A stretch of DNA of 64,000 bases, taken from Podarcis liolepis. Its lineage: Eukaryota. Below are positions 1 to 64,000 of this stretch, piece by piece. The translations under genes and the position numbers were made by a program. The stretch lies in assembly GCA_965112155.1 (NCBI GenBank), contig OZ218100.1; one strand, given 5' to 3'. Numbering within the stretch: position 1 is the stretch's first letter; every line of letters starts with the position of its first letter. The notes under the pieces are model-generated. The model searched no databases. It was given only the letters and a program-made list of their open reading frames with translations, and was not told where the DNA came from.

Positions 1-154
1 AATGTGTTCTACTGATGGTTCTCCCATTTCTAACCATTTTTCCAGAATTGGAATCTCAAGCTTGTTACGCTAGTATGATTCATGTGAAGATTGCATAACA
101 TTAATGATTTTCTTAGATGCACATAACCTTACAAAGAAGAAAAAGGGATCTCAC

Positions 155-251
155 CTTCTACAATATGATCAGCCTCTTCAAATCCTTTCTGGATGTTCCC
201 TTTCTCAATCTTCCTCACAAGCTCAAAGAAGGACTGTTTTTCAATGGCTTC
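155..251 (-). CDS. XDH: XDH exon 20 (EAIEKQSFFELVRKIEKGNIQKGFEEADHIVE); gene continues beyond window start
   Basis: 97 nt; cag|...|gtgaga; KG...GFEEADH motif. Confidence 0.94.
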
Positions 252-1730
252 CTGGGAAAATTACAGGAAAATGATGGATATTTGGAAGTGCAACAGACAG
301 CTTGGCTTGCTGTGTATAGATGCCCTCGAATCTCTGCCTTTCCATTCTGCTTGATAAAGTGCTGCATAACTTAGCCATGGTTGGGTCACTTCTAAATCAT
401 AACCTCACCTATTTTGCATCTGGGATTAGGGGCAATACAGAACAGAGATCCTCTACTTTTGACAGTTGTGTGGAAGAAAAAACACTTTGGTGAAGCAGTG
501 TAAGTGTTGAGGGGTGAAAAAAGCAGCACACAACCCAATTCCGTTCTTCACAACTCCCAGAGCTTCAAGATCCATCTCTTTATTGGATGCAGTCACCCTA
601 CTTGGATCTCCTATTCATCAGGATTAACATCAGTATCTAACCCTGCTGCTGAAATAAGTGCAACAGACTTCCACTCACATGACAGGACTTCCCTTTACTC
701 ACTTCCACAGTGCAGCCTCTAGCATGCCCTCAAAATCTTCTCCAGAGGTTTGCAGGACCTCCAGGGCAGGTTTTGAGGGTGTATGGTGGGTTGCAAGATG
801 GAGAAGAGGAAGTGGACCTCTAGATACTGTGCAGAAGTCCACCTGCCCAGCATTGGATATAAACTGGATAAAATGACAAGCGGTGTCCCTGCTGGAGCTA
901 AGCAAGTCTGGGTCCAGCCAACGCTTGGATAGGAGACAATCTAGGACCATCAGCTCAGGGATATAGGTTGTATGGCTCTGGCCTATAAGGAATGGGCTTT
1001 ATGCATGTAGGACAACACAATGGAATAGGGGCCAACATCTGTATGTCAGAAGGGGCCCAAGAGCAGAAAAAGACTGCCCCCTATGGACAGAAGACAGGCT
1101 ATACACATATAGCACAGAGACAGTAGTTGTATGGATCTAAATAAATTATTAAATAAAAGGAATATTCTGTGTCTTAATTCTCTCTTTCTATTTTCACCCA
1201 TCCATATCAGAATCATAGTAGTAAAAACTCAAATAGCTGCCTCCAAAGGATTTTTTAAAAAATCTCGACTAATCATTTAGAAGGGTGCTGGGAAGTTTTT
1301 GCCTCTGCACATGAGTCTGAGAATGTTCTGATCAGTTCACATTGAGTTCAGTACCCTGACCTGTTCTTAATGCATTGTTGACCACATCTACGGAATGCAG
1401 TTGTTATGTTCTGTCATGTCATGCAATATCAATCATTAGTAACAGTTTAAGTCTTGATATTCAATCACTAGTTATAATTTAATTAGGAGGTTTTCATGCC
1501 TGTCTAGTTCTGTGCTCCCTTTCCCAGCCTTTAATCTATTGGTGATTAATGCCTTTGCTTTGTACTTGTGTTAACCAATCAGCAATAAGCACATACGTGG
1601 CAATTGCTGTAATATTCAATAAAAGGGACTCCTCGAGACTTGCTCAAAAGATGCCTCCCACATGACACTTGCTACTCGTCTGTCGGTTATTTCAACCCAA
1701 CAGAAGGGGATTGCATTAGTGTCACCTTAC

Positions 1731-1850
1731 CTCAATGGTGACAATCGGCGTAAGGTCTTCATATGTGATCTTCACTGCTCTGGCAGCTCTTCGGGAATGT
1801 TCTTGTGTGTCTGCCAATATTCCACCAATGATGTGGCCAACGCATGTGAC
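1731..1850 (-). CDS. XDH: XDH exon 19 ([40 protein letters not shown])
   Basis: 120 nt; VTCVGHIIG motif. Confidence 0.96.
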
Positions 1851-3075
1851 CTACAAGTCAAAAGACTTCAGTTTATTCACTGACTTCTGGGAATCTCAGT
1901 TCTGTTTTGTTCTTTGTGCTGTGGCGTTTAATTTTGGACACAGTATCTTTGAAATGCATATTCATTTAAAGGGGGTGGGGCAGGATTTTGAATTAAGATA
2001 TGCAGTTAAATAACAGTAGGAGGTAAAACTTCAATGCACACAATCAGAAGTGACCCACTGAGTTCAAGTGGAAGTACTTGTTTTTCACATAACAGTAGAC
2101 AAGATGGAAGCCTTGCACAATATGTCTGCACCAGCTCGATTCCCCTTGATTATCATTTCAAGTACAGCAAGTTTGTGCCTTATCCTATTTTCTGCCATTC
2201 ATTCCCATGCTTAGAATTCTACTAACAAGTTCCTGACATGAATAACTGTTAATACTTCATCAGGGAGGCATCAACATCTTGCAATTAGTTTGCAGGTTAT
2301 CTGTGCAATTATTTTAATTCCAGCCCTTGTCCCACGTATCCTCCTTCATTAGTAGAGGTTCTCTTCAATTTTTTCTTTTCTTTTCTTTTTTTGAACATGC
2401 ATAAATCTACTAATTCACTACAGAATTTCTTCTATTAATTTCTGAAGGGGAGTACGGGGGTGAAAAGGTACTGGAAGCCTTTAGGTAGGAAACAAGCAAA
2501 TATTTGGGAATATCCTTTCTAAAGAACAGGCAGATGGATTTTATCTCCTGATCTCAAGCATTATAGCATTAAGCTTGGAGAGAAAGACCTCTGCCTCCTC
2601 TTCAAGGGTAAAAAAAACCAGCATCCCCCCACCAACTCAGCAGTTAATGCAGTCTGAAATGCTGACTTGAAGTGGAGATTCAGGGTACTCTCTGTGTGTC
2701 TCCTATCTTATCTCCAGTCTTGGCTGCAAGTCCTGGAAGACCTGCTCCCTGCCTTGCAGGCCTTTTCCACCTGGCATGGGAAAGCAAGGCCCTGACTGAC
2801 TCCAACTACAAAAGCTGAGGTGGCTGAACAGACTCTTGGTCTGGGGTATTGTTTGGAGAGGGGTGTTGTTGCTGTTTAAAGATACAATATCAATATCCGA
2901 GGAGAAGGAGGAGGAGATTTGTGGTACTTTGTGCTTTATTTACAGATCAGGAGATCTTAGAAAGCAGTTGGGGCTGGTAGGCCAAATCTGGCCCAGAGTC
3001 TGAGGGTTACCCACTCTTGCCTTAGCTACAGCTTTGCACATTTTACAAAAGGAAGGAAAAAAGGTAACTACATAC

Positions 3076-3199
3076 AGTGTCCTTTGCAAAGACGGTTTCA
3101 TCATTAGCAATCCCAGTGACGTTACTCCCTGGAACATCCTTAGCGGAGACAAAACAGACAAAACCAGGGACATTCTGGGCCTCTGTGGTGTCAATAGAA
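3076..3199 (-). CDS. XDH: XDH exon 18 ([41 protein letters not shown])
   Basis: 124 nt; DVPGSN..G..NDETVFA motif. Confidence 0.96.
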
Positions 3200-3564
3200 C
3201 TGAGGAAACAGAACAGCACAGAGAAGCATTACTCTATGTTATCTAGCCCCACAGCTCACATAAGCAGTCTCTGAAGAAAGGATTCCCTAGAGAAAGTTTG
3301 GCCAAAGTCCCAAAGCCTAAGTTGCCCAGCTGCCATGTGGCAGACTGGAGTCATAGCACAGTTTGACTCTTCCAGCCCATCATCTTGCAAGCTACTCTCA
3401 GTGATGGAAACTGGCTACATGTTGTTGTTGTTTTGTAATATTCTTGAGAGTGGAGGAGGCAGAGGTGCCTGGTGCCTCTGAAGTGATCCTCTAACTGCCA
3501 GAGTGGTGGGCACTCGGCTATCACTAGTGTAAGGAAATATATCTGTTGCAGAAGCAATACGTAC

Positions 3565-3734
3565 ACAATCTTGGCATGGGCTTTGGTGCTGGTAACTAGT
3601 GTTAGGTACAGCTCATTCTCGTAGTGAGGAATGTCATCACAATAGACTGCCTCCCCACTTGCTTGCTTGGCAGCTGAAAGATGCACAAGGGGTCTCCCCA
3701 CCATGTCTTCAACAGACTGTCCAGGAGGCACTTC
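3565..3734 (-). CDS. XDH: XDH exon 17 ([36 protein letters not shown]...TSTKAHAKI)
   Basis: [10 protein letters not shown] motif at the start of the Mo-pterin domain; 170 nt. Confidence 0.97.
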
Positions 3735-4082
3735 CTGTAACAAAACCAAAGGCTGGTCATACATGCCCAGGACTAGTGGTCAAATGTTGATGCTAATATT
3801 GCTGGCAAATATAGTAACTTCTCCAAAGTCTAAAATTCCAGTACTGGCAGTGGGGCCATGAGGATGCTTAGAGCAATCATCATCATCACATTCAGCCTCA
3901 TGGAGAGCTTGTTCTATGCAGGAAGAAGTGCTCATTTACACAAATAAATAAGAGGAAAGAAAGCCAAAGTAAGAATGGGAATAAGTTCTTGATCAATGAG
4001 ACCTGGGGAACTGAGACAAAGAGTAGCACATTTTATAGAGCTGGGAACTGGAAGTCATGCTCATTTGGTTCCTCTTACTCAC

Positions 4083-4172
4083 CTGGAAAAACTGTACATT
4101 TTTAACAGGATCCTTGTGAAATAATTGAGTAGCACTGGCATACCTAGCAGGGACCGTATCAGCAAGATTATT
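4083..4172 (-). CDS. XDH: XDH exon 16 (NNLADTVPARYASATQLFHKDPVKNVQFFQ), FAD-Mo linker
   Basis: 90 nt; cag|...|gtgagt; SAT.LF.KDP linker motif. Confidence 0.94.
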
Positions 4173-4261
4173 CTGTAAAAACATATTTGAAATCCAGTGT
4201 AAGTCTACTCATATGCCTCTTGCATCTTATTTTTAAAAACAAACAAACCCAAAAACTTATG

Positions 4262-4461
4262 CAAAACAAAAAAATTCCTTCCAGTAGCACCTTAAAGACC
4301 AACTAAGTTAGTTCTTGGTATGAGCTTTCGTGTACAAGCACACTTCTTCAGATACACACGAAAGCTCATACCAAGAACTAACTTAGTTGGTCTTTAAGGT
4401 GCTACTGGAAGGAATTTTTTTGTTTTGACTATGGCAGACCAACACGGCTACCTATCTGTAA
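4262..4461. mobile_element. Penelope-like element terminal fragment with inverted pLTR duplication
   Basis: Perfect 72-bp inverted repeat (4262-4333 / 4356-4427); 13-bp TSD CCAAAAACTTATG (4249-4261 / 4462-4474); hammerhead motif. Confidence 0.8.
4318..4355 (-). ncRNA. Minimal type I hammerhead ribozyme motif (Penelope-associated)
   Basis: GTAT-CTGAAGA-A-GTGTG(CTTG)TACAC-GAA-AGCT-C-ATAC: stem I, core, stem II, palindromic stem III, CUC cleavage triplet. Confidence 0.75.
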
Positions 4462-4990
4462 CCAAAAACTTATGAACAGCTAATACTACCTATGCAACTT
4501 TCCCTCTTTGTGACTTGTGTAAAAAATCAAATCACCCAAAGTTCCAGTTTTGGTCCATCACTAACTGTTAGAGGAGTGATTTGAGTAAGGAGCAAGTCCC
4601 CTTTTCCTTTCCAGATTTCCCCCTTTCCCTCCTCCTCCTCTTTTAGTCTGTTATGACAACTGCCTACTATAGACCATGCCAGAAAGCTTCAAGGACCCAG
4701 AACCTACAGTGCAAAACACCTACCACAAAAGACATTTCCTCTGTTATGGAGATGGGCAACTTGTGGCTTTCCACGTATTGTTGGACTACCAGTCCCATCA
4801 TTCTTGTTAATTGGCTATGCCTGCTGGGGCTGATGGGAGTCCAACAATATTGAAAGAACCACAGGTACCCCATTCCAGCCTTCTCGTATGCCAATTTCTA
4901 AAGGAACCCCTAGAACTCAATAGAATCTGTCTCTACACACTATGGATTCCTGCTGAACCCTCAACCCAGCTAGAGGATGGAACCACTCAC

Positions 4991-5165
4991 GTTGCCATTG
5001 AGTTCCCTGCCTAATTTCTGAAGCACCGTGAGATAGAACTTGAAGAAGAAGCTGAGGACAAGGGTCCGTCGGAAGTCCACCATGCCACCCGGGGCTGAAG
5101 GGGACAGGTTCATCTCGCCAGCCAGCAGGCAACAGGCTTCCTGCAAGAGCTTTTCCTTCCACTCC
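4991..5165 (-). CDS. XDH: XDH exon 15 ([11 protein letters not shown]...[35 protein letters not shown])
   Basis: [18 protein letters not shown] motif; 175 nt. Confidence 0.97.
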
Positions 5166-6149
5166 CTGTAGGAGCATAAACCATGAATTAACCCAAAACT
5201 CATTTCATTTGTTCCACAGTCTTTAGGCCAGGTCAGGGGAGTTGTAACCCTCCGGATTATGTGGGGTTCTCCAGGTCCCATCAACTCTAGTCAGCATGGT
5301 CAGGAATGATGGGAGTTGTAGTCTAACAACATAAGGATAGGAACAGGTTCCCCATTGCTAACTTAGACTATGTTTATCTCCAATGCATCTGCATCGCTGA
5401 TGGGGTAAGGGCAAAAAGAACCAGCGGTGTCAACATTTATCTTGTATTTATCTTGTATTTTCATCTTGTGAACTGCCCCAAGATCTTTTGATGAAGGGTG
5501 GTATACAAATCTAAGAAATACAAAATAAATAAAAACACGGTAGCAGAAACTGTCAGCAAGGGGTTTGGCATCCAAGACTCTCTTGCAGGTACATGATGTT
5601 ATTAGGTTGGTTTTTTTTCCTTGAAGGGGTAGGACATATGCAAAGACCCTTCTAACCCCTGGATCCAGCATGCTTTGAAATATAAGCCACACCAGCTTCC
5701 TGATGAGGTGATCACCCAGGCGATGGGCCATGAAGGGGAATAATGAAAAGGGGGTCTGTGTGAGATGGCAAATGTGCCCTCAGCTCACGGATAGTTAGAA
5801 AGACAATGTGAGAGTTGAAGAGTGAAGTGATGTGAGCCAGAAGAAAAAGCAGCAAGCTGGAAAGAGAGATAGAGAAACTGTTTGAATCCGAGGCTGCAAG
5901 ATGGACGAAGCAAGGCCCTTTTTGGGGTGTTAATGCTGTGAACCTCTCCATTGTAGGCTCAAGGTTGTATATATGTGTCAATAAACCATATATCATAAAG
6001 ACACCACAGTCTCCACTGGGCCACATTCTGAAGAAAATGTAAACCCTGGGAATGCTGGGAACTCCTGGAGCCTTGCACCACGTGGAGATTGGGGTGGTGT
6101 GCAACAATAATTTCCTCTGTTACACAACACCAGGGTCTAATTCTCCTAC

Positions 6150-6334
6150 CTTCCAATGAGCTCCTGACACGTTTTGACAGCCAATACAGTTGTGGGAGCC
6201 ATTCCTCCATAGCTCAGCTTAATATCTTGCACTTGATCAGTTCCTTCTTGAAAGAGGACTCTCATCCCACAGGTCACTATAGCAATGTCATCCTCCCGCC
6301 TTGAAGCTTGCTTGAATGCTGAGAAATATTCACC
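6150..6334 (-). CDS. XDH: XDH exon 14 ([26 protein letters not shown]...[20 protein letters not shown])
   Basis: [11 protein letters not shown] motif; 185 nt. Confidence 0.97.
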
Positions 6335-7799
6335 CTAGGAGAAGAAAAGGAAACAAATGTTGGCCTCAATTTGTTCTCTTTGAGCACAAGTGGGATCAAG
6401 AGAATGGACAGGTTCATAGTCCATTTCTATACCCAGAACTAAAAACCAGAAAGTTCCCAAAAATATGTACTTCATTTTCAACCCAGGGCAGCAAGTGCAA
6501 AAAAAGCAGCTGTTAATGCATATCAACAATATTAGCCATTCATTTGTTCATTTGCTCGTTCATTTGTTTGTTCATTTGTTCGTTTGTTTGTTTGCTGCCC
6601 ATCTGACTGGGTTGCCCCAGCCACTCTGGGCAGCTCCCCACAAAAAAATAGTAAAAACACAAGACAACATCACACACTAAATTCATTCTGCAACTTAGAC
6701 CTCTTCACTAAACAGCGCATAAAATTAATGTGTAAGGCTAGTTGTTCACGTACTTCCTTCTCTATGAACACTGGTCACTAACAGAAAAGTTAGCAAAGTT
6801 TTGAGTGGGTTTTGGATAGCAAAGTTTTGAGTGGGTTAAAGTAGCCCCGGGCTAGCTGACTATCCATTACCTCTAGTATCAGAATTTAGTGTTTCGTGCC
6901 CAGTTTGCCATGCAGTCAAGTGGCACTACCACATGTAAGATGGCAGAAAAAGCTGCAGTCTTGGACAAGGTTACTTCCAAATGAGACTTCTTCAAACGAG
7001 CAGGATTTAATGTTGTTTTATGTATGCACAGCAGAGGGTGCTGTGAGCTATATTTCTAAAAAGCAAAATTCACTAACTGGCAGACAGAATCACAGAACTG
7101 TAGAAATAGGAAGGAGGTTAAACCAGACATGGGGAACCTGTGGACAGATGTTGTGAAACTTCAACTCCCATCTACCCCAGCAAGCATGCCTAAGGGTCAG
7201 GGATCAGGGGAGCTGTACTCTCACAATAGCTGGAGGACCACAGATGCCTCATCCCTGGATTAAACCACCCCACTGCAACAATTCAAAACATAAGTGTTTG
7301 GGTCGTCCTTTGCACTATTTGTACTGAGTCTCAAACTACACTGCTGCACGTTCCTGCAAAGCAGGCAAGAGATTCCTCCCAAGGCTGATATAACACTGGA
7401 AAAGGGAAATCTAATCAACGGTTTCATGCAGTCAGTGCCAGTTTCTATCTTGCACTATGAGACACAGCACCTCTGGGGTCCATATTGCTCTGCCCTGAAA
7501 AATAATGCAAGGACATATCACTTTAGAGCATGGAGTAGTTGTTTTTCAAACTTTCCACTGAATGTAGTTCTTCTGTTTGTTGTATTTCAGAGGATAGGCT
7601 TTAGGGCACTTACTTCTCAGCTTCTTCCCTTAATCCTCCAGTGATTACAGAGGGGCAGGACCAAACCAGACCAGTCAGTGAACTTGGCGGGGGGGGGGGG
7701 GTCAATTGTTAAAGGCAACAGGACTCCTGCACAGTCACTACATAACAGACTCTGACTATATATCCATGAATAGACTTTTGTGACAGCAAACCCAGGCTT

Positions 7800-7800
<1 letters not shown>

Positions 7801-7831
<31 letters not shown>
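7801..7831. repeat. (TGAT)n microsatellite
   Basis: About 7 perfect units. Confidence 0.9.
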
Positions 7832-8990
7832 CTCTCTCACAAGTGTGTCCATATCCTCCATGTCTATCTCAGCCATGCTTTAATTTATTTATTTTTACAT
7901 GTACACCTAAATTCATGAAGTGCAAATCAGCCTGATTCACTGAGAGAGGAGGTCACAATCTTTGCCCATCTTTTCCCAGGACAGCAACTCTGACCGAGTT
8001 ACATTTCTACAGGTAGGTGGTAACAAAGCCACTTGGCTCTGATTAATATATTGGAAAGCAAAGGACTCAGCAGGGGAAGGGGATATGCCTGCCTTCCATT
8101 TAGAGTAGAGGTGGGGAATCTCTGGCCCTCCAGGCATTGTACTGTAACTCCCAACATCCCTGACTATTGAGTGTGCCTGTTGGGAGGAGGAATGTGAGTT
8201 CCTCACCCCTGAATTACAGGTTCATTCTGGTCCCTCATTTGTGGCACAGAAACAGTTATTCCATGCCAACTTAATAACGGTATACTCTATTGGAACAAGT
8301 GCTGAATCCTTGAGAACAAAGAAAACCTAAAATAAATATTACATGACCTCACTTAAAATCAATGGAATTCCATTGCTGGAAAACTACTGTATGCTGGAGG
8401 AGTTCAAGAGGGACTTGTCCTCAACTAACCCTTACAATTTATTCCCAAACAAATGCTTTCACTTCAGTCAAAAAGAGGAACAAACTTGGTTCCTTTAACT
8501 AGCTGCCTTGAGTTTCCTTGAAAATTAGGCTAACTTCCCCCCCAAATAAATAAATAAATACATGAATAAATAATACCATTTTAAATATAAGGGCTGATCC
8601 TGAGCAACTATCAAAAAATATTAATCAATGGGCTCTTTTCCCAGAAGTAGGGCCTGAGAAGCAATGGGAGCTGGATAATGTGGTAATCTCTTTCTCTCTG
8701 TGTGTGTGTTACATACATACTCCTTCTTGTGCATATTTCAAAATGTCCCAGGGTTGCACTTCACTTGAAGTAGCTGGGGAGTATATTGGTTATTTTCTAG
8801 GAACTAGTCTTTCCTTCATTTTCCTTTCATTTTTGTAATCTTCCTGCATTCCTGAGGAATCATAACATACCCACCTTTCCTTCAAGGATGGATCAGTAGA
8901 ACCAAGAGAGATTTTGCCTTCCCATTAAAGTAACTGTTGCTCTCTACCTAGCTTTCAAAGCAATGCTATACTGTATTCCAATCACCTCAC

Positions 8991-9100
8991 CTTCCTGCTG
9001 AAGGGAATCTCAACCGAGAGCAATATTTCCTGAGGTTTAAGCTTAGTCTTCCTATAACCAGTGAAGAATGTCTCGTCCATCCTTATAGTCCTCCTTCCCT
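8991..9100 (-). CDS. XDH: XDH exon 13 ([36 protein letters not shown])
   Basis: FFTGYRK motif, associated with NAD use in XDH and absent from aldehyde oxidases; 110 nt. Confidence 0.97.
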
Positions 9101-10367
9101 CTGCAAAAAAAAAAAGACAGTACATAGTGGGTGGAATGTGTAGGGAAATCATATTCCATTTCATTCATTCTTACTATGGAGCTATACTTAATGGAAGAAT
9201 ATATTCTAGCAGCTACAGTCATGCTGTAAAGTATATTCCCATAATGTGTGTGCTTTTTCTCTTGTGTACTGTCAGGTACTGACTGGCATCAGCATCTTTT
9301 TGCATGGTTAGGGTCTCCCGAAGACCACTCTAAATGGGTTAAGCAGGACATCCTTGCTGACAAAACTTGGGAAGTCAAAATCATGAACCCAGGACAGGCA
9401 GAAATTGGTATCAAGTCAGAGGCTAAAAGGAGGCACTGTTGTGGCAGGGGGCATCCCCAGCATGGGGAGACCCCAAAGGAGTAACATCCTTTAGGGAGGA
9501 GCAAGGGGTGGGGATTCTCTTGGTTGTATTAGCGTTGATTTTTCTCTCTGGGTGAGAGCCAAGGAGGGAGGGATGTTGGGTGGGGTAGCCACATTTGAGA
9601 GGCAGGTTGGTTTCATATATACACCCTAAGTGTTTGTGGTTATGTGATGGCTTCAGTGGGAATCTGGCGTGAGAGGCAACAGGGAAGGAGATGATTGTCA
9701 ACAGGAGAGTTGCACCCTGCAAGCTTTAATGAGAGGGTTTTGTCTGAGCACCTTCTCATATATGATCAAACCCAGCTTGCCAAAGCACAACCACAGAGGG
9801 GTGGTGTGGGTGTGTTAGGGAACACACTTAAGCTCACAAGTACAGTTGCCCAACACTATTCCATGTGAACTGAGTGTGCACCCATGAACTGGTCCAACAA
9901 TCCTCTTTAATGGTCAAAGATTCTGTGACAGGAATGCAGAGGTTCCTTGACAGACATTGATCTGCGAACAGTGTAAACATTTTTTGACCACTTGGATACA
10001 CCATTGCATATGAGCTACCAATACTGCCAAATACAAAATACTGCCTCATATCAACTCCCAAACACTGCAAAATTTCAAACATTGATATCAATGAAAATAT
10101 CTGGAGGGCATTTAGAGACTATCTGTGCATTCAGAGTGACCTGGAAAAGACTCACCATCAAAATCAACAAAGCAAAAGAAGGATCTACTAGAGCAATGCT
10201 ACCAAGTGTTGTCCACCAAAGCTGATGGAAACAACAGGCGCTGCAGTGCTACCTGATTCACCCCAGAAAGAACCGAGGTACAAAATTCCCTGGGCTGTTA
10301 TCATTGTCCTAAGTGAGCCAGAAGATGGTTGGTGATGCACCATCTGCCATTCTTACTTAAAGCTTAC

Positions 10368-10461
10368 CATTTGATGCCAAGGTCAGTTTGCTCCCACTTG
10401 CCATAAACACTGGATTTAGGTCAGATATTGGACTTGCAGTCATTATATTTCCCCCAAGAGC
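10368..10461 (-). CDS. XDH: XDH exon 12 ([31 protein letters not shown])
   Basis: [13 protein letters not shown] motif; 94 nt. Confidence 0.97.
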
Positions 10462-11441
10462 CTGAAACCAAATACAGAACATGGTTGGGTTAGAAAGCAG
10501 CTGGAAAGACATTGTGAGAATACTTCTTTCCTTTAAACACTGTTACTGAATTATCAAATCCGGGCGGGGGCAGCACCCAACACAGGGGTGGAGCAACATG
10601 AGTGAGGGATCTGCTGGAGCCCAAGCCAGTCCACTTGCAGGAACGGGACCCAATCTAAGCCTCTCTCTGCCTACTGTATACTCCATATGCCATTGGATCT
10701 CAGCTCCCATCAGATCCAGACAACAATCAGGGGTGAGGAGAGCGTGGTATCAGAGACAATATATGTCTGGATACCAACTGCTGTGAATTACTAGTGAGGA
10801 GACTGCATTCAGGTCCTGCTCGCAGGCTTGCCCAGGGCATCTGGTCGGCCACTGTGAAAACGGGCTGCTGGACCAGATGGACCTATGAGCTGATCCATCA
10901 GGGCTTTTTTGAGGTTCCCCAGCCCTACTCTAGAGCTCTCTTGCTCAGTGCCTTTCCCCAACACCAGCACTTCTCACCTATAATGCCCCTTCATGTGAGT
11001 AATGTGCAAAGGGCCTAGAGTCAAACTGGAAGTAAAACTGCAAAGCAAGGCAAGATTCAAAGGAAAGGCCTGCTATTTTCTCATTTGAGTCTTTCCGCAC
11101 TTCCAGATAGGCTGTTTATTTATTTTTTAACAACAAATAACAACAAATTACTAGCCTGCACTTCAGTGCAATTATTGTTCCACTTTTCTGACTGTGAGTC
11201 ATCTGACAAAAAAAAAAAGTGACAGAAAATTGCACTGGAAACTGCAGCATAGCAACTGATAGCTGTCAGTATCATATAACCTCCATGCAAACACGTCAGG
11301 ATGAATGAGCAACAGGCACAGGCACCGTATAATCTTGTGCAAGTTTGTGCAAATGTATTGGCATGAAGTCTCAAGGAACAACTGTCCTGAAAGCTGCCTT
11401 TGCTCACATCAAAAGGAAAAAAAGGTCTTGAGAGCACTTAC

Positions 11442-11593
11442 AGCAACATTTCGGATCTGAGGCCCTGCAAACCACCTCAGTTGTTCTAGGACCGCTTGAA
11501 ACACCTCTGATTTGTAAGGAGGAAGGTGAGCCACCGCTTTTTGCAGAACCTCTTCCATGTGGCTCAGAGTGCATGAGGCTCCAAAACTAATTC
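11442..11593 (-). CDS. XDH: XDH exon 11 ([16 protein letters not shown]...[16 protein letters not shown])
   Basis: LRWFAG..IRNVA motif; 152 nt. Confidence 0.96.
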
Positions 11594-11687
11594 CTGGAAA
11601 AACAGAGACACGAGAGGGATTTGGCTGGTAGCTATAACGTAGTCTCTCAAGATGAAAGAGCTGCCCGGAGGCATTGGCAAGCCTTGG

Positions 11688-12002
11688 CAGTGGTGTCGCA
11701 ATGGGGGGGTGGGGGGCGGTATGCCCTGGGTTCCATGTCTACAGGGGTGACAAGAAGCCACCCCGCAGGGGCTCGTGGCGGTGCAAGCAGCCATCGTGCC
11801 GCTGCATCCACCTTTGGAGGATCCTCCGTTTGCGGCTGCAGCCTCAAGCAGAGGATCCCGGCACCATCCGTAAGGCACTGGAGCGGCGCCAGCGGCAAAC
11901 CGCTATACAGCATATACGCATGCGTCATATGTAGCGATGCCGCACGTGCACCCTACGTAGTGACGCCTGCCCCAGGTGTCACGACACCTTCCTTCGCCCC
12001 TG
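11688..12002. mobile_element. CpG-rich hAT-type non-autonomous element
   Basis: CAGTGG...CCCCTG termini; 7/8 TSD AGCCTTGG / GGCCTTGG. Confidence 0.7.
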
Positions 12003-12717
12003 GGCCTTGGTAGTATTTTAAGACCTCTAAACCAAGAGGCTGTGGCTTCTTGGAAGCATTTTATTACCTTCAGCTTATATCTTGGGAGTTCCTGGGGCAC
12101 CAGGAACTCTAAGCACAGTTAAAGGATGTTAAAGCTGTCAGAATGTCAAGTTCAATGGAGACGGGTCAATTTGGCCATATGAGGCAGTGCCCAACCTGTG
12201 CTGGTCTCCCTGCCTTCTTCTCCACCAGCCCCAATGGGCATCAGCCACCACTGAGCCAGTTGCCACATTTAGAGGATGCAGAGGCAGGAAACTATTTCAG
12301 ATGTGCCATTTTTTGCGAGAAAGGCAAGGAGTGACTGAATCTATGCTGTGCTGGGTGTATTATCAGCGCAGACAGACACAGACACACTACAACATGGGGG
12401 TTCACTCCCTTAAAGAAAAAAATGAGGCGGTTTGTTCAGCAGCATGCTCACTAATAGTATGCAAAGTAGACAATTATTTTCATTTTGGAACTGCCTACAT
12501 AAATGCAAGCGGTACACCTTGGCCTCAGGAACAAAGAAGGCATCAGAGCAGGGGATCCACCTACTCACTAGATCAGTAGTGGGCGGGAGACAGGCCTGTG
12601 GACCTAATTAGTGACAAATCAACATCCAGAATCCTTTGCATTGCTTAGAAGTCTTTCCTTGCACATTCCTCAGGCCCACGGCCTGTCTCCTGAGGCGATA
12701 AGCATGTTGCTACTTAC

Positions 12718-12810
12718 CCTCCTCTGTGTGCTGAACAGAGTTCATTTCAGGGATCCAAGTTGGTGCTATGATCACAGGGTACAGCATGTTCTTTAACCGC
12801 ATTTCAATAC
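12718..12810 (-). CDS. XDH: XDH exon 10 ([30 protein letters not shown])
   Basis: 93 nt; unusual gag| acceptor; gtaagt donor; frame consistent with neighbours. Confidence 0.94.
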
Positions 12811-13972
12811 CTCAAGGAAACACAATCCAATGAGGTCAATGCAGACATGGCAGCCGGCCAGACTTAACAGGTTTACCAATGAAAGAGCAGGGCTGTTACT
12901 TAACAGGCCCAGCCCACCAAAGCCTGTTTCTGTGATGATATCTATAGTGACTCTTAGAGCTTTCGCCTGAACAATCTCTCCACAAAGCATTTGCACTGTC
13001 TTGCCATGGAAGTTTAAGGTCAAGGGCCAAAGGGACTCTCCACTGCAGCTAGCAAAGTTAACAAACACTGCCTCAGCACACACAGTTTGATTTCTACGGG
13101 AAATTACAAGATTCTAGCTAACATGGCATTAGGAAACCACGAGGGTAAACATCAAGAATGGGGACAATAGAGACTTAGAAAGGATGGTTTTCGGGAAATT
13201 TAAATAGTCTGGCTGCTTTCCACTCCTTACCTAAACTGTGCATTGTTTTCAAATATGTAAAGGTCACCTCTGACTCTCAGAGGGTAACAAAACCAACTTG
13301 CCATTAGATTCTGGAAGCCCCAACATCTGCACTGGAAGGTGCAGTTTGCCAGGAGCCTGGCCAAGAGTGGGGCATGCTCAGATTCTTCATGTCAATCTCA
13401 GGCACTACATGCTTTGCATGAAGAAGGTTCCAGAATGAATCCCTGGCATCTCCAGGCATGGCTGGGAAGGACTGACACTCTTGAGAGCTGCTGCCAGGGA
13501 GTGTCAGACAAGATTGAGCTAGATGGACTAATGGTACAGCTTAGTATAAGACAGTTCCCTATGTTCCAGATGGAGCACATCAATTATACCTCAAAGCTCA
13601 ACTATTAAAAATCTCAACTGTTACAATGAAGGCAGGGCAATCTCTTAAGATGGTTTAAAGAAAGGTATAGGTAGATTCTTAACCAGGCAGGCAATTTAAG
13701 GCCTTGTCCATACTTCTGTTTGTGCCGCCACTTTCCTCCAGAGAAAACCTGCTCTTTACAGCTGAATCGGAGCAAATGTCAGTCAGATTTTCCATAGATT
13801 GACATTTACTCTGATTTAGAGGGTTTTTTTCCCCAGGGAAAGCAGTGGGGCAAATAGCAAACCACTCAGACCCATGCTTTCTGGGCCTGAAACAAGCAAA
13901 AGTGTGGACAAACCCTTAGCCTTTGCATTGTACTGACAAAAAACTCAAACAGAAACCGAGTTCTTTCCTTAC

Positions 13973-14114
13973 CTACTTCAGTGTTCCCCACCACAAGCTT
14001 GGCAGTTGGGTACTGAGCTTTGAGCACCAACAGTTCCTTGAGGCTTGAGGGTTGAAACCACATCACTCGCTCCCCTTTGAAGCACAGTTGCTTCTGAGGC
14101 TGATCAGTGTGAGT
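13973..14114 (-). CDS. XDH: XDH exon 9 ([19 protein letters not shown]...[10 protein letters not shown]), FAD domain
   Basis: [11 protein letters not shown]-binding motif; 142 nt. Confidence 0.97.
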
Positions 14115-15859
14115 CTGAGGAAACAACACCAGATTTAGCTTCAAATCACAATACATTGGCACAGGAGCAAGAAATCTAGGCTCTGTTTGATTCTTCCTAT
14201 GGCGAAGCAAGACTGAAACCATAAAGCTATGACAAGAAACAGAAAAGTTAGAAGTAGTCAACTGTTACTGTTGTGCTTTGGTGTGTCACACCTTTATAGG
14301 GTGCCTTGCAAAGTTTTCATAGGCGAAACAAAACCATATCTTAGGTGAAAGCAACACCACAAGGTAACTTTGTCCTTCAATATACATGTAGCAAACAGCC
14401 TTCTAAAAGTCATTGAAGTTTAACCTTCCAATGCTTTGGGCAGATCATTATGATTATGAACCTCAGCCACTTTTTATTCCATGTACCTTCATAAAGAAAG
14501 CGAGACCTTTCAAACTTGCTTAAGGAGGGGGGGAGTGTGATTGCCATGTGTAGTTTGACCCTTAAGCAGGTGTTTTTCTGCCGGTACTCACATGGAACTC
14601 AGTTCCAGCACCTCTCAGGTGGGCACCTTTGCCATTATAAGAGAACAAGCTATATATTCGTGGTGAGTTCCGGCACCTCTTTTTTCTAGAAAAATAGCAC
14701 TGCCCTTAGATGAGTTTTGTCAGAAGCATACCTAGAGCAGCTGGAGGAATGAAGTTTGGATGGGATGCATGTGCCAGCCTCATGTTCAGATGTCCCTATC
14801 CTCATAGGTCAGGGCTGAGGAACCTTTATGATGTGGCAGGCCTGATCTCGATCTCCCCCACCCTGCTGGACCAACTTTGAAAAGTGGGCCAGACCATGCA
14901 CCTGTCAAATCAACTGACATCATACTGAATGCACAGGTTGGTCCCACCCCCTAGGTGTGGGTGTGAACTGGCAGTAGCCCGCACCTGTCATGTAGGAACA
15001 TAGAAAGCTGCCTTGTTCTGAATCAAACCATTGGTCCATCCAACTCAGTGTCATCTACACATATTGGCAGAAGCTCTCCAAGATTTCAGACAGGGTTCTC
15101 TCCCAGTCCTACCTGGAAGTGCCAGAGACTAAACCTGGGGTCTTCTACCACTGAGCTTTGCCTCTTCTCCTGGCTGTGCTCAGTGTCTGGTTGAAGACAA
15201 TTATCTGGACACAAATAAGGGTCCTCCACCAAGGCAAGGACAATGAATGACCAGGGGACCAGCAGAGCTTAACAACCATCGCTCAAGGTCAATGGACGGC
15301 CATCAGCCACTCACTACCTCAGAATATCCTACCCCACAGGCCAGTTGGAATGATAATATGGGACAATCATATGTCCATCTCCAGGAACTTCATGAGGAAA
15401 GACCAAGACACAAAGGCAGTTAAGAAGTTGTATATCTCTGTGCCAAGGCTATCCTAGGATTGCTATACCGATGCAACAACTCCAGTCTACACAAACATGG
15501 AATAACAAGTTGTTCTGTTCTCCATTGCTTCATATCTTGGGTCATAGGAAGTGCTTTTCCCTATGGAACTGTAAACTCCCAGAGATAACAGCCCTTCTGT
15601 TGTGTACAACTATATTTTCCCAAAGCTGAAAGACCAGTGGCTCAATCCTGCCTATGGTTTTTGATTCTCCCTCTCCCTACTTGTGTTTAAGTGACTCACT
15701 GCTTAAACTACAGAGGCTGAAGTGAATTCATGGTCTATTGTCCCAAGACAGTGCATCATCTCAACATGTTCTCAGCCCATGCACAGAAGTCAATGGATAG
15801 GTAAATCTTCCATGCAGGAGGAACACCACAAGAAAGTCATGAGAAGAGAACGTTCTTAC

Positions 15860-15946
15860 CAATAACTCTGGTGGGAATATCGGCTCCTGGGTAGGATCTA
15901 AAGGCTGGAACTCAGATGGATTGAACAGCTCTGAGGAGATCAATCC
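15860..15946 (-). CDS. XDH: XDH exon 8 ([29 protein letters not shown])
   Basis: [13 protein letters not shown] motif; 87 nt. Confidence 0.96.
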
Positions 15947-16538
15947 CTGAAGAAATTGTCATTGGTTAGTGCATATATATTTTTTCTCACTGTTAAAGAA
16001 GATTACTATTTGTATGTCTTATACAAAGCATATCAATATTACTAGCCCAACACAGAGCAGTAGTAAAATCCTCGTAGTGATACTTTAAAAAATAATTAAA
16101 ATCCTTGTGATGAAAGGACTTGAAACAATCACAATATTTGTTTAATAATGAACATTTAACTTTTTAATATACTTAACATGGTTTAAATAGCTATATAGAT
16201 ACACATTCCATCAATAGCATGGAAGCACCTTGGTCCACAGAGGACCTCCATGACCTAACAAGAACAACTGCAGTTGAATTAAATTGTGCACTGCTTCTGC
16301 TAACTCCCATTCACAACCTGTTCTCCCAACAAGATCCAGGAAGGGGCTCAGCTCATTGTTCGCCTCCCTCCCTCAGACATCACTCACTATGTTCCAAAGG
16401 CTGCTGGGCACACCATTTCAAGACCAAAAAATAGAGGTATAGCTTTATCTGTACTTTGCTTAAGCATGGCTTGATATTCTATATATTTATTTCAACAAAA
16501 GAAGATGGAAGAAGAGAACTACAGTAATAGGAACTTAC

Positions 16539-16601
16539 AGTATTGTTCTCTTTTCCATTCATGCAACAGCCATTCACTTTTTCTCCACAGCAACCCTGAC
16601 C
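16539..16601 (-). CDS. XDH: XDH duplicated linker exon 7b (GQGCCGEKVNGCCMNGKENNT)
   Basis: 63 nt, phase 0-0; strong polypyrimidine tract plus tag acceptor, gtaagt donor; paralogous to exon 7a. Confidence 0.85.
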
Positions 16602-16847
16602 CTATTTGGAGGGGAGAGAAAGAGCAACATGGGAATCAGGAACTTTCTTACATGGAGATGGAATGTCATTTGTTCTCTCTTTCCATTTAAAACAGCAACT
16701 ACTAAGATATAAGGCACACACATAAAAGATTTAAAAGGACACGCACTATTTCAGATGATTACGAACAGAGAAAATCCTAACAAATACAGCTGTCCTTACC
16801 CTACTTACTTGAGAATAAGCCGCACTGAAATAAGTATGTTTTAAATA

Positions 16848-17089
16848 CAGTGGTACCTCTGGTTATGAACATAATTCATTCTGGAGGTCCGTTCTTAACC
16901 TGAAACTGTTCTTAACCTGAGGTACCACTTTAGCTACTGGGGCCTCCTGCTGCCACTGCACCGCCGTTGTGTGATTTCTGTTCTCATCCTGAGGTAAAGT
17001 TCTTAACCCGAGGTACTACTTCCGGGTTAGCGGAGTCTGTAACCTGAAGTGTTTGTAACCCAAGGTGTTTGTAACCCGAGGTACCACTG
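16848..17089. mobile_element. Tc1/mariner-type MITE
   Basis: TA|CAGTGGTACCTC ... GAGGTACCACTG|TA TIRs; same family at 44219-44444 and partial at 38498-38616. Confidence 0.88.
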
Positions 17090-18019
17090 TAGAGCAAACT
17101 CCCAGGCAGGTGTGAACATGGTTGCAGACTTATGTTTATATCCAGGAGTGCCAAGAGGCAAGTTCTGGGGTACTGGTATACCAGACCCATAGTCAGCAGG
17201 TACCCCAGACTCTGGGCTTTCTTTTCTTTTTCTTTTTTAAAAGTAAGGCCAAGACTCAACTAATAAGGTTTACTAGGGGATACCAGCACAGCACAGCTTT
17301 CCCCGTCCTTCCCCCGGATCCCTTTCACATTCCACTCTGAAGGGTCAGAAGTACCCCCAAAAGAGAATGAAAGGGGGATCAGTCCATCTGACAAGCATAA
17401 AAGCTTGTGCACGTTGCTGAATTCATCCCTAAGTCTCTGACCCTTCTAGAAAGAAAGTTATGAAGCAAAATGTTCAAGCAACCTTCCAAGTTATTTTTGT
17501 GAGATGACCCTGCCTGGCTGCTCCCACCTTTCAGTGTTTTTAGCCAATGAGTGAAGTCAGAGCTGTGATGGTTGGTGCATAATATATAATCATATAGCAT
17601 ATTAAGAGCATAATCATTTGCAAGTTTACTTGAAAGTAAATCTGGGTACGTTTAGTGGTGCTTAGTCTCAAGTTAAGTGTGCACAGAATTGCAGTCTAAA
17701 AGCTCCTGAAATCCCAATACTACAGTAACTACTATTTCCTGAAACCTGACATGGGAATCTCAGAATATAACCGACAAACTTTAAAACCATTCTCCTTTCC
17801 CCGAGAGAATCCTAGTAGTTTTGAGGGGGCTAGGAAAATTTTCAACAGAATTCTCTGTACCCTCAGCAACCTGCAATAGTGATTTGGGGAAAGACAGGTA
17901 TGAAATATCCTAATTGCAGTGATTTAAAGTACATCACACAAAATAATAATAAGTTTCTCCTCTTGGAAATGTATGACGGGTTTAAGAGACAACCAACCTT
18001 AAACCATTAACCAACTTAC

Positions 18020-18088
18020 CACATTATTTTGCTTTCCAGCCATGCAGCAACCAAGACCATTAACTTTATTCCCACAGCATCCCCCATC
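18020..18088 (-). CDS. XDH: XDH linker exon 7a (DGGCCGNKVNGLGCCMAGKQNNV)
   Basis: 69 nt, phase 0-0, tag|...|gtaagt; resembles the mammalian DGGCCG...CCM linker. Confidence 0.92.
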
Positions 18089-19728
18089 CTAGATGGAAAG
18101 AAATGTTTCAAAAGAAGCTCCATCAAAGCTATATTAATTTAACACATTTGCTAATGAAACCATTTAACCATACAGATTTAGGGCTCATTCATTCATTAAA
18201 AGTGGAAAGTAAGGTTCCCATACCTCCATTAATTCTCCATAGTCCGTATGGATTTCTGCTACAAGTCCGCTCACCTTTTCCAGGTGGGCGGCGTTGCAGC
18301 CAGGCATCCAGGGCCCTGCAGTGATCCGGTGGGGGGCTGGAATTGGCACCCTCCATGTCACTGTCCAGGCTGTGTCACTGGTGCTGGGCAGGGCCCCGCC
18401 CATGGGTGGCCCTGCTGACCAATCAGCAACTGTGGGAGGCGTGGCCACGGGGAACCCTCCTTTCGTGCCCTTCCCCGGATCTCCCACCCCATCCACCCTC
18501 TTTTTATGCTTTTCTATGACACAACCTTGCTATGGACAAACGTCAGCCGCCATATTGTTGGGGCCAAGTGGGAATTTTTCCCACTCGGCAAATTGGCACC
18601 AGTCATTTGGCTTTCACCTACCTTATAGCAATCATCACAACTCTGTGAGATTAGGCACTGGGTAAGCCTTTGTTTGGATGGAGGGGGGTTGTAGCCTCCG
18701 CCTGCCCCTCCTCATTAAGGGTATCCTGTTAAAGGGATCCGGGGGTGTGGATTCTGTCTGATGCCCAGACATGGGCTAGGGCCATGCCACAACCCCAACG
18801 GGGACCCCTCAGGATGCCCGTATTTGATTTAAGTCATAGGGCTCCCCCTATTGGTGGTTTGCTCTTAGATGGATTCCCTGCAGATGGGCAGGAGTCGAGA
18901 TATAGCCTGGCTTCACCCAATGTCTAAGCTAAACCGCTCACATCTGTAACCAATAAAGTTGTGGCCTATTTGAACCCATAACCCTAAATATTTGTATCTG
19001 TGTGTTTATTATCCACTAGGGAACTGCGGATCATGCAAATCACTGCCTAAATATACTTTCTCCTCCCTTAATCCAGATTTTCTCATACCATCTCCTTTCT
19101 AGAGTATCCCTTTCCCTAAACAGACTTAAATTAATGAAGTGAACACCAGTTTGAAATAAATTTGCCAACATGGGATATCATCTTCAAGGATGTTTTCTTG
19201 TACCAGTCCTACATAAATGAATGGGAGCCATGGAAGGGCAGAGTGTTCTTTCACATCCCATATTAATTTCAATAGAGTTTGCACCAGAACTCCTCCAAGA
19301 ATCATGATCTGTTCCGCCCCCATTAGAAGTGCTAGCTCTGTAAAGCAGAGGTAGGCAATGTGGAATGTGCCTTCCATATGTTGCTAGACCGCAGATGGAT
19401 GGGACTTGGAGTCCCACAACATCTGGAGGATGCCATGTTCGCTACCTTTGTTGTAACAACATTTGTGGCAAGATTGCTAAAAATGGAAGAGGCACTGGAG
19501 AAGTGAAAGCAAATTGGTTTGTATCCAGTGTTAGTCCTGTTCAGAGTAGGCCCACTGAAATTCAAAGACATGACTAATGTACAACCATTAATACGAATGG
19601 GTCTGGTCTGAGTAGGACTAACATTGGACACAGCAGACTAACCTTTTCTATTTTAGGTGTATAATCCATTGGCATTGATCAAAAGCTAGCCTAACTCTAT
19701 GGAATGCTTTTGATCTCTGGCTTCTTAC

Positions 19729-19790
19729 CTTTGCAAATGTCCGGTAACCCTCCAGAATGGGCCTGTATCCAGTACAGCGGCAGAGATTTC
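19729..19790 (-). CDS. XDH: XDH exon 6 ([20 protein letters not shown])
   Basis: GNLCRCTGY motif; 62 nt; AG/GT boundaries. Confidence 0.97.
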
Positions 19791-20313
19791 CTGAATCACC
19801 AAATCAAGTTACAGAGGTTAGGAGTCACTTAAGGATGTACAAGAAAAAAATGATATTTATTCTGGCTCTGCTCTACCATGGAGGACATTAAACTTTCTGA
19901 GGATATCCAAAATTCACCCCCAGAGAAATGAGTAAGTATCATTGTGGTTCTATATAACTTTGAAAATGGGGTTCTAATCTCAAATGGCACCACAACCATA
20001 ACCTCCAGGTAACACAGAATTGACCTGAACTGTTTGCCAAACTTCCTTTCCAAATGTTTGCCCAGCTTTGCTGCTACATTACTAGTTAATAAATTTTGCC
20101 TTGTAAGCTCTCTACCTTACAAGGATTATCTGAGGGCCAGATGGTAAAAGAGATGAATAACTTTTGTGCAGTTTCCCTAGCAATCTTTTTTAAAAAATAA
20201 GATGATTTGCCCACCTCCACCCTGCAATGATCTGATTCTATCAGCAAGGACAGTCTAATTGGAATGCATGAGGGGGTATGTTAACTTTTTATTTTAAAAA
20301 GGCACACATACTC

Positions 20314-20324
20314 TGCTGAGTCAC
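20314..20324 (+). promoter_or_regulatory. ARE / CNC-sMAF-type motif TGCTGAGTCAC in XDH intron 5
   Basis: Exact match to the NRF2/NFE2 consensus TGCTGAGTCAY; function unverified. Confidence 0.35.
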
Positions 20325-20525
20325 AATGACAGGGCCATTCCCACCACCGCCAAGGATGGCAAAGCAGCTGAAGGCAGCTGGCTTTCTTTTCTTAATATCC
20401 AAGGTGTAAGGTTGAACATGTAACAGCTCATCACTTCTCCAATCATATATGCAGTCCCCTCCCCAAAAAATCAAGTTGTGTCGTGGGGGTTGGACAAAAG
20501 TTAGTAAGATTCAAAAACCTTTCAC

Positions 20526-20652
20526 CTTGGAAAGCATCTTCAATTGCTTCCATTTTGGGTTCAGGCTGATTGCGAAGGAGCGTGTACATGGACATAACAA
20601 TGCCAGGAGTGCAGAAACCACACTGAGACCCATGGCTTTTGGCTATTCTTTC
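20526..20652 (-). CDS. XDH: XDH exon 5 ([43 protein letters not shown])
   Basis: QCGFCTPG motif of the second 2Fe-2S cluster; 127 nt; AG/GT boundaries. Confidence 0.97.
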
Positions 20653-21403
20653 CTGGAAGAAGGCAAGGACAGAAGGCTCTTATTAGTATGACAATGGTCC
20701 CCTTAGTTGATCCAGGACTGAACAAGGTCTTGCCGAAGAAAGCACAGAGTTCAGAGGCCTAATTTCTTAAGTAATCTCTAACCACATCTGCTGTGGTATG
20801 TGTGTAATTGTGCTTTATCCTTAATGGAAACACCAAGCTTAAACACGTGCCTAAAACATACACATTCTTCATTTGAGGATTCACTGCCAGTAGTGATGTA
20901 CTCAGTCATAATCACTATAATATTTCTTCTTTCAGCGGTTGAAACTTTGAAGAAAAAAACACATTCATTCTCCTACCCATGTGCACAAGAGCACAATCTC
21001 GGTACTGTTGCTATGGGTTTCGTGCATTTTTCCTGTGAGACTTCCCAATTCACCCTGCATAGTTTGTCAATACATAGTTGCAATAACTTTTCAACTTGGT
21101 TCCATCAGTAAATGTAATAAGCAGACTCCTGCTTTGCTCCCAAGATGACTACAAAATAGCGCAGAAGGGTGCAATGACTTCATCTTGATGAACTGTATCT
21201 ACTCTTGGTGAAACATACACTTTTCTCCAACTAGAGAGCATCCTCCTCTTTCCTTTAGCCAGCTCCTTGGCTGCCATACAATGCCTGAATTGATTGGGAA
21301 AGGGCTTACAAAACACATAAGGCTTAGCAATTCATTGTGCCTTGGGCAAGGTAATATGGAAGGCCAGGGACTGTTAGAATGTAGGTTCAACTCCACACCT
21401 TAC

Positions 21404-21512
21404 CTGCACTGGGTGCAACCTTGTCTTAGTGCTTCCTATGCCTTCAATGGTAGTTACTGCTACATGGTGGAGAGCACAGATAGGGAATAAACAAGCATTT
21501 GCAGAAAAATGT
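21404..21512 (-). CDS. XDH: XDH exon 4 ([36 protein letters not shown])
   Basis: 109 nt; tag| acceptor, |gtaagg donor; NAC and TTIEGIG motifs. Confidence 0.97.
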
Positions 21513-21524
21513 CTAGAGCCGTGA

Positions 21525-21533
21525 GTTAAGGAA
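21525..21533 (-). other. U12-type branch site of XDH intron 3 (TTCCTTAAC)
   Basis: Exact consensus about 12 nt upstream of the TAG acceptor; no polypyrimidine tract. Confidence 0.93.
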
Positions 21534-21586
21534 GTTGTTCACTTTGTAAAATTGCTTGCTGGTAACACTAATGAAAGCCAATGGGC

Positions 21587-22785
21587 GGGGGGGGGCGCTA
21601 GGGGCGCCTTGGAAGATGGCCGACAATACCATCTATCCAGCCTGCACAAGGTAATTAGAGGCTGATTATGGGGAGTAAATCAGTCTCCCTTGTCTTCCCT
21701 GGGTTATGGGGAGATGCTGCCTCGCCCGCTGTTGCCATAAATCACCCCCGAGTTCGGAAGAAGGACGGGCGGAAAGCCCTCAGGCAGGCTTTGGAACTCT
21801 CCGACGCTGCTTCCAAGAGCGAAACTGGTTGCGTTGCTTAAGAGTAAAAAAAAATTGGAGAAGTAAACGCACATGCTTCAAGTGAGGTCAGGAGTGTTTT
21901 ATCTGCTAAATAATTCCACCACTGAGATGATGAAGATTGGACGGAAGGAACAGAGATAACATCAAAGAATCGCAGACATATTGGTATGTGGAACAGAACG
22001 GAAAGGGGGGGGGACTTTCTACTTTTTTAACATGATATACCTAACAACCCTCCCCCTTAGAAGAACCGCCATAACGACCAATTGCAAGTGGGACTAAAAA
22101 TAAACTGTGTGGGGAAAACAATAAGAATTAAAGGTTTTATTCTGTGAAAGATTTGGAAAGAAGAGAGGCTCTCTTTGTGACGCAGTAAGAAATGAGATCC
22201 AACATGGACAGGCAGACCTTCGTTGCATGATATATGGTCTTAGGGAGGGCGAGTTGCCGATCTGTTATCAGGATGGGATCCTAAATTTGAAAGGGCAGGA
22301 ACCCTCCTGGAGAGACTAATTAACGATGCAGCGGGTCTGGTAAAGTTAATGAGCGGACATCTAGACTGTATTTCATCGGAATGGAACAAGATGGCAGATG
22401 CCTGCTCGAACGGAATGCCTGGACTATTAGATTTATGGAGTGATCTACAAGAGAGCATTACAACGTCCACACAGAAATATAAAAAAGACTGTTTCTTTCA
22501 ATCCACTTGCGGAGAAAACTCGGAGGTGACCAAAAAGGAAAATGAGTAACGACAAGGAGTGAGAAGATGGGACTGGGAACATCATTGTAAACATGAAAGC
22601 AGCAGAAATATTGATGATTGGACTCCGGCCGATCAAGAAGCATGGGTACCCCCCACAAAAATTTATAATTTGGAAAATATTTGGATTTTATGATTTCTGT
22701 TGTTATAATTTGGATTAATTGCTATGATATGTTTGATTTGGTGTATGGAAACTTAATAAAAATTATTTTAAAAAAGAAAAAGAAA
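21587..22785 (+). mobile_element. Non-autonomous L1-type element (HAL1-like), about 1.2 kb, apparently full length
   Basis: 14-bp TSD GAAAGCCAATGGGC (21573-21586 / 22786-22799); 5' G-run and AAGATGGCCG; AATAAA plus A-rich tail; decayed internal ORF. Confidence 0.75.
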
Positions 22786-22924
22786 GAAAGCCAATGGGCT
22801 GGTGGCTTGTACTGAAACTGCATACACAACATTGGTCAGAAGCAAGTTGTCCTAGCAAGCAAATATTACAGAAGGGTATGCAAATTAGGCTGTGTACACA
22901 TTGCCATTTCCCCTGGCTTCAGCA

Positions 22925-23955
22925 TTATATGTAGAGGATATGTATACTTATGAAGAGATCCATGACCTGGAACATGGAAGGCAGATTGAGAATATATGGG
23001 TAAAATTTTAGGAGAGGGAAACAACAGTGACCTTACTATAGGCGTCTGCTATAGACCTCTAAGCCAGACTGAAGACTTGGATGATGCCTTCCTACAGCAA
23101 ATTACCAAACATTCAAAAAAGGAGAGATATAGTAGTCACGGGATACCTCAACTGCCCCAATATCAGTTGGAACTCAAACTCTACCAAGAATGCAAGGTCC
23201 AACAAATTTCTCCATTGCTTCACTGACAATTACATTTCCCAGAAAGTAGAAGAAGCAACAAGGGGATCATCTATCTAGGACCTGGTCCTCACCAATAGGG
23301 AGGAACTGATTGATGAAGTGGAAGTACTGGGAACCTTGGGAGGAAGTGATCATGTCCTCTTGAGTTTCATGATACAGAGGCAAGGGAAAACTGAGTGTAG
23401 TTGGACATACACTCTGAACTTTAAGAAGGCTGATTTCAAGAAGCTTAAGAAACAACTGAGTGAGATCTCATGTTCCGAAACACTCAAAGAGAAGGGAGTC
23501 CAAGATGGATGAGAGTTTCTTAAAGGTGAAATACTGAAGACACAAGGCAGACAATTCCAACAAGAAAGAAAAATGGGAGGCATTTAAAGAAATCAGTGTG
23601 GCTGCATAAGCAGCTTACAGATGAGCTGAGATGCAAGAAGGGCATGCATAAGGAAAGAAAGCGGAAATCACAAAGGGAGAGTACACAGGAGTAATCAACA
23701 GTTGCAAGCCCTCTGCATGGATAAGATAGAGAAATGTGATTGGGCGACAGAGAGAGGGTGGAGCTGCTCAATACCTACTTTGCCTTTGTCTTCACCCAAA
23801 ATGAAAGCAGTGACCAACCTGGTGATAACAGGATAAATGATGCAAGGAGAGAGCTGCAGCCTGAGATAGGCAAAGAAGTGGCAAGTTACTTTACAGTAAA
23901 GGAATTCAAATCTCCAGGGCCTGATGAGCTGCACCCAAGGATTCGAAAGGAGCTT
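22925..23955 (+). mobile_element. CR1 LINE ORF2 fragment (endonuclease to tether), degenerate
   Basis: IGVCYRP, LGGSDHVLLSF, LNFKKADF, LLNTYFAFVFT and KSPGPDELHPR peptides across frameshifts. Confidence 0.88.
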
Positions 23956-24979
23956 GTTTTAAGCCAGGAAGGTGTACTGTACATAGCCTTAATGATATAA
24001 ATCCAACATGGGCTCCGACCCAGATAGAGTCATGGGCTGCAAGGTATTCTATGCAACTAGAAGCTCAAGACATAGGATGGAAGTGATTGCTGTGCCTCTT
24101 GTGTTGTGAGATGGATGGGAAGATACCACACACACTCCTCAAGCGCTACAGGCAGGTATCACATTGGATGTGCGCACAGATATACATCCACGTTCCATTT
24201 GAGCACATGGTTCCCAACCCAGTAAAGGAATTCATGCTTAGAATTTCACAGGAAACCCAATAAAGTTTCCCAGGTCCCCAGCCCCCAAAATGCCGAACAA
24301 TCATTTCCAAAGCAAGCCCATACAAACTACTAAAGCCAACATTCTGAAAATGGGTGAGTTTGATAAAAAGGGTGGGCTATGAACTCCTAAAGATTTAAAT
24401 TAAGTTTGTGCTGCTGTGAAGAGAAACAGGACAAAGGGAAGCAAAGCAGGGAAGATGCGCTAAGAAGAGACCAAGAGAAGAGTAGATTCACTCAGTATAC
24501 TGATACTGAACTTTGGCACAAAACTGTCCATTACATTAAAGCAAACATTAATCTTACTAAGCAAACAAATCTGGGAAAGGCCAATGGGTTTTAATAAGCA
24601 CCCTTATCAGATGCTAAAGCTAGGAAATCAAGATAACAGCAGGGGGCAAAACATTTGGATGTGCCGTAACACACGGTAATCATGTGCTTTGCCATTTCTA
24701 GGAAACCAAAAGGATTGCACAGGCCAGGGGTGATGACGCTGCCATCCCCCAGAAGTTGCTTGACTCCAGCTCCCATCATCCCTGATCATTGGCCATGCTG
24801 GCTGGGACTGATGGGAGTTGAGAGCCAAACCATACCTGGAGGCACCAGGTTGGTTCCCCCTACTCTATACAGTGAGATTGTTGTGTGAGCCAGCCCCAAT
24901 TCTTGGCATTTTAAAAGGAAGACTAACAGCACCATGCTAAGCACCGTGTCTGTTCAGACGCAAGTCCTCAGTGGGGCTT

Positions 24980-25172
24980 GTTGTTGTTGTTTAGTCGTTT
25001 AGTCGTGTCCGACTCTTCGTGACCCCATGGACCAGAGCACGCCAGGCACTTCTGTCTTCCACTGCCTCCCGCAGTTTGGTCAGGCTCATGTTTGTAGCTT
25101 CGAGAACACTGGCCAACCATCTCGTCCTCTGTCGTCCCCTTCTCCTTGTGCCCTCCATCTTTCCCAACATCA
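24980..25172 (-). mobile_element. RTE-BovB 3' fragment
   Basis: (CAA)n tail; LMLGKMEGTRRRGRQRTRW; 10-bp TSD AGTGGGGCTT (24970-24979 / 25177-25186). Confidence 0.9.
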
Positions 25173-25664
25173 AGTAAGTGGGGCTTACTCCCACATGAAT
25201 GACGATATACTTGCAGCCCAAATGATTACATAAAGGAAGACCCAGCTGACATATTGTGGAGCTGCATGAGGCTTGAATGTAGTGCCAAGCAGCTACTTTG
25301 GCAAATATTTTTAAAATAAATTGCATTTTGTCCTAGATGACTATCGCTCAGAGATGGGGAACCTTCGACCCTCCAGAAACTGCTCAAGTACAACTCGCAT
25401 TATCTCTGACCATTGGCTACACTGGCTGGCGCTGATGGAAGTTGGCATCCGAGAATTTCTGGAGGGCTGCAGGTTCCCAATCATAGGCAAACTTTCTGCC
25501 ACCCATCAAAGGAACAGAGCAAACAAAGTTATCAAATACATTTGAAAATTTATGGGAGGAACTGGCTTTACACAATTACATTTTTCCATCCACTGAGAAT
25601 CTGTCCACCGTACTGCCGATACCTGCATTAGAAACCCATTCACCCATCTCATCACTTGCCATTC

Positions 25665-25673
25665 AAAGGATAC
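25665..25673 (-). other. U12-type 5' splice site of XDH intron 3 (GTATCCTTT)
   Basis: Exact match to the minor-spliceosome donor consensus. Confidence 0.93.
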
Positions 25674-25770
25674 ATGGTTTTCTTCTGGGATCTGTCGAAC
25701 TTGGAAATCATAACAGTACAGGCACCACATCCACCTTCTCCACAGCCCAGCTTGGTTCCACATAACCCCA
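25674..25770 (-). CDS. XDH: XDH exon 3 ([33 protein letters not shown]), 2Fe-2S motif
   Basis: [10 protein letters not shown] 2Fe-2S signature; 97 nt; donor gtatccttt. Confidence 0.97.
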
Positions 25771-25784
25771 CTAACAGTATGGCA

Positions 25785-25793
25785 GCTAAGGAA
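25785..25793 (-). other. U12-like branch site of XDH intron 2 (TTCCTTAGC)
   Basis: Near-consensus, about 15 nt from the acceptor, no polypyrimidine tract; paired with a GTATCT donor. Confidence 0.7.
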
Positions 25794-27175
25794 AAACATA
25801 CCAACCGAGCAAGAAATTCTTAAATATATCTACAGCCACTGCTTCTTACAGCAGGCTGAGTTTCCAGATGCACAGAGTAAATAAAAGTTATCCTATTTGT
25901 CTAGGACTAGCCAACACTTTCTTAGGACACAACAAAAACATATTGCGGCCTAGGGTTTTTCATCATCCTTCCACCAAATCATTTCTGTTTCCTGGTTTCC
26001 TACAGGCCCAAGGTTACTGGTAATTCATTTATTTTTGCTTGTGCAAATAAATGTATCAGCTGATACAAAAGTACAGAAGAATGGTCTTAAATATCTAGAT
26101 ATGAATTATCCCTTTTTAATTGCTGGAGTGGATCAGCCAGTGAAAAAGAAATGTAGAATTGTGTTTACAAACACATGCTATATTTACTTCTTAACAACAC
26201 ATGACCAGCTAAAGAAACATCAGATTTAGGCATCACTTCCCCAACATAGTTCATAGATGTTCAGTTCCAACAAAGATTATTATGGATGTTAGCGTATATC
26301 TTTGGATGATAAAAATGCATGATATTTGCCTTAAAAGTATTCTTAATCTAGTTAGCACTACGTGGCCACTTGTCCATGAAAATAGAGGCCAGCCCTTTTT
26401 TGTGGAAAAAACAAATAGTTGGGCCCTAAAAATCAGTTATGTTACCACATATGAACCCCCAGCACTGCAGAATTTGCTTCAATTTTAATCCAAACCAGAG
26501 AGGTATTTCCTCCAAACCACCCAACCAGCCATTCTCTCTCCAATCTGTTGATTATACAACTCCCCTCCCAAACCAATATCCAACAGGACCAAACCAGTAT
26601 TCCAGCAGGACCAAACCATGAGGAAAACGGGGAGAGGGAGGGACATATTTCTGCACCTGGCATGGTGTGTTGCCATGCACTGGACCATGAGGCCTTGAGG
26701 AAAGTAGTTAACTTCATTCCCTGGCATCAGAGACAGGAATGGGAGAGACTACCCTCCCCTCTACCCATGGCTTCCTGTCAACTACTGCAAACAGGAGGCT
26801 TCCAAGTCTGTGAGGGAGACCGACTCGTTTACGAAGTCAAATTCACTCAGAAATAGGTCGAGCTGTTTTTCAGTTGTGGGTCATGGGAGTAGGTGGCTCA
26901 ACGAATTTCAGAGCCAATCTGACAGAAGCCAAAAAAGGGGGGGTACAACAGAGAGACTGCCCATCTCCACATATTAAGCTATTGCTCTCAGTCTTGAACT
27001 ACGTTAAGCATCACCGAGACTGGGAATGGTAGGTGTAGGAATAACAGGAGAAACAGTATTAGCAGATGCCCAGTTCTAAATTCAAGTGACGCTCAAATTC
27101 TGCAGGACCATCTATACAACTATGCCTTGGCCATTTTAAAATTGCACGCAGAATGTGCCAGCTGACATCAGATAC

Positions 27176-27233
27176 ATTTCCTTCGAAGGTAGGTTAGCAA
27201 AGTAGTTTCCGGGTCCACATTCTTCTCCACCAC
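27176..27233 (-). CDS. XDH: XDH exon 2 (VVEKNVDPETTLLTYLRRK)
   Basis: cag| acceptor, 58 nt, donor T|gtatct; frame continues from exon 1. Confidence 0.95.
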
Positions 27234-29456
27234 CTGGAAGACAAGAAACATGATTTTCTTAAGATGTGTGTTCATGCATGCGCTATAGTCAGTGAGTCAC
27301 CAGCATCAGAAAGTATTTTGGGAGGTCAGAAAATTCTGATGATTGTCAGTAAATCTCCCAAACCATCATTTTAAACAAGCAAACAAACAAAAGAGCTCTC
27401 TGCATTATGCTATGGTTATGGCATGCGTATTTTAGCACTGCAGAATTTATGCCTTTGGTTTTCTAGGCGATTGTATTATGGTGTTTGACTTGATGGATCT
27501 TTTCGTTGGAAAGGTTGTTTGTTATTTATTTGCTGCTTGATAGATTCTTGTTTTATGGGAATTGTGATTTTCAACCTGTTTAATTTTGTACATCGTCCGG
27601 AGAGCTATTCTTATTGGGTGACTGTAAACTAAGAAATCTTTAATAAAAATTATTTTTATTAAAAAAATAGAATAAATAATAGTATGACACTAACTATATT
27701 GTGGTATTTCTGTCCTATGCAGTGTTTTGTTTTGTTTTAGAAGCTCCAAGTGCCTTTCCCCCTTTCTATTTTGTTGAATCATGGAATTTTAAAACTGGAT
27801 GGGACCTTGAGTCCAGCCCCCCCTGGAATGCAGGAATATGCAGGGGATTGAACCTGCAACCTGAGCATTATCAGCACCACACTCTACTCGTTTTTATAAA
27901 AGTTTTGCTAACTACCATGTGTACTGTATTCTCTAGCGGAAAGGCAAAGGGAAGACCAGCATTGTCTTATCCATTAGCCAGTGAAAGAGCAGCCACTCCG
28001 GTGCTTGCTTTCCTCTTCCCTCCCCATTTGCTTTTCCTTTTGTGTGTGTACAAAATATACAGGGGCAGGTACCACTTGTCTTTCAAAATATGTATGGTGG
28101 TTGGAGGGCAGGTAATTTTGGGCACTTTATAAGTGAAATAAAATAAAATAGTAATTGATAATAATAGCAGTTAAGCTATGGGCACTTTCATGCATTGTGA
28201 TTTTTTGAGGGGATTTTGACTGACACCTCTCCATGGGTGCCATAGGAGGTACTGGCAAGCAAACTGATGCTCATGGATGCCCTGCTGCTGACCCCTGCAG
28301 TAAAAGCTTAAAATCTGCCTGACAACATCTGAAGTGCTTTTTTTTCCTTTGTTTACCTTGCCTCTCAGGTTCTAGATGGAACTTCAGATGCCTGTGGCAG
28401 CACAAACCTTTGTTCCTGCCGCTGCAACTATCACAAGCCCACAGGATCAGGACAGGACTTTTTGTCAGGATCAAAATGGCACAGTTTTCTTCCTACATGT
28501 AGAAGGCAGGCATGAGGAAGCACGCATATTTATTACTGCAAAGCAGACTTCGTTGCACCTCAAGTTGCCCTCCATTCCTACAGTCTTGGCTTAACACTTT
28601 TGGCCTTGCCAATTCCTCTCCCGGCCTTCAGCCAAATTAACCATTTCCTTGCAACAAAACAGCTCTTGTGCAATAGCTGCTTGCATATGACCGTTGCTGG
28701 CTTTCTCAGTAGGCTAATCCAAAGTACGTACCTACAAGCCATGTGTTGTACACATATGTATGGGTCATAGCACAGTGGTTTGGCAGGCGGTCCCAGATTT
28801 AATCCCCAGCTTTGCTAGGTATGGCTGCAACTTCCTCCAAAGCATACAGTCTTGGGGATTATGGCAGCCGGGGGGGGGGGGCTTTTTACTTTTAGAGCTC
28901 CATAAAATTATGCACGGGGTGGAGGAAGAGATGTTTTTCTCCCTCTCTCATAGTACATTCAGGGACATTCAGTGAAGCTGAATATTGAAAGAATCAGGAC
29001 GAACTAAGGACTTCTCCACATGGTTCGTAGTGTTACAGAAGTTGGGTGCCACCCCTCACTCTCTGCCGAGTGGTAGAAAGCTTCCAGGGTCTGTGCTCCT
29101 TTGGAGAATTGAAGACGCAGCAGAGACTGTCCTAGCTTTAAGAAATATGATTTATTCACCTTTTTACACCTTCAGTTTGCATGAAAGGAGTCCAGATCAT
29201 ACAGCATGGTCATCTCAAGCAAGGCTTGTTCCCCACAGAAGTGCAGCTCAGAATTCAATGGCATCTCCCCCAGCCAGCCTTCAGCCAGCCTGCCTAACCT
29301 GGAGTCCAGTCTTTATTCTCTCCCTTCTTCCCCACACACCTTGCTCAAAAGCAGTCTTTTCCTGCCACTTCTCTCACACACACCTCTTCACCATGGCAAC
29401 CTCAGTCTGCCCAGGCCCAAGATTCCTCTCACAGTGGCCATCAACACCTTTTGTCA

Positions 29457-29586
29457 TGTTGTTGTTGCTGTTTAGTTGTTTAGTCATGTCCGACTCTTCA
29501 TGACCCCATGGACCAGAACACGCCAGGCACTCCTGTCTTCCACTGCCTCCCGCAGTTTGGTCAAACTCATGTTAGTAGCTTCGAGG
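29457..29586 (-). mobile_element. RTE-BovB short 3' fragment
   Basis: LEATNMSLTKLREAVEDRSAW peptide and (CAA)n tail; similar to the 24980 and 39758 copies. Confidence 0.85.
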
Positions 29587-30944
29587 ATGCCTCTTATCCC
29601 AGCTGAGGCCCTGGCTTGGAAAGGAAGCTTAGCCTGTATTTTTCCGCTGACCTCCAATCTTCCCTTCAATACTCCAAATAATCAAAATCCTACCATTTAT
29701 TAATTTACAGGGTTTATAGCAATAGAACTCAATCCCACAGGAGGAAGGTATGGCCACCAACTTGTCTGGTTTTAAAATAGGATTAGACAAAAATCCATGA
29801 ATGGCAAAGCTGTCAGTGGCTAGTAGCCAAAATGGCGACATGCTCCATTAACTGCCAGAGGCAGTAAAGCCTCCAAATACCAATTGCTGGGTAGAGAGAG
29901 CCCTGTTGTGCTTTGCTCCTGCTTCCCACAGGCATCTGGTTGTCTACTGTGAGGAAAGGATGCTGGCCCAGATGGGCCTTTGGTCTGATCCCACAGGGTC
30001 TTCTTTGTGTTCTTCGGGGTGCTCAGTTACGTACAAGTTGTTGCTGTCCCAGTGCATTCTGAGAATTCTAGCAGGAAGAGAAGGTGTGCCAAGCAGCTTC
30101 TTAAGGAACACTGAAGGAAATTCCCCAATGAAGAGATTGATTTTCCAAACGTGTCAAGACAATAACCACTTGTCTCTCATTTGGTTTGACTTGCTCTACA
30201 ACTTCTTTTTTAATCCTTTCCTGCTATGCCCTGGTATTCCATGCCCTGCACACCTAACAATTTACCCAACCGTCGTAACTGTTGCAGTTTGCTAGGCAGG
30301 ATTCCTGACATCTCTTTCCTCTTTGGAAACAGAACCCCTTCTTTCCTTCCAACGCTTGGCCTCCATCAAGCCCTTCCATATTTTTTAATAAAATTACAAA
30401 TTATACTAAAACAGAAAGAATTGCATGTTATTGTTGTATATGCAAGCTGCTTTACAGGCATGATTAAAAGCAGCACTAGAGTATCCATCCACCTTCAGGG
30501 GGGGAAAGTATCCACTGCCTATTCTAGGACTTAATGTTTCAAGCTGTGCTACTGAAGAAACACATTTGGCCATTGAAAGTTCCATTTGCCTGCTGACTGT
30601 TGTGGCAAACTGAAGGTGGTGGTTTATCTAGGATAGCTTCCTGGGCCGTTTTTTCCCATCTTTCTGTATACAATGTATGTCTTTATGGTGCTTAGAAGCC
30701 TGTTCATTTTGATATTTGGCTGCATTAGGCTGTAAATTTGCAGCTAATCCGCCTCTCGACTGCATTCATTGTTATAGTTTGTCCCATTTTGTATATTTTA
30801 GTAAAAATTTGCAGTTTCTTTGTTCTGACTTCTCACATTGTCTTTTGAAACTGAAATCCCTTGGGAAAGGCGGAAAGTTTCACAAAACTGCCCTGCCAAC
30901 TTTAAGCTGCTGTCACCTGTTTTATCAACCTGGCAGTGGTGACA

Positions 30945-31178
30945 ACCTAGCAGTTTGAAAGCACATCAAAGTGCAAGTAGATAAATAGGTACCGCTCCGG
31001 TGGGAAGGTAAATGGCGTTACCGTGTGCTGCTCTGGTTCGCCAGGAGCTGCTTAGTCATGCTGGCCACATGACCCGGAAACTGTACGCCGGCTCTCTCAG
31101 CCAATAAAGGGAGATAAGCGCCACAACCCCAGAGTCGGCCACGACTGGACCTAATGGTCAGGGGTCCCTTTACCTTTT
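30945..31178 (+). mobile_element. Sauria SINE, 5'-truncated
   Basis: gtgcaagtagataaataggtaccgc body, TTTACCTTT tail; 10-bp TSD AGTGGTGACA (30935-30944 / 31179-31188). Confidence 0.88.
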
Positions 31179-31383
31179 AGTGGTGACAGTGCCTCTGGGA
31201 GATCCTCTTCCCTCACAACGAGACTGCAGAGTGAGTGCAGGAAGCATTGACTTCAGGTCTGATTGACTTAATAATGACCAGTCAGAACGAGGGCAAATGT
31301 CCCCACAACACAGCCTCCTGAGGCCAAAATGTTGCTCCGGCCAAGGAGCACAATTTGACGCAACTCCTTATTACCTTTTAATT

Positions 31384-31630
31384 CATGGGTAGGCAAACTA
31401 AGGCCTGGGGGCCGGATCCGGCCCAATAGCCTTCTAAATCCGGCGGACGTCCAAGAATCAGTATGTGTTTACATGAGTAGGATGTGTGCTTTTATTTAAA
31501 ATGTATCTCTGGGTTATATGTGGGGCATAGGAATTTGTTCATTTTTCCCCAATAAAAATATAGTCTGGCCCCCCACAAGATCTGAGGAACAGTGGACCAG
31601 CCCCCTGCTGAAAAAGTCTGCTGACCCCTG
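31384..31630. mobile_element. hAT-type MITE (second copy at 56728-56978)
   Basis: CATGGGTAGGCAAAC...GCTGACCCCTG; two similar copies in the window. Confidence 0.75.
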
Positions 31631-32040
31631 ATTAATTTAATTCATTCAGAACCTCTAAAGGCGAGAGCTGGTTCTGGAGAACTATTAATCAGAAACAACC
31701 CAGCCAGATCAGCCTCTGTTGTTAGCAACACTGCTCACTTTTATCTGCCCTTATTAGCTAGACACTTAGGTTTTATTTCAAAGACTTTGCCCTTAGGGTC
31801 AGAAGGAGAACATTCCTTTGCATTTCTCTTCCTGGCCGTAGGGCATGGAGTCTCTGTTGTGATTATTATTAACAGATTATCTAAGCACATTTCCTAGTCA
31901 TGCGCAATAAGGTGATCATGTGCTCCTAGCTCTTGCCACTGCACAGGCGACTGAAAAGTGTTTATTCGATGTTTACATCACCTAGATGGGCAGAAGACTC
32001 AGGGCAGACAAACATAACACATAATTTATCTATGGAATCT

Positions 32041-32162
32041 GTGGCTCGTGTAGGTCAGGGTTGTGGGTTTGAGCCCCACGTTGGGCAAAAGATTCCTGCA
32101 TTGCAGGGGGTTGAGCTAGATGACCCTCATGGTCCCTTCCAACTCTACAATTTCTATGATTC
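32041..32162 (+). mobile_element. tRNA-Lys-head / CR1-tail SINE, partial
   Basis: cagggttgtgggtttgagccccacgttgggc (tRNA-Lys 3' half) followed by a CR1 3' end. Confidence 0.75.
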
Positions 32163-32216
32163 CTGCATTACCCTTTCTACTGAGATCTATGGGAATTCTT
32201 CATCTTATTTTACCCT

Positions 32217-32360
32217 AGAATCATAGAACTGTAGAGATGGAAGGACCACCAGGGTCATCTAGTCCAACCCCCTGCAATGCAGGAATCTTTTGCCCAATGT
32301 GGGGTTTGAACCCACAACCCTGAGATTAAGAGCCACATGCTCTAACCAACTGAGCCATCT
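32217..32360 (-). mobile_element. tRNA-Lys-head / CR1-tail SINE, inverted partner of the 32041 copy
   Basis: Minus strand reads gctcagttggttagagcatgtggctcttaatctcagggttgtgggttcaaaccccac (tRNA-Lys CTT-like) followed by a CR1 tail. Confidence 0.8.
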
Positions 32361-32436
32361 CAGTTCTATTATACGCTTTAGGATAAAGTGCTTCAGGGTT
32401 TTTTTTTATTTCTCCCTTCCTTTCTTAATCCTGCTC

Positions 32437-32694
32437 TGTTATGTACTGAGTTGAATAGGATCCAAAATGCAGCAGTCTGATTGGTCCACAGGAGCCACCC
32501 AATCCAGCTCCAGGTGGAAGTGAATCCGCAACCTGATTGGCGTACAGGAGAATCCTGGAATTAGCCAATCACATGGGGCCCATTGTGTAAATAATGTATA
32601 TAAAGCAGACACTCTGGGGGAACTTCCATTCCTCCTCACCACTATGAGCTGAAAAAAGAGCATGAAATCCACTCTCGACTCCGAGTATATTTCA
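32437..32694 (+). mobile_element. Solo LTR (Gypsy-like)
   Basis: TGTTATG...TTTCA termini; CCAAT/ATTGG boxes and TATATAAA; near-TSD TGCTC/TGGTC. Confidence 0.75.
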
Positions 32695-33968
32695 TGGTCA
32701 CTGGGTTCAGTCAAGTTTTGAATCATACGCAGAACTCATATATGCCACGAGACATGGAGACACCTACTCATTCAGCTTTCATTGTGAGTTAGACAAATAT
32801 ATGGATGGCAGCAGCTATTCGCTGTAATGGTGGATTGATTATTCATATGGAACCTCCATATGCAGAGGCCGTATACCACTGAACACAAGCTGGGGAAGAG
32901 CAGAAAACCAACAAAGAGCTATTAACCTCAGAGCCTAGCTTGGGGGCTTCCCTAAGGCACCATATAGTTTGGCCCTGTACATGTTTTGAGGGCATGTTTT
33001 GAAATTGAAGCAAGGGAGAGGGGCATCAGGATTGGAGCTACAGCATAGGAGCGGGTGGAGTTTTTTTGGTGCTGTTATCCCAAGGAAAGTCCCCTTCAGA
33101 GCTCCCATAGCAGCTTCCCCCTCAGATAGCGCTAGCAGCTTTAGTAGGTAAATTCATTTTGTCCGGGCAGCAGTGTGTAAATGAATAAATGAATGGTTTA
33201 CAAGCCTTCCCCATGCTACTGCTCTTTATCTTTATGTGGTTAACATGTAAACACACCTATTTCCCCAAGAGCAAGATGTTTAAAAAAGAAGAAGAAAAAA
33301 CAGTTTCCAGCTACAATCATGCTGCACTCTCATAAGCGGTCAAGGGACGTTATCTTAGCAGCCGATACATAGCAGAAATGAAACAGGTGCTTAAAGACAC
33401 ACCAGCAGATTTGCCTGTGAAATAAGAGTTGGCTGGTGAAGTTTCATTGTAGCTTGTGTGCCTCTGCAAAAGCCGTATCTTATCGTTTGTCCCTTATCGC
33501 CCGGCCCCATAGCCTTGAAGTCACACGCAGCACAATACAGCACTGGTTATTTTTGCGATGTCAGGCTATCGGCAACAGAGACGAAGTAACCTTTCTCACC
33601 AGCTGCAGGACAAGGTATCATGTTCTGTTCCAGGCTCTCGGTCAACATTCCCAGGGGGTGTGTTGCAATGCTCCACCCATATGTACTTCAAGCATTGCAT
33701 AATGACGGGCCTTTGCTTGCTGCCGTGTTAGCAAGGATCTGAACAAACGGTTTGGAACAGAGCTCAATCTTCAGAGCTTCCAGGTTATGGTCTCCTCCTC
33801 CCCGTTTTATCCTCACAACAACCCTGTGAGGTAGCCTGGGCTGACAGTAAATGGCTGGTCGAAGGAGCTTCCTGGCTGAGTACCCTGGCCCCTCAGGTCT
33901 ATCACTCTAACCACTACACCTCTTGCAGGTTTGGTCAGCTTTATTTAGCACATGCATGGTGCTAAATA

Positions 33969-34476
33969 CAGTGGAAACTCTACTCAGGTATGGAAAACAT
34001 TCCAGAGGTCTGTTCGTGAGTCGATCCGGGTTGCTGTGAGAGGCGCCATTCTGTGTGTGCACATTCGGTGGCAGCGGCGTTCTGCGCATGTGCAGACATC
34101 AGCAGCTGCTTCTGCGCATGTGCAGTCGGCAGATGCTGCTTCTGCGCATGCAGGAATCGCAGCAAACCCAGTATTTACTTCCAGGTTTGCCACAGTCGTG
34201 AATTGGATTGTTTGCGAATGGGGCTGTGGTAAGAAGAAGACGAGGCGTTTGGATTTGATATCCCACTTTATCACTACCCGAAGGAGTCTCAAAGCAGCTA
34301 ACATTCTCCTTTTCCTTCCTCCCCCACAACAAACACTCTGTGAGGTGAGTGGGGCTGACAGACTTCAAAGAAGTGTGACTGGCCCAAGGTCACCCAGCAG
34401 CTGCATGTGGAGGAGCAGAGACGTGAACCCAGTTCACCAGATTACGAGTCCACCACTCTTACTTGAGGTTCTACTG
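33969..34476. mobile_element. Tc1/mariner (Tigger-like) MITE with internal 30-bp tandem repeat
   Basis: TA|CAGTGGAAACTC ... GAGGTTCTACTG|TA termini; TCTGCGCATG repeats at 34081, 34111 and 34141. Confidence 0.7.
34231..34461 (-). mobile_element. Squam3-like SINE nested in a Tc1/mariner-type MITE
   Basis: High similarity to the 59733-59990 copy; (CTT)n tail. Confidence 0.82.
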
Positions 34477-34578
34477 TAAGTTATCCTTATGGATGGGCTG
34501 ATGGGTAAAATACCAGCCTATCTGGAGGTACTAACCTTAGGCAATTTCCTGGATTTGTGAAATGCAAGTGTGCACTTA

Positions 34579-34766
34579 GAATCATAGAATCTTAGAGTTG
34601 GATGGGACCCAAGGGTCATCTAGCCCAACCCCCTGGAATGCAGGAATCTCAGCTAAAGCATCCGTGACAGATGGCCACCCAACCTCTGCTTAAAAACCTC
34701 CAAGGAAGGAAAATCCACAACCTCCCAAGGGAGACCGTTCCACTGCCAAACAGCGCTTGCCGTCAG
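34579..34766 (-). mobile_element. CR1 3' end fragment
   Basis: agaatcatagaatc tail; reverse complement of the CR1 3' UTR at 53650-53836. Confidence 0.8.
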
Positions 34767-34849
34767 TCTAAATGCGGTTTAAATATACAATGTGTGAAGC
34801 AGCCCTAACCCAAGTGGAAATGGCAGAGGGAGGCAGTGGCGCAAGTACA

Positions 34850-35035
34850 AAAGGCTGCGGCTCCGAAGCAGAGCATCTGCTTGGCATGCGGAAGGTCTCA
34901 GGCTCAATCCCTGGCATCTCCAGGGAGGGCTGGGAAAGGCTCCTGTCCAAAGCCCTGCAGAGCTGCTGCCAGCCAGTGCAGACAATACTGAGCTACCTTG
35001 ACCAATGGTGCAACTGTGTAAGGCAGCTTCCTATG
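34850..35035 (+). mobile_element. tRNA-head SINE, older family (related copies near 13400-13565, 14995-15160 minus, 42290-42385)
   Basis: agagcatctgcttggcatgc..ggctcaatccctggcatctcc head and shared gagctgctgccag..gacaatactgagct body. Confidence 0.65.
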
Positions 35036-36869
35036 CCCTGTGCGGAGTCAAACCACAGGTCCACCTAGCCCAGCATTGCCTGATCCAATTTAGCTGTTAA
35101 GAGATGTATTTTTTACATTTATATCCCACCTTCGCTCCAAGGTGCTCAAGGCGATGTACCTAGTTCTCCTCCCTCCCCCTTTTGTCCTCATAACAACCCT
35201 GTGAGGTGGGCTGGTCTGACAGTGAGTGCCTGGTCAAAGGTCACCCAGTGAGCTTCCTGGCCGAGTGGGGATTTGAACCCTGGTCCTTCAGGTCCGAGCC
35301 CAACACTCTAACCATTACACCACATTGGCTGGAGGTCCTATGCCCTGCCTTCCCACCCAATATCCTTTTAGCAAGAGGTGCTGGGTGGGGGGAGGTAGGG
35401 GTAGGACAAGGTATATGCAGCCTTCAACCCTATGAGTTGCAGGTGCACAATTCATCTCAGAAACAAGTGTGTAAATGAGGTCCCAGCTGTGCCCTGGTGG
35501 CTTCTGGAAAAGCTGCTGACTCCTGTTAAGCCTTCCATTATTGCTGCTTTCTACAGTGACACTTGTAGGACACGCACTGCAGAGAGGGCCAGATTCCTGC
35601 CCAAATATTAGGGCAGTCAGATGTCAGCACTCTGCTTTCCTAGGTCCAGCCTTGCTGCCACTAAAGGACAAAGCGCAGGGCGGACAAGTCAATTTGCTCT
35701 GTGATTTGCTGATGCAACTCAACCCCCGTCTCCACCCCTGGCCCTTCCCAACCGTGCAACCCATATGGAAGCTCTCTGGAGCTCCCAGCGCACAAAGGTG
35801 CGCCCTGGTTGACACCACTGGGCAGTAGCAACATAGAGCCATCTGTTTGCTCGGGAAGGTCAGCTCCAGCCCCGGGCAGAGGAACAGAATTCCACCATGC
35901 TGAATCAGATTAATACCACTATTTATAGAGGGGAGGTGCTGATTCGTTTCAGTCTGCGTACTGCAGTCTCGTGGCCGGAGCAAAATCTCCACACAGTCAG
36001 GCAGCTCCGGCTAAATTAACCTAAGCATAGCCTTGCTGGGTCAGACAGAACGACTAGGCGCAATGCTCTCTCTCTCTCTCAAATGCATCAGGAACGGAAC
36101 AACCTGCCACCTCACCCCTGGCAAGCAGCTGCTTCGCTGGTAATCGCTAGCATTTGATCTCTTTAAGGAGAGGTGGAAATCGCTGTGGGTTTGTAGCAAT
36201 CATTGTGCTTGCTTCTGTAATTTAATTTAGGGAGGGTATCAGTCCAACAGCAACTGCCCAGCGCTGTCACTCAGTTGTTTGTTGCTGGCTGGACAAGCTA
36301 CAGGCAGAGGGTGTTGAGAATAGTTATGTTATCCGACAGGTAGTCATATTTTTAAAATGACATAGAAAGCAAACGCAGGATGGTTTTCCTTGCATGTACT
36401 TCATTCACTGGGCATCTTTCAGTAGCCTTCTTCCACGCTGCTTTATTCAATGTAAGTTTAGGAAATGTGGGTGTTTATTGAATTGGGGTCTATCTTTTTT
36501 CAAACGTAACTATTTCAGCAATGAAACAGAAGCATTCTCTGGAAGAAAAAGGCTGAAAAGCATTACAGATCATTATTATTTTTTGGCTGAAAGAAAGTTG
36601 GATACTATCTTTCTAAAAGAGAGAGAGGGCAATAGCAGCAAACTTGGTCATTTGATTAACGTGTCTCCCTTACTCTACGCTGAAAAAAGTTTTAGTAGTT
36701 CAATAAAGTTTGCTTGTTTTAGAAATGATGGTTTTTCAGTTTCATAAATGTTCAAGGCTGTTTAGCTGCATGTGGAGCACAGTTCTCAAGTGCAATCTGC
36801 AACTTGTGAAGTTAATCCAAGGGTTGAGATACAAATAAAAGAAAATTAAATGTGAGGGATCTCCCCTAC

Positions 36870-36911
36870 CTTCTTGCCATTGACAAAGAAGACCAGCTCA
36901 TCTGAAGCCAT
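36870..36911 (-). CDS. XDH: Xanthine dehydrogenase coding exon 1 (MASDELVFFVNGKK)
   Basis: ATG at 36911-36909; peptide matches the vertebrate XDH N-terminus (LVFFVNGKK); donor AAG|gtaggg; 42 nt. Confidence 0.95.
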
Positions 36912-37086
36912 CCTCTTCAGCTTCCTAACTTGATCCAAGAGCAGAGCAGGATCCCAGATCACACTTTTCCGAACAGTCCCAGCGCCACAGCAATCTGAAT
37001 CCCTGCAATGGCAGCCCAAGCAATAGAAGGAGTTCCTTAAGAATCTTTCACCTTATTCCAACGGTAGTGCCCTGGGAGAGCCCAGG

Positions 37087-37119
37087 TTATATAAGAGCCA
37101 CCCGGAGGCGTGCCAGCTG
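37087..37119 (-). promoter_or_regulatory. XDH core promoter: TATA box TTATATAA (37087-37094) with nearby GCGTG and E-box CAGCTG
   Basis: TATATAA on the minus strand about 175 nt upstream of the ATG; no upstream ATG between them. Confidence 0.65.
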
Positions 37120-37470
37120 CACTTGGCTGTGCCTTCTCTTTTCTCCCCCCCCCCCTCTAATGATAGCACAGGAGAAGCTGAACAAAACAAAGTCACCGCC
37201 CCTTTCTATGGCACAAGATTAGACTGAATCACTCTTCAAGTACATTGCTGTTTCAATAGATCAGGGCACCCAGAACCTGGCACAAGAAAGTTTGCCAACA
37301 AGTCGTGCTCCTGTTCTTTCAGCTCCCGGGTAGATTTTCTCACCACACCTGCTGTCTCTGCCACCCCATTATGCCACCCACCTAGCTATAGCTTCATAGC
37401 AGATTTTACTAACTTTAAAAAAAGCATGTTGATCGTGGGACCCCTTGGTTAGTGATTTGCACAGTTAGAA

Positions 37471-37607
37471 CAGGGTTCCCCAAACTTTGGTCTCCGGCTG
37501 TTTTTGGACTACAATTCTCATCATCCCTGACCACTGGTCCTGCTAGCTAGGGATGATGGGAGTTGTAGTCCAAAAAATAGCTGGGGACCCAAGTTTGGAG
37601 AAGCCTG
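37471..37607. mobile_element. Palindromic hAT-type MITE upstream of the XDH promoter
   Basis: CAGG...CCTG termini; perfect 8-bp TSD AGTTAGAA; near-full self-complementarity; older copies near 4748, 5233, 7124, 24720 and 25348. Confidence 0.85.
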
Positions 37608-38011
37608 AGTTAGAAGGTAGCTTAAGGCTGGATCCAGGAGTGCCTACCCCACAAGTATCTGTCAAGCGCACACCCATCTGATTATCTTCTCCAGCTATAG
37701 GTTTAGTAGGTTTTGCAGTGCAGTATTTCAAAATGTGACAAGCATCAACAGCTGGACAAAATAACATGATAGAAAGTGGTCCATCGTATGACCTTCAACT
37801 CTGTTAAAAACTATTATGAACATAAGAAGAACCTGCAGGATCAGGTCAGTAGCTCATCTAGCTACCAGTCTTTTCTCAGAGTGGCTAACCAGGTGCCTAT
37901 AAAAAGCCTGCAAGTACAGTCTGAGTGCAAGAGCACTCCCACAACCTGTGGCCTTCAGGAACTATGGAGGCAGAGCACAGTCACTATGGTTAGTAGCCAA
38001 TGATACCCTTT

Positions 38012-38497
38012 TAATAATAATAATAAATAAAATTTTATTTGTATCCCGCCCTCCCCAGCCAAAGCCGGGCTCAGAGTGGCTAACAACAGTAAAAGTAATA
38101 CAGCGTTCTAAAATCAATACATTCTAAAATCAATTCAAAATCAAATTAATGGCAACCATTGGGCTAGAGTTCTGTGAGGATTACCAAGCTGTGCCTTGGC
38201 CAAAGGCCTGGTGGAACAGCTCCATCTTGCAGGCCCTGCGGAAAGATGTCAAGTCCCAGAGGGCCCTAGTCTCTTGTGACAGAGCGTTCCACCAGATTGG
38301 GGCCGAAAAAGCCCTGGCTCTGGTTGAAGCCAGCCTAACCTCCCTCTGGCCTAGGACCTCCAAGATGTTTTTGTTTGTAGACCTCTGTGGGACATACCAG
38401 GAGAGGAGGCCCCTTAGGTACAAGGGTCCTAGGCCGTATAGGGCTTTAAAGGTTAAAACCAGCACCTTAAACCTGATCCTGTACTCCACCAGGAGCC
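38012..38497 (-). mobile_element. L2 LINE 3' fragment
   Basis: RIRFKVLVLTFKALYGLGPLYL...RAFS...WNAL...SFRRACK peptide; (TTA)n tail. Confidence 0.88.
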
Positions 38498-38689
38498 AGA
38501 TTTCTGCTCTCATCCTGAAGCAAAGTTCTTAAGCCTAGGTACTATTTCTGGGTTAGTGGAGTCTGTAACGTGACGTGTATATAACCTGAAGCGTATGTAA
38601 CCCAAGGTGCCACTGTATTATCTAAATACTACCATTTATTACAGTAATTTCTACCATTCACTAACAGACTCTGGTACCCTGGATCTGTG

Positions 38690-40460
38690 ACATTATGAAG
38701 GAAGGACACTAACTCAAAGCAAGCTCAGAATAAATCGTGGGTGACAGATATCAGCTTAATTCACAAGCTGGAATGGTCGGTTTTATAGACATACATTAAT
38801 TTTGGACCATAAAACTAATATTTGAGGTTAAAGGTTTAACTGATGTTTGGGAAATGCTCGATCCATCATTTAAGGTAATAAAGGCAACGTTTTCTTCATC
38901 AATTAATGGTCAATAAATCTGGATTGTGGAATGTGTAAACAAGATAAGCTGGGTACATGGATGTCAAGATAGAAATACTCATGGAGATGGGCAGCCTTGC
39001 AACTTAAGAGTTTGGGAATGATAATAAGTTGGAAACATTTCAGGACTGGAAAGGTCAGTGAGACAAGTAAGAGATAAATTAGGGTTCGAACCTGACAGAT
39101 TCAAGTACATACAAATCAATTAGTTCCTGAATAGCTTAGATAGAAGCCAAGATATTTGGAGAAAACAGACCATGTTTGAAGCATTATTACTAGAGGCTGA
39201 CAAGTCCAGGTATTTATCAAAACTGTATACAATAATTAGCAAGATACGCAAGATAACAACCTAAAGATAGATGGCAAAATGGAATGAGGAATGGCAAAAT
39301 GGAAAGAGGATCTGAACAGCAAGATTCCAAGCATAGTATGAGCATTTGTTTCAAATGTGTTCAAACTACTCAACTGCAGTATCTTATAAAGAGAATTATA
39401 CTAAGATGGCAGCCCAATGGCACTGGACTCCATGAAAAAGGTGGTCAACAAGTTAGCAGATGGAAATGGCTAGACATGTCAAGAATTAAAGTAAGACTCT
39501 TAACATGTGTGGTAGGCTTGTAATAAAGTGCAATGCTTTTGGAAAATGTACAGGAGATGGTCTGGGAGATTTTAAAGATCCTGATGGTGGCAGAACCATA
39601 ACTATTCCTGTTAAATTATAAACAAGGCTGATGAGTTATAAAGGAATACCAGATGCAAATTTTCTATGTGACCATTGCCAAGATATTCTTTGCCATGAGC
39701 TGGAAACAGTAGGAACCCAAGCAAATGGGAAAGTGTCAGGAAAATCTAGGAACAATTTGTTGTTTAGTCGTTTAGTCGTGTCCGACTCTTCGTGACCCCA
39801 TGGACCAGAGCATGCCAGGCACTCCTGTCTTCCACTGCCTCCCGCAGTTTGGTCAGACTCATGTTCGTAGCTTCGAGAACACTGTCCAACCATCTCGTCC
39901 TCTGTCGTCCCCTTCTCCTTGTGCCCTCCATCTTTCCCAACATCAGGGTCTTCTCCAGGGAGTCTTCTCTTCTCATGAGGTGGCCAAAGTATTGGAGCCT
40001 CAGCTTCACAATCTGTCCTTCCAGTGAGCACTCAGGGCTGATTTCCTTAAGAATGGATATGTTTGATCTTCTTGCAGTCCATGGGACTCTCAAGAGTCTC
40101 CTCCAGCACCATAATTCAAAAGCATCAATTCTTCGGCGATCAGCCTTCTTGATAGTCCAGCTCACACTTCCATACATCACTACTAAGAACAATTAGAGAT
40201 TATAAATTTGATAGCAAACAGGAAAAGACCAATTGGATACCAACAGTACCATATTAAAAGAAAGTTGGATACCACCAATATAGGACTAAGTCATATGCTA
40301 CCAATATAACCAAAGTTTATTTTCCCCTACTGAAGAATGGGTAAGACAGAGGAGTACTAATTGACAATCTGTGTTGGTTTTGGTTGACTGGCGTTTTAAT
40401 GGCTGTAGAATTGTAAGTTAGGATGACATGTTATGTATATATCAAGCTATAATTAATTTT
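38690..40460 (+). mobile_element. Highly degenerate L1 ORF2 3' remnant, interrupted by BovB
   Basis: A-rich strand with HVW..C..V..FW-like remnant near 39500; boundaries approximate. Confidence 0.55.
39758..40184 (-). mobile_element. RTE-BovB LINE 3' fragment inserted into a degenerate L1
   Basis: ORF 39764-40192 (RRIDAFELWCWRRLLRVPWTARRSN...GVTKSRTRL); near-perfect TSD a(g/a)gaacaatt. Confidence 0.92.
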
Positions 40461-43400
40461 TTGAAGAATAGCCTACAGTTGATGCATTAGTTAGGATTCA
40501 CTTGCTGACTTGCTGAAGGAAACATAGAACTTTCCTTAACTAGAAGATATATACATGTCTCCATGTATGTGTCTTTTAGGAATGTTTAGGGGAAATAATT
40601 CAGTGAGCATGGGCAAACCCTTACACATTGTAAAACTGTAGGGATTGCTTAGAAGCAGTAAGACAAATTAGGCTCACAAATTAGGCAGTGAGTAATTATC
40701 TTCTTATGATAAGATTCTTAGGAACTGTATAAATGTGCTCTGAAGTTTGGGTGTTATCAGTTTCCTACCATCAGACGCTTACTTGCCTCCATCTGTGCTG
40801 GCAGGGTAAACTCAAGAATTCTTTCCTGTGCTACAAAATACTTTCTGTTGTACCTGAATTGAACCCACACCACATCCAGCTGTCTCCCCTTTACTGTGAT
40901 GATCTTCCTGACAGGCTGGTGTGCAGCCTCCCATGTGCTCTCAATGTCCTGACAGGTAGCAGAAATCAAAATTTGCTCCCTTAATTTCTGCAGTCCTAGA
41001 GCAACTAGCATTTGGAACAGATGAGAGGGGCTGTTTGTTGGTTTTTTCAGTGAGCAGGGGAAAAAGAGCTCTCTGAAGTTTTTTTTCTGGTTTATGGATC
41101 TTCTCTGGCTTATCCTCTTTATTACTTTCAGTTGTCACATTTGTAGCCTACCTTTCCTCCAAAGCGGTGGCGAACATGGTTCTCTCCCTCTCTGTTTTAT
41201 TTTTAAAACAACCCTGTGAGGAAGGCTAAGCTAAGAGACAGTGAGGGGCCAAGGCCACCTAGAGAGCTTCGTAGCTGAGTGGAGACTGAACTCTGGTCTC
41301 CCAGGTCTGAGTCCAACACTCTAACCATTATACCACACTGGCTTCCTTGTCATGGGTGTTCTTCCTAGGAGGTAGGAAATGTTGTGTCTCAGTGGCCCTA
41401 GGTCACTTGGTGAGTGGCAAGGGTGCTTCTCTTCTGCTCTACAAACCCAGGTAATGTTAGTCCAGAATTCTATTCTGCTGAGCTTCTGCTTTGTACATCT
41501 GTAATATTGTGCCAAACACCATCTCTGGCATAACTGAGCTTCTTGATGAGTTGACGGACGCCATTCACGGACAGAGGCAGGGGGGAGGAATCCTGTTCTT
41601 GTACAGTACTTCTGTATTTCAAGTCAAACTGCAATTGTGCAAGCATCTCAACTGAAGCTACTGTGACTATTAATATATGTCCTATCGCATCCTGTGCATG
41701 TTGATTCACAGACAACTCCCAGAGTTCAGCAGGGCTGACTCCCAAGTCTGCACATTGGCCACAACTGGAATGAGAGCCACATTTCAAACTTTCTTTGCTG
41801 GGTGGAAACAAAATTATGCAAAACTGTGTCCTTGCCCCTGGTTTTATTTCTTGCAATATTTTGTGGGGGTTGGGTGTAAAGTGAAACAAAGTTGGTGCAA
41901 GCACTGGTTAGGAATGCAGTCGCTATCCCCTCTGGTTTGTCTGCATGGTTTCTTCTGTGCTCCTCTCTCTCGGGGCTTCGTTTACATTAGGTCTATGCAG
42001 AAGATGGCACATTCCAGCAGGTTCTCAGGCAGGTGCCACTGCTGACTGTGAGTCGCCTCAGTCAGTGCTTGCTTTTTGAAACCATGGCATCTGTCCAAGT
42101 GCTGAAACTTGCATACCCAGTCAAAAATGGGTCCTCTTTTTCTGATGGTGACTGTGGTGCTGTCTGCCCAGCAATGTCTGAGAATTAAAAGCAATTCACA
42201 CAGCTTCTCAGGAAGTTTTTTTTTCAAATATAATGATCATCTAAGAAATGCCAGCGTTCCAATAAACACACCCTTAAGAATGTGAAAGAAGGTGGCAGGT
42301 TCAATCCCCAACTTCCTCCAGGAAGGGCTGGGAGGGCCACTGCAAGTCTGTGTAGACAATACTGAGCGAGGCAGACAGTGATGCAATTCCCAGGTTCCTG
42401 TCTTACTAAATCAAGGGTCCCTCGGGTCCAGGGTCTTAGGAGTCACCAGTCAAATGCCTTCAAGAAACATACGAGCATAGAGAACAGCCTTCCACCTTTG
42501 CATACCCTCAAGACCAGGAATTGTTCAGGACGGGTACTCACAGTACAATCTAATGCAGGCTTACTCAGAAGTAACTAGGGGTGTCAGCAGTCCAACAAAG
42601 ATAGAAACAGAAGCAGAAATTGCTAACATCCACACATTTGTCTCATGCCCATAATAGGTATCAATCTGGTGGACTTGATCAGTAGTGACTGCAGGGCTTT
42701 CTCCACAAATGATATGCAAGTGATGTTTAAGTATTTACTGAACTATATTCATTTTTCCTCTGTTCTTCCCACATCACCCTCTGTGTTCTCTGCATCGATT
42801 ACGGTATTTCTTAACAGTTTTGCAATGCCCATTGTTAATACTTAATGCCTATCTTAGTCACAAGCACCAGCTGCTGCGTTGAGCAAGCAGTATCAGTGCG
42901 CACCTGTATAATGCAGATATAATTACAAGGCTGCATGATATGGTGGCATTACTATACTGTCTCAGCTTCACACAAAATTTATTGTGGTTGTCATTACATC
43001 ATTGCTCTGAACCAGGACAATGCAGTCATCAACACACTAAAGAAGAAACTGAAGCAATAGGGAGAAAGCAGGATGGCGGCATGACCTTGCTTACTCGCAG
43101 TTGCAAGGATGACATTTGGAGCATGGTTGAAGGTGCAGCTGCACACCCATTCAGTACTGAAGCAGGCCTCGGTTTTTATTTATTCATGGCATTCACATCC
43201 CCCCCGCTATTACCAAACAGTATCTGGTCCTACTTAAAACCCACACAGCACATGAGCTGAGCACATGCTGCAGCATGGCTAATAACCATCAATGCATGCA
43301 GTCATGTGGCTGCATTCTGGGTAGCCCAGAATCACAAGGGGAGATGGGGAAAACAGGATGCAGAACCCACATTACTCAAATTCCAGATTAAGAGGCCTAA

Positions 43401-44218
43401 TCACTAATGGATGCCAACTCCCCATAACCAAGCTTTTTCAAATTTTGCAATCCTTTTAGGTGTTCTTTTCAGGCCACCCACAGGCCATTTCTGTAATCCC
43501 TTTTCACCAAGTAGGAATATGTCTCCCAGCAAAGATGTCGCCAACTCCTGGTTCTAAATGAGGTTCCTCTGCCATGAAATAGCAACACAGCATAAGGACA
43601 GGGAGACAAGTCATTAGGGGTGGGATCTTTGGGGAGTGCAGCAGCATCATAGGAGGCAAAGGGAAGGTGGGTAGTTCAGTACTAAGGGACAAACTTTGCA
43701 GGCAGGAGTTCAAGAGCTGGCGACTCCTGTTTCAATACAACAACAGGAGCAGGAAGAGGTGAGTTAGATCAGTCCAAAGTTCTGCAGGGACTCAGATATG
43801 CTCTGTGTGGCTTAGGAAAGGAGAGTTCGCTGTGCACACTCTTTGAATGCACAGGGCAGTCTCCCACTGAACTGTCTGGAGAAAACTTCACTGCATAAGC
43901 ATAATAAAGGCTCCTTACCAACTATCCGCCACCAGCCCAATTACTACATCAGCTCTTACTAAGGCCCCATCTGCCCTGTACATTTAAAGCAGTATCATAC
44001 CGCTTTAAGCAGCCATGTCTTCCCCCTGGGAAGCCCAGCTTGTTAAGGGCGCTGACAGTTGTTGTGGGGCACCTACTTCACTCACAGAGTTACAGTTTTC
44101 AGAGTTCCCTGGGAAGAGGCATTGACTGTTAAATCTCTCCAAGAATTATAGCTCTGTAGGGGACTAGGGGTCTCCTAGCAACTCTCAGGAGAAAGGCTAT
44201 GATACTGCTTTAAATGTA

Positions 44219-44444
44219 CAGTGGTACCTCGGGTTACATACGCTTCAGGTTACAGACTCTGCTAACCCAGAAATAGTACCTCAGGTTAAGAACTTTGCTT
44301 TAGGATGAGAACAGAAATCGTGCGGCAGTGGCGCAACAGCAGCGGGAGCCTCCATTAGCTAAAGTGGTGCTTCAGGTTAAGAACAGTTTCAGGTTAAGAA
44401 CGGACCTCTGGAATGAATTAAGTACTTAACCCGAGGTACCACTG
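44219..44444. mobile_element. Tc1/mariner-type MITE nested in the TIR of another MITE (43962-44463)
   Basis: CAGTGGTACCTCGGGTTA TIRs and TA TSD; the outer AGGCCCCATCTGC..GTACATTTAAAGCAGTATCAT TIR is split by the insertion. Confidence 0.85.
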
Positions 44445-45825
44445 TACCGTGCAGATGGGGCCTGCATTTAACACAGTGTTATCCGTGATTTGAAATAAAA
44501 AGTAGAGACCAAAAACAGTTAAACTAAACTGATTTGCCTGTCTACCTAATAACTGGCTGGCTGAGAGCCATGGGCCAAAAGTCCTTCACCCCATCCCAAG
44601 AGCTTGCACCTAATACCACTAATGGCCGCATTTTGAGTGATAGGGCTCATCCACACTTCTGTTTGTGCTGCAATTTCTAGGCACAGGACTTGTGATTTGT
44701 AGGCATGGGACCAAGAAGTTTCCCTCCCCCCATCCTGCCCCTTTCCCCAGGAAAACCGATTGTATATCATTAAATTGGAACAAATGTAAATCAGTCAGAA
44801 GCTAAATCGTTATAACAAAAGAAAAAAATCCGCTATGGAAAACCGCAAAAAAAAAAATTTGCACTTCAGCACCATCTAGTGTTACAAGTTTATAATGCAT
44901 TCAAAACACTGTTTTATGACTAACGCAGCTGAGTCCCTCATTGATGTAAACAGTGGGTTTTCCCAGGAAAAGGGATGGAACAGGGGGAAAACCCTTCTTG
45001 GACTTGAGCCCTTAAAAATGAAGATGGATACACATATGCAGAAACACAAGACATCCCTGTGCCTTGCTTGAGAATGGAATGTACACACCACAGGAAAATG
45101 ACAGGCAGCGAGTGGATGGGGGAGGAAAGGGAGGGGCTGAATTTGAGATAAAGATGATGCACGTAGTCCTGTTCTCCTGGCATACGTGCAGCTGCTCCCA
45201 TTAAGGCATTTAGTGGAAGCCAGTAGGTGTAGACAGGTACAGTATCATCCAGGTCAAGTCAATTGATTCTTTCCCTTCCTTTCTGGGCCAGTGGGGTGGG
45301 TGTTCTCACCTGCTCTCTCCATCTCTCAAGCAATTCCAGCTCTCTCAAAGAAGCTCATTCTAGATGAACTTGCTCTGCTTCCTATTAGAATAAGGGTGGA
45401 GCCAAGGGAGCTGAATGAAACAGCAAAAGCTATTTGCTAGCACTACATTTTGACTCTTCAGATATTGTATGCGCATTCAGCACCTAGCAAGACAGGTAGG
45501 CAAGCTCCACATCGCTAGATGCAAAATCTTATTGCTGCACTTCCTTCAAGCCTGACCCCTCTTTCCTCCTTTGTAGCTTTAGGTGGCCACCAATTTCCTA
45601 TTATTAAATAAATATATCCTTTATTAGGCATAGCAAACCACACATTATCAAACAGACACCGTATACAAATTGCGCAAAATACGAGCTCAACATAACAAGG
45701 TTTGTCCCAGACAGATCTTTAACTCCAGAGAAAATCAATTTGCATAAATAATACAATACAACATTACCACATCACCAATCAATTAAGAACCACTAAATCT
45801 CTTTATAATGGCCCAAGGTCTAGGT

Positions 45826-46043
45826 CAGTGGTGTCCAATTTTTTTCAAAGAGGGCCAGATTTGATGAAGTGAAGGGCTGTGAGGGCCGACCAAAGGGCCA
45901 ACCAAAGTTGTTGACCTGTTGTTAGGATTGAAGTTGTTTACCTTTTTTGTGATTTTACCCCAGGAAATAAACTGCCACAGGGGCCAGATTAAACCAACCG
46001 GCAGGCCGAATTAGGCCCCCGAAACAGACTTTGGACACGCCTG
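45826..46043. mobile_element. hAT-type MITE
   Basis: CAGTGGTGTCCAA / TTGGACACGCCTG termini; perfect 8-bp TSD GTCTAGGT. Confidence 0.85.
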
Positions 46044-49000
46044 GTCTAGGTTTTCAGTCATCGTGTGGTGAGAATCACATGGTTCTGAAAGTTGATGCAA
46101 GTTCACTTTTGAAGTCATTGCACTATTTTGAGGAACCTGGAAATAGTACTTTCCTCACTTAGACACAACACAGAACTACTTCTAGGAGACAGCTTGATCC
46201 CTGAAAGATGGGATTGTCGCTTTGCCGCTGGTGGGACTGTTGAGGATTAAGCCATCAGCCTTGCTCAATCTGCATTTCCTGGGTGTGCTGAAGGGGAAGT
46301 GAAAGAGCCTTCTGCCATCCCCAGGTATTCTTGGAACATCGAGGAGAGGAAGTGAAAGGGAAAACATCTCTGTAGCCCATCCCACAAAAAAACATTGTTT
46401 TGAGTTGGGGGTTCAGTCTGCATGATCCCTCGAGTTCCTTCCAGTTTGTGGGGTCCTGTACCCAATAAGGGGGAGACGCAAGCTTCTTTGATAAAAAAGA
46501 CACATCTGCAGGCACCAGCATAACAACAGTCTTTAACTGGGTGGCCTGAAAGGCAGGCACTGAATGCCTTGGCTCGGCTTCACTGTCAAAACTGCTCACA
46601 AAAGGTCTTTGCCTAAAGTACCTGGGATTTCCCCCAAGATTAATTAAGAGCCCTTACGTGAAAACTGCTCTGAGAAGGATAAAATCATTTCCTAAAAAGA
46701 GGAAACATTTTGGTTGGCCACATCAAAATCTTTGCGAGGTAGAACCACAAATAATCTTCCAAATGATCTGTACTGGCTTTCCCAAAGGCCATCAGTGCAC
46801 CCACACCAGCCATTAAAAATGGTTTAGAAAAATCTCATCTCAGTTTATTCCATAGAATCTGTGTAAACTATGGTGATCAAAGGAGAAGGGGGGATAAGAA
46901 TGAAGATGAAACCTAAAATATCCAAATGCTGGAACACAAAGAAACCGATTTGAATGCCAGAAAAATATCCATAGTAAACATACACTTGATCATAAATTTA
47001 GATTACATATTGACAGTGTTTCTTCATTTAATAAATACATAGGCAAAGGATAGGTTTTATTGATTGCTTAATCCTACCCCAAGAAATAAATCCTACCATT
47101 AAAAACTATTAGGAGTAGGATTAAACAAAAAGGAACTTAAGACAGCAAATCACTAAGCACAATAAATGCCTGTTTAAACAGATCATTTTCCAAAGCCACC
47201 TAAACAAAGGCAGAAAGAGAAACCAATGGATATACTCAGGGAGGGCATTTCTAAGTTTCGGCATTGCCATTAAAAAGGCCCTATTACTTGTTCTTCCTCC
47301 AGCAATAATGAGAGAGAGAGCAGACTCTTTGCAGTCAGTCTTAGGGCTTGGGCAGGTTCATAAGCTGAGCCTTAAAGGAACCTGGTCCTACCAAGGCTGT
47401 TGAGGGCTTCCAGGGTTGGCACCAGCATATTAAATGGAACCCAGGGGGGAAAAGGAATCACTGTAATTGATGTTGGGATTATTCTGGCACCCACCTTTTA
47501 GACCAGTTGCAGTTTCCAAGACATCTTAATAGATATGGACATAATTGGAGCAGGAGTGTCACAGCCCTGCAACATCAGCTCTGCAAGATATCAGTTTGAA
47601 GGACGAATGGTGAGTACGCAATTCCCGGTAAGGTAAACAATGCAATGCACAGAGGTCTCTGGGGCAAATACACCACATGACAAGTTGTTAAGAGAAACCA
47701 AGAACAAGGCAACAGTTAAATAAGGCTAACCAGACCCCAGTAAGCTCTCCCTATCACCTGGGCCAAATAGCTACAATACCCCTCTCTGGCCAACACAGCA
47801 GAACAGAGCAATCACTTTCTCTGCCCAAAACCATTTTACTGGTACAGAGAAATCTGCTGCCAGATTTCCCAGTTCAGGTCTTCTGGAGCCTTACAATGAG
47901 TATCTAAAGCTACTTTCTATTATTTAAAGTAAAGCCTACAGTTAGTGAACTAGTTAAAACTGGTAAACTGTTTCTCTCAAGTCTTCTAATTGGGAGGGCT
48001 CAGCAATGTCTAGTTGCCGCTTTTCCATTTTATGGTGCAACCAAAATTTACAATAGAGCACCTATGCTAGTGCAGGGCTTTTCCATGTACATGTCTTTAT
48101 GTCCAGTCTACAACATAGTGGGCATGGGCCCCAACCCCTCACAGTTACTTACGTATTCTCAGCATGAAACAGTAATGGGATCTGCATAGAGGACCTTTTC
48201 TTCTAGCTGTTAAATATTTTGTGTGCTTTAATACATTTTTTTTGAAAAAATCAGATTCTGCCCATCTAAAACCGTTGCAACTCATTTCCTTCCTTCCCTC
48301 TTTGCAGCCCATCCTTTTCAAGAGCATGTGTTTGCCCACAAAGAATCCTGGGAAGTTGAGTTTGTAAAGGGTGGAGAGGATTGTAGCTCTGTGCCTGGTA
48401 AACTACAGCTCCCAGAATGCTTTAGGGGAAGCCAGGTGCTTTGAATGTACGGTGTGGTAGACTGTAATTAAACCAACAGGCAAGCAGGAGGAGCCCTGAA
48501 ATCAGATTAGCTGTGGTAGAAAGAAGAAGTAATTGGTTAAGCATGGGGGGGGGGTTGACAGGAGGAGCCTTAAAATTAAAAAAAGGAAGGGAAAATAGCA
48601 ATAAAGAACACACTCTGCAGGTGTGGATATGTTAATAGTCCATTGTTTTTCTTAATCAGGAGTATCTGCAGTAGGGGAAAACAAGTTGCCTACTCTGTGT
48701 CCACACCAGTGGATGGTCAAGGGGCATGGATGTCTATATACTGCTTGGATTTTCAAATCGGATCAAAGCTGGTTTGGGGGAAAGCACATCAAAATGCAGC
48801 ATTTCTCAAGAACCTACAGGATAGATGTGCATTGTGGTTGAACATTGTGCGTACAACACTTCACAAATTAGTGGTAGAAGTGTACTGGAGCCAGAGTAAA
48901 CAGGACTGTGTACACAACCAAAATTCACACAGCTTCTGCTGCCAATGGGAAAAGACTTCTCCTCTAACTTTCCAAAGCCATAGTGATACTGATGGACATA

Positions 49001-49094
49001 TTCAGATTTCTTCTTGGCTGTGGCTAAAAAGCAGTAGTCTTCTGTATGTCTCCAAAATCTTCTGTATGTCTCCAAAATCTTCCTGTGCCCTTTG

Positions 49095-49359
49095 TGTTAT
49101 GTACTGAAGTTCTCACCCTGGGCCAGCAGGGGGAATACTGTAGATAGTTTTCACTCAGTTCCACATAGGCAAATAAGGAATTGAAAGTGATGTTCAGTGA
49201 TCGGATAGTTACAGAAAGTTGTTACTGTTGTGTTGTATTAGAGCTCTATATAAGCAGGCTGGCTGAACCCTTCAGTTCAGTTCTGTTCTGGCCTGTGAAT
49301 AAGCAAGAGCTGTTTGAAGAATCGCTGTGTCGTCTGATATGTTCACTCACAACTTAACA
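49095..49359 (+). mobile_element. Solo LTR (Gypsy-like)
   Basis: TGTTA...TAACA termini; perfect 5-bp TSD CTTTG; internal TATATAA. Confidence 0.85.
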
Positions 49360-50450
49360 CTTTGGTGTACTCATCTATTGTTCATACCCTTCCTACTCAT
49401 TTTTAGAATGGACAATTTCTGGCAAGTTTTTGAGACTGAGTGGTATGTGCCAAAGCATGGAAGCATCTGATACCATATCCAATGTCCTGTTAGCCACAGA
49501 GCCTTACTGTGAATCAAGCCCTTTTGTGTAAATAAAATTTATTATCGTTATGAAAATTCTCTGTGGTTACAAATTTTGCACAGCTCTTTGCAGAAGAACT
49601 AAGACATAAACTCTTCTGTTTTTCAGATATGATACTTATTTATTTATTTATTTATTATTCCTGTTGAATAAATTGGCAGTGATCAAAACAAGACTGAATC
49701 AGATTAATAACCACATGTCTCTGACCTCAATTCTTAATATTGCATGATAGCTGATAGTCCGACCAAGTTCCATCAAGCTTTATGCTCAAGCAACTCGACC
49801 CATTTCATTTTAGTATCAGACACAAAGTTCAACCGCTTTCCTTGAATTTTAACAATTAACTTTGGTACTGGCCTTTTAATATCAAATCCGTATTAATGGA
49901 CTTGGGACATTTACCTTTAAACGTCTTCCTGCCTCCACCCTCCTGCCCTTTGCATCTGATGAGAAGATCTTGGCAGCATTGTGAGATTTTATTGACTTTC
50001 TAAAAGGTTTGTCCATCGCAGTTCTCCCAAGACAAAGATACCTTTATACAGTACATACGCACGTACATAATTTTGTTTGTATGCCACCTTTTCACAATTC
50101 ATACCATGCTCGAGGCAACTTACAACAAGGGGGGGGGAACAGTGTCAAGTAGCATGGGCGTTGATCCAGTTCCTCAGGATTTTATCATCTCATTCAGCAA
50201 CATGTGTAGACCAGAATTTAGTAGGGGCATTTTTTTTCAGCATGTTTTTCCATCTGCATCATGGCATAGCCATGAAGATGAACATAATAAAAGATATGGA
50301 TTGTGAATGTGGTCTAAAAATTGCGGCAGAATCCACTGGTGCTATGCTTAGCCCTGCTTGGCGGTTCTGCACATAGTAAGAGAGGGTGCCACAATCCCCC
50401 TTCCAAAACTGCCTGGGACTCATCAAGTGTCTAAACACAGCAACCACAAG

Positions 50451-50751
50451 CAGGGCCAGATTTAGGTTTGATGAGGCCCTAAGCTACTGAAGGTAATGGG
50501 GCCCTTTATAGGTCCAGCTGTCCTTTGTCAACAACAAATTGTCACTGCTTTTGTTTTGAATATATGCTATATGGCAGTTTATGGACCTAAGAGGTATCTA
50601 AAGCCATTTGCACAGGTTTTAGTTTATTTGTTTTTTATCTTATATTGTGGAAATGTACACCCAAATTTTTTTCTTTAAAATTTTTTGGGCCCCCCAAGAA
50701 AGTAGGGCCCTAAGCTATAGCTTGTTTAGCTTATACGTAAATCTGGCACTG
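50451..50751. mobile_element. hAT-type MITE
   Basis: CAGGGCCAGATTTA / TAAATCTGGCACTG TIRs; 7/8 TSD ACCACAAG / ACTACAAG. Confidence 0.8.
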
Positions 50752-50854
50752 ACTACAAGCCCTAGTCAAGCACAGCTCAGCCGGGGGGGGGTGTCTTTTC
50801 ACAAACCCTTTTGAAATGGATAGGAGTTGTGTGTGATCCTATTTGCACTCTTTT

Positions 50855-51480
50855 ATATATGTCATTTTTTATTAGTTTTACATAAAACTTATACACCATA
50901 AAAATAACATTTTCACACACACAAAAGAAAAGGGTTCTTTCAAACCTTGGGACCTCCTTCCTTCCCCCCATGGGTTCAAATTCTAAATTTTATTCCTGCA
51001 TCTTTTACTGTCATCTGTCTGTTATATAACCATAGTATCCAAAATCCATGTTACATTACAAATTTAATTGTATTCCTGCCAATGATTTCAGCTGTTTACA
51101 GTGATCTCTCAAATACGTTAGAAAGTTATTCCAGTCTTTTTAAAAATACTTGGTCTTCCTGATTTCTTATATTTCCCGTCAGTCTTGCCATTTCTGCATA
51201 TTCCATCAGCTTGGTCTGCCACTCTTCTCTGGTTGGTACTTCTTCTTCTTTCCATCTCTGGGCAAGAAGCATCCTTGCTGCTGCCATTGCATACATAAAC
51301 AGTCTTTTATTTTCTTTTGGTAGTTCCACACCTATAATGCCTAACAAAAAAGCCTCTGGGTTTTTTTTAACAAAAGTTATCTTGAACATTTTTTTCAACT
51401 CATTATATATCATTTCACAGAAAGCTTTTACCACCCCACATGACCACCACATATGATAAAACATACCCTCTTTCCTTTTC
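50855..51480 (-). mobile_element. L1 ORF2 C-terminal fragment and 3' UTR
   Basis: FYHMWWSC..VKAF...FLLGI...AARMLLAQRWK...EEW peptide. Confidence 0.85.
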
Positions 51481-52880
51481 TATTCGTACCCTTTCAAAGC
51501 CTTAGGGTCTGCATAAAATACAATTGTTCTTGCAGAGTTTGCATCAGAGTCCAAGGAATTGAACAGTGGGAGGTGGTGGGTGAATACACACCATACTTTC
51601 AAAGCACTCTCCTCCCCCCCCCCCCCAGAAACCTGGAGACGGTAGCTGACCCATCACAAAGGTAAAATTCCCAGCATCCCTCACCAACTACAGATCCCAA
51701 GATTCAGGGAGCAGGGTGTTTTAAATGTATGCGCATCACTCTAAAAACCAAATTGGTGTGGGGGGGGGGAACAAGCACCAGGGCCATATTGAGAGGGCTT
51801 TAACCCTTTGCACCCCTAAATTGGAGGTGGGTCTGCTATTTGCCAGGGGAAGAAAGCTCCCAATGATGGCAATGATATTTTTTTCCCATTTCATTTATCA
51901 AACATAGGAGGCCCTGAACGGGACAGGATTGCAGCAAGGACAAAGGGTAAATGCCCCCTCACCCTATGCCACTCTTCCACTCAAAATGGGGCAGAGGCAC
52001 ACTGGCTACTTATCTGAGGGGGCAGCCACTCAAGGGCTAAAGTTATGAACAATATGAACATATTTAGCTAGACCCTAATGTCTATATCTGTATCAAAAAC
52101 AACAAGAATGATGGCATCTTCCACAGAACTGAAAAGTGTGTTCCTGGGCCACAGAATTCCACTCGGCCATCTAGTGGCTGCTTGCAGGAAATTGCCGCAC
52201 CGTGTAACTTGAGACAGCGACTGACAGGCAAACTGAACTGTGAACAACAGCCATGTTATGAAACTCTGGATGAGTTAGTTATTTGCACAGTGCCTGCCAA
52301 TGCAAGATTCCCATGAAGAAGCCGCAGCTGCGAGGGCAAGGGACACACCTCCAGTGAACCTAGGAATTGATTGGTGTGGGAAAACAGCTTTGTAAGGGAG
52401 GGGGAGAGACTTTCAAAACAGGGTCAGCTGAATTTGTGCACTTTGGCAGTGTTTATCGGGGCCACGTGCAACCGTTGTTCATGGTCTTTGGAAGAGATGG
52501 TTGTCTGGCCATTTCTGCTGATCTAATACTGCAACTGCGGTTTCACTAGATGTCCTGAAAAGTTAAAAAAGAATGTCCTTGGAAACCTACATTGTGCAAT
52601 GAAGCCATTGAGAAATCAAGAGAAGTTGGCTGTTAAACGTCTCAAACTCAGACACTTTAAAGACATCTCATCTATCCATTGCTGGTACTACTTTTGAGAC
52701 AGAGCATACTTGAAATAAATTACAACATTAACTGAAACAGCGGCATATTGCTCTAACAAGTTCGGACCAAGTTACCTCCTAGAATGCCTTACATCGTATA
52801 CCTGTTTCTGGTTACTTGGGAAAGATACTCTGTATGCACCTGAAGCTCATCTTATGTCCACTAAACCCATGGCCTTTATT

Positions 52881-53836
52881 GTCTTGGGCCCATTGTTGTT
52901 CAATGTCTTTATAAATGACTTGGAAGAAGGAATTGAGGGGATGCTCATCAAATTTGGAGATGACACCAAACTGGGAGGGGTAGCTAATGCTGCAGAAAAC
53001 AGAAACAGAATTCAAAATGATCTTAACTGATTGAAGAACTGGGCACAAGCTAACAAAATCTATTTCAATAGGGACAAATGTAAGGTTCTGCACTTAGGCA
53101 AGAACCAGATGCACAAATATAGGATGGGGGACACCTGACTTACTAGCAGTACATGTGGAAAGAATCTAGGGGTCTTGGTGGACCACAAGCTTAACATGAG
53201 TCAACAGTGTGATGCAGCAGCAAAAAAGCTAATGCTTTTCTAGGTTGCATCAACAGAAGTATAGTGTCCAGATCAAGTGAAGGAATAGTCCCAGTCTATT
53301 CTGCCTTAGTCAAACCACACTTGGAATATTGTGTCCAATTCTGGGTACCACAGTTTAAAATGGATGTTGACAAGCTGGAAGTGTGCAGAGGAGGGCAACC
53401 AAGATGACCAAGGGTCTGGAAACTAAGCCTTATGTGGAGCGCTTGAAGGAGCTGGGTATGTTTAGCCTGGAAAAGAGGAGACTGAGAGGAGATATGATAG
53501 CCATCTTCAAATATCTTACGGGCTGTTACATGGAGGAGGGAGCATGCTTGTTTTCTCCTGCTCCAGAGGGTAGGACTCGAACCAATGTCTTCAAGTTGCA
53601 AGAAATGAGATTTCTACTAAACATTCAAAAAAACCTTCTGACGGTAAGAGCTGTTCAGCAGTGGAACAGACTCCCATGAGAGGTGGTGGACTCTCCTTTC
53701 TTGGAGGTTTTTAAACAGAGGTTGGATGGCCGTCTGTCATGGATGCTTTAGCTGAGATTCCTGCATTGCAGGGGGTTGGGCTAGATGACCCTTGGGGTCC
53801 CTTCCAGCTCTAAGATTGTATGATTCCATGATTCTA
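52881..53836 (+). mobile_element. CR1 LINE 3' fragment (RT C-terminus and 3' UTR)
   Basis: KFGDDTKLG motif; QRRATKM..GLE..LKELGMFSLEKRRLRGDMI..WNRLP; ATTCTATG-like tail. Confidence 0.92.
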
Positions 53837-56800
53837 ATCCTATAAAGTAGATTAGGCTGAAAGAACTCATAACTCTTCCCAAGAATTCCCTAGGAGATAT
53901 TTTATTCAGCAGGGATTTGAAGCCCGCACCATAGTCATCTCATCTAATGTTTTAATGGCTCTGCTTTGTTTACTAAGCTATTACCAACTTTTATCACATA
54001 TATCCTGTGTTGTGAAAGAACTCAAAGCTGGAGCAAGCTATGTCATTAAGGTGATCTGTAAACATCAAGGTGTTATGTAAGGAATCGTTTTACACTGAAT
54101 TTCCCCCAATAACGGAAGCTGTTAATAAGCATGCGCACTATAGTAATGAGCATGTATGCTCTAGTAAGAAAGTTGAAGGTAAGCTTGTAGCTGCTTTGTT
54201 TTGGTTGGAAGAAGTACTGTGCAGTGAAGCAAAGGGTGGCCGAGAAGGATGAGGAAACAACAAAAGAACAAGTTGAGCTGGTTTTGTGATAGAAAAAAGT
54301 AGCTTTAATAAAAAGGAACAAGAAGGTTCCACCACTGCAGCTGCTTCCAGGTGACCCATTTATTTACAGGGAGGTTAGAGGATGCTGTGTTCAAGCAAGG
54401 GTTAACACACACTTTCCTGCACATTTTCCTGTCACTTTCCTTATCGCAAACAGTCCACTTTGGGGGTAATTGGGTTTGTTGTGTAAAAGCTAGTAAAACT
54501 ACAATTGCACAACCTGAATTTGCCAGTATGTGGTTGATTCCCACTTCAAATAGCAGCCATCAGGAAGAACCCTTTGCTTTCACCAAGGACTGATCTCATG
54601 ATTCCTGTTTCTCAAGGACAAAGCTCTACAGGGGATGTCTCCCAACCCTGTAATGGCAATACCACAATATAGATTAGGCCATGGCCCAAGTTTTCCATTG
54701 CACTTTGCCAGCCCCGTGGGCTCGTTTCTGCTGCTGGTTGCCTTTTGAGTCTTGTAATGTTGCCTTGTCAGTCTTCAAAAAACATGCACAAGGTTGTCAG
54801 TGATCTACACCTATCATCTGCAAAGCACTGCTCTATAAGTGCAAGTAACTTCATTAGAGAGAGATACTTCTCAGGATTAGTGCAGAATAGGACTGGGTTA
54901 AACTGTATTCCCCGCCTGCTGCAATCCTTATAGATATTACCCTTCTCCTCCCTGGCTGATACTATTTGCATTTTTATTTTATTTTTTACTGTATTTTAAA
55001 TGCAAAGATGTATTTAACATCTGGTTTGGACCTTAGCTTTAAGGATTGACAGATAACTCTTATCACTTATCAGCTGACACGGTTCTCGAATCAGAATCTA
55101 GAGTCAAAAAGAAACGTCTGCATTCTCAGGCAAATCTGAATTGGTCCTCCTTGGCTGGGTGTGCTCAGCACAACGCATTTGCTGTTCCTGTCTCCATTTG
55201 GCAGGTTGGTTGTAGTTCATTCAAGACCCACACGATGGCCTCAGCTGCTTGAGACATTTCCTGCTGCTGACTCCAGAAAATGACATGCTCTGCTTGAGCC
55301 TGCCGCCTTAATTAGAAGCACAGTTCTTGTTAAAATTGGAGTGACCTGGCCAGTGCATAACAGCAATTATTCACGAATCCCATGGGAGCAGTGGGATCTT
55401 ATGTCAGGGCCAGCAATTGGTGACAAACTACTTTGCAGGGGGGGGGGGGGTGAGGGGATATTTCATATGGGAACCATGTCCAGAATTTCACTTCAGAGGG
55501 AGGTGGATGACTAAAAGTGGACACAGGAAGTTGCTCCCAGCTTAAGTAAATATTGAATACTACCACAGCCGTTGGCACATTCTTTACATTGCTAACACGA
55601 TGACTATATGAGAAATGAAGATGAGGGCAGACAGCTCGAGACAAGGGAGAATGCAGTTCCTTTCTTTCTGTAGCCAGCTTTGTCCAGTTATCATCGAGAA
55701 TAGAACCATGACCTCAGGGTGCATATGACAGGAAAGATATATATAATAGGCCTTACCCCCAGTTTTGCACCCACACAATCCCAGAAGAATATCAGCTGCA
55801 GGAGGAGAGAGTGCTTTTGTGCTTGGGGCTTCGCTCAAGCACCTGGTTGGTCACGGCAAGAACAAGATGCTGGACTCGATGGGACATTCTTCTTATGCTC
55901 TTCTTATGTTCTAAATTGACATTTGTATTTAAACCATTTTTGACTTACCAGTCTTTTTCTAGGCTAGGGGAACAGAGAGGTTTTGGAATCCGCAAGGGCA
56001 CATTTTAAAGGTCTAATGGCCTATATTTTCATGCTTTACTTTGATGCGTATTTTAAATATCTGCTGGGGTTCTCTCCCTAAAGAGTACTTGGAACTTGGC
56101 ATCCAGGAATTCTCCTTCCGCACCTATTCTTTTCCTTAAACCAACAACATAGGGACAGCGTAGAGAGCGAGTCGAGTCTCTCCCTAGCCCAGTTACAAGA
56201 CAAGATGGCCCCTCACCTGTTGTTCTCTTATGCTCGCTGGCAGCATCGTTTCCAGCCAGGAAGGTTGGACTCACTAGTCGGACCACTTTAGCAGTCCCTT
56301 TTCCTACATAATCACATCTTATAGCTATAAAACCCACAGGCTTGGTGGTGACTCCAAATATGCCAGCTATGGTGATTGGCTCTCCCTGCCCCAATCCATT
56401 AGCACCATTTTTACTCCGTCCCACTGAACAAAGCACCACTTACTTCTGACCTGGTGGGGTGTTGGAAGAAATAACAGCATATGAGATCATGCCCATGTGA
56501 TTCTAGGCTGACCCATCTATTTTCAAAAAGTATAATTGCCCAGCCTCCTCAAATCCCTGAAAATATATTCCCGCCCTGCTCAGAAGGGCAAATCTTGATA
56601 GCTCTTGCTATTGTTCTCAAGGCGGATTCCGAAGTTCACAAGCATCATTGGATTGCTCTGACCTCCTTCTTCCTAGATTTGTTGTTGTTTAGATTTATGG
56701 GTGACAATTACTACTATTGCATTGGATCATGGGTAGGCAAACTAAGGCCCAGGGGCCAGATCCGGCCCAATCGCCTTCTTAATCCAGCCCGCCGACATTC

Positions 56801-57002
56801 CGGGAATCAGCTTGTTTTTACGTGAGTAGAATGTGTGTGTTTATTTAAAATGCATCGCTGGGTTCTTTGTGGAGCATAGGAATTCGTTCATCCCCCCCCA
56901 AAAAAAAATAGTCCAGCCCCTCACAAAGTCTGAGGGACAGGGGACCGGCCCCCTGCTGAAAAGGTTTGCTGACCCTTGCTGTGGATTAACATCTCATTTG
57001 TG

Positions 57003-57623
57003 TCTGGTTATGATGTTTCTGGCTGCTGAAAGTAGGTGGGTTATGAGTTCTTTGTGATGTAAATGGATGTTATTGTCTTGGAAGATGTTTAGTAGGCCCA
57101 ATTCTGGGGTGATTTCTAGTACTTGCTTAGTTATTTTACATATTTCTTGTATGGCTGTTGTCCAGAATAGTTGAATGTTGGGGCATTCCCACCATACGTG
57201 GAGGTATGTGCCTGTGGAGGTGCGCCCTCTCCAGCATTTAGGTGAGGTTCCTGAGGGACCCACCCCACTCACACATGAAAAGAAAGCTCACCACAGCCAA
57301 TCACAAACGAACAACCACACCCTAGTCCAACCCCAACCTCTCTCACCACCAAAGGAACACAAGCAAATAGCAGAGAACCTGCACAAGCGACGCTGACACA
57401 AAACCCCACACATATATTAAGTAAAATAGAAACATCACCACCCGCACCCGCCCCACTCACCTTTCCCCCCTCCACCTCTTTCCCCCTTTTTCTTCCTAAT
57501 GTAACACTAATGTCTCAACAAATGAAACTGATCTGTAAAAATGTAACGGGGGGGAAAGAGAGACATTGCTCATGCTTTTGTAAACCAAGAAAATCTTTAA
57601 TAATAATAATAATAATAATAACC
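57003..57623. mobile_element. 5'-inverted (twin-primed) L1 insertion
   Basis: Minus-strand ORF2 zinc-knuckle segment (CWR..GTYLHVWWEC) joined to a plus-strand 3' end with (TAA)n; 14-bp TSD ACATCTCATTTGTG. Confidence 0.8.
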
Positions 57624-57663
57624 ACATCTCATTTGTGGAAGACTTTCTGTGTGCCTGTTTTGG

Positions 57664-57679
57664 TCTGCCCTCTAGTGGT
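57664..57679 (-). promoter_or_regulatory. CTCF-like motif (CTGCCCTCTAGTGG on plus)
   Basis: Close match to the CTCF core consensus; same orientation as motifs at 44867 and 52164. Confidence 0.55.
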
Positions 57680-58279
57680 AAGGAAACACTTGACAATTGT
57701 GCTAAAATTCACTAAAGGATGGTGAAAGTTTGCTTGTAGGTGGTTTGAGGGATGGAAGAAGATATCGAGTCTGACTTATGCAGTCTGAGCAATCCACTTA
57801 TCACTATGTCCACTTGACACTCTCTGAGCATGTCAGTACACTGCATGGCAAAAAAGTTCATAAGGGCAAGAAAACTAGCAGGGATAGCCTTACTATTAAG
57901 CTGAGTGAAGTGCAGCAGGTGCTGAAGGACAGGGAGTAGCCGTCAGTTGCTGGGAGAACATCCCACTGTCTATGCCTCACAGCTTGCCCTGTGACCTCCC
58001 AGCCAGCCTCCTGCCCTCAGGTGCTTTGGAGGATAGTAAACCATCACCAACCGAAATGAGATTTAATTACCAGTTATGTCAAGTTTTGTGTATGGAATGG
58101 GAGGGGCACCATCTTGTCCTTCACCTCAAGGCAACACAACTTCTTGAGCAAGCCCAGTAAACTGGGCTCCTCTGCGTCATCCTACCAAGCAGTCAGGAGA
58201 CACAGAGGAGTCACAAAATACATGCTGGAATGGTCACTTGCAAACACTGAAAGACTCACTTCACACACATTCCCACAAG

Positions 58280-58404
58280 CAGGGCTTTTTTTCCGGCCGG
58301 AACACACTGGAACTCAGTTCTGGCACCTCTCAGGTGGGCACCATTGCCATTCGAAGAGAACAAAGGTGAGTTCCAGCACCTCTTTTTCTAGAAAAATAGC
58401 ACTG
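58280..58404. mobile_element. hAT-type MITE (second copy at 14567-14702)
   Basis: CAGGGCTTTTT / AAAATAGCACTG termini; 7/8 TSD. Confidence 0.75.
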
Positions 58405-59486
58405 TCCACAAGCTCCATGGGAACCATTACTTTGTGGTTCCCAACCCAAGCAGCTGCTCTGAGGCCAGAGCTGATTATGTGATCCTTTCCCACCTAAAAC
58501 GCTGAGCTGTGAAATCAGCTGTACTCCCCTCCCCCACAAGCGTAGTGTATTTGGCATTAATTTAGCCGCAACAATACATGCTATCCCAGATGTGACATGC
58601 ATCTTTGCCAGAGGGTAGACAATCTAAAGTAGTGTTGGGTGGAGTGGGAGTTTGCCAATAAGGTAAACAATTCCAGAAGATATAAATCTTAAAATAAGTG
58701 CAACATGTCTTGGCATCTATTGTGCTCCTGGAAATGATAAGCGTACTGCGCCTATTACAAGCCAATGAAGTATGCAAATGAGCTGTAGTCCAGACCACAG
58801 CTGTATTTTCCACATGGCCTTCCTTGAATGCTTAACAAGTCATCTGCTGGTGAGTTACACAGAACATTTTTACTAGTTCCTAGTCTCAGCTTGGCTCCAG
58901 TCGCTCTGCTGTCTTTTCTTCCATCGTTTGCTTCACCCTTCTGGAATTTTTAACTATATACTTATAAGAAGGCCTTTTCCAAAACTAAATCCATCTTGGT
59001 TTGTTGAGGTTGCATACAAGTGAAGGTCTCTGTGCTCCTGATATGTCTCCCGAAATCTGCCCCTGGCAGCACTGACACTAATCCACTTCAGGGATAAAAT
59101 GTTTCTTGAAAGACTGAGCATACACTTGGCAGCAAGACTACTGTTTGTCCATCTGGTTGTAATAAAGACCTGGGCTCTGGCTGAATGGAGGAGCTCTGCA
59201 CCATAAACCACCAAAGGCATATGAGGCCTTTCCCACTGCAGTTTGAGTTCAAATCCCAGCAGCAAACTGGAATTAGCATCAGACTTTCTGAAGAAGAAGA
59301 ATGCAGATTCCCAATAGTGTGAAATATTGGCTGGAGAGTTGACTCCTTGGGCAACAGCTCCTGAAGGGGTTAAACCTGGGGTGAGAAACCTCTGGCTCTT
59401 CAGTTTTTGCTGTGTTGAAGTACAATTCTTATTGTGGTAATAACAGCTTGCAACCAGTTTACTTGCAGGATCACCTTAACCCATAT

Positions 59487-60058
59487 AGTGCACACCCCGG
59501 AAATGATCTCTTTCAGCTTCTGCCTTCTGGAAGAAGGTACAGGGTTATAAAGACTAGGACTAGCCGCCTGAGAAACAGCTTCTATCCAAATGCGATTTTG
59601 GTTTTAAACACAGTGTAAGGTAGTCTGTATGGGAGTATATTGTATTTAATTATGGGGTATCAGAGTTTTTAGGGGGCTAACCAGGCTGGGATAAGCTGGG
59701 ATAGCAGGCCTGTTGGTTTTTGAATGTCTGATGACCAGTGTGGTGTAGTGGTTAAGAGCGGTAGTCTCGTTATCTGGGAAACCGGGTTCGCGTCTCCGCT
59801 CCTCCACATGCAGCTGCTGGGTGACCTTGGGCCAGTCACACTTCTTTGAAGTCTCTCAGGCCCACTCACCTCACAGAGTGTTTGTTGTGGGGGAGGAAGG
59901 GAAAGGAGAATGTTAGCCGCTTTGAGACTCCTTAAAAAAAAGGGAGTGAAAGGCGGGATATCAAATCCAAACTCTTCTTCTTCTTCTTCTGTAGATTTTT
60001 TCAATTTCGTTGTTTTGTATGGGACAATGACAATAAAGATTATCGTATCATATCATAT
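59487..60058 (+). mobile_element. Rex1/Babar LINE 3' fragment, interrupted by a SINE
   Basis: HPGNDLFQLLPSGRRYRVIKTRTSRLRNSFYPNAI peptide; aatgacaataaag and (TATCR)n tail. Confidence 0.8.
59733..59990 (+). mobile_element. tRNA-derived SINE (Squam3-like), full length
   Basis: Box A tggtgtagtgg, box B ggttcgcgtct, (CTT)n tail; second copy at 34231-34461. Confidence 0.85.
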
Positions 60059-60574
60059 ATGCCCACCCAACATCGAGTAAATAAGCTATGCCCCATGTTG
60101 GAGAAAAAGGTAATATTCAGCATGTATTTTTTTATTTAAAAAAAAAATCAGCTCAAAAGCTTATTTTAGGATTTCTGTGAGTAAAGACATGCATCTTTTC
60201 CCTAGCTATACGATAAACATTTTTAAAACATACACAGTACTTTGCTGCTCACTACCGGTTTTGTGTCATAGCTTGTGATGATATGTTTAGCTCAACATCT
60301 GTGACAAAAGGATTCCCTACATTTATAAAGTGTGTGTTTGTTTATGATGCTGCTGTGTATCAAAATTATAGACTTCAATTCCCTTAGTTATAGACATGAG
60401 AGTTGGCTAAGTGTTATGTGCCAACGAATGCAAATAATCTCTCATCACACCTCATTGTTTAAAGAACTCCTTTGATGTACCCTGCCTGTTTGCCTGTTCG
60501 GCAAACTTCCTAGCAGATAATGATTGATATGGACTCTCTGGATCACCTGCAGTGCAAACTTAAGCAATCATAAC

Positions 60575-60695
60575 CAAGAGTCTTGTGGCATAATCTTTCA
60601 TGGGCCAGAGCTCACTTCTTCAGATGCATGGCTTTGGCAAATGAAAACTTGCGCCGTATGAAATTTGTTGGTCTTTAAGGTACCACAGGATTGTC
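60575..60695. mobile_element. Degenerate Penelope-like remnant with decayed hammerhead (60588-60627, minus)
   Basis: GCAT-CTGAAGAAGTGAGC..GCCCAT-GAAAGATT-ATGC, plus gttggtctttaaggt shared with the 4262 element. Confidence 0.6.
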
Positions 60696-63484
60696 ACTTG
60701 TTTTTTCCTAGCATGGTTCCCAGTCTGGTTTATCAAGGAAGTCCTGACTATACACAGAATATTACAATATAATTCCCCTTGGTTTTAAGTTTTGATTAAA
60801 AAGCCAAAAGAAAGGGGGGTGTCTAAAATTTCATGTGTCCTTCTGTGAAAATTCTTGTAACGGTAAAAATCCAGATTTCACTGCTGGTACCATCAGTCTC
60901 ATAAAAGTCATGCTAGAAAGAGACAGAGAGGTGTTCGTGAGTAACGTACAAATCTTGGAGAGGAGACAAGTTTCTCTACCACAAAGGCCTTCCTGGTGTA
61001 GAATGAGCTTCAGTTTTAAACTGGAATGGCAGGTCTGTGTATACTATTTTTTTCCTTCCACCTCCTTGCTAGACCCAGTACCTGTGCATTTGTGGCAGAG
61101 CAATACAAAGGGAGAGGAGAATAAGGTCAGGTAAAGGGATATGTGATGGAGGTGACATGCAGACACCCAGGGCTGGTCACTTTGTTGCTCATATCAGCAA
61201 GGAAGCCTGGCCTGGAACCTTTTATGATGGACAGAAAGTATCAGCTGATCCTCTCTATCCTATTGGTGCAAGGAGGAGTCTTCTCTGGCTAGGTATTGCT
61301 TGTCCCCTTACCAGGAAGTGGGTAGCACCGTGGAGAATGCTGGCCGCCATGTTGCCACCAGCTATATTGTATATTGGGACACAGTCAGCAAGGCATCTTC
61401 CAACAACTGCAATGATCTCACAGGTCTCTACGGCTCAACCCTCTCTAGGCTTGGTTTCTACTTCCACTACAGAGGCATCATGCCTCTGAATACCAGTCTC
61501 TGGGAATCGCAGGTGGGCAGAGTGCTGTTGCACTCATCATGTCCAGCTTGTAGGCTTCTCACAGGTATCTGTTCAGCCACTGTGAGAACAGGATGTGGAA
61601 ACAGAAGAACTGTTGGCATAATCTATCAGGCTCATCTTATGTTTTTACATACGCCTCCTTCTCCTCCCTGACCAAACTCACAAAGTTCTTCCTGAGCTAC
61701 CTTTATCTCAACAGCTGTAAACATTCCCAGTTACCACCCAGTGTTCCTGGCATAAAACCCAAGTTTGATTCACCTGAAGGGCAAGATTTTTACCTCAGCC
61801 ATGATCCTGAAATTCAGATCACAAGCCAGAGTAACAAGCCAGATATTCCTAGATCTTCAAATTGTCTCATTGACCGGTGACAGTGGGCTTCACAGAGCCT
61901 TTCTTTCCATGAAGCATAGATAATCACAGCTGTTTTATTGGCATAGCAATGACTTCAAAATTACCACTCATGACTCAGTTCTGTCTTTCTTTTCCCACAT
62001 CAAAATAACATTTGCACATAGGATGTGAATTGCTAATCAGACCACACACATTTAAGTGTTTGCTGTAAGCACTGGTGAACATATAACTTTGTTCAGAAGT
62101 ATGAATGTATGTTTTCGGGCCTTAATAAAAAAAATTATTAACTTCAAGGGAATCCCCCGATCGTTAATACCCTGGTGAGGTAAAAAAGCAGTTACAAATT
62201 TCAAAGATCGCCACCACAGAGAAGCTGTCTGTGTGCTCTTGTGTTTATTCGTCAGCATCTGCCTTTCAGATTGAAACATACAGATCATTGCATTTGCGAA
62301 TGGCCTAACATGAGAACTACTAAACGTCAGGAGACAGAAAGCAAACAATTGTTCAAGGTGTGGGACACAAAACATTCTAGCACTGCAAAGTTTTATCAAT
62401 TTCAACAGAACAAAAATAAAAAATAAAGAACAGATTAATAATTGGTTTAGAACTTTGTTTTTCTTGTCCTAATTAAAGGCTTCAAGCTATAAGAACTTAA
62501 ATTGGTAGATTAATCAACTAAAGCTTTAGTTGATTTATCAGCAGTGGGAAAAGTTTTGTGAGGGCAAATCTTAATAGGATGGACAGTTTGTTAAGTGAAT
62601 AGTGATTTATTTATTCAGGTTAGTTTAAGTTCTTGTCTGTTATACCATCGGGGATAAAGATAAAATAACAAGTGTCAAAACAACAAGAGGTAGCTTGTAC
62701 TTTTTACATTGTAAGTCATCTTTACTTTCTTTCAGTATTTTAAAGGTACCTACATCAAGGTTTTGGAAATGTACAGATGTATTTCAGCTTTATTATGAAT
62801 AGGTAAAAGGCAAATGTTTAATGAACAAAAATTATTTAGTTATCTGGAGACCCATTATTGTCTTTACGTGCTCAAAATGTACCACATCATGATTGTTGCA
62901 ACCATGGCACATCTTCAGACACAGTGTGGAAGCTCTATATACACAAAAAAGTAATGAAGAAAAAAAATTAAGGAATTTGTCCTTAATACAGGCATTGCAA
63001 CCACCCACCTTGTAAATAGATCAAAAAAATGAAACAGTATTGCTGTTTTTCAAGTTGCTAGTTGCAGAGGAACAAATACTTACCAATCCAAATGAAAGTA
63101 AGGGTACCAGATTATTCACATGCTTGATAAATTTATCACATGATAGCAGGGTCATTTGAAGCGTTCATCACATGGAACTCACAAAAAACTGCCTATTTAT
63201 CCCAAAGCAATATGGGAGGCAATTCTAGAGATGTAAGAGAATTCTAATGAAAACAGGATAGGAAATTGCCTGTTTTGGCTTATTTGTCACATTTATGGAA
63301 TGGAAATCAATGCAGCGAATATGATTCGTATTTACTGATAAGTTTCTTTCCGTCTGCAGATGATATGTAGTTGATTACAGTTTTCCCTCATCTGCATTGT
63401 GTTTCCTTTGCATTGAAATCAATGGGGTGGAATAATGCAATGACATTATATGTGTGCATCCGCAGTGGATAGCAAGACGAACAA

Positions 63485-63687
63485 AGTGGAATTCCCTCCC
63501 ATCACATGTCAAGGAGATAAATAACTATACAACTTTTAGAAGACATCTGAAGGCAGCCCTTTATTGGGAAGGTTTTAATGTTTGGTGCTTTATTATGGTT
63601 TTATGTGTATTGGAAGCTGCCCAGAGTGGCTGGGGCAACCCAGCCAGATAGGCAGGGCATAAATAATAAAACTGTTATTATTATTAT
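63485..63687 (+). mobile_element. L2 LINE 3' end
   Basis: WNSLP...FRRHLKAAL peptide; 3' stem-loop and (TTA)n tail; a related tail lies on the minus strand near 6590-6640. Confidence 0.75.
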
Positions 63688-64000
63688 GTAGTGTTTGACA
63701 TATGGTGAGCTGCAGCCGAAGAGAAACAGTGCTGCATGCAATGATTACAGGGCAGAGTGGAAAATGATGCCTTCTTACATCACCCCCTGACACACATACT
63801 TTAACAACCTTTCTATGGATTGAATGTTTGGAAGTTGTAACCATAATTTTAGAGCAGTAGAACATTGTGAGGATTTCCCTTTAACTTAATCATTTATCAT
63901 AAAGAATAGACAGTATCCATTCATATTTCTCTTGGGGGACAGCTGTATGTTCAACACTTCTCAGTCTACCAAATATGACAGAGTCTACAGATCCAAATAC

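Follow-up and report, generated by a model that had tools for sequence, protein, structure and literature searches.

The hammerhead motif in XDH intron 15 of Podarcis liolepis lies in a head-to-head Penelope-like insertion and is probably blocked by its own hairpin

Introduction

Insertions of endonuclease-bearing (EN+) Penelope-like elements (PLEs) are known to carry an inverted pLTR, a one-sided tail and a TATA/Inr-like motif (PMC3846280, PMC8557442). Within this group, a CX2-5CxxC zinc-finger linker between the reverse transcriptase (RT) and the endonuclease marks Neptune and Nematis (PMC8557442). For the Poseidon element of Anolis carolinensis (PAc), in vitro work describes RT starts at two internal sites bounding the tail, extension of both target strands and an unprocessed RNA template; the Poseidon hammerhead ribozyme (HHR) cuts only with protein and is dispensable for insertion, and RNA-seq revealed no ends at its cleavage site (Frangieh et al. 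2024, PMC11167929). Single minimal HHRs gave no cleavage in vitro and dimers little (PMC4209133), and a review sets out the dimer view of hammerhead cleavage (PMC6765202).

Here we describe an insertion in intron 15 of XDH, located in a 64,000-nucleotide stretch of Podarcis liolepis DNA (contig OZ218100.1 of assembly GCA_965112155.1; "the window"). The XDH insert is a member of the known EN+ PLE inverted-pLTR insertions, and its architecture is already published. As in the Adineta Pen2a_Av type, an inverted pLTR stands head to head with the direct one and overlaps it (PMC3846280, PMC8557442); as in EN+ PLE insertions generally, one arm has a 30-40 bp tail, the target-site duplication (TSD) is short, and the full pLTR has TATA-like and Inr-like motifs (PMC3846280, PMC8557442). 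Unlike Pen2a_Av, the units of the XDH insert are minimal stubs without an ORF, the TSD is 12-14 bp rather than 8-10 bp (PMC3846280), and the thousands of copies in the family permit end-point statistics. The motif shares with published minimal hammerheads a 4-bp helix I, an unpaired nucleotide between 9 and 10.1, G10.1-C11.1 and palindromic 15.2-16.2, as well as an occurrence in thousands of single truncated copies, the published ones being reported in reptiles; it differs in that the XDH copy has a G-U pair in stem II and is paired to its own antisense arm, its cleavage being a prediction. The family appears to resemble PAc Poseidon (PMC11167929) in starting RT at two internal positions on either side of the tail, in extending both target strands, in its unprocessed RNA template and in the lack of RNA-seq ends at the cleavage site, whereas it carries the Neptune/Nematis linker that Poseidon lacks; it differs from D. 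virilis Penelope, which has a TATA-less internal promoter (PMC2377424). Head-to-head stubs and a pile of 5' ends at the hammerhead edge are not described in the available part of PMC11167929, nor are inverted stubs addressed in that of a 2026 retrozyme preprint (10.64898/2026.07.22.740005). A literature search (subscription papers and supplements lay outside its scope) found no publication on the 5' pile at the hammerhead edge, and none combining Penelope, twin priming and GIY-YIG.

Results

Protein similarity identifies the host gene as XDH, not aldehyde oxidase: for the exon at 5165-4991, the match has E 1e-21 with xanthine dehydrogenase/oxidase versus 5e-12 with aldehyde oxidase. With the ATG exon near 36,900 taken as the first coding exon, 4172-4083 is the 16th. 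The features of the locus are as follows, with element coordinates counted from the first G of the hammerhead as 0.

4083..4172, minus strand: XDH coding exon 16, 30 codons (exon count)
4173..4990, minus strand: XDH intron 15, the host intron (donor and acceptor read)
4249..4261, no strand: left TSD copy, 13 bp, CCAAAAACTTATG (sequence; single copy in the empty-site contigs of X3, X6 and X8)
4262..4357, minus strand: tail-less pLTR stub of a putative Neptune-type PLE, element -2 to +93, sense with XDH (alignment to the parent copy)
4318..4355, minus strand: minimal type I hammerhead motif (sequence; 11,482 exact 33-mer matches)
4334..4334, minus strand: private C-to-U in stem II of the XDH copy (comparison with other loci)
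4355..4357, no strand: CAC, a 3-nt microhomology at the head-to-head junction (sequence; same junction 134 times in the genome)
4355..4461, plus strand: tailed pLTR stub, element +21 to +127 (alignment to the parent copy)
4428..4461, plus strand: 34-bp PLE tail, carried by a single arm (compare the tails in PMC3846280, PMC8557442 and PMC11167929)
4462..4474, no strand: right TSD copy, CCAAAAACTTATG (sequence; empty-site contigs)
4991..5165, minus strand: XDH coding exon 15 (protein match; exon count)

The preliminary description of this locus had reported a 200-bp insertion with a 13-bp TSD and perfect 72-bp arms, about 90 nt upstream of the exon 16 acceptor, and each of these points was borne out. 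The insert occupies 4262-4461, is flanked on both sides by the 13-bp duplication, and ends 89-90 nt above the acceptor. Its arms (4262-4333 and 4356-4427) are 72 nt each, 100% complementary and separated by a 22-nt spacer; the hairpin fold has z = -20.8, with none of 200 shuffles equally good. When four DNA runs were compared, three of them (X3, X6 and X8) each gave a single contig spanning 4248 to 4462, which joins these positions with one copy of the 13 bp and thus proves the duplication to be a TSD. X6 is another sample under the same species label, while X3 and X8 carry two related species labels. In X1 the contigs match the window flanks and break at both insert ends. Because X6 has the empty site, the insert is not fixed even within one species label; the X6 flanks differ from the window by about 1%, and X6 could be another lineage despite its label. 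The earlier statement that every XDH pre-mRNA carries the motif therefore holds for carriers and fails elsewhere (X3, X6, X8), and the fixation or conservation at the orthologous site expected of a functional intronic ribozyme switch was not seen in these three runs.

Other features of the surrounding sequence were also recorded. At 4224-4225, in the stretch that separates the insertion from the exon 16 acceptor, 18 bp found in X3, X6 and X8 are missing from the window haplotype, so that the intron 15 allele differs a second time close to the 3' splice site. An imperfect inverted repeat with 40-nt arms (73%) lies at 4752-4873 of the same intron; its repeat depth is high in each of the four DNA runs and the X8 contig contains it, which marks it as a second, older repeat insertion. 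Translated fragments at about 25,000-25,300, 29,400-29,700 and 38,200-38,500, in XDH introns and upstream, presumably resemble the C-termini of RTE/BovB-like and L2-like LINE proteins.

In copies of the family that reach further upstream, a GIY-YIG domain comes next, then a CX4CX2C linker and RT. In the parent copy, L067, a 532-aa open stretch scored 48.7 bits against RVT_1 (E 1e-12) and 24.9 bits against GIY-YIG, both above cut-off, and this RT and GIY-YIG lie upstream of the same pLTR as in the XDH insert; a PDB search with the parent ORF gave no match. The zinc-finger linker reads CNKPRCQLC in L062-L070. The family thus has the marks of an EN+ PLE, namely a C-terminal GIY-YIG after RT and a pLTR with an optional 30-40 bp tail and an inverted, 5'-truncated copy. 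Since RT, linker and GIY-YIG fit the definition in PMC8557442, we regard the parent as an endonuclease-bearing PLE of Neptune/Nematis type, and since Neptune is reported as widespread in vertebrates, a Neptune-type assignment, taken from the linker rather than from RT phylogeny, is preferred. The earlier reading of a young Penelope-like insertion is upheld. The three longest copies retrieved are all 5'-truncated. Full pLTRs have the TATA-like TATATAGA at -33 and the Inr-like TCAGT at -5..-1, which together predict an RNA start at -3/-2. Two long RT-containing copies, L119 and L120, stand head to head with a second unit, and because the L120 partner is a short stub beginning at the hammerhead edge, the same joining applies to long insertions. 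A short open frame with an ATG lies inside the tail at 4428-4461; by likeness to Adineta Pen2a (PMC3846280), this ATG may be the start of the element ORF.

The minus strand, which is the sense strand of XDH, reads from 4355 to 4318 as a minimal type I hammerhead, just as first described, with activity a prediction. It comprises a 4-bp stem I, CUGAAGA with an unpaired A, a 5-bp stem II, GAAA, a palindromic AGCU and a CUC triplet, with the predicted cut between 4322 and 4321; the CUGANGA and GAAA cores, an NUH site and complementarity in helices I and II are thus all present, helix III is lacking, and the isolated fold is -3.9 kcal/mol. The extra A of the core, singled out earlier, is real but is a family trait rather than a peculiarity of the XDH copy (genome matches; PMC4209133). 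Peculiar to this copy is the change at 4334, where the plus-strand letter is G in 29 other loci except for one C, and 99% G in the DNA runs; stem II of the XDH copy carries a G-U pair. The Infernal search that had been proposed as a check did not go in favor of the motif, returning no Rfam hammerhead family at E<=10 in either 1201 nt or the isolated 54 nt; what matched in the Rfam scans was limited to generic hairpins (miRNA-type) under gathering scores. An older, decayed family has the same hammerhead core and AGCU palindrome with a different, longer stem II. In 10 such loci (L127, L128, L131, L137, L138, L146-L148, L151 and L153), where the core was imposed by the search pattern, stem II pairs 5-7 bp in two and 1-3 bp in eight.

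The preliminary description had presented the hairpin and the ribozyme as real alternatives that could affect intron 15. Its premise, that the inverted arm pairs with the 3' half of the motif, is correct: the tailed stub (4355..4461), which has no CUGA core, is the source of the blocking arm at 4356-4427. The folds themselves, predicted at equilibrium by a model without proteins, Mg2+ or editing, gave the alternation no support. Forcing stems I and II costs +28.7 kcal/mol relative to the hairpin in three context lengths, which is far from the two folds of comparable energy expected of a functional switch, and the predicted pair probability of stem I in the arm-bearing context is about 1e-19. 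The blocking arm is the 5' arm and is transcribed ahead of the hammerhead; its predicted pairing is 0.64 once the cleavage nucleotide has been transcribed and rises to 0.998 with four more bases, the point at which stem I can first close, with stem II transiently possible (probability 0.67) when the transcript ends at +25. Upon removal of the arm, the probability of stem II is 0.016 for the XDH copy versus 0.85 for the family majority letters, owing to the C-to-U at 4334 and a loop variant, and stem I is disfavoured in both versions alike. A descriptor and BLAST scan of 114 kb covering XDH found no second sense-strand hammerhead. The only other hammerhead there, on the opposite strand, lies some 15 kb beyond the last exons found for XDH; it is part of L126, where units of the same family spanning +13..+126 and 0..+94 are inserted head to head, about 42.7 kb to the left of window position 1.

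We consider it extremely improbable that the hairpin alternates with an active hammerhead, dimeric or protein-assisted, whose cleavage alters intron 15 processing. Such a switch could draw on an intact core on the sense strand, the brief chance of stem II at +25, protein assistance of the kind reported for the Poseidon HHR (PMC11167929) and thousands of other copies as possible trans partners, and editing or helicases could open the blocking arm. It would nonetheless have to contend with the +28.7 kcal/mol penalty and an arm transcribed first, the private stem II change, the lack of a cis partner in 114 kb, the missing insert in another sample of the same label and in two relatives, and the inactivity of monomers and weakness of dimers in vitro (PMC4209133). 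We are confident that the insert is a pair of head-to-head short pLTR stubs, likely from one two-sided priming event, and that the hammerhead would be a hairpin-inactivated passenger. The antisense arm, +93 to +21, is transcribed before the motif and is predicted to pair with GAAA, stem III and the cleavage site, so the intron most likely contains a plain 72-73-bp helix, which would be spliced out with intron 15.

ADAR commonly acts on long perfect intronic duplexes, and this duplex could be an ADAR substrate, a candidate role. We judge it quite unlikely that the hairpin itself, rather than the ribozyme, mildly alters XDH splicing or is edited. The duplex is perfect and stands about 90 nt above the acceptor, but a branch-point-like CTTAC (an inferred assignment) about 28 nt above the acceptor lies well below the insert, and about half of many thousands of intronic copies are in the same situation. 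At the family level, A>G places rose to 21-35 in the RNA of a relative versus 8 in DNA contigs; this excess is not specific and leaves editing unsupported, because G>A rose similarly (9-12 versus 2).

To describe the family, we counted exact matches in the genome: 11,482 for the hammerhead 33-mer, 15,581 for a downstream 27-mer anchor and 134 for the XDH junction, with 0 for each control. From the 15,581 anchor matches, the first 100 were taken for the mapping of stub ends; they represent 69 sites in the first 4.5 Mb of contig C1 and one subfamily anchor. Their 5' ends fell as follows: 28 at or above -30, 6 at -29..-5, 40 at -4..+3 (16 of them at -2), 5 at +4..+11, 13 at +12..+25, none at +26..+31, 3 at +32..+37 and 5 at +38 or beyond. 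Thus 40 of 100 stubs begin at the 5' edge of the hammerhead, about 30 nt below the TATA-like box, and the rate per base at -4..+3 is about ten times that of neighbouring stretches. Genome-wide probe counts show a 3.3-fold drop at this edge (4,275 for -19..-2 and 14,292 for 0..+17, although subfamily differences could depress the former) and no drop across the cleavage site (17,340 for +27..+47 versus 17,393 for +34..+53). At the 3' end, 47 stubs are tailed, 51 are tail-less and 2 are shorter. Close head-to-head pairs occur at 27 of the 69 sites, and exactly one tail is present in 25 of these 27 (p 3e-6), one of the two exceptions being probably a mapping slip. The TSD is 9-14 bp in 24 of the 27 pairs (12-14 bp in 21 of those 24), and 9 of the 27 have the XDH geometry.

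The +88 allele was equal in both arms of 42 of 44 typed pairs, leaving 2 discordant where 17 were expected (the typing set comprised 52 pairs, of which 26 had been selected for their resemblance to the XDH copy and 26 came from the C1 loci, and 8 of the 52 were dropped); non-diagnostic variants, 1 shared and 23 private, were too few to inform. A whole hairpin unit of 200 bp that propagates itself as a non-autonomous element, copied entire from a master hairpin, would account for the 134 exact junctions and for the 97-99% identity of the 40 best matches across nearly the full length. We find it very unlikely: the 134 junctions amount to some 1% of the 15,581 anchor matches, junction positions vary continuously, the identical junction occurs on both +18/+88 subfamily backgrounds, and the tail is found on either arm (L041 versus L088).

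In the raw RNA reads of the relative (X21, X23, X24), placed on the parent pLTR, no pile of molecules was found at the hammerhead edge or at the cleavage site, ends to which ordinary RNA-seq is blind. The two strands were covered about equally, and the hammerhead edge had loose mixed-letter ends, as in DNA. Read-start piles upstream of the hammerhead occurred only at L050 1486 (13 molecules) and 1336 (8), which are probably single expressed loci.

Discussion

The 5'-edge pile, the level counts across the cleavage site and the one-tail rule fit two-sided priming on uncleaved sense RNA, in line with the two internal RT starts bounding the tail, extension of both strands and unprocessed RNA of Anolis Poseidon (PMC11167929). 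From the stub ends and the TATA-like and Inr-like motifs we infer that the 5' end of the element RNA is at -2/-3. We propose that the GIY-YIG domain would make a staggered cut about 12-13 bp wide, and that both free 3' ends would then prime RT on uncleaved sense RNA (one or two RNAs) of the same source element, one strand at the tail end (+127) and the other at an inner site (about +93). One cDNA would run off the RNA 5' end at -2 and the other would halt in stem II at +21, and the two would be joined via the CAC/GTG microhomology. Two other origins of the pile were rejected. A splice acceptor (TTTCAG upstream of -2) was set aside, as no stub has a constant upstream exon and no such joint is among those listed; RT stalling at stem I was rejected because the enzyme would then stop on the fold's 3' side.

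Another possible origin of the inverted arm is an antisense template that supports self-priming or fold-back, a model put forward for rotifer Penelope elements and discussed in PMC3846280. Palindromes at some junctions (a 14-bp stem II overlap in L071) and the near-identity of the arms are in keeping with this. Fold-back, however, predicts neither a sharp 5' pile at the sense TATA/Inr position in both arms and single stubs nor a one-tail rule matching the two sense-RNA start sites of RT (PMC11167929), and we regard it as rather unlikely; it bears on how the insert formed, not on the inertness of the ribozyme.

Returning to two-sided priming, we lean slightly toward reading the stubs as a fossil record of the PLE insertion cycle, in which the RNA would start at the 5' edge of the hammerhead, would never be copied in self-cleaved form, and would serve as template for RT primed by both strands of a single staggered cut, with the two strands necessarily starting at different internal sites. 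On this reading the role of the hammerhead would lie elsewhere in the cycle, or in RNA pairing for a dimeric enzyme, and not in forming the template's 5' end.

For XDH, the insertion is most likely of no consequence, being a repeat stub that is polymorphic and whose ribozyme is blocked. Were such motifs to cleave, host pre-mRNAs would contain self-cutting sites at thousands of intronic copies on the sense strand, a surprising outcome, and the evidence points away from this. The formation of inverted pLTRs in PLEs and the role of the hammerhead are open questions (PMC8557442, PMC11167929), on which our family statistics are of modest import. The counts do yield sharp predictions for the existing in vitro system: an RNA start at -3/-2, no cleaved template, and one tail per pair.
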